Below are positions 1 through 29,956 of a stretch of DNA of 29,956 bases, piece after piece. The position numbers and the translations under genes were made by a program. The stretch lies in the IMG/VR virus record IMGVR_UViG_3300020044_003359, positions 1-29,956 of that record. The stretch is one strand, 5' to 3'. Source of the stretch: a virus. Lineage: Duplodnaviria; Caudoviricetes. Position 1 is the stretch's first letter, and the number at the start of each line of letters is the position of its first letter. Under the pieces are notes generated by a model. The model was not told the origin of the DNA, did no database searches, and saw only the letters and a list, made by a program, of their open reading frames with translations.

Positions 1-121
1 TTTCCGAAAAATGTTTCATTGATAATGGCGATGAAAAAAAATGATCCTTGATTTGATCGTGTTTTAAACCCATTTGTAGTTTTTTTTCAAAATTAGCCAA
101 ATAACTAATTAGTAAAACCGA
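1..121. repeat. Terminal direct repeat, copy 1 (identical to 29836-29956); circular assembly overlap
   Basis: Bases 1-121 (tttccgaaaa...agtaaaaccga) match the last 121 bases exactly. The repeat spans the start of the metallophosphoesterase gene. Confidence 0.95.
88..112 (-). promoter_or_regulatory. Bacteroidota-type -7 promoter box (TAATTTTG) with upstream CTAATTAG palindrome, preceding the metallophosphoesterase (copy at 29923-29947)
   Basis: Minus strand reads CTAATTAGTTATTTGGCTAATTTTG, 14 nt before the ATG at 73 (=29908). It is 22/25 identical to 17281-17305. Confidence 0.6.
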
Positions 122-126
122 TAAAT

Positions 127-162
127 AAAACAAAAATGGCCGTAGATTATTCCACGACCATT
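127..162 (-). terminator. Intrinsic terminator closing the tail operon / candidate sRNA
   Basis: Minus strand AATGGTCGTGGA-ATAA-TCTACGGCCATT followed by TTTGTTTT. The two G-U wobbles only pair on the minus strand. Confidence 0.7.
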
Positions 163-240
163 CTGCATTCACCCTAATCAACATCCGATGCACTTATTAA
201 GTACACGGATGCGCACTACCAAACCTATGAAAAACAAATT
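127..240 (-). ncRNA. Candidate 3'-UTR-derived antisense small RNA
   Basis: Central hairpin (181-212) and terminator. The single-stranded 5' arm (222-240) is complementary to the start region of gene 26844-27308 (18 Watson-Crick pairs plus 1 G-U over 19 nt). Confidence 0.4.
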
Positions 241-2167
241 ATTCCTGATATGAAACCCTGTATGTTGTTGCCACATCCGTATAATTATTAGGGATATGGA
301 ATTGACAGGTGTATATATTTGATTTTAATTGCACACGAATTGAATCAACAATTGCCGAATCTGTTTCGGTTAATGTGTCAAATTTTACCCATAATTTATG
401 TGCCATTGACATAATTGAATATTGATCCTGATTATATAAATCGCCCTCATATTGCATTGAAAATTGTCTAAAATCATTTATTCTTTGCTGTGTGACTATT
501 TGCTCTAAATATAATCCGTTAACATCCTGCGCACGTTTAAATGAATTATTATCAGTAAATGCACCCGAAAATACAACTGAATCAATATCAGCCTGAACAA
601 CATCAGAATGTTCCATTACATCAGATGTCACAAATGTACCTGATTGCTCACGTATAAACCATGCCTCTTTGTACACGTTTTGTTCTTTGTCAATATTACG
701 AACTGCGCAATTATCTAAAAACATTCCTGTGTATGATCCAGGTGCATCAATATATGGATATGAAAAACCCAATTGAATTTGTCCTGGTTCTGGTGCCTCT
801 TTTGTAGTGAATTTAAATGATTCAAATGTTCCATTTCCAACAACCTGCGTGGTATTCCATAAAACCGTTCCTCCTGATGTTCCCCACGTTTTGTTCACTT
901 CACTCCAATATTGATATGCTCCAGGTGAATATTCAATCCGTAAAAACCACGGCAACCTGTTATCGCTTCCGCCTTTATTAATATTAACTGAAAATAAAAC
1001 CTGATATTGATTGCCTTTAATTGCTGATAATGCACCTGAACTTACCAATCGTGTTGTATATGTATTTAATGCACTTGTTCCCACATATTTCAATGATCTA
1101 CGGCCTGCAAATGGTGTATTAACAAATTCTGTTGTGACCAATGTTGTTGACCAATTTTCATAGTCAAATTCAAATGATGCATTTAAATTCAAATCCTCTT
1201 GCTTTTGTGAAATATCAACAATCTGTTGGTATTTTTTTACCGGCCTGCGTGGTGTTCTAAACAAATTTTGACCTATTGGCAACATATTTGTTGGGATTAC
1301 TTTCAACATATTTGTTGTCACTGATGATTGGGCAACACCTAATGAATTATAAATCCAAAATTTGATGTTTTCTGTACCTCCATTTAAAAATCCTTGCTTT
1401 GCTGTTAAAATACCAGATCCTGAATATGTTCCTGCCTGAATCCCTGCAATAATACGTTGATCACCATATGATGAACAATTGATGATATACCAACGGCCAA
1501 ATGATTGAAAAATACGGCAATTGAATCCAAGTAATATTGAACGCAATGTCATTTTAGCGTCATTGATTATATATGAATCATGATAGAATCCAACTTTTTT
1601 AATTGTAACCTGATCAAAAACGTTTTTCCATGCTGTATCTGTTCCAATACGTATATCATTACTGATATAAATGTCATATCCTAATGAAAGGTTTGACAAC
1701 GCATTCCACATGAATTTCCATAATGTTTGATTATCAGTTCCAATTGCAGGCATCCATGTATCATATGCATCTAATTGGCCCAAATTATCTGTTGCTGTAA
1801 TTGAAAGTGAATATGGTGTTGAAACCAATGCCTGTGAATATAGATCGTTTACAACCCAACCTGACCAATAAACGGCCCAATTGTTGGCCATGTATTCGTA
1901 ATAAACAATTACTTTGTATTCACGTTCATCGTACAAATAAAAATTGTCATATGTCACATCATCTGTGACCATTAAATTCAACGTGCATAATGATCCAATT
2001 AATGGCTCATATAAATCCTCCTCAGCCTTCCACTCAATTTCAACCGGCTCACTTGTGCCAATCATAGGCAAAACGGCCCCTGTGTATCCATTTTTTAAAA
2101 TTTCAACTTTGCGTTTATTGCCTTTTATGTCGGAAAATTCCAACCGATATTTCACACCGTATGCCAT
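239..2167 (-). CDS. Tail tip / baseplate hub-like structural protein with a probable internal carbohydrate-binding-like segment
   Basis: 642 aa directly after the tape measure. The N-terminus MAYGVKYRLEFSD... is typical of post-TMP proteins of Bacteroidota siphoviruses. The internal 'LNLNASFE...W' segment is CBM-like. Confidence 0.6.
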   Translation of the reverse strand: MAYGVKYRLEFSDIKGNKRKVEILKNGYTGAVLPMIGTSEPVEIEWKAEEDLYEPLIGSLCTLNLMVTDDVTYDNFYLYDEREYKVIVYYEYMANNWAVYWSGWVVNDLYSQALVSTPYSLSITATDNLGQLDAYDTWMPAIGTDNQTLWKFMWNALSNLSLGYDIYISNDIRIGTDTAWKNVFDQVTIKKVGFYHDSYIINDAKMTLRSILLGFNCRIFQSFGRWYIINCSSYGDQRIIAGIQAGTYSGSGILTAKQGFLNGGTENIKFWIYNSLGVAQSSVTTNMLKVIPTNMLPIGQNLFRTPRRPVKKYQQIVDISQKQEDLNLNASFEFDYENWSTTLVTTEFVNTPFAGRRSLKYVGTSALNTYTTRLVSSGALSAIKGNQYQVLFSVNINKGGSDNRLPWFLRIEYSPGAYQYWSEVNKTWGTSGGTVLWNTTQVVGNGTFESFKFTTKEAPEPGQIQLGFSYPYIDAPGSYTGMFLDNCAVRNIDKEQNVYKEAWFIREQSGTFVTSDVMEHSDVVQADIDSVVFSGAFTDNNSFKRAQDVNGLYLEQIVTQQRINDFRQFSMQYEGDLYNQDQYSIMSMAHKLWVKFDTLTETDSAIVDSIRVQLKSNIYTCQFHIPNNYTDVATTYRVSYQE

Positions 2168-2170
2168 ATT

Positions 2171-4393
2171 TTATCCTATTCTGTTTCTTTGTTTTTCTGC
2201 TCTCTGTAAAGCTACCACCAAATCTTGGCCTCTCAACACAAATTCACCTGACATTGCACCGCCTCCGCTATTGCCTTGATCCAACATTCCCTGCAATTTG
2301 TTTAATGGTGCAATTACTTCCGGATTCGATTTTGCGCCTGGATATTCACCCATCAAACCCATTGTTGGGCCTGATACGATACCACCTGCGGCAAACTTTG
2401 GAATGGCTGCAAATGCTGATAATACACCACCAATTGCCGTCGCAATGAATGCAGGTGTTGTGAATACCGCTGCCGGCCCTGTTGCGGCTCCTGATTGCGT
2501 TGCACCTGCAATTGATGCTGCCATTGCTGATGCCTGGTTCATAATAATTTGTTGCAAAATCATTGATCCTAATTTAACCAATGTTTGCATCATTACCTGT
2601 GCAAATCCTTCAAATCCTGTGGATGCCAACCCCATTGATTGAACAATTGAATCACCCAATGATGTAAATGCCTGACCTGTTGTATCTGCAACCATTTGGC
2701 CAATTGACATTATATTATTGTATTTTAATACCAATGCATCTAATTGCTCACTTTGTAACGTTGTTGATGCAACAATTGCCGCATCCATCACGGACAATGG
2801 TGATTTTAGTGATCCCAACGATGTTGTGATTCCCATTATTTTTTCACCAATTGCAGGGAATTTTTCAAAATGTTTTGTTAAATCACCGGCAAATGTTGGC
2901 AAATATTTGACATCTTTTGTGTCTCCAAATGATGCAAATTTAGCTGCCGCCAAATCCTTTTTGGCTATTTCCTCATCTAATTGTTTGGATTTTAATTTAG
3001 CTAATTGAATTTCAAGTAAATGATCTTTTTCAATTTTGAATGCCTTTTCTTTGCCTCCTAATGCTGCCGAAATTCTTTGTTGTTCCTTCTTTGCCTCCGC
3101 ATCTGATTGGGCTGTCAATACCGCATCCGTTTTGCCTTTTTTCTCTAAACTTGCAATCAATGCATTATTTTGTGCCAACAATTTTTGTTGACCTTTAATT
3201 TGTGCATCAATGGATTGTGGAGAAATACCCTGTGCCGTATTCATTCCGGTTATTGGGCCGGATGCCATTCCTTTCTGCTTTTGCAATAATGCAATTGACG
3301 CTAAAATCTCTTTGTTTTTGGCTCTAATTGCTGTGGCATCTCTTTTTTCTTGCTCTGTTAATTTATTATCCGGATTTAATGCTTTTGCATAATCATATGC
3401 TGATTTTGCTGCAACTCCAAACAATGTCGCTAATCCTGCGATTCCTGTTGCGGATGTCAATGTCAAATTAAATTTAACCGCTGCCGCACTCATTAAATTG
3501 AAACCGGTGATTACCTTTGGAACAATTGTGCCAACTAAAAACAACAATGGCCCTGTTGCTGCTGCAATTAATCCCAACGTTACCACAAAACTTTTTGTGC
3601 TATTACTTGCACCTGAAAACTCTGTGATCATTCCATTTGCTGCCCTTGTTATTGATGTAACTGCCGGCAACATAACCTGACCAATTTCAGCACTTAATTG
3701 TTTCATTCCCTCCCCAAACATACGCATCTGATTGGCTGCGTTTTCGTTTGTTCGTGCAAAGTCACCCTGTGCATTCTTTGTGACCGACATAACATATTGA
3801 TAACGCAACATCACTTTTTCAGCCTGTGACATTGTATCGTATTGCTTTGTGATGCCTTGTGCAAATGCATATGCTTTCACATTGGCTTCGGTCATTACAA
3901 TACCCAAACGTTTCAATGATTCTGTTTCACCGGTAAAAATTCCGTTCAATGCTGTTTGTGCAACATCAATTCGGATGTTTTTAAACGATGCCATGTCACC
4001 GGCTAATCCAACTAATGATGTGGATAATTTTGCAGCCTCACCAACACCTAATCCCATTGATGTTGCCATATCTCCGAAATTGGATGCCATATCCAATGCC
4101 GTGCCTGATGCAATACCATATGTTTTCAATGATGTTTTGGCAAAATCACTCACCGATGTGGATGCGCTTTTAAATGACACATCAACTTTGTTCAATGATT
4201 CATTGAAATCTGATGCCATTTTAATTGATGCCGCACCGGCTGCCAATAATGGTGCCGTTACATATGTGGACAATGTTTTGCCCATTTCAGCCGCTTTCTT
4301 TGAAAAACTGACTAATGATTTCTGCGCATCTGATAACGCTAAATCCAGATCGGTTGCATCACCGGTTATTCGTACTTTTAATTCTTCTGCCAT
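2171..4393 (-). CDS. Tail tape measure protein
   Basis: 740 aa, Ala/Gly/Leu-rich and helical, following the G/GT chaperones. Motifs: GETESLKRLGI, GDFART, C-terminal FAAGGIVSGPT...GE...NPEVIAPL. Confidence 0.9.
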   Translation of the reverse strand: MAEELKVRITGDATDLDLALSDAQKSLVSFSKKAAEMGKTLSTYVTAPLLAAGAASIKMASDFNESLNKVDVSFKSASTSVSDFAKTSLKTYGIASGTALDMASNFGDMATSMGLGVGEAAKLSTSLVGLAGDMASFKNIRIDVAQTALNGIFTGETESLKRLGIVMTEANVKAYAFAQGITKQYDTMSQAEKVMLRYQYVMSVTKNAQGDFARTNENAANQMRMFGEGMKQLSAEIGQVMLPAVTSITRAANGMITEFSGASNSTKSFVVTLGLIAAATGPLLFLVGTIVPKVITGFNLMSAAAVKFNLTLTSATGIAGLATLFGVAAKSAYDYAKALNPDNKLTEQEKRDATAIRAKNKEILASIALLQKQKGMASGPITGMNTAQGISPQSIDAQIKGQQKLLAQNNALIASLEKKGKTDAVLTAQSDAEAKKEQQRISAALGGKEKAFKIEKDHLLEIQLAKLKSKQLDEEIAKKDLAAAKFASFGDTKDVKYLPTFAGDLTKHFEKFPAIGEKIMGITTSLGSLKSPLSVMDAAIVASTTLQSEQLDALVLKYNNIMSIGQMVADTTGQAFTSLGDSIVQSMGLASTGFEGFAQVMMQTLVKLGSMILQQIIMNQASAMAASIAGATQSGAATGPAAVFTTPAFIATAIGGVLSAFAAIPKFAAGGIVSGPTMGLMGEYPGAKSNPEVIAPLNKLQGMLDQGNSGGGAMSGEFVLRGQDLVVALQRAEKQRNRIG

Positions 4394-4397
4394 GATG

Positions 4398-4440
4398 TAA
4401 AGTTAAAAAAAAAGCCAACCCATTATTTGGATTGACTTTT
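4398..4440 (-). terminator. Intrinsic terminator at the end of GT, fused to a TAACTTTA promoter-like box in front of the tape measure gene
   Basis: Minus strand AAAAGTCAATCCA-AATAA-TGGGTTGGCTTTT plus a poly-T run, immediately followed by TAACTTTACATC-ATG. Confidence 0.6.
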
Positions 4441-4725
4441 TTCAATTTGTCGTAAAAATGCCTCGAATTGTTCCGGTGTTGATTTCGGTTTGCCTTTCTC
4501 CAAATACACATCCTGTGGCAACGGGAATAATTTATCAGGTGAAATTATATGTGATTTTTTGGTGGCTGTCGAATTTACAATCATGGTGGAAATGAATCGT
4601 GCCATTTCCCAATTCAAGTTCACGTTTACACTCCACGATTCCCCCAACAACGCATTTTCTTTCCAAGTATTGCGCCAAAACTGATCTGGTGATATTCCTG
4701 CCTGACCTATGTAAAAATCGAGCAT
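4423..4725 (-). CDS. Tail assembly chaperone, C-terminal 'T' part (GT fusion via -1 frameshift)
   Basis: Lies between G and the TMP in the -1 frame relative to G. That frame is open back through the slippery site (KPKADQPLTWDRMLDFY...). Confidence 0.8.
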   Translation of the reverse strand: MLDFYIGQAGISPDQFWRNTWKENALLGESWSVNVNLNWEMARFISTMIVNSTATKKSHIISPDKLFPLPQDVYLEKGKPKSTPEQFEAFLRQIEKSQSK

Positions 4726-4736
4726 TCGATCCCACG

Positions 4737-5126
4737 TTAGGGGTTGATCTGCTTTGGGTTTTTTGTCGATTTTTCAACGTTTCTTCGCACACCTGCATTC
4801 AAGTCATTACCCAAAATTCTTGATTCCATTAGTGTATTTACTAATAATGTCAATGAATCTGGTGTCATATCCTCCATCCACGATCCTACCTGGAATACAT
4901 TGTAATCAATTTCATTTCCGTTTTCTTGATCATATGCCAATAAACCTGCATAAACTAATGCACGCATTGTGTTCAACGAAATGCCTGATGAAAATACTTT
5001 GTCTATTTCTGAAATTTTGTGTCCGCTTGCATCCTCAAATGCAACCCAAAAATTCATTGAGAAATGTAGTGTGCGATCTTTACCGCCAATATTTAATTGA
5101 CAATAGCCACGTTTGCGATTTTCCAT
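4737..5126 (-). CDS. Tail assembly chaperone (gpG-like)
   Basis: 129 aa between the tail tube and TMP. Pattern 'IGGKDRTLHFSMN...E' and a slippery site at the 3' end. Confidence 0.8.
   Translation of the reverse strand: MENRKRGYCQLNIGGKDRTLHFSMNFWVAFEDASGHKISEIDKVFSSGISLNTMRALVYAGLLAYDQENGNEIDYNVFQVGSWMEDMTPDSLTLLVNTLMESRILGNDLNAGVRRNVEKSTKNPKQINP
4752..4764 (-). other. Programmed -1 ribosomal frameshift site (overlapping A-AAA-AAC and C-CCA-AAG heptamers)
   Basis: Minus strand ACA AAA AAC CCA AAG lies 4 codons before the G stop. Both heptamers fit X-XXY-YYZ in the G frame. Confidence 0.75.
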
Positions 5127-5153
5127 TATTGTTTGATTAGGTGTTAAACTTTG

Positions 5154-5221
5154 AAACCCTGCACCATTTTACTGATGCAGGGAATATATTTTGCAATCAG
5201 TAAATTATGCGTTTACTGACT
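5154..5221 (-). promoter_or_regulatory. Attenuator-like set of mutually exclusive hairpins at the tail-tube stop codon
   Basis: Segments AGTCAGTAAA (5212-5221), TTTACTGATT (5195-5204), CCCTGCATCAGTAAA (5168-5182) and TGGTGCAGGG (5157-5166) can pair 1:2, 2:3 and 3:4. Confidence 0.45.
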
Positions 5222-5615
5222 TAACGATTGCTCCTGTCAATGTGATTGATCCTGAGAATGTCACCGCTGCTTCCATCTCTGCTGATTGCTCGATTGATGC
5301 AATGTAACCCTCTGCTGTATAAATAACATCACCTGATGCAGCCGTTCCAAATACGCAAGTAACAACCGTGCGATTCAATACGTAATCAACTAATTCTTCA
5401 GCGTTTGCACCTGATGTGTAATTTACTAAACCATCAAATGAAATTTCGCCAGAACGTAATCCGCTGATTCCCTCAGACCAACCTGATGAATCCTTTGTTG
5501 TTGCATCTGCAATGTCCTGTGAAATAGACAATGAACATGATGTTGTGTGTGCAATGGCCGTTCCCTCAACTTTGATCAATAGGTTCGTGCCGTTAAATAC
5601 TCCCGATGTTGCCAT
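5205..5615 (-). CDS. Major tail (tube) protein, TP901-1/Phage_tail_2-like
   Basis: Motifs NGTNLLIKV, TTKDSSGWSEGISGLRSGEISFDG, YTAEGYIASIE, TFSGSITLTG. Located just upstream of the chaperones. Confidence 0.85.
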   Translation of the reverse strand: MATSGVFNGTNLLIKVEGTAIAHTTSCSLSISQDIADATTKDSSGWSEGISGLRSGEISFDGLVNYTSGANAEELVDYVLNRTVVTCVFGTAASGDVIYTAEGYIASIEQSAEMEAAVTFSGSITLTGAIVKSVNA

Positions 5616-5648
5616 ATTTTTGTTTTATTTTTATGCTCTTATTTTATG

Positions 5649-5656
5649 CAAATATA
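5649..5656 (-). promoter_or_regulatory. TAnnTTTG -7 promoter box (TATATTTG) upstream of the major tail protein
   Basis: Exact match to the Bacteroidota primary-sigma -7 consensus in a short intergenic gap. Confidence 0.55.
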
Positions 5657-5667
5657 TTCAAAATGCA

Positions 5668-6117
5668 TTATAGATTTTGCCACTCAATATTTAAGTTTTC
5701 CCAATTGACAAACACCTGATTCCAAATCAATCTGGTATCTGTATAAATTCGGCCTGAAATCTTAAAATTGACCGAATATGTTGAAACGTTTTCCATTTGT
5801 GAAACCTGTTCACAATCGGTAATGTATCCCAATCCGTAATAAAACATCCCGGCTGATTGAAATACCCATTTAACCTCTTTTCGTGTGATGATTCGTTCAA
5901 CGTATTGTTGAAAATTCATCTGATCGGAATAATCCACCAATCCTTCCGCTGAAAACGTTGCCGTTCTTTTACCGGCTAAAACTTCTTTCCAACCCTGTGA
6001 ATCTTTGTTCGTAAATTCGGACACATCCATTTGCAATGACATCGTTGCTGACTTTGAATGTCCCAACGCAATGTCATCCTCATATAAAACTACATTTGTG
6101 CCGTTTACTAATGCCAT
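5668..6117 (-). CDS. Second tail-tube-like protein (paralogue) with a Trp-repeat C-terminal extension
   Basis: VNGTNVVLY / TNKDSQGWKEVLAGKR / FSAEGLVDYS align by eye with the neighbouring tube protein. Ends WNQVFVNWENLNIEWQNL. Confidence 0.75.
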   Translation of the reverse strand: MALVNGTNVVLYEDDIALGHSKSATMSLQMDVSEFTNKDSQGWKEVLAGKRTATFSAEGLVDYSDQMNFQQYVERIITRKEVKWVFQSAGMFYYGLGYITDCEQVSQMENVSTYSVNFKISGRIYTDTRLIWNQVFVNWENLNIEWQNL

Positions 6118-6497
6118 TAAACCGCAGGTGTTTCTGTTTCTGGTTCCGTTGTTGTTTCTGGTTCCGGATCAGGTGTTGGCTCAGATGTTATTTCTTCAAT
6201 TGGTTCAGGTGGAACAGGTGGAATGTATTCGCCTGTAATAGTCAAATTCAATTGTTCTGCAATCCAATCCCAAGCATATGAATCAACTTCCCATTGTTCA
6301 TATGCATCACCTGTCATTATTAAATTTCCATTTGCTAAATTTAAACCCTGCGTTTCATCTTCATTTTGAACAAAGATTCCCCACCAAAATGTTGCGGAAT
6401 TATTCAATACTACATTAACTGCATATGCATTTAAAATTGTAGCTTGTTTCACAACTCCATTATCCCAAATTGAAACCGGTTCGATTGTTTTCATCAT
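6117..6497 (-). CDS. Hypothetical virion-associated protein with a Pro/Glu/Thr-rich tail
   Basis: 126 aa ORF tightly packed between its neighbours. C-terminus PPVPPEPIEEITSEPTPDPEPETTTEPETETPAV. Confidence 0.65.
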   Translation of the reverse strand: MMKTIEPVSIWDNGVVKQATILNAYAVNVVLNNSATFWWGIFVQNEDETQGLNLANGNLIMTGDAYEQWEVDSYAWDWIAEQLNLTITGEYIPPVPPEPIEEITSEPTPDPEPETTTEPETETPAV

Positions 6498-6892
6498 TAT
6501 AACTCTATTTCTTCTTCTAAATTTGTAAACTCTACACCTTCAATCCAATCCTTTAAAAACCCAAATTCCTCTAAACCTTCCGGGTTTACAATTTGAATCA
6601 TTTCATAATCAACCTCTGTTGAATTTAATTTCTTTGATTTTTCAGTCAATTTTTTTAATTCTTCTTTTGTATATGAATATCCGCCATTTTCTTTTAAAAT
6701 CAGATTCCCATCTTTATCAACAGATGCACTATCCAAACGTAATTCCTCAGCCTGTTCCTCGTATTTTTCTAAATATGGCTTTAATTTTTCATTAATTTTT
6801 GCCAATTTCTTTTGTGCTTTTGTCTTTTGATCGCCTGCAAAATGGTTTAATACACGTGATAAAACAATGATTTCTGCGTACTTCTTTTTCAT
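6497..6892 (-). CDS. Hypothetical helical protein (possible tail-fibre assembly factor)
   Basis: The track ORF 6497-6940 more likely starts at ATG 6892 (MKKKYAE), downstream of the TATATTTG box at 6920-6927. Confidence 0.65.
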   Translation of the reverse strand: MKKKYAEIIVLSRVLNHFAGDQKTKAQKKLAKINEKLKPYLEKYEEQAEELRLDSASVDKDGNLILKENGGYSYTKEELKKLTEKSKKLNSTEVDYEMIQIVNPEGLEEFGFLKDWIEGVEFTNLEEEIEL

Positions 6893-6919
6893 TTTATGTT
6901 GATTTGGTTGTTTAATATG

Positions 6920-6927
6920 CAAATATA
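6920..6927 (-). promoter_or_regulatory. TAnnTTTG -7 promoter box (TATATTTG)
   Basis: Exact consensus directly after the stop of 6931-7374. Confidence 0.5.
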
Positions 6928-6930
6928 CTA

Positions 6931-7374
6931 TTATGGGCAATACGTTGCACCACTTACAATTTGAATTGAACCATTGTATCCTGATGGTATTGTTGTTTGT
7001 GGCCCCTGTGATGTTCCATTATAATAGTAATATGATGGACTACTGCTTGGCAAAATATATCTTTGACCAACTCCTAATGTTGGTGGTATTCTAGTCCATG
7101 CCGTTGTTCCACCTCCGCATGGAGTCAATTGATAATAAATAAATTGGCTTGCTACTAATTGGCTTTTGACAACCAATTCATTGTTTGGAACACCCACCAA
7201 TGGGCCTGATTGAATTTCAATATATGATTGAATTAATTCTTTTCTAACACAACGGCCTGCTGATTGACCTGATGGTGGCATTGGTAATAATTGCAAAAAA
7301 TATCCATTATTGCAGGCATTTAGCAAGCTATCCCATGAACACGTTTGATTTGATGCGACATTAATCCATTGCAT
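6931..7374 (-). CDS. Cys-containing hypothetical protein downstream of the tail fibre
   Basis: 147 aa, starting 1 nt after the tail-fibre stop. Tyr/Gly/Ser/Pro-rich C-terminal half. Confidence 0.65.
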   Translation of the reverse strand: MQWINVASNQTCSWDSLLNACNNGYFLQLLPMPPSGQSAGRCVRKELIQSYIEIQSGPLVGVPNNELVVKSQLVASQFIYYQLTPCGGGTTAWTRIPPTLGVGQRYILPSSSPSYYYYNGTSQGPQTTIPSGYNGSIQIVSGATYCP

Positions 7375-7375
7375 A

Positions 7376-10300
7376 TTATGCTACGTTTAATTGTTTTTCT
7401 AATTCTGCAACTCTTTTTTCTAATCGTGCAATTTTAGCTGTGTGAACTTCACGATATGATAATGAAAGAAATCCATCTGCATTTTTTGTGACTGCATATG
7501 GCATTAATTTTTCGGCATCCTGTGCAAAATATCCTAATTCAATTTTGCCATTCTTTTCATATAATTTTGCCTCTAAATTTTCAATACCTTCAATTTGTGC
7601 TAATCCATTTATTAGCTTTTTTAACCTAATATCTGATGATTCAAAAAATGATGTTGCCGTAATTGATGAACTAAACCAAGCTGCCCCACTATTAGCAATA
7701 TTAAATGCCTGTGTGCCTGATCCAGGTACGTTTTCAGATGTTGCATTTACCCATAATATAAATTGACCTCCTCCACTATAATCATAACCTAATCCTGCAT
7801 ATTTAGATGAATTAGAATTAAATACAAATACAGGGAAAATTGATGATACCATTGCTGTTCTAACCCATCCACCTGTCATTGTTGTCCCACCATTTGCGTG
7901 CATTGGTGCCAATGGTGATGTAGTTCCAAGACCGACATATCCTGAATTAGTAACAATCATTCCATTTCCACTTCCTCCTGTTAATGTTATAAATCCATTT
8001 ATGCTGTCTGTCGATCCTTTTATTGTACCCCAATTGGATGCATTAGAATTTAATAATCTTATTTCATAGCTTGATGGTACTAAAAAATTTAATGCTGACA
8101 CGCTATTTGAAAATGTTGCCGCACCGTTTGTTGCAATTTTTAACCCTGATGAATTTGTTCCATTAGCCGTTAACCATAAATTTTTGCCTGATGGGGAATA
8201 AATATATGCATCCGAATTATTCCATGTCCAAATTCCTCCTCCTAATCCATTATTGCCAACATATAAAATATCACCTGTTGTTACGGTTGACGAAAATTTT
8301 GCTGCACCTGAATTTAAAATTTGCAATGCTACAGTTCCAACTCCACTTAAATTGTCACTTGATGCATTAACCCAAAAATTAAGACCAACTGAATGATCAT
8401 AACCAATACCTGCCCATTTTGTTGCTGTTGAATTAAATATTAATACAGGAAATGATGCCTGCAATGTTGTTGTTTTATTCCAACCACCTGTCATCAATGC
8501 GCCTCCATTAACGTGTAAAATTGACGCAGGTGATGCCGTATTTATACCGACATTTGTTCCATTATCATAAATTAAACTATTCCCTAGTGCACTACCTGAT
8601 GTCCATTTTGGAATGTAACTTGTTGTGCCTGATCCTGTAATTCCTCCACCACCTGTTGTTACTGATCCATCAGCCATCAAATATTGACTTGATGTTCCAC
8701 CGGCTTTTATAAACGATGATGCTGTCATCGTTCCTGTATTTATTGCATTACCTGAAGGTGTAATCTGGAATTTTGTTGCACCTGCCGTTTGATCATAAAT
8801 GTAAAAATATCCTGAATCAACAAATAGTGTATAATCAGGATTATTATCTGTATCTGTAAAATACAATTTTGGTGCAATTCCGCTGATGGTCATATTTCCT
8901 GTAAATACAGGATTTTCAGCATCGGCCTTTAAAGCTAATTTAGCTAATACGGCATTGCTATTAGGATATTCGGTATCACTTGCCAATAAATTAGACACCA
9001 TTTTATCTAATCTTTGATATGTACTTGTTGCCGTTGAAATCAATAAATAATTGGCCAATGTTGCCGATGATACATATGAATTTGAATCAATTGATCCATC
9101 AGCCTTTAAAAATTGACTTGACGTACCGCCTGATTTTGCTATTGATCCAACCGTAACATCACCAGGAAATATAGATGAACCTGATGATGTAATATAAAAA
9201 CGACTGACCGTATTTGTTTGATCATAAATCCGCAAATATCCATCATCATTGCCAATAAAATAATCAGGATTATTGTCACTATCTGTTAAATAAATTTTTG
9301 GATATGCTCCACCAATTGTCATATAACCTGTAAATGATGGGTTTTCCGCATCTGCTTTCAATGCCAATTTTGCCAAAACTGCATTTGAATTAGGATATTC
9401 CGTATCACTTGCCAAAAGGTTAGACACCATTTTATCAATTCTTTGATACGTTGATGCAGCCGTAGTGATCAATAAATAATTTGATAATGTACTAATTGGG
9501 GCATATGATGTTGAATCAATGCTGCCATCTGCTTTAAAAAATTGCGATGATGTGCCACCTGATTTTGAAATAGTTCCAATTTCTAAATCTCCCGGAATAA
9601 ATGTTTTTCCTGCTGGATTAATATAAAATCTTGCAGCCGATCCGGTATCTTGATAAATTGTTAATGTTCCTGTATTATACCCAATTAAAAATTTTCTTGT
9701 ATTATATTGATCATAAAAATTGATTCTTGATTCAATTCCTGTGATATTCATTGAACCTGTAAATTCAGGATTTTCAATGTTAGCCTTTAAATTTAATTTG
9801 GCAATAACTGCATTAGAATTTGGGTATTCTGTATCACTTGCAAGCAAATTAGACACCATTTTGTCTAATCTTTGTGGTGTATATCCTAATGCATCATCAA
9901 TCGTTTTGTTTTTCCAAAGACTTGTTGATGTCTCATAAAATATACCTTCATTATTTGATGGTGTACGTGCTGAAACATTGTGTAATTCATCCAATTCAAA
10001 ACCATTTTGAACATTTACAAATATTTCCCCATTGTTTGATTGCACCCGTGTCACCACTCCAATATAAACCATGTGTGCAGGTGCATATGGTTTATTTGCT
10101 AATCCAAATAATAATGTTCCATTTGGCCCCAACCAAACAGGATCACCTGCCGTTGCTGCTGATGTATCTAATCCATCAATCAATCCAAATGTAACGCATT
10201 CAACAATATCATTCAAAACACCACCTGTTTCAAGTAAACCAAACGTTTTTGATGATGTGGCTTCCGTAGTATTTGATGATGCAGACACAATCATATTTGT

Positions 10301-10888
10301 TCCATTTGCTGATGAAACATAAACCGGTGTCCCTTTTGATAACGTTGCCCCTAATTTTACCTCATTTCTGGTTTTTGATGCAGAATTTGGCAATGTAGCA
10401 ATTGAACCATCACCACGTATATATTGCTCAATTGTGCCTGTTGGATTATCATATTTTTCATCTAATGCATTTTGCAAATCTGTTTGATTGCTTAATGTCC
10501 CTACAATATCACCCCATGTTCCGCCTCCACTATCTAATGTCCAGGTTCTGTTTTGACTTAAATCATACGTGGTATTATTAATGGTAATTAATCGTGTTTG
10601 TGGCACCGGTGTGTATCCCAATGCCATAATCACCTGTGAACTTGTGATGCCGGTCAAATACGTATTACCATCAATTGATCCATCAGCCTTTAAAAACTGC
10701 GTGGCTAAACCATTAGTGACCTTGTATTTATTTGCTCTGATAAAACCCTGAGAATCAAGAAAAATTCCTGATCCACCACCATATCCATCTGTGATTTGTT
10801 TTTCTGATGCAATTAGGATGTCATTATCAATGGTTTTTAATAATGCTCTGTATGTTTCTGCGACTAACTTCCCGGTTAATGTTGCCAT
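7376..10888 (-). CDS. Tail fibre / receptor-binding protein with C-terminal intramolecular chaperone (peptidase S74-like)
   Basis: 1170 aa, Gly/Ser/Thr-rich, with NVGINT.SP repeats. C-terminal SSDIRLKK...GYFAQD...LSY...coiled coil is the S74 signature. Confidence 0.85.
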   Translation of the reverse strand: MATLTGKLVAETYRALLKTIDNDILIASEKQITDGYGGGSGIFLDSQGFIRANKYKVTNGLATQFLKADGSIDGNTYLTGITSSQVIMALGYTPVPQTRLITINNTTYDLSQNRTWTLDSGGGTWGDIVGTLSNQTDLQNALDEKYDNPTGTIEQYIRGDGSIATLPNSASKTRNEVKLGATLSKGTPVYVSSANGTNMIVSASSNTTEATSSKTFGLLETGGVLNDIVECVTFGLIDGLDTSAATAGDPVWLGPNGTLLFGLANKPYAPAHMVYIGVVTRVQSNNGEIFVNVQNGFELDELHNVSARTPSNNEGIFYETSTSLWKNKTIDDALGYTPQRLDKMVSNLLASDTEYPNSNAVIAKLNLKANIENPEFTGSMNITGIESRINFYDQYNTRKFLIGYNTGTLTIYQDTGSAARFYINPAGKTFIPGDLEIGTISKSGGTSSQFFKADGSIDSTSYAPISTLSNYLLITTAASTYQRIDKMVSNLLASDTEYPNSNAVLAKLALKADAENPSFTGYMTIGGAYPKIYLTDSDNNPDYFIGNDDGYLRIYDQTNTVSRFYITSSGSSIFPGDVTVGSIAKSGGTSSQFLKADGSIDSNSYVSSATLANYLLISTATSTYQRLDKMVSNLLASDTEYPNSNAVLAKLALKADAENPVFTGNMTISGIAPKLYFTDTDNNPDYTLFVDSGYFYIYDQTAGATKFQITPSGNAINTGTMTASSFIKAGGTSSQYLMADGSVTTGGGGITGSGTTSYIPKWTSGSALGNSLIYDNGTNVGINTASPASILHVNGGALMTGGWNKTTTLQASFPVLIFNSTATKWAGIGYDHSVGLNFWVNASSDNLSGVGTVALQILNSGAAKFSSTVTTGDILYVGNNGLGGGIWTWNNSDAYIYSPSGKNLWLTANGTNSSGLKIATNGAATFSNSVSALNFLVPSSYEIRLLNSNASNWGTIKGSTDSINGFITLTGGSGNGMIVTNSGYVGLGTTSPLAPMHANGGTTMTGGWVRTAMVSSIFPVFVFNSNSSKYAGLGYDYSGGGQFILWVNATSENVPGSGTQAFNIANSGAAWFSSSITATSFFESSDIRLKKLINGLAQIEGIENLEAKLYEKNGKIELGYFAQDAEKLMPYAVTKNADGFLSLSYREVHTAKIARLEKRVAELEKQLNVA
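8658..9874 (-). repeat. Three tandem ~143-aa (429-nt period) repeats inside the tail fibre
   Basis: QR(L/I)DKMVSNLLASDTEYPNSNAV occurs three times. The anchor agacaccat lies at 8993, 9422 and 9851. Confidence 0.9.
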
Positions 10889-10914
10889 TTTTTACCTGCT
10901 TTTTTTTATGCAAG

Positions 10915-11355
10915 TTAAAAAATAAATCGCCTCAATTTGAATCCAAGAAAGGTGATGATTAATGCAATGGCCACAATCCACAATATAAACCTGTCAAAAA
11001 TGGATGATCCTTTTATTTTCTCTTTATAAACGGTCTTGTAAATGTTACGGTAAACGTATTTTATTTCAGCCGTATTTTCCTGTTTATTTAGCTTCAAATT
11101 TGCCCTAATTTGGCCGTTAAAATTGCTCAACAACAATTCGCCTTGCCCAACCTTAATTCGTTGCTGAAATGGCAAAAGAATGCCATTAGAATCGCACGGT
11201 GATTGAATAGTAATTGTATCATTCACCGCCTCAAATTTGGTGACTACCTTTTCCACAAATACAGAATCATGTTGAATCGTTTCTGTGTTTGTTGATATTT
11301 TTGTGGGCCGGCATGATGCCAACGCAACAATGAAAATGATTAGGATTTTTTTCAT
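10915..11355 (-). CDS. Lipoprotein with C-terminal TM helix; candidate unimolecular spanin
   Basis: N-terminal lipobox ALAS-C, beta-rich middle, C-terminal FILWIVAIALIITFLGF followed by basic residues. Lies immediately after the endolysin. Confidence 0.65.
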   Translation of the reverse strand: MKKILIIFIVALASCRPTKISTNTETIQHDSVFVEKVVTKFEAVNDTITIQSPCDSNGILLPFQQRIKVGQGELLLSNFNGQIRANLKLNKQENTAEIKYVYRNIYKTVYKEKIKGSSIFDRFILWIVAIALIITFLGFKLRRFIF

Positions 11356-11822
11356 TATTTATATGGAACGTATTTTGTGGCTCCGTTTGATTTGATTGCT
11401 TTTAATATTTGGCCTCTTTGTTTTCCACTTGCTGAATATGAAACGTGAACCCAATCAGGATTTGTGTCATTACCAAATTCCCAAATCATTTGATCGAATT
11501 TGATGTTTGCCTTGATATAATCGAACACCATTTTGTTTGTGATTCCGTTTGATGATCCATCCATATCAATATCAATCGCCTCACCTTTGCAATGCTGTGA
11601 TGTTAATGATCCACCAATTGCCGTGTTTAATGCTTTTGATCTGTATCCAGATGAAATGTGAATTGGAAATCCAAAATGGTTTCTGATTGGCTCAAATACG
11701 TTGGCCGCCAATTTCTTGAAATTCTCCAAATGTTCTGCCGTTGGCTCATTGCTTATGCCTTTGCGCTTTGCTGAATCTGATCGTGTAACCTCTGACAAAT
11801 CTAGGTGTTCTGAAATTTTCAT
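11355..11822 (-). CDS. Endolysin, peptidase M15 family
   Basis: Zn-peptidase motifs SSGYRS, SQHCKGEAIDID and WVHVSY. Confidence 0.9.
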   Translation of the reverse strand: MKISEHLDLSEVTRSDSAKRKGISNEPTAEHLENFKKLAANVFEPIRNHFGFPIHISSGYRSKALNTAIGGSLTSQHCKGEAIDIDMDGSSNGITNKMVFDYIKANIKFDQMIWEFGNDTNPDWVHVSYSASGKQRGQILKAIKSNGATKYVPYK

Positions 11823-11825
11823 TTT

Positions 11826-12254
11826 TTATCTGTTTGATGTGATTTTTACTAACATTACAATGGTAAACATAAATGAGATAATGCTGATGTCCTGCGCAAA
11901 TCTGCCTATTTTTAGGGATCGTTGTGTTTCACGCAACATTTTGTTTTCTTCTTCGCTTAAAACATAGGCATTTTGTGCTTTTTCTAATGATCGAACGTAA
12001 TTGATTCGATCCTGATCAAACACTTTTACAATTGATTTCAATGAATCTGTTGTGGCCCTTTGTTGCTTGTTGTCGGCCTTTAAATTGCGAAACAATACAT
12101 TGATGCTGTTGGCCTGATTTTCGGTCATTACAATAACCGTATCGCCATTAATTATTTTCTTTTTTGGATAGGTTTGTGCTGTCAATGATTGAATCAATGA
12201 CAAATGGAACATCCATATTAGGATCAGCCTTAATTTGTTTTTGCAATTGATCAT
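11826..12254 (-). CDS. Secreted/membrane coiled-coil protein of the lysis block (spanin-like)
   Basis: Signal-peptide-like N-terminus ending SLTA|Q, a coiled coil and a C-terminal hydrophobic helix. Overlaps the upstream gene by 107 nt. Confidence 0.55.
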   Translation of the reverse strand: MINCKNKLRLILIWMFHLSLIQSLTAQTYPKKKIINGDTVIVMTENQANSINVLFRNLKADNKQQRATTDSLKSIVKVFDQDRINYVRSLEKAQNAYVLSEEENKMLRETQRSLKIGRFAQDISIISFMFTIVMLVKITSNR

Positions 12255-12519
12255 TTTTTTTCTCTAATTTTTCCACCGTTGATTCTAATGTATTGATTTT
12301 TTCTGCAACTGCCTCCACCTTTTTAACCATTGCTCCATCGGCTTTTGCTCCGACATTGAATGCCATTGATTGATTCTTTTTTGCACGTTCCATTATAGCT
12401 GTAAAATCATCGCCTTTTACCAAAACTTGTTTGTCCTTTGTTTCGGTGTCTTTGTCTGCGACTGCCGGAATGCAACCAATCATCATCACAACAATAAATG
12501 CGCAAAACCAATAAATCAT
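12148..12519 (-). CDS. Putative lipoprotein with coiled coil (spanin-like)
   Basis: Hydrophobic N-terminus ending MIG-C, then a long heptad region (VEAVAEKINTLESTVEKLEKKNDQLQKQI). Confidence 0.55.
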   Translation of the reverse strand: MIYWFCAFIVVMMIGCIPAVADKDTETKDKQVLVKGDDFTAIMERAKKNQSMAFNVGAKADGAMVKKVEAVAEKINTLESTVEKLEKKNDQLQKQIKADPNMDVPFVIDSIIDSTNLSKKENN

Positions 12520-12833
12520 TTGATATGACCTAATTCAGATAAAACCATCAATTTTGTTGAACTCGCAGATAATAATGAATCTGATTTGCGTAATTGATTT
12601 GTTAATGCATCAATTTTCATTTCTACTTTGTCCAATTTTGCTGATTGACCATCAATGTTTTTTGCATACATCATTTTCATATCAACATATAAATAACCGA
12701 TTGCTAATGTCACAATAAACAACATGGCTTTGACCGGCTCTTTGCTGAACTCTTTAAATGTTACCGGCATTTTGATTGAATCAATTGCCTTGTCTGCAAC
12801 CTTTTCGGTCAAATTACTCGTCCGCTTCGCCAT
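12516..12833 (-). CDS. Single-TM coiled-coil protein of the lysis block
   Basis: TM AMLFIVTLAIGYLYV followed by a coiled coil. ATGA overlap with the next gene. Confidence 0.6.
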   Translation of the reverse strand: MAKRTSNLTEKVADKAIDSIKMPVTFKEFSKEPVKAMLFIVTLAIGYLYVDMKMMYAKNIDGQSAKLDKVEMKIDALTNQLRKSDSLLSASSTKLMVLSELGHIK

Positions 12834-13056
12834 CGTTTTTGTTGTTTAATGTTTTATACCCTGCAATTCCTAATGCTGTTGCTGCAAATGTTAACAATGA
12901 AATGAATATAAATTCTTTCACAACTAATTCACGGCCCAAAATACCTGTGACAACATCAGCCAATGTGATGACAATGATCAATGCAATGGCAATAAATGCC
13001 GCAATTGATTGTTCATTTAATTCATTTGAATCTTTAAATATGTCCTTGAATGCCAT
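12814..13056 (-). CDS. Putative holin (2 TM helices)
   Basis: 80 aa, two hydrophobic segments and a charged C-terminus, upstream of the endolysin. Confidence 0.6.
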   Translation of the reverse strand: MAFKDIFKDSNELNEQSIAAFIAIALIIVITLADVVTGILGRELVVKEFIFISLLTFAATALGIAGYKTLNNKNDGEADE

Positions 13057-13318
13057 TCTTTTTCTCTTTTTTTAATGCGTGATTTTCTGCTCTTAATTCC
13101 TCAATTTCACGTGTTAATTCCTCAACCTTTTTGCTTAATTCGTCAACCTTATGTTCCAACTTTGTCGATAATTCCTGCCACATAGCAATAATTTTGGCCG
13201 AATTTTCCAATTCTAAACCTTTTATTTCGGCTTCGCTTTTAGCCTTATTTAACCACCAACCGGTGATTGTTCCTATTGCTGTTCCTAATCCTGTGAGGAA
13301 AAAATCTTTGATGTCCAT
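13034..13318 (-). CDS. N-terminal TM plus coiled-coil protein (holin/antiholin-like)
   Basis: FFLTGLGTAIGTITGWWL followed by a long heptad repeat. First gene of the lysis block. Confidence 0.6.
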   Translation of the reverse strand: MDIKDFFLTGLGTAIGTITGWWLNKAKSEAEIKGLELENSAKIIAMWQELSTKLEHKVDELSKKVEELTREIEELRAENHALKKEKKNGIQGHI

Positions 13319-13759
13319 TTAAATTGTTTGTTGGATTTTATTGCTTATTTCAACTATCCCACGAAAATACGTGTGATCTGGTTCATCATCCACCATATAT
13401 GTTGACGATTCCTTTACGCAGGTAAACACATTGAATCCATCCGCAGATAAATCAAAGTAACCGTTTGACCTTGTTCTAATTAATTCTAAAATTCTATTGA
13501 TTGCCTGATTGGCTGTTAACTCTCCACCTGTATCAGATGCAAAACGTGTCACCACTTCAATTCGTGTGATTGTTTCTGTGATATATGATGTCTGATTGAA
13601 ATCGGTTTCATCTGATGAAACTGAATAAACCAAAATGTACGGAAACATTGCTGATGATGGAACCCGGTTATAAACACCAAATGTCACACCGCCAATCACA
13701 ACGTTGTTTGTTAAACGTGTAATTATTGCCTTGCGAATGAATTGAATCGGTTCTAACAT
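13319..13759 (-). CDS. Tail terminator / tail completion protein (DUF3168-like)
   Basis: Motif VYNRVPSSAMFPYI. Fourth of the head-tail joining genes. Confidence 0.75.
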   Translation of the reverse strand: MLEPIQFIRKAIITRLTNNVVIGGVTFGVYNRVPSSAMFPYILVYSVSSDETDFNQTSYITETITRIEVVTRFASDTGGELTANQAINRILELIRTRSNGYFDLSADGFNVFTCVKESSTYMVDDEPDHTYFRGIVEISNKIQQTI

Positions 13760-14205
13760 TATTTAGTCAATTGTTTTAATTTTTGGTACAATCGTACATT
13801 TAGTAATCTTAATTCGGTTCTAATAGCCGGGAAAAAGAATGGCCGGGCATACATTGCCTGGTTCTTTCTTATTCCTTTGCCTTTCCATTGGGCCGCATAA
13901 CTTGCAGGGAATCCGGCTTCTTGTAAAAACTTTAATGTGACACCACGACCTGTTCCAAATTCAACATATGGGGCATATGGCGCACGTGAAAAAACAACCA
14001 CAGAATTTTCGTTTTGCCTATCGAATCCGGTTTGATTTCTCAAATTACCTGTGTCGTGTGGGGCCGTAGATTTCATCCTACCAACCATCTGTGTTGCTGT
14101 TGTGGTCAATTCATTTGACAATTCCTGTTTAGAGAATTTAGCCAATTGATCCATCCGCTTTCGCAGATCATCCATTTGTTTTGAATCAACCTTTATTTTA
14201 ATCAT
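13759..14205 (-). CDS. HK97 gp10-like neck protein
   Basis: Motifs APHDTGNLR, YAPYVEFGT and MYARPFFFPA. Confidence 0.85.
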   Translation of the reverse strand: MIKIKVDSKQMDDLRKRMDQLAKFSKQELSNELTTTATQMVGRMKSTAPHDTGNLRNQTGFDRQNENSVVVFSRAPYAPYVEFGTGRGVTLKFLQEAGFPASYAAQWKGKGIRKNQAMYARPFFFPAIRTELRLLNVRLYQKLKQLTK

Positions 14206-14549
14206 TACCCATCAATCTTTGTGGCTGTCATTTTTACCCAAAAATTCTCAAACGTTTGAAAATTTGAATTAATACGATATAAAGCCCCCATACCTTCAAC
14301 CTCTAATACACTTTCGTTTCCAATCATATCGGCCGTTTCCTTTCTGATTGTGATTTCAACCTCTGTGCTTTTTAAACGGATGCCCATCTTTTCATCGATT
14401 GGCCCTTTTATTTCTTGCACACGACACCAAACCGTTGCAATTGGTGTATATGATCCAGGTTTTGTTCCACCATATCCATCTAATGTCCTTGACAAATTGT
14501 TTATGATGATCCTTTGTTTCAAAATTGATGCCGTGTTGCTTGCTGCCAT
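14205..14549 (-). CDS. Head closure / head-tail adaptor (SPP1 gp16-like)
   Basis: Pattern LKQRIII...DGYGG...ATVWCRV...EITIR and its position after the connector. Confidence 0.8.
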   Translation of the reverse strand: MAASNTASILKQRIIINNLSRTLDGYGGTKPGSYTPIATVWCRVQEIKGPIDEKMGIRLKSTEVEITIRKETADMIGNESVLEVEGMGALYRINSNFQTFENFWVKMTATKIDG

Positions 14550-15058
14550 TATATAAATACTGATTTTATACCATCCAATAATTTTGCTGATGAACTTGGA
14601 ACCTCATTCACCGTTTGACCTGCAATAAAATCCGTTCTATTGTCGTAATATGTCGAAACCATCATTAACAATGCCTGCTTTAATAGGCCATCATTCATAC
14701 CCTCTGTTGTAAAATCAATTTTAATGTTTCTGCATAATGGCTGAATTTCCACAATTGGATCACCTAAACCAAATACGGTAAATGGAACCGGAATATCCTG
14801 CGCTGTAACTTCATCGACTGATGCCACCGGCCCAAATGGAACATCAATAAAACCAGATGGCATATCATCTAAATAATACGTGCGTTCCTTTGCAATAATA
14901 TCACGGCTCATATAATTTTCAGCCGCTGTATGTGCTGCCTCAATCATTAAATCAATCAACGTATCATCTGCCGTTGTATCAACTCTGATGTAATTTTTTG
15001 TTTCCGCACGTGAAATAATTGGTGTTCCAATTACATCATTAATCTTGATCTGCCGCAT
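14549..15058 (-). CDS. Head-tail connector (HK97 gp6 / SPP1 gp15-like)
   Basis: ETKNYIRVD...DDTLIDLMIEAA...AENY and LKQALLMMVSTYYDNR. The likely start is ATG 15058 rather than 15115. Confidence 0.85.
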   Translation of the reverse strand: MRQIKINDVIGTPIISRAETKNYIRVDTTADDTLIDLMIEAAHTAAENYMSRDIIAKERTYYLDDMPSGFIDVPFGPVASVDEVTAQDIPVPFTVFGLGDPIVEIQPLCRNIKIDFTTEGMNDGLLKQALLMMVSTYYDNRTDFIAGQTVNEVPSSSAKLLDGIKSVFI

Positions 15059-15299
15059 CCTTTTTTGATTTTTTACCCTTTGTTTCGTAAACCAATTTTT
15101 CTTCCTTTGTTTCAACCTCTACGGCCTCCACTTTGGGTTCAACAATCTCAATTGCAGGTGCCTCCGCCTCCGCTTTGATTGCATAATTGTTTGCTAAATA
15201 ATGTCTTTCAACATCAGCCGAAACCGTTACGATTTCACCTGCTCTGTGGTATCCTGTTTTATTATCAAATACCGTTTTTCTCATTAAAACTTTGCCCAT
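15039..15299 (-). CDS. Small hypothetical protein after the capsid gene
   Basis: Likely start ATG 15299 (MGKVLMRK), downstream of the terminator and TATATTTG box. Confidence 0.7.
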   Translation of the reverse strand: MGKVLMRKTVFDNKTGYHRAGEIVTVSADVERHYLANNYAIKAEAEAPAIEIVEPKVEAVEVETKEEKLVYETKGKKSKKDAADQD

Positions 15300-15318
15300 A
15301 ATTGTGCTATTTTTTGAA

Positions 15319-15357
15319 CAAATATAAAAAGAAAAGCCACCCAAAATTTAGGTGGCC
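15319..15357 (-). terminator. Intrinsic terminator after the major capsid gene, fused to a TATATTTG promoter box (15319-15326)
   Basis: Minus strand GGCCACCTAAA...TTGGGTGGCT followed by TTTCTTTT and TATATTTG. Confidence 0.75.
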
Positions 15358-15383
15358 TCTCTTAATTTGGAATTGTATTAAAA

Positions 15384-16580
15384 CTAAACTCCGATTGCAG
15401 CGATGTCCGTTGCAAATGTACCCTTAACGATTGCTAATGGTGCGTAGTTAGTTAATGCGATTCTCTCTTGTAAACGAACGGTCACGAAACCATCACGAAC
15501 GTTTGTTCCATCCTCACGGAAGAATTCAAGTGAAAGATTCTCACGAACCCACATTTGTGTTCCTAGACCGAAATTACCTACTAGGTAAGTTCCTGCCGTT
15601 ACCGCTGTGTTGATTACTACCGGTACCCCTAAGAATTGTGGCTGTAAACCTGCGTAAACCTGATCTTTCAAATACTCGTTTGTTGTTGACTTCAACAATA
15701 AGATTTTTGCAAAATCTGTTGGGTTTACCATGATGTAATCCGGACGATAGTTAACCAATGCTAATTGATTGATTGCTACCGTTAACACATCGAATTGGTT
15801 AGCTGCTGTGATCGTGTCTGCAAATGCACCTGCTGCGAATGCTGTTGATCCAGATGTAACGATACCAGAAATGTTCGGTGCAGTTCCATTACCATAAAGT
15901 AATTGCGCATCCTCAACCGTTAACAATTTCTCTGGTGCACGTGCTGCCAAATATGATGTCAATTGTGCTGTATCTGCTAACATCTCCTCAGAAATACGGA
16001 AATAAGTACCGATTTTCTGTACGTTTGCATCGTATGCTGTCAAATCGAAATCTGATTCAGTAAACGTTGCACCTTGTGCTGTTGCTGCTGCACCGTTATC
16101 ATATGCTGATTCACGTACATAACGAACAACCTCAGATGATGTTGAACCTTGTGCCAATAATTGACGAACGTGTACCGGACGTGTTGGATCATACTTGATA
16201 CCTGGAACGTATTGTGCCGGGATAACCTCACCTGTGAAATTAGCCGCAACGGTCATATCACCTGCTTTGATTTCGAATTTAGCTGAACGGCTTGATCCGT
16301 TGATCAAATTCTCTAAACCACCCTTTGTGATACCTTCAATCAATGATTGCTTGAAAGATTGTGCGTTTGCTCCTGATGCTGTTTTCTTTGCTGCAACTTC
16401 TGCTGCATCGATACGGCTGTGAACCTCTGAAAACTTAGCCTCTAAGTTTTTGATTTCAGACTTTAATAATTCGTCTGCTTTTCCTGTTGCTGATGCAACT
16501 GCTTGGCCTTCCGCTTTAGCGATACGGCTGTCAATAGCTGAATTTAATTCATCTAATTGATTTTTGATTTCTTCTGTCAT
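15384..16580 (-). CDS. Major capsid protein, HK97 family
   Basis: 398 aa with an N-terminal coiled-coil delta domain. Motifs KIGTYFRISEEMLAD, EDAQLLYGNG, LGVPVV. Follows the protease. Confidence 0.93.
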   Translation of the reverse strand: MTEEIKNQLDELNSAIDSRIAKAEGQAVASATGKADELLKSEIKNLEAKFSEVHSRIDAAEVAAKKTASGANAQSFKQSLIEGITKGGLENLINGSSRSAKFEIKAGDMTVAANFTGEVIPAQYVPGIKYDPTRPVHVRQLLAQGSTSSEVVRYVRESAYDNGAAATAQGATFTESDFDLTAYDANVQKIGTYFRISEEMLADTAQLTSYLAARAPEKLLTVEDAQLLYGNGTAPNISGIVTSGSTAFAAGAFADTITAANQFDVLTVAINQLALVNYRPDYIMVNPTDFAKILLLKSTTNEYLKDQVYAGLQPQFLGVPVVINTAVTAGTYLVGNFGLGTQMWVRENLSLEFFREDGTNVRDGFVTVRLQERIALTNYAPLAIVKGTFATDIAAIGV

Positions 16581-16581
16581 C

Positions 16582-17265
16582 TTATTTTGACTTTATTTGA
16601 TTATTTAAATATGAAAATATTTCGGAAATTTCCACCTGTTTAACTTCCGGCACGGTGACAATTTCTGCCGGCCGTGTGGTAACATCAATAAACAATGATT
16701 TCAATTTCATCAACTCGCTTTCAATTGCGTATCCTAACTCATCAGATACGTTTTCTTTTTTAATCATTTTGGCTAATACATCAAAACGTTTTGCCAATAA
16801 TTCTTGATTAATTTCACCCTTTGCATCGGTGATCAATGCCATTGGATTTGCTGCCAATGTAACGCACGAAATTTCGTACAATTTAACTTCCTTTAATTCA
16901 CGCACTCTATCCTGTCTGAATGATTTTACAATTGGCATAATACCAACTGAATTTTCAGTGATCACACCGTTTTTCATCAACAACAAAATATCTTCACCCA
17001 TTCTTGTTTTTGGAACCTCAGCCACAAAATACAATCCGGTGCCATCCTCACGCAATTCCGTGAATTTGCCCAATGGTTGATCGATTCTGTGTTGATTGCA
17101 ATATCTAACACGTGAACCGTTTTCCTTTAATGTTTTGCTGTATGCTCCTGCTAATATGATGTCATTGTCTGAATCAATATTGCCGAAAATTGAACCATAG
17201 CCGGAAACGATGCCGTTTGCCTCATCTATATCCTCAATCCCAATCGATGTTTGTTTGTAAATCAT
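16582..17265 (-). CDS. HK97-family prohead protease (peptidase S78)
   Basis: Motifs GYGSIFGNIDSDND, NQH, SVG and LYEISCVTLAANP. Confidence 0.92.
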   Translation of the reverse strand: MIYKQTSIGIEDIDEANGIVSGYGSIFGNIDSDNDIILAGAYSKTLKENGSRVRYCNQHRIDQPLGKFTELREDGTGLYFVAEVPKTRMGEDILLLMKNGVITENSVGIMPIVKSFRQDRVRELKEVKLYEISCVTLAANPMALITDAKGEINQELLAKRFDVLAKMIKKENVSDELGYAIESELMKLKSLFIDVTTRPAEIVTVPEVKQVEISEIFSYLNNQIKSK

Positions 17266-17280
17266 AACCTATCTTTTGCC

Positions 17281-17305
17281 CAAAATTAGTCAAATTGCTA
17301 ATTAG
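17281..17305 (-). promoter_or_regulatory. Promoter (TAATTTTG) with upstream CTAATTAG palindrome in front of protease/capsid
   Basis: Minus strand CTAATTAGCAATTTGACTAATTTTG, a near-duplicate of 88-112. Confidence 0.6.
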
Positions 17306-17328
17306 AAAACTGAATGTAAAAATTAATT

Positions 17329-18381
17329 TTAATCGCCCAAATTTTGTTCAGTCACAATTGTACCTGTGGCCCCTGTAATTATATCAGCACTATTGATTGC
17401 ATCAATTACGGTTGCCTGTGCAATGCCAAATCCGATGTTGGTAATTGGTGCGCCAATTGTTTGCGCCCCTGTCTGTGGCAATACAATCATTGAGCATCTG
17501 CAATTTATCACATTGCTTGCCGATCCATTTGGATCACCTGGCCTTTGTAATGATTCGCCACCAACTGAAAATTTGCCATTAAATGGAACAACCTGCCCAT
17601 TTGCGGCCCTGTGTGCATCACGTACCCTTGCATCAAATCCAGATTTCCATGTTTTGGTCATGTTCTGACCTGGAAACAAATTCAATGCTGCCTGTTCTGT
17701 TGCGTAATTGGCTGCATTTGTTGCCTCTGTTCGGACAATACGTTTTGCCTGGTAATCTGCTAAATAATCGAATTTTTGGCGCAACATCTTTGATTGTACA
17801 ACCTCACCGGCTGACATAAATATCGGATCGGCCATAAATTGACGAATTGTATTGGTCAATGTTGCCTGTGCTGTTGCCGATACTAACGTGACACGTTGCC
17901 CTGCAATTTGATTTCCCATAAACGCAAAAGCATTGGCCCAAATGGATTGCATATTACCTGCATCCGCTTTCGGCATATATTTTTCAACGTTTTTTGAATA
18001 CCAATTGGCAAATTGCAACCCGATTTTAGAATACATCCCCTCATACATTGCAACATATTTGCTGTCCTGAAAAAATGCCTGTGCTGTTGCCGTTGTCATT
18101 GACTGACTTTTTAAAAACTGATCAATGGCATCATTATATTCGGCCCTATAAAACTCTGTGAAATCCCTGATTGATGTGCGTTCCGCTTTGCTTAATTGCT
18201 TTTCAAATTGATCCGCCCAATTATCCTGTGCCTTTTCCTCTTTTGGTGGATTATACAAATTGCTACAAACCGCCACACGTTGATCAATGGTGTCAAAATC
18301 ATTGACAATATTAGGATCAACAACACAACGGCCCATAAAATCATTTTGGCTTTCACCTGGTTCCGGTTTAGGCAATGGCAT
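17329..18381 (-). CDS. Head morphogenesis / minor head protein (Mu F, SPP1 gp7-like)
   Basis: RIVRTE, KTW...DARVRDAH, F.VGGE.L..PGDP and INCRC motifs. Lies between portal and protease. Confidence 0.88.
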   Translation of the reverse strand: MPLPKPEPGESQNDFMGRCVVDPNIVNDFDTIDQRVAVCSNLYNPPKEEKAQDNWADQFEKQLSKAERTSIRDFTEFYRAEYNDAIDQFLKSQSMTTATAQAFFQDSKYVAMYEGMYSKIGLQFANWYSKNVEKYMPKADAGNMQSIWANAFAFMGNQIAGQRVTLVSATAQATLTNTIRQFMADPIFMSAGEVVQSKMLRQKFDYLADYQAKRIVRTEATNAANYATEQAALNLFPGQNMTKTWKSGFDARVRDAHRAANGQVVPFNGKFSVGGESLQRPGDPNGSASNVINCRCSMIVLPQTGAQTIGAPITNIGFGIAQATVIDAINSADIITGATGTIVTEQNLGD

Positions 18382-18383
18382 AT

Positions 18384-19760
18384 TTAGTCAATTTTTAGTG
18401 ACTTCGGGTTTTCCAATGGTGCTAATAATGGATTCTGTTGCATCAAATTTGCAGGAATGAAATAATCATCCATGAACATATTTTCTTTGTCCATTGCATA
18501 ATTCATCGCATCACGTTTTTCGTTTGGTGTAACCCACCACGCATTTGCTAATTGTGTGACCAATTTATCAACTTCCTCCTGCATTTCGCTGATGGCCGTG
18601 AAATCAAAATCAATGAAATATTCATCACCTTTCCCGAATTTCGGTGCCAACCAACGATTTAACTCATCACGAATTTTGATCAACTCAGGAATCACCGCAT
18701 TTTGGTATAAAGCCTTTTTGGCTTCCTTCATGTTATTGTATGTCGATGAATCCGTATTGTTTAGCAATTGAACCGGGATATTATAGATATTACACAAATC
18801 CTTTACGGTGCCATTGTATTGCTCAATCAATGACAAATCTGATGCAGATAATCCGAAATTAACCCATGACAAATCCTTTGGTGTGATGATTACATCACCT
18901 GCGTTTGATGCACCTTGATAATTCTTTCTGAATTTGTCTTTTAATGCTTGCGCTTGCACCTCAGTCAAATTACCATCCTTTGAAATCAACATACCACGTG
19001 ATGTTTGATTCTGCAAATATTTTAATCCGGTTGTCACGGCTTCGTTGTTGGCCGATAAAACTCTAAGGCCGGCACGCAATGGTGACTGACCATATAGGTT
19101 TGAACCGCTGCTGTCGTAATCCGGATTAAAATCTTTAATGTGGCAAATGTATTCAGGTGGAACCTCAATCATTGAATTATATTGAATTTTGTATCCTGCC
19201 ACAGGTTGCATCACTCCACCAGAAACGATTTCAACTAATTGCGATGGCAATGAATACAATTCAGTAAATTTCCCCTCATTTGGCCCTGAATCCGGCCCGA
19301 TTCCGTAGATGTAACGGTTTCCTGTTAGTTTACCGAATGCAACTAATTCACCCAACCATGCCGAAAACGATTGTTCTGGATTTGGTCTTTTTAATAATGC
19401 CTCCAATTGTGAATCGGTGACTTCTTCAAATGCTCTTTTGCGTAATATATTAGCTTTGTACATAGCATTCCCATCCATCACACCTGATGTCATTGCTTTG
19501 TATTGCTTTGCTGATCCCTCATTTGTAACCCTGTAAACGGTCATAGGAATGGTGGTTGCCGCCTTTACAATTAAATTGACAATGGAATAAATGGTTGCAT
19601 TTCTTTGGTATCCATCCCTAATGTATGTGACATCATTGTCCTCATTCATTATGATGTTTGTACCTAACCACGTATAAACTAATTTATTGTATGCAGGATT
19701 CGTGCCTGTGGTTAATGCTTTGGCAATGGTTTGCCGGAATGTATCAATAATTGATGCCAT
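18384..19760 (-). CDS. Portal protein, HK97 family
   Basis: LLKRPNPEQS, TGNRY, YGQSPL, IYNIPVQLL, TYNN, TPNEKR. Follows TerL. Confidence 0.93.
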   Translation of the reverse strand: MASIIDTFRQTIAKALTTGTNPAYNKLVYTWLGTNIIMNEDNDVTYIRDGYQRNATIYSIVNLIVKAATTIPMTVYRVTNEGSAKQYKAMTSGVMDGNAMYKANILRKRAFEEVTDSQLEALLKRPNPEQSFSAWLGELVAFGKLTGNRYIYGIGPDSGPNEGKFTELYSLPSQLVEIVSGGVMQPVAGYKIQYNSMIEVPPEYICHIKDFNPDYDSSGSNLYGQSPLRAGLRVLSANNEAVTTGLKYLQNQTSRGMLISKDGNLTEVQAQALKDKFRKNYQGASNAGDVIITPKDLSWVNFGLSASDLSLIEQYNGTVKDLCNIYNIPVQLLNNTDSSTYNNMKEAKKALYQNAVIPELIKIRDELNRWLAPKFGKGDEYFIDFDFTAISEMQEEVDKLVTQLANAWWVTPNEKRDAMNYAMDKENMFMDDYFIPANLMQQNPLLAPLENPKSLKID

Positions 19761-19779
19761 CTGTATTGCTTTTTTTTCT

Positions 19780-19787
19780 CAAAAATA
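19780..19787 (-). promoter_or_regulatory. TAnnTTTG box (TATTTTTG) upstream of the portal
   Basis: Consensus match in the 32-nt gap between TerL and portal. Confidence 0.4.
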
Positions 19788-19792
19788 ACGAA

Positions 19793-20977
19793 TTAAACCA
19801 CAAAAAAATCAGAACGGTTTTTGTATTTAGTATAAACACCATATCGAATTGCATCCATTAGGTGATTGTGTTTGTCTATTGGCTTATTTATAATCGTTCC
19901 ATCCTTTAATTGCTCCCAAAAATAAAACTGAAATTCATTATGCAAATTATGCGATTCCATCGAACAAATGACCTCATGTTCTTTTAGCAAACTAATTCCG
20001 GCCTTTATTGATCCCTCACCTTTAATTGCAGGAACCGCCAAAATATCCATCTGCCTCAATTCCTCAATTGATTTGGGTTCCGCTGATTCGCAATAGATTA
20101 TGTGTTCATTTATTTTCTTTTCTTTTAAATAATCAGCAATATCACGGTTTGTCATCCCTTTTTTATACATAATTTCATGGATGTACAATTTATCACCAAC
20201 CTTTGCCAATTGCACAATGGCCGTTGGATCATGACTGAATCCAAAATCCAATCCATAAAACACATCATCAAATTCAGGGAAATCCGCCTTTGGAATAAAT
20301 TTCCAATTAGGGAATATTTGGCGATCACTAAACACCGCACGTTTACCCTCACCGTACACCCTCCAATAATCCGGATCTTTTGCTTTTAATCTTTCGATTT
20401 CATTGACCAATTCAGCCGGTAAAAACTTATTATCCAAATATGTTGTGATCCAGGTATCACAATCATCACGTGTGATCACTTCATCGTAAATCCAATGCAC
20501 CGGATCAGATGGATTAAAATCGCAAATCATCTCATCTGTTGTACGCATCAATAATTGCCTGAAATCCTCATGATCCAATTCGTTTACCTCGTTGCAATAG
20601 CAAATATTTCGTTTCCGGCCCCTGATCTTTTGTGGCTCATCAACTGATAAAAATTCAACAACGTGACCACCAAACGTGTACGTGTTTTCAGATTTATTGT
20701 GTTGGCCCACATAAAGGATGCCCAAATTATCAAGAATTTCAAGAAAGTCACGTTGAACTGATCCCTTCAATGCCGGCAATGTTTTCCGTACAATTGAAAT
20801 CACCAATGGTTTCGGTGATGATGTCATTTTATAAATCAGGTATTGACACAGGGCATAGGTTTTCCCCGAACGTGTTCCGCCCTGATGTACTTTTATCCTT
20901 TTATTGCTGTTTAATGTCTGATAAAACTGAATGTTGCATTTCTGCCCTATTCGTTTTCGATTGTTGCCGGTGTCCAT
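19793..20977 (-). CDS. terL: Terminase large subunit, PBSX/SPP1-like
   Basis: Walker A GGTRSGKT, Walker B-like CYCNE, DFNP, nuclease motifs GLDFGFSHDPTA and NHLMDAIRY. Confidence 0.93.
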   Translation of the reverse strand: MDTGNNRKRIGQKCNIQFYQTLNSNKRIKVHQGGTRSGKTYALCQYLIYKMTSSPKPLVISIVRKTLPALKGSVQRDFLEILDNLGILYVGQHNKSENTYTFGGHVVEFLSVDEPQKIRGRKRNICYCNEVNELDHEDFRQLLMRTTDEMICDFNPSDPVHWIYDEVITRDDCDTWITTYLDNKFLPAELVNEIERLKAKDPDYWRVYGEGKRAVFSDRQIFPNWKFIPKADFPEFDDVFYGLDFGFSHDPTAIVQLAKVGDKLYIHEIMYKKGMTNRDIADYLKEKKINEHIIYCESAEPKSIEELRQMDILAVPAIKGEGSIKAGISLLKEHEVICSMESHNLHNEFQFYFWEQLKDGTIINKPIDKHNHLMDAIRYGVYTKYKNRSDFFVV

Positions 20978-21312
20978 TCTATTATGGCAGATTCAATGCC
21001 GGTTTCGTGTACAACCTCCGTGCGTTCTACGTATCCACGTTTCTTGCCTTTGGTCTTTAAATAAAATATTGTGGCTGTTGTGTTGCCATCTTTTATTTGC
21101 CTGTGCAACTGCGATTCGGCAAAATCCAATGTCATGTCGGCTAATGCCTCCACCGCTTCACGATATTCCGGATCCTTTTGCATCCATTCATAATGAACAG
21201 ATCGTGGAATTTCTGTTGCCCTCGATGCTGTTGTCACAATGCCCAATGATTTTTCAAGGGCATCTAACATCCGTTTTTTATTCAACTTTGTCACACGTGG
21301 ATTCACCGCCAT
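20947..21312 (-). CDS. terS: Terminase small subunit (HTH)
   Basis: HTH-like 'GIVTTASRATEIPRSVHYEW' and 'TATIFYLKTKGKKRGY'. Immediately upstream of TerL. Confidence 0.8.
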   Translation of the reverse strand: MAVNPRVTKLNKKRMLDALEKSLGIVTTASRATEIPRSVHYEWMQKDPEYREAVEALADMTLDFAESQLHRQIKDGNTTATIFYLKTKGKKRGYVERTEVVHETGIESAIIEWTPATIENE

Positions 21313-21315
21313 ATT

Positions 21316-21828
21316 CTATTTTTTTAATCTGCAATTTAAACCATTTTCAATGAAATGATTGTATGCCATTTGCCTTTGTTCCTCTGTTTCAAATACCACC
21401 TCAATGATAAATTGATCTTTTGGATTTTCCGTTGGATCAACAGGCAATTCAAATCCCAATTCTTTATAAACAGGCAAATCAACACCCCATTCAGTCAAAT
21501 CATCCATCTCCCATTGATTGGCCAATACATCCCAATCCCATTCGCCAAATCCGGCATTGTCCACAATTATAAATCGTTTCTGCTGTTCGGATGTCAATGC
21601 TGATGCTTTAATAATCGGCACACGTTTCAATCCGGCTTCAATGCAGGCACGCAAACGCATATTCCCACCCAATACAATCATATTGTCATCAACAACGATG
21701 GGCCGTAATTGTAGCATTTCAGGGAAATCCTTAATGGATTGCACCAACTTTTTGAATTTATCATCCTTAATCAATCGGGGATTGTTTGGATGTGGAATTA
21801 CTAATTTGATGTTTATTTCTTCAATCAT
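21316..21828 (-). CDS. ParB/Srx-domain protein
   Basis: PHPNNPR, KLVQSIKDF, RPIVVD, LGGNMRLRA and IVDN motifs. Confidence 0.85.
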   Translation of the reverse strand: MIEEINIKLVIPHPNNPRLIKDDKFKKLVQSIKDFPEMLQLRPIVVDDNMIVLGGNMRLRACIEAGLKRVPIIKASALTSEQQKRFIIVDNAGFGEWDWDVLANQWEMDDLTEWGVDLPVYKELGFELPVDPTENPKDQFIIEVVFETEEQRQMAYNHFIENGLNCRLKK

Positions 21829-21935
21829 TTCAACCTGTTTTTTTGATCAAAAATTAAACTGATCATTACTAATATAAATACGCAACTAATCCCACCAATC
21901 CACCAAGCCATTGTCACCAAATGATTGTCATCCAT
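21825..21935 (-). CDS. 36-aa single-TM peptide (absent from the ORF track)
   Basis: MDDNHLVTMAWWIGGISCVFILVMISLIFDQKNRLK. TAATG overlap upstream and ATGA overlap with ParB downstream. Confidence 0.6.
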   Translation of the reverse strand: MDDNHLVTMAWWIGGISCVFILVMISLIFDQKNRLK

Positions 21936-22153
21936 TATCCTTTAAATTTTGACAATTCCCGATTAATATACCACAGGGCCTTTTCTAAGTCCTGTTTTTT
22001 ATTTCCCTTATTGTCTGCTCTTAAAACGTATTTGATTGCGTTGCCTAAATTGAACCCCAAATGGAATGATTCAATTACATCAATTGCCTCGATGCCTCCA
22101 TCAGATTGATAATGTTGCGGATGATCCACCATTTCACGGCTCTCATTTTTCAT
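21935..22153 (-). CDS. DUF3310 family protein (SaV / T7 gp1.7-like domain)
   Basis: VDHPQHY...IEAIDVI...FNLGNAIKYVLRA..K....DLEKALWY. Confidence 0.88.
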   Translation of the reverse strand: MKNESREMVDHPQHYQSDGGIEAIDVIESFHLGFNLGNAIKYVLRADNKGNKKQDLEKALWYINRELSKFKG

Positions 22154-22190
22154 TTTAAATTGATTAGGTAAATATGTGCTTTTGTTTCCG

Positions 22191-22225
22191 GCAGTTATTC
22201 ATCACCCAACTGCTGAACAAAATTA
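22191..22225 (-). promoter_or_regulatory. TAATTTTG promoter box followed by a 5' leader hairpin; possible start of the packaging operon
   Basis: Box at 22218-22225. GCAGTT/AACTGC inverted repeat at 22191-22213. Confidence 0.45.
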
Positions 22226-22226
22226 A

Positions 22227-22613
22227 TTAATCTTTCCATAGGTTCGACATTGGTTTTTCCCAAGTATCAATCCCATATGATTTTAATAAAATATTAATCT
22301 GTGTATTCAATCCATCTTTCTTTGTTTGATCCATCTGATCCATTTCCATTCCAAGCATAAAAAATGACTCCATAGCTGTGCAAGCATTTTGGAACGTATC
22401 CAATGCATCAGGCAATTCAGGATCATCGTTTTTATTTGGGGGGAATAATACGGCCATTGTTTTTTCCAATTCCCTTACCATTTGTTTTGTGACCATTTTC
22501 ACGGCCTGTTTATTTGCCGGATGACCATGCCATGATCCATCAATGAAATCCAACATATTTTGGCATAATGCAAAAAATGTCAATAATCTGATTTTGTCTT
22601 TTGTCGTTCTCAT
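22227..22613 (-). CDS. Hypothetical protein
   Basis: 128 aa, ATGA-coupled to the upstream gene. Confidence 0.7.
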   Translation of the reverse strand: MRTTKDKIRLLTFFALCQNMLDFIDGSWHGHPANKQAVKMVTKQMVRELEKTMAVLFPPNKNDDPELPDALDTFQNACTAMESFFMLGMEMDQMDQTKKDGLNTQINILLKSYGIDTWEKPMSNLWKD

Positions 22614-22801
22614 AGGTTTTCAATATCTAATAAATCTTTGGGGAATTTGTATGGATCAATACACAGGTCAATTTTGACAATCTTATGGAATATCATTATT
22701 TCCTGTATCTCCGTAATTATATCTAATGCATCTTCACGTGTGATGGAATCTGAACATTTAATGTCACCATGCACAAATATATCATCATCGCTGTATGTCA
22801 T
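22610..22801 (-). CDS. Hypothetical protein
   Basis: Likely start ATG 22801 (MTYSDDD), overlapping the end of the upstream gene. Confidence 0.6.
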   Translation of the reverse strand: MTYSDDDIFVHGDIKCSDSITREDALDIITEIQEIMIFHKIVKIDLCIDPYKFPKDLLDIENL

Positions 22802-23009
22802 TGTAAAACATTTTAAGATTTCGAACTCTATTGTAAACAACACGTTTTTCCCTTTCTGATCCGTACATCAGCCGGGCAACACACGTTTCCAAGAATAATT
22901 TTGGATTGTGAATCAATTCCCATGCATTCACACGTATTGGCTCCTCACTAAAATTAGGATCGGCAATTTTTTCGTTTGCCCATTCAATGGCTCTTTCACG
23001 GTTTGTCAT
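22785..23009 (-). CDS. Hypothetical protein
   Basis: 74 aa with an A-rich leader (AAAACCT-ATG). Confidence 0.65.
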   Translation of the reverse strand: MTNRERAIEWANEKIADPNFSEEPIRVNAWELIHNPKLFLETCVARLMYGSEREKRVVYNRVRNLKMFYNDIQR

Positions 23010-23226
23010 AGGTTTTTTTAATTTTAATTACATAATTAATATATGCAGGTTGATGATTATGTTTAAAATCTTGATGGTATTCAATGAATGAATTAATAAT
23101 TTGAATATTACCATAATTTAATTCAGCCATAAAATCTGCGTGCCTTCGCATTCCACTTGTTCCTGTTTGAAATGCAATATGCTTGTATTGATATTTTGGG
23201 AACAACCTTCTAAATAATTTTTTCAT
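22996..23226 (-). CDS. Hypothetical protein
   Basis: Likely start ATG 23226 (MKKLFRRL). The longer track ORF overlaps the 23234-23380 gene. Confidence 0.55.
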   Translation of the reverse strand: MKKLFRRLFPKYQYKHIAFQTGTSGMRRHADFMAELNYGNIQIINSFIEYHQDFKHNHQPAYINYVIKIKKTYDKP

Positions 23227-23233
23227 CGTATTG

Positions 23234-23380
23234 TCATTTAATTTTTCTATAAAATTGCAATCCCCAAAATAACCATGAAAATGATAATGATCCTTTCTTG
23301 TATTCACCATCATTATAATACCAAGTAATTGCAGGCAAAAATTCAAATATTCGTCTGTGTTTTAAAAATTCTATTCTCAT
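23234..23380 (-). CDS. 48-aa aromatic-rich hypothetical protein (absent from the ORF track)
   Basis: MRIEFLKHRRIFEFLPAITWYYNDGEYKKGSLSFSWLFWGLQFYRKIK. ATGA overlap with the VRR-NUC stop. Confidence 0.55.
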   Translation of the reverse strand: MRIEFLKHRRIFEFLPAITWYYNDGEYKKGSLSFSWLFWGLQFYRKIK

Positions 23381-23802
23381 CGGATTGTCATTTGTGATTC
23401 AATTTTCCCATCTGTGTAACCTTCCCTGTATGCTTTCATAATTTTATCCTGTTCAATAAATTTCTGCGATTCATAATATTTCAATTTCTCAATCAACTCA
23501 TCCAATGATCGAATAATGATGTATTCATATCCGCAATCCCTTGCCTTTTGCTCGAATACCTTTTGGTTTGGTTGCTGTGAATTGCCCTTGATTTTAACCT
23601 CAACAAACAGGCCGTGAAAGGTTGAATTTGGCAAAAGGATTAACATATCAGCCACACCGGCTTTGACTCCCTCAGCCTTTAATTTGGCCGCAACTGCTTT
23701 GTTTCTCCATCCTCCATTCGGTATTGCAAAAAACGTGTAATTATTTAAATCCAGGTACATTGCTAAAACCGTTTGCAATCTGTGTTCGTGTTCGTTTCTC
23801 AT
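23377..23802 (-). CDS. VRR-NUC domain nuclease (candidate Holliday junction resolvase)
   Basis: EH.LQ, FAIPNGG, GVKAGVADM, FVEVK and Q..F PD-(D/E)XK motifs. Confidence 0.88.
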   Translation of the reverse strand: MRNEHEHRLQTVLAMYLDLNNYTFFAIPNGGWRNKAVAAKLKAEGVKAGVADMLILLPNSTFHGLFVEVKIKGNSQQPNQKVFEQKARDCGYEYIIIRSLDELIEKLKYYESQKFIEQDKIMKAYREGYTDGKIESQMTIR

Positions 23803-24029
23803 TTTCCGCTAATGTAAATTTTTACCAATCCTTTGCTGTCATCAAAGTAAATCATTTCAAAATCCTCAATCGGCTCAAAGGTATCCATCATAAATGCCTG
23901 ACTAACTTCTAAACCTTTGGCAATTACTTGTTTTTTGCCACCATTCTTTGATTTTCTGACCTGATTAATAATAATTAATACAATGCATCCAATCAATAAA
24001 ATTCCTGCTTTTAAAATCATCTTTTTCAT
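23799..24029 (-). CDS. Small membrane-anchored hypothetical protein
   Basis: N-terminal hydrophobic helix AGILLIGCIVLIII. Confidence 0.6.
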   Translation of the reverse strand: MKKMILKAGILLIGCIVLIIINQVRKSKNGGKKQVIAKGLEVSQAFMMDTFEPIEDFEMIYFDDSKGLVKIYISGK

Positions 24030-24055
24030 ATGTCCGTTATTGGTTTAGATTGTTT

Positions 24056-24262
24056 TTAATTTATTATCTGATTTGCATCAATATCCAACATTTTGCACAC
24101 CCTTAATCCTGTGATCATGTTTGGAACCATTTTGCCTGAAATCCAATTGCACACTGATGAATGTGTGCTGTTGATCTCATCGGCTAATTCCTGCCTGCTC
24201 ATATTCTTTTGTTCCAATGCTTTTAGCACCAATGTGCCAAATTCTGTTTCCTCTGCTTTCAT
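24056..24262 (-). CDS. XRE/Cro-family helix-turn-helix regulator
   Basis: KNMSRQELADEINSTHSSVCNWISGKMVP....LRVCKML. Confidence 0.88.
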   Translation of the reverse strand: MKAEETEFGTLVLKALEQKNMSRQELADEINSTHSSVCNWISGKMVPNMITGLRVCKMLDIDANQIIN

Positions 24263-24265
24263 AGT

Positions 24266-25015
24266 TTAAATAATTTCTCCGTTTTCGTTTAATGTCATGT
24301 CCATATCAGCCAATTGATGGCAAAACAATTTGTATGCCTCTGCTTTGCATCCAGCTTTCCACAATTCAAAGTCATTGTATTTTGGCCGTAATCGTTTCGA
24401 TATTTCAACACGATCTGATTCAGGACATTGCCAAATTTCATATTTGACTAAATAATCATATAAAAATGCCAAACCTTTTGGCCAATCAAATTTGCCACCT
24501 GATGCCTCTAATGATTTGATTTTAGCAACGTATGCATTTACATTATAAATGGCATCTGCTTTCAATTGATCATCCGTTGGAATCGGTTTTACAATTTTGG
24601 GTTCCGGCTTTTTTACATTTTTTGTTTCCTGCCTTGCATATTCAATGTATGCGTTCATGATCCTGCCAAAGTATTCACACGAAAAATTCTCATAACATTT
24701 GCAATCAGTATTCAATTTGCCTGCAACTGCCATTTCAAATGCAATGGCTATTTCTTCCGGTGTTTGGTTGCCATAATTCGATTTTATAAATGCTAACAAA
24801 ACATATTTTTCCTCATCTGTTGGCATATTTGATCCACGCAATCCAACCATCAGCATTGCCATACGCAATACCTGTTTTAAGTCATCCTCAGAACGTGTTC
24901 TGATGTTAGGTGTGCTTTGTGCCTTAATTATCAAATTGGCTGTTCCTTTACCAATTTCTAAGGGCCTCAATTCTTGCTGCACTTGTGCCAAGTTTTTCAC
25001 CGTTTGAATTTCCAT
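24266..25015 (-). CDS. Hypothetical protein, possibly a replication accessory (helicase loader position)
   Basis: 249 aa, overlapping and following the initiator. No ATPase motif seen. Confidence 0.6.
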   Translation of the reverse strand: MEIQTVKNLAQVQQELRPLEIGKGTANLIIKAQSTPNIRTRSEDDLKQVLRMAMLMVGLRGSNMPTDEEKYVLLAFIKSNYGNQTPEEIAIAFEMAVAGKLNTDCKCYENFSCEYFGRIMNAYIEYARQETKNVKKPEPKIVKPIPTDDQLKADAIYNVNAYVAKIKSLEASGGKFDWPKGLAFLYDYLVKYEIWQCPESDRVEISKRLRPKYNDFELWKAGCKAEAYKLFCHQLADMDMTLNENGEII

Positions 25016-25634
25016 TGTTGTTGAATTTATTTTTGTTTGCCATCCAGGTATTTATCCGCCTGCTAATATCAAAGAATTTTTCGGATTGCCATCTTTCTTT
25101 TCCTTTTGCGTTTTTCTCAGTCCAATAAGATTTGAAATTTTCAAATTCTGATCCTAGTGTTTGAATGTGTGGTGACAACAGGTCACTAAACACTATTTCT
25201 TTTACTATTATTTCATTTTCTTTTATTTCATTTACTTTACTTTCCTTTCCTTTGTTGAACGGTCGTTGAACGGTCGTTGAAATTCGTTTTTCTGCTGATG
25301 CTTTGCCGGCCATTTTGCGTTGTTCTTTCATTCGGAAATATGGTTCCAAATAAACTAACATTTTTGGCGAAAAGAATTTGTGTTCATCATCAATTTCAAA
25401 TAATTCGTATTTGATAATTGTCGTTCTAATTTTGGTTTCAGATACCCCAAATTCATCTGATAACAAATCCAGGTCATCCATTGGATACATCAAATCCTGT
25501 TGTTCTCTTAGTGTTTCCAATAGCATGAAATAAATGCCATATCCTTCAACTCCTAGTTCCCTTCGTAATCGCCTAATTTTTCGATCGTGTCTTGCATTAC
25601 AGAAATGCGGGAAATAAAATGCTTCTTTTTCCAT
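24948..25634 (-). CDS. Replication initiator, DUF4373/Lin1244-like N-terminal domain
   Basis: YFPH..NAR.D.KI..L....G.EGYGIYF.LLE.L, internal iterons and a C-terminal 'F..YW...W' domain. Likely start ATG 25634. Confidence 0.8.
   Translation of the reverse strand: MEKEAFYFPHFCNARHDRKIRRLRRELGVEGYGIYFMLLETLREQQDLMYPMDDLDLLSDEFGVSETKIRTTIIKYELFEIDDEHKFFSPKMLVYLEPYFRMKEQRKMAGKASAEKRISTTVQRPFNKGKESKVNEIKENEIIVKEIVFSDLLSPHIQTLGSEFENFKSYWTEKNAKGKERWQSEKFFDISRRINTWMANKNKFNNNGNSNGEKLGTSAARIEALRNW
25194..25281. repeat. Probable replication origin inside the initiator: 11-bp iterons plus a strand-asymmetric A-rich tract
   Basis: GTTGAACGGTC x2 plus GTTGAA at 25254-25281, adjacent to ~5-nt periodic AAAGG/AAAGT/AAATG units on the minus strand. 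Confidence 0.6.
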
Positions 25635-25643
25635 TATGGTGTT

Positions 25644-25752
25644 AAAAAAATAAAGCCTGAATGCGTAGGAGTGCAAACAGGCTTTGTGGTTCTTAAACCC
25701 AATTAATCACCGGAAAACTCCTACCCTTTCCGCTGATTACATTACAAATATA
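25644..25752 (-). promoter_or_regulatory. Structured leader: promoter, hairpin 1, and a terminator hairpin with complementary (kissing) loops
   Basis: TATATTTG (25745-25752); TAATCAgCGGAAA-GGGTAGGAGT-TTTCCGgTGATTA; AAAGCCTGttTGC-ACTCCTAC-GCAttCAGGCTTT-ATTTTTTT. Confidence 0.7.
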
Positions 25753-25757
25753 ATGTT

Positions 25758-26033
25758 TTACATTAACATCGCACCTTTTAACGGCTTAAATCTGAAAAGA
25801 TTACCATATTGCGGATGCTCTAAAACAAATTTACGTGCATACATTGGCGCAAAATTGTTGTTGATTTTAAATGGATCATTATTAGATTGGAATGCGTAAT
25901 TGTATCGCATTTCCTCAAATATGTACTTTGATCCAATTTGCCTGCGCCCTTCGTTTGCCATCTTTATTGCGATGGATTTGTACAACTCATAAATGTGTTT
26001 GTTGCTTTGATCGTATTGTTGAAACGTTACCAT
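25758..26033 (-). CDS. Phage hypothetical protein
   Basis: 91 aa, 'IGSKYIFEEMRY...FKINNNFAPMYARKF'. Confidence 0.7.
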   Translation of the reverse strand: MVTFQQYDQSNKHIYELYKSIAIKMANEGRRQIGSKYIFEEMRYNYAFQSNNDPFKINNNFAPMYARKFVLEHPQYGNLFRFKPLKGAMLM

Positions 26034-26148
26034 GATTATATTGTTTTGGGTGAATAATATGTAATTTCTTTCTGTTACGTTCTAATTCTTTGGCGATATG
26101 CGCCCAAACCTGGTTGAACGTGTATCCTAATTCATTTGTTTTTTCCAT
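25987..26148 (-). CDS. 53-aa hypothetical protein (absent from the ORF track)
   Basis: MEKTNELGYTFNQVWAHIAKELERNRKKLH...; fills the gap between its neighbours. Confidence 0.45.
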   Translation of the reverse strand: MEKTNELGYTFNQVWAHIAKELERNRKKLHIIHPKQYNHGNVSTIRSKQQTHL

Positions 26149-26242
26149 CTTTTATCATGTTTAAAATCGCACCTAATATCGTAAAAAACATTTGTGCGCA
26201 AGTCCAATAAAATATCAAATTTATTTTTTCGTCTATGCTCAT
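26132..26242 (-). CDS. 36-aa single-TM peptide (absent from the ORF track)
   Basis: MSIDEKINLIFYWTCAQMFFTILGAILNMIKDGKNK. ATGA overlap with the upstream stop at 26239. Confidence 0.55.
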   Translation of the reverse strand: MSIDEKINLIFYWTCAQMFFTILGAILNMIKDGKNK

Positions 26243-26508
26243 TTTTTTACGTATCTAATGATTGACATAATAGGGATTCCAATTAATCTACGATCCGGAT
26301 CAGGATGTTTGAAAAACAATGTCCGGTTCCCATCTGTTGCGTGATCCAATGTGGATTTTAAAAATACAACCTGATTTCCCAATCGGTATTCAAGTTCATA
26401 CACGGCCCCAATTTCAACATCTCTGTGCTTTAAATTTGCCGTTGCAACGGAATAAATTGCCCTCAATTCTCCGTGTCGTGTGGTGTAACTATCTACGATT
26501 TTGCGCAT
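26239..26508 (-). CDS. Hypothetical protein
   Basis: 89 aa, starting 2 nt after the SSB-like stop. Confidence 0.65.
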   Translation of the reverse strand: MRKIVDSYTTRHGELRAIYSVATANLKHRDVEIGAVYELEYRLGNQVVFLKSTLDHATDGNRTLFFKHPDPDRRLIGIPIMSIIRYVKK

Positions 26509-26510
26509 AA

Positions 26511-26822
26511 TTAGAAAGGTAAATCATCTGATTGTACAATTGGATTTATTTGACGTTGGATTGGCTGTGCCGGTGCTGATTGTCCTGGTGATTCCAAAAT
26601 TTTCAACAATTTAAAATTACCTACGATTGGCAATTTTAAACCTGATTCACGTTCCTCCTTTGTCGTGTTCTGCTTTACGAATCCATTGTTTTCATATTGA
26701 TCCGGTGTATCTGTCAAAACACCTGTGATGTCCAAATATCGTGCGCCTGTTTTTATGCTGTGAAAAACTCTGTTTTCATCGATTTTTGAAAGGTCAATTT
26801 TAATGCTTACTAAACGTGCCAT
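26511..26822 (-). CDS. Putative single-stranded DNA-binding protein
   Basis: Acidic SSB-type C-terminus DDLPF after a Pro/Gln linker. Two genes downstream of Erf. Confidence 0.65.
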   Translation of the reverse strand: MARLVSIKIDLSKIDENRVFHSIKTGARYLDITGVLTDTPDQYENNGFVKQNTTKEERESGLKLPIVGNFKLLKILESPGQSAPAQPIQRQINPIVQSDDLPF

Positions 26823-26843
26823 TTGATTTTTTATTTAGATTGT

Positions 26844-27308
26844 TTATTTAATAATTTTCTTGATTGTGGTTGTGGATGTTTTCGATGGTGGGTAAAAATC
26901 CATAAATTCCCCTGTTTCTTCATCCAATGTGGATGTCTTTGATTTCAATGCCTTACAAAATGCCTCAACCTCTTTTTGTTTTTCTTTTAGACGATCGATT
27001 TCAAATTGCAACTTGCACCAGGATTCGGTTTCCGAATAGTCATATTTTACACCGCCTTCCATTTCTGAAAAGTCAACACCGAATGCAGACAATTTACTAT
27101 CTTTATTTTGACGCAGATCAACAAATAAATGGTCTTTGATGTGTTTGTCCATCTCTGATGCTAACAATTGAAATTTGGCCAATTGTGCCGCCAATTTTAC
27201 AACGTTGATTGATTCTGGATTGGCCATGAATGATTCGGCCATCTGCGCAATCTCTTTTTTGTTTAAATCTAAGATTTGGCCATCAACGGCCATCAATTCG
27301 TTTTTCAT
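26844..27308 (-). CDS. Hypothetical protein of the recombination module
   Basis: 154 aa between Erf and the SSB-like gene. Confidence 0.7.
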   Translation of the reverse strand: MKNELMAVDGQILDLNKKEIAQMAESFMANPESINVVKLAAQLAKFQLLASEMDKHIKDHLFVDLRQNKDSKLSAFGVDFSEMEGGVKYDYSETESWCKLQFEIDRLKEKQKEVEAFCKALKSKTSTLDEETGEFMDFYPPSKTSTTTIKKIIK

Positions 27309-27322
27309 AGGTTGTTTGATTA

Positions 27323-27931
27323 TTAATTTGATAATTCGGTTTTACGATGGTTAAATAATTGCTGAATTTCTTTGTTTTGTTTTGCCTCATCAGTCAATTT
27401 TCCCCAAATCCCTTTTAATTCACCAATTGCAATCACACTTTTAACATCTGAAATCAATTCTTTAAACTCAATGTCAAAATTAGATGGTGCCTGCATCCCT
27501 GTTTTGGTCTGTGGCTTCGATTCCTGCGATTTGCCGTGATCATTTGTTGCATCTGAATCCTTTGTGTCATCGATGGCAAATAAACCGTTTAAAGCATATT
27601 TACGTGCGTAACTTGATGCGGCCCCTGTAATCTGTGATCCATCCATCCCCTTTTTGGTTTCTTCTTCACGTGCCAATCCTATTGAACTAAATGTTTGTTT
27701 GCCATTTGTCAATTCAGCAACAGATTTGATATACCAACGGCCCTCAGCAAAAATTAAATCATCTGTCAATGTAATCGCAAAACCCATTGGATTTACAACC
27801 TTTTTGACTGCCTCCAAAATATCTTCGGCTGATCTGTAATGGTATTTCCCAAATGAATTGAATTGGCCTTTTGGTGCCTTTAATTTTGCCTGAATTTCGG
27901 CTAATGGATTATTTAATTTTTCTTGATTCAT
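27323..27931 (-). CDS. erf: Erf-family single-strand annealing recombinase
   Basis: KAPKGQFNSFGKYHYRSAEDI and the signature QITGAASSYARKYALNGLFAIDD..D.D. Confidence 0.9.
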   Translation of the reverse strand: MNQEKLNNPLAEIQAKLKAPKGQFNSFGKYHYRSAEDILEAVKKVVNPMGFAITLTDDLIFAEGRWYIKSVAELTNGKQTFSSIGLAREEETKKGMDGSQITGAASSYARKYALNGLFAIDDTKDSDATNDHGKSQESKPQTKTGMQAPSNFDIEFKELISDVKSVIAIGELKGIWGKLTDEAKQNKEIQQLFNHRKTELSN

Positions 27932-28115
27932 CGTATAATTGTTTTGAAATTCGATTGATTGATTCCCACATTAGGGGATAATTTAATTTTCTGGACATTG
28001 CCATCTGAACATTGTGTGGCTCCCATTTGTCTTTTCGTGGTGGCTGAATCCCTTGTTTGTTTAGATCATCAGCCACTAATCTTTGCAACTCTGATTGATT
28101 AATTTTTACCCTCAT
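27909..28115 (-). CDS. Hypothetical protein (possible small DNA-binding domain)
   Basis: 68 aa, 'LVADDLNKQGIQPPRKDKW....V'. Confidence 0.6.
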   Translation of the reverse strand: MRVKINQSELQRLVADDLNKQGIQPPRKDKWEPHNVQMAMSRKLNYPLMWESINRISKQLYDESRKIK

Positions 28116-28287
28116 ATCTTTTTTCTAACATTTCCTGCATTGATTCAAATTCCTCAATGCCTATTTCTTTTCCGCCATAATTGGCCATTTCGCTTTGAAT
28201 ATATTTACCAAGTTCATCAGTATTATTGAAATCTTTGGTGATGGTGTAATATCCTGCGTGATCTTTAAATGTGATTTTATATACCAT
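28099..28287 (-). CDS. Hypothetical early protein
   Basis: Likely start ATG 28287 (MVYKITFKD). Confidence 0.6.
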   Translation of the reverse strand: MVYKITFKDHAGYYTITKDFNNTDELGKYIQSEMANYGGKEIGIEEFESMQEMLEKRYEGKN

Positions 28288-28298
28288 TGCCGTAGTAA

Positions 28299-28409
28299 TT
28301 AAATGTTTCCGATGATGTACATGATTTTCGCACAAAATGCGATGGCTGATAAACAGATGATTAAACCTGCGATGTCATTTTTGTCGATTGTTTTTAATAA
28401 ATTCCACAT
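28299..28409 (-). CDS. 36-aa single-TM peptide (absent from the ORF track)
   Basis: MWNYLKTIDKNDIAGLIICLSAIAFCAKIMYIIGNI, preceded by an AAACAACAACAAT leader. Confidence 0.55.
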   Translation of the reverse strand: MWNLLKTIDKNDIAGLIICLSAIAFCAKIMYIIGNI

Positions 28410-28459
28410 ATTGTTGTTGTTTAAAATATTGCCGGGAATCCGCCCGGCTCGGTGTTGTT

Positions 28460-28741
28460 TTATACTATTTTAAATTCTTTAATTGTAATTGATTTTGATT
28501 GTGGTTTTTTAAATTGGTCAATTTCAATTGTATTATTTTCAAATCTGTAAAATGCTCGCCATTCTGAATCCAAAAAATTTAATGGCCCAAAAAATACACC
28601 ATCATTTCTTTCGAAAACAATTGATCCTAATGATATTAATTGATTTGTAATTCTTGATTTTTTTGAAACTGAATTAACACGTGTCGTTGCATTGACAACC
28701 AAAATTGTTTTGTTTTCTAATGATTTTGCTATGTTTTCCAT
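28460..28741 (-). CDS. First early gene, hypothetical
   Basis: Likely start ATG 28741 (MENIAKSL) after a (CAA)n leader and a promoter. Confidence 0.6.
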   Translation of the reverse strand: MENIAKSLENKTILVVNATTRVNSVSKKSRITNQLISLGSIVFERNDGVFFGPLNFLDSEWRAFYRFENNTIEIDQFKKPQSKSITIKEFKIV

Positions 28742-28762
28742 TGTTGTTGTTGTTTGTTGATG

Positions 28763-28792
28763 TAAAATTACACCTTTTTCCGGTATTCCAAA
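28763..28792 (-). promoter_or_regulatory. Probable early promoter (-33 TTTG, -7 TAATTTTA)
   Basis: TTTG-N18-TAATTTTA, with an AT-rich upstream region. Confidence 0.5.
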
Positions 28793-28845
28793 CAATTTCA
28801 AACAAATTAATGCAAAAAAAAATAAAATAATTATTTAACGGTCAT

Positions 28846-28877
28846 AAAAAAGGGCAAATCCATTGGAAATGCCCTTT
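28846..28877 (-). terminator. Intrinsic terminator
   Basis: AAAGGGCA...TGCCCTTT stem followed by further T residues on the minus strand. Confidence 0.75.
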
Positions 28878-28927
28878 ATTCTACAACAACTATGAATCAT
28901 TAAACCTTTTTTATTCATGCAAATCTA
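28846..28927 (-). ncRNA. Candidate ~70-nt stand-alone small RNA (own promoter plus terminator)
   Basis: TAGATTTG box at 28920-28927 overlaps the upstream stop. The core GATTCATAGTTGTTGT is antisense to a start-codon context. Confidence 0.4.
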
Positions 28928-29908
28928 CACAATTTTGCCATCTTTTATCATAATATTATCAACCTTTGATTTACCATCTGTGATTGTAACCACCGCAAAT
29001 CCGTTGTTGTGTTGTGCAAATGGATAGTATTTTGGCGATAATTGTGTCAAACATCCTGTTGAATACGTGTGGATGAAATTTTTAAATCCATCCTTTTTGA
29101 TCGTATTGGTTGTCCTGTGAACGTGACCAATCAATGTATTGCAGAATGTTTTATTGAATGTGCTTTGTGATGGGTTCATACCACCGGCCATCAGTTCGTG
29201 TCCGTGACATACCAACAAATCGCCCATTTCCATGCCCTGCCAATCAGGAACAAATTTCATATCCAATGAATCTAACCTAAAAAACTTATCAAATTGCATT
29301 TCGTGCAACTGCGCAAATTCTTCTGCCTGCTCATTCAAATACCTCTGGTATCTATTTTCGTGATTTCCAGCCTTAAAATAGATAGGTATATTGGGGAAAA
29401 TATCACGCAACTTTTGCAGAAAATTTCGGCACATTTCAATTTCTTTTGGAAAATCACGTAAATCCTTTTCCTTTTCGTGCCGGCTAATGCTGTAAAAATC
29501 GAATGTGTCTCCATTTAGATACAGGCAATCAATGTTTTCTGCCTTCAATTGTTTGATGGCCGCCACAACGGCTTCAACTGAATGAAACGGAACGTGAATG
29601 TCACTAAGTATTCCAATTTTTTTCAAATGATCTGGTAATCGATCTGATGTGTATTCCTTCCCAATTGATGGTTCAATGCCGAAATTATCCATTTCGTCCC
29701 ATTCCATTGATTCAATGTGTGCCTTTGGTAAATTGGCCAAATTCTGTTCCGCCCTTGTTCGTGACAATATATTGTAACGGCTCATCATCTTTCGCATCTG
29801 CTTTGCATCTGAATACCCATATGATTCATGGTATTTTTCCGAAAAATGTTTCATTGATAATGGCGATGAAAAAAAATGATCCTTGATTTGATCGTGTTTT
29901 AAACCCAT
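28925..29908 (-). CDS. Calcineurin-like metallophosphoesterase with N-terminal extension
   Basis: All five motifs present: SDIH, NGDTFD, GNHE, HGH, GHVH. Likely start ATG 29908. Confidence 0.9.
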   Translation of the reverse strand: MGLKHDQIKDHFFSSPLSMKHFSEKYHESYGYSDAKQMRKMMSRYNILSRTRAEQNLANLPKAHIESMEWDEMDNFGIEPSIGKEYTSDRLPDHLKKIGILSDIHVPFHSVEAVVAAIKQLKAENIDCLYLNGDTFDFYSISRHEKEKDLRDFPKEIEMCRNFLQKLRDIFPNIPIYFKAGNHENRYQRYLNEQAEEFAQLHEMQFDKFFRLDSLDMKFVPDWQGMEMGDLLVCHGHELMAGGMNPSQSTFNKTFCNTLIGHVHRTTNTIKKDGFKNFIHTYSTGCLTQLSPKYYPFAQHNNGFAVVTITDGKSKVDNIMIKDGKIV

Positions 29909-29956
29909 TTGTAGTTTTTTTTCAAAATTAGCCAAATAACTAATTAGTAAAACCGA
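29836..29956. repeat. Terminal direct repeat, copy 2
   Basis: Identical to 1-121. Confidence 0.95.

Follow-up and report, generated by a model that had tools for sequence, protein, structure and literature searches.

The window analysed here is the whole of a 29,956-nucleotide viral contig, of which the first 121 bases are identical to the last 121 (1-121 and 29836-29956). The map is therefore circular, with a length of 29,835 bp. End repeats of 121 nt occur in a relative (G004) too, where they fall elsewhere in the gene order, a pattern that assembly of a circular or permuted genome would give. All the genes in the ORF list are on the minus strand, and family scans of these ORFs gave the layout of a small siphovirus: early genes (metallophosphoesterase, Erf annealing protein, replication initiator, a 68-aa helix-turn-helix protein at 24056..24262, minus strand, and a VRR-NUC nuclease), packaging and head genes (DUF3310, ParB-like nuclease, terminase, portal, protease, and capsid), and tail genes (major tail protein, a gene in the chaperone position, tape measure, and a last gene of 642 aa). 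No recognisable integrase or repressor module appeared in the scans of the window. A 1170-aa gene (7376..10888) contains three diverged copies of a 429-nt unit (8663-9919), and the C-terminus of its product is similar to tail-fibre and virion structural proteins.

The last late gene (239..2167, minus strand) comes directly after the tape-measure gene (2171..4393, minus strand), and its 3′ UTR is the element described in this work. Searches of Pfam and PHROG with its 642-aa product gave no match; the N-terminal 228 aa are similar to structural proteins of Flavobacterium, Cellulophaga, and Salinibacter phages. All 10 records of cultured phages among the relatives of this protein infect Flavobacterium, Cellulophaga, or Salinibacter and no other host, and Bacteroidota or Balneola is named in the title of 8 of the 9 genome-bin loci of distant relatives; hence, the host is likely a member of the Bacteroidota. 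The capsid protein found only matches of ~30% identity, in phages of so many hosts that they are of no help on this point, and a nucleotide search of positions 1-2500 against cultured phages gave no match. On the other side of the element lies the first early gene, coding for the metallophosphoesterase, which starts at the ATG at 73 and continues over the contig ends as far as 28925. About 15 nt upstream of this ATG we read by eye a box TAnnTTTG (88..95, minus strand), a motif that we take to be the Bacteroidota-type -7 promoter consensus and, on that basis, a candidate promoter of the gene. The box flanks the element from outside, and its position is kept in every freshwater clade of relatives (described below). 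Since the map is circular, the element sits between the end of the late operon and the early promoter. Upstream of the element itself, inspection by eye found no TAnnTTTG box conserved across clades.

The element occupies positions 240-127 of the minus strand, after the TAA stop codon (241-239) of the late gene. In the consensus fold, it starts with an unpaired, T/G-rich 5′ arm (213..238) that holds a CAT and the motif TAGGTT, followed by a hairpin of 14 bp with a 3-nt loop (hairpin 1, 181..212) and by an unpaired linker between the two hairpins (167..180), our candidate seed. It ends in an intrinsic terminator (123..166, hairpin 164-133) detected by pattern scan and folding. All four parts are on the minus strand, where the initial annotation had placed them, calling the linker the 3′ arm. 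The core stem of the terminator (159-138) is extended by pairing of an A-tract with a U-tract and runs into a T-run (136-123), which gives the G+C-rich stem-loop and subsequent U-run of an intrinsic terminator. The minimum free energy of the 146-nt fold is −45.2 kcal/mol (z = −5.17), a stability not attained by any of 200 shuffles. As in small RNAs derived from 3′ UTRs, the element is located in the 3′ UTR of a coding gene, ends on the same strand at the intrinsic terminator of that gene, and includes a conserved unpaired stretch, the linker, as predicted seed.

A search of positions 1-700 against Rfam with cmscan, at E-values up to 10, gave eight weak matches, all far below the gathering threshold; the sole match inside the element paired the terminator with CsrC at 14.7 bits (gathering, 61), in agreement with the earlier remark that no named family fits this locus. 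ARAGORN detected neither tRNA nor tmRNA genes, and the idea of a tRNA fragment or attachment site was rejected, given that there is no tRNA, the neighbouring gene is the metallophosphoesterase, and there is no integrase. In positions 1-3000, the single metatranscriptome run identified, X12 (0.07 share of sampled words), gave assembled contigs only, which covered 18-96, 67-178 (two contigs), and pieces of the tail gene. The DNA contigs of run X1 stop at 178 too, where relatives differ in hairpin 1.

The last tail protein was used to recover relatives, which included 39 IMG/VR loci, 80 metagenome loci, and further clades. Clade A, to which the window belongs (81-87% protein identity), comprises 35 sequences, 28 of them distinct. 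Its 3′ UTRs have an almost invariant arm and linker, while the upper stem of hairpin 1 varies yet stays paired. Clades B, B2, C, C2, D, and D2, with 42-78% identity to one another or to the window, share a common order at this place: stop codon, an arm with TA(G/A)GGTT, a hairpin of unrelated sequence, a linker with an invariant TTAGGTT core, terminator, T-run, and early promoter box. Taking all the freshwater clades A-D together, the linker core is kept as TTAGG(G/T)T. A covariance model built from clade A (R1) gave a single copy in each of the 18 freshwater sources, always at this place; the E-value is 0.24 in the D2 locus L170 and lies between 2.6e-30 and 3.6e-4 in the other 17. The model also found one copy per genome in four of five further whole genomes. 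In L057, a weak second match (9092-9185, E 0.034) is located ~1.1 kb downstream of the true element. The alignment A3 was fitted to the model structure, so its pair counts are inflated; in it, 96.8% of cells pair versus 77.6% in shuffles (none of 500 reaches this value) and 41-49% with slid partners, and both sides have changed in 18 of 30 pairs, divided between hairpin 1 (11 of 14 pairs; 96.0% of cells pair) and the terminator (7 of 16; 97.5%).

By this comparative prediction, the late operon closes at its 3′ end with a structured RNA element that is conserved and ends in a terminator. The alignments show its place to be fixed, with the last late gene on one side and the early promoter on the other, in no fewer than six related freshwater clades. 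In distant marine relatives (L063-L127, with tail proteins 29-37% identical), the terminator hairpin is immediately preceded by a conserved T-rich stretch that contains CCTTGTTTGC. At the 3′ end of their tail gene we detected no hairpin 1, and model R1 had no copy in nine marine loci. They also contain exact complements of 9-14 nt to some gene starts, counted as raw matches.

The relatives also bear on whether the region might be translated. Two frames are open in the window: a plus-strand minigene of eight codons from 227, which the initial annotation had itself set against an RNA at this site, and an N-terminal extension of the metallophosphoesterase from an ATG at 184, a 364-aa form that is among the first-ATG ORF calls. 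A longer T-run in the arm occurs in 20 of the 28 distinct sequences (24 of 34 relatives), where a difference of 1 nt shifts the frame of the minigene, and clades B, C, and D have other short frames at the site or none, so that this frame is not kept. The start of the extension is either absent from relatives or differs among them (364, 336, or 328 aa), its translation would read through a terminator with a covarying stem, and homologues align only from the ATG at 73. A coding function of either type is thus very improbable.

The initial annotation had proposed that the unpaired segments anneal to start codons of the phage's own genes. For each clade, arms and linkers from one or two genomes were compared by RNAduplex with every start window (−30 to +15), using dinucleotide shuffles of the arm or linker as the control and the best energy and top-3 mean as scores. 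The best partner of the window's arm is the start region (27294..27313, minus strand) of a 154-aa early gene (26844..27308) next to the Erf gene. With 27313-27295 the arm pairs over 19 nt with one G-U, or over a run of 20 with two G-U if the stop codon is included, and the energy of −23.9 kcal/mol is better than that of all 4228 background windows. The arm also pairs at 14 of 15 positions with the start (23001..23015, minus strand) of a 74-aa gene with a weak DUF6965 match (22785..23009), and over a run of 13 with one G-U with the start (22607..22619, minus strand) of a 128-aa gene (22227..22613). These are the three duplexes of the original proposal, and each of them was reproduced. Among 57 start windows, the best energy of the arm is reached by 1 of 150 shuffles and its top-3 mean by none, and AACCTATG is found six times versus 0.79 expected, a number that none of 100 shuffles reaches. 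Two more sense copies of AACCTATG are inside coding regions and are not real starts (22237-22244 and 20854-20861, minus strand); the five clade A genomes examined all retain the copy at 22244.

The whole 114 nt, compared with 49 start windows, pairs no better than shuffles, of which 227 of 300 do as well. Exact inverted repeats of at least 14 nt are ordinary in this genome (11, versus 2-15 per genome in 30 shuffled genomes), and the exact core of the arm pairing has just this length of 14 nt. A reader free to pick within 30 kb could find such a pair by chance, and therefore the case rests on the relatives. The pairing of the arm is significant in clade A only, and in the other clades tested it is not above shuffles. 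Within clade A, 21 distinct arm/target combinations gave no sign of covariation (cognate −19.8 versus non-cognate −19.4 kcal/mol), and the arm variants that pair more weakly, a 1-nt deletion in L029 (−17.4 kcal/mol), a G insertion in L057 (−19.8 kcal/mol), and a 3-nt insertion in L058 (−13.9 kcal/mol), have no compensating change in the target. The predicted pairing between arm and targets in clade A is, then, inherited rather than compensated.

These results are in keeping with a rival account, in which the locus is just the end of the late operon, made of a terminator and a hairpin that would protect the 3′ end, and the pairing is incidental, the product of a G/U-rich 3′ UTR meeting A/C-rich, G-poor leaders. 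The terminator and the hairpin are the best-supported features of the element, and the T-rich stretch plus terminator is all that the distant marine relatives have there. However, the arm and linker, which are unpaired, are more conserved than the stem sequence of the hairpin, a conservation that a mere stabiliser does not need.

In the window, CCTAATCAA is present exactly three times, a number reached by 3 of 100 shuffles: once on the plus strand (173-181) and twice on the minus strand, in two leaders with which a pairing of 9 of 9 had been proposed and which are indeed exact copies. One (5133..5141) belongs to the 129-aa gene in the chaperone position, between the major tail and tape-measure genes, and the other (22160..22168) to the DUF3310 gene, the first of the packaging block. 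A third partner, of 8 nt, is the leader (26048..26055, minus strand) of a 91-aa gene (25758..26033). The chaperone-position leader is kept in relatives and ranks 2-4 among the linker partners in clades A, B, B2, and D, and the DUF3310 leader recurs as a partner in clades C and D2. The leader of the 128-aa gene, an arm partner in clade A, ranks first or second among linker partners in clades C, D, and D2, and the annealing-protein gene is a linker partner in clades B, B2, and C.

Between the major tail and chaperone-position genes (5160-5184, minus strand) we noticed by eye a short hairpin followed by T-rich sequence; located just upstream of the linker-complementary leader, this could be a partial terminator. 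The T-run of the element's terminator (123-137) is also complementary, over 15 nt and without mismatch, to the leader of the major tail gene (5616-5630, ATG at 5615), a pair found as well in the relative G001; the sequence is of low complexity and such lengths occur in shuffles.

The window's own linker is not significant against starts: its best energy is reached by 31 of 150 shuffles and its top-3 mean by 10. Other genomes gave much lower counts for best energy and top-3 mean, respectively: 0 and 0 of 150 in a clade B genome (G003), 8 and 0 of 150 in another genome of clade A (G001), and, per 100 shuffles in the five further whole genomes, 1 and 0 (clade C, G006), 0 and 0 (clade C, G007), 3 and 2 (clade D, G008), 0 and 1 (clade D2, G009), and 1 and 0 (clade B2, G010). 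The linker beats 97-100 of 100 shuffles in all five of the latter; a partial D2 locus was null (80 and 49 of 150). As the clades have common ancestry, these are not fully independent tests. In the genomes G003 and G010, the longest exact inverted repeat of the entire genome is formed by the linker and the leader of the Erf gene (20 nt, abutting the ATG), while the longest in 20 shuffles of each genome is 17 nt at most, and the third longest (15 nt) joins the linker to another leader. This 20-mer occurs twice in L044, versus 0.01 expected. Thus, complementarity to distant mRNAs that is kept and above chance, as in known 3′-UTR small RNAs, was found in the family and is weak for the window's own linker.

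Leaders in these genomes are rich in A, C, and T and poor in G, so that any G/U-rich RNA pairs with them. A candidate leader motif, A(C/T)CTAA, was 5-8 fold enriched against a uniform expectation and was dropped, since composition-matched 6-mers did equally well or better. The absence of a motif above composition-matched controls fits incidental pairing, whereas the results with dinucleotide shuffles of the linker in five of five whole genomes, and the 20-nt repeat that tops two genomes, do not. We conclude that the conserved part of the predicted seed is the linker, centred on UUAGGUU, and that the 5′ arm is its weaker half. The original idea that pairing to start regions exceeds shuffles was borne out for the arm, and failed both for the complete element and for the window's linker.

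Changes in linker and target were then compared between clades. Linkers paired better with leaders of their own clade than with those of others for Erf (cognate −16.1 versus non-cognate −12.3 kcal/mol), the chaperone-position gene (−16.1 versus −13.8 kcal/mol), and p91 (−12.7 versus −9.9 kcal/mol), and seven control genes differed by at most 1.0 kcal/mol. The p131 leader, a recurrent linker partner, had a cognate gain of only 0.3 kcal/mol, and p154 gained nothing with the linker. In clades D and D2, 15 nt of the linker match codons 5-10 of the p53 homologue exactly. A single position distinguishes the two clades, where the linker has T/G and the target A/C, and on the target side the difference replaces an amino acid (Asn/His). 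In a clade C genome (G006), Erf has been replaced by an unrelated annealing protein of the Sak family (PF06378, E 3e-45), and the gene (L131, 10773-11405) keeps a linker-complementary leader that is the best partner in that genome (−24.6 kcal/mol). The two clade C genomes, with a Sak-family (G006, L131) or an Erf-family gene (G007, L135), have the same leader in the same slot. The association between the p91 leader and the G/T variant of the linker is imperfect, with the other leader type in 2 of 7 distinct GT-linker combinations, in a comparison of small numbers and related sequences.

The comparison of clades therefore shows compensatory changes between linker and predicted targets (D versus D2, and B versus C) at the level of sequence. 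Structure was retained in every freshwater source and compensation was found for the linker, so that the expectation of a conserved and compensated pairing in relatives held for this half of the element and not for the arm. These changes also speak against a role restricted to termination and 3′-end protection, and with the evidence on both sides we consider that role unlikely.

Sequences repeated before several genes could also act as DNA, either as sites of a phage regulator similar to operators or stoperators or as boundaries of modular recombination, one copy happening to be inverted behind the last tail gene. Leaders of different genes within one genome do have 15-20 nt in common, the shared leader of the two unrelated annealing-protein genes is what would be seen at a mosaic joint, and the helix-turn-helix protein mentioned above would be a candidate regulator. 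However, the sole inverted copy is the one in the element, where it forms the unpaired part of an RNA structure under selection, and neither invertase nor integrase was found among the 33 window ORFs scanned. The partners do not match one core of the linker. Different targets pair with different, overlapping parts of it, which fits RNA seeds better than a single protein site. One partner is inside a coding region, with the amino acid changing in step with the linker. Finally, the ACCTAA of the chaperone-position leader in clades A and B is ATCTAA in clades C and D, a change that would alter a DNA site but keeps the pairing with the linker through G-U. A DNA role seems quite improbable on these grounds.

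The explanation that we favour is that the element is an antisense RNA that would block translation of genes of the same phage after the onset of late transcription, to which we assign a probability of roughly 0.55. The element would be transcribed as the tail of the late mRNA and might remain part of it or be released by cleavage as an RNA of ~110 nt. The linker, and in clade A also the arm, would then anneal to the leaders or first codons of certain genes, predicted to be those of the single-strand-annealing protein and its neighbours, the 128-aa gene, the DUF3310 gene, and the gene in the chaperone position. In a host that does not use Shine-Dalgarno pairing, annealing could keep ribosomes off the A-rich start regions. 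Both repression as the direction of the effect and late infection as its timing are what we infer, and a variant would be action in cis, on read-through or polycistronic transcripts.

Chances are about even for a broader version of this antisense explanation, in which a terminator-embedded riboregulator with a UUAGGUU seed is family-wide in these uncultured siphophages of freshwater Bacteroidota. It would have recurring start targets in their own genomes: the single-strand annealing protein of whatever family, its small neighbours, the 128-aa/DUF3310 pair, and the gene at the tail-chaperone position. The original proposal of a multi-target RNA directed against start codons survives in part: unpaired segments are complementary to the phage's own start regions above shuffles, with compensation between clades, but the 5′ arm on which the proposal was centred is significant in clade A only and does not covary. 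In the same way, early starts are among the predicted targets as proposed, and the set extends to the late chaperone-position gene and to the gene that opens the packaging block.

Since start sites in Bacteroidota and their phages lack Shine-Dalgarno pairing, little is known of how their gene expression is controlled after transcription. If the antisense explanation is correct, late transcription would reprogramme the translation of earlier modules with no Shine-Dalgarno element involved, and the element would be the first multi-target base-pairing RNA of a phage to be reported from the Bacteroidota. A search of the literature on small RNAs of Flavobacterium phages and on phage-encoded UTR-derived small RNAs, with subscription journals outside its scope, found no such element in Bacteroidota phages. 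With predicted targets that co-vary, it could serve as a compact model for RNA gating of translation in such hosts, and it would offer a phage genome with all its genes on a single strand and in a single orientation a way to time its modules without extra proteins. The conserved RNA structure is new, absent from Rfam, and could help to recognise this phage group in metagenomes. Even if the pairing is incidental, the locus is a well-defined junction of late terminator and early promoter for the annotation of these genomes.

Short repeats just upstream of many start codons of one phage genome are known from mycobacteriophages, whose stoperators and start-associated sequences are sites in DNA or RNA that all face one way and lack an antisense copy. 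The repeats described here resemble them in position, but the composition-matched control did not support a general start-associated motif. Base-pairing small RNAs derived from 3′ UTRs are known in bacteria as the CpxQ type, reportedly in work of Chao and Vogel from 2016, and we know of no established Hfq-type help for such RNAs in Bacteroidota. Like them, the element is at the 3′ end of a coding gene and shares its intrinsic terminator, with a conserved single-stranded seed upstream of the terminator hairpin and several predicted mRNA partners at gene starts. Unlike them, it is phage-encoded, its predicted targets are genes of the phage itself, and it is known from sequence alone.

Antisense regulators of phages, such as the c4 RNA of P1/P7, sar of P22, OOP of lambda, and CI of P4, act in decisions on immunity or lysogeny and are transcribed early or within the immunity region; two of them, sar and OOP, work as cis-antisense RNAs, and the recognition sequences and targets of c4 differ together between related phages. 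The element would share with this group the pairing of a phage RNA with the start or another part of the phage's own mRNA and, with c4, a seed and targets that differ together between clades. It differs in its location at the end of the late operon, in a genome in which we recognised no integrase or repressor module, and in having predicted targets across the genome.

A precedent in the host phylum is GibS of Bacteroides thetaiotaomicron, which represses mRNAs by annealing at start regions without Shine-Dalgarno sequences, as shown by deletion, complementation, gel shifts, and in-line probing (PMC7366714); its mode of action is reportedly also treated in PMC7797042. The setting, in Bacteroidota that do not use Shine-Dalgarno sequences, is the same, and a long, unpaired, AT-rich seed of GibS anneals around start codons. 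GibS, however, is intergenic and host-encoded and has its own promoter and a 5′-end seed; we found no likeness between the two in sequence or structure, in line with the Rfam result. UTR-derived non-coding RNAs have been found by RNA data in the Pseudomonas phages phiKZ and 201phi2-1 (PMC8545117, PMC11512511). These are structured RNAs from the UTRs of phage genes, some conserved in related phages and placed by tail genes, mostly 5′ UTR in origin and with no known targets, whereas our element, known from its sequence, has predicted targets that co-vary with it. A host 3′-UTR RNA that inhibits an mRNA of a filamentous phage has also been reported (PMC13250501). By analogy with these systems, the element would work like a base-pairing small RNA derived from a 3′ UTR and like the trans-acting antisense RNAs of phages.
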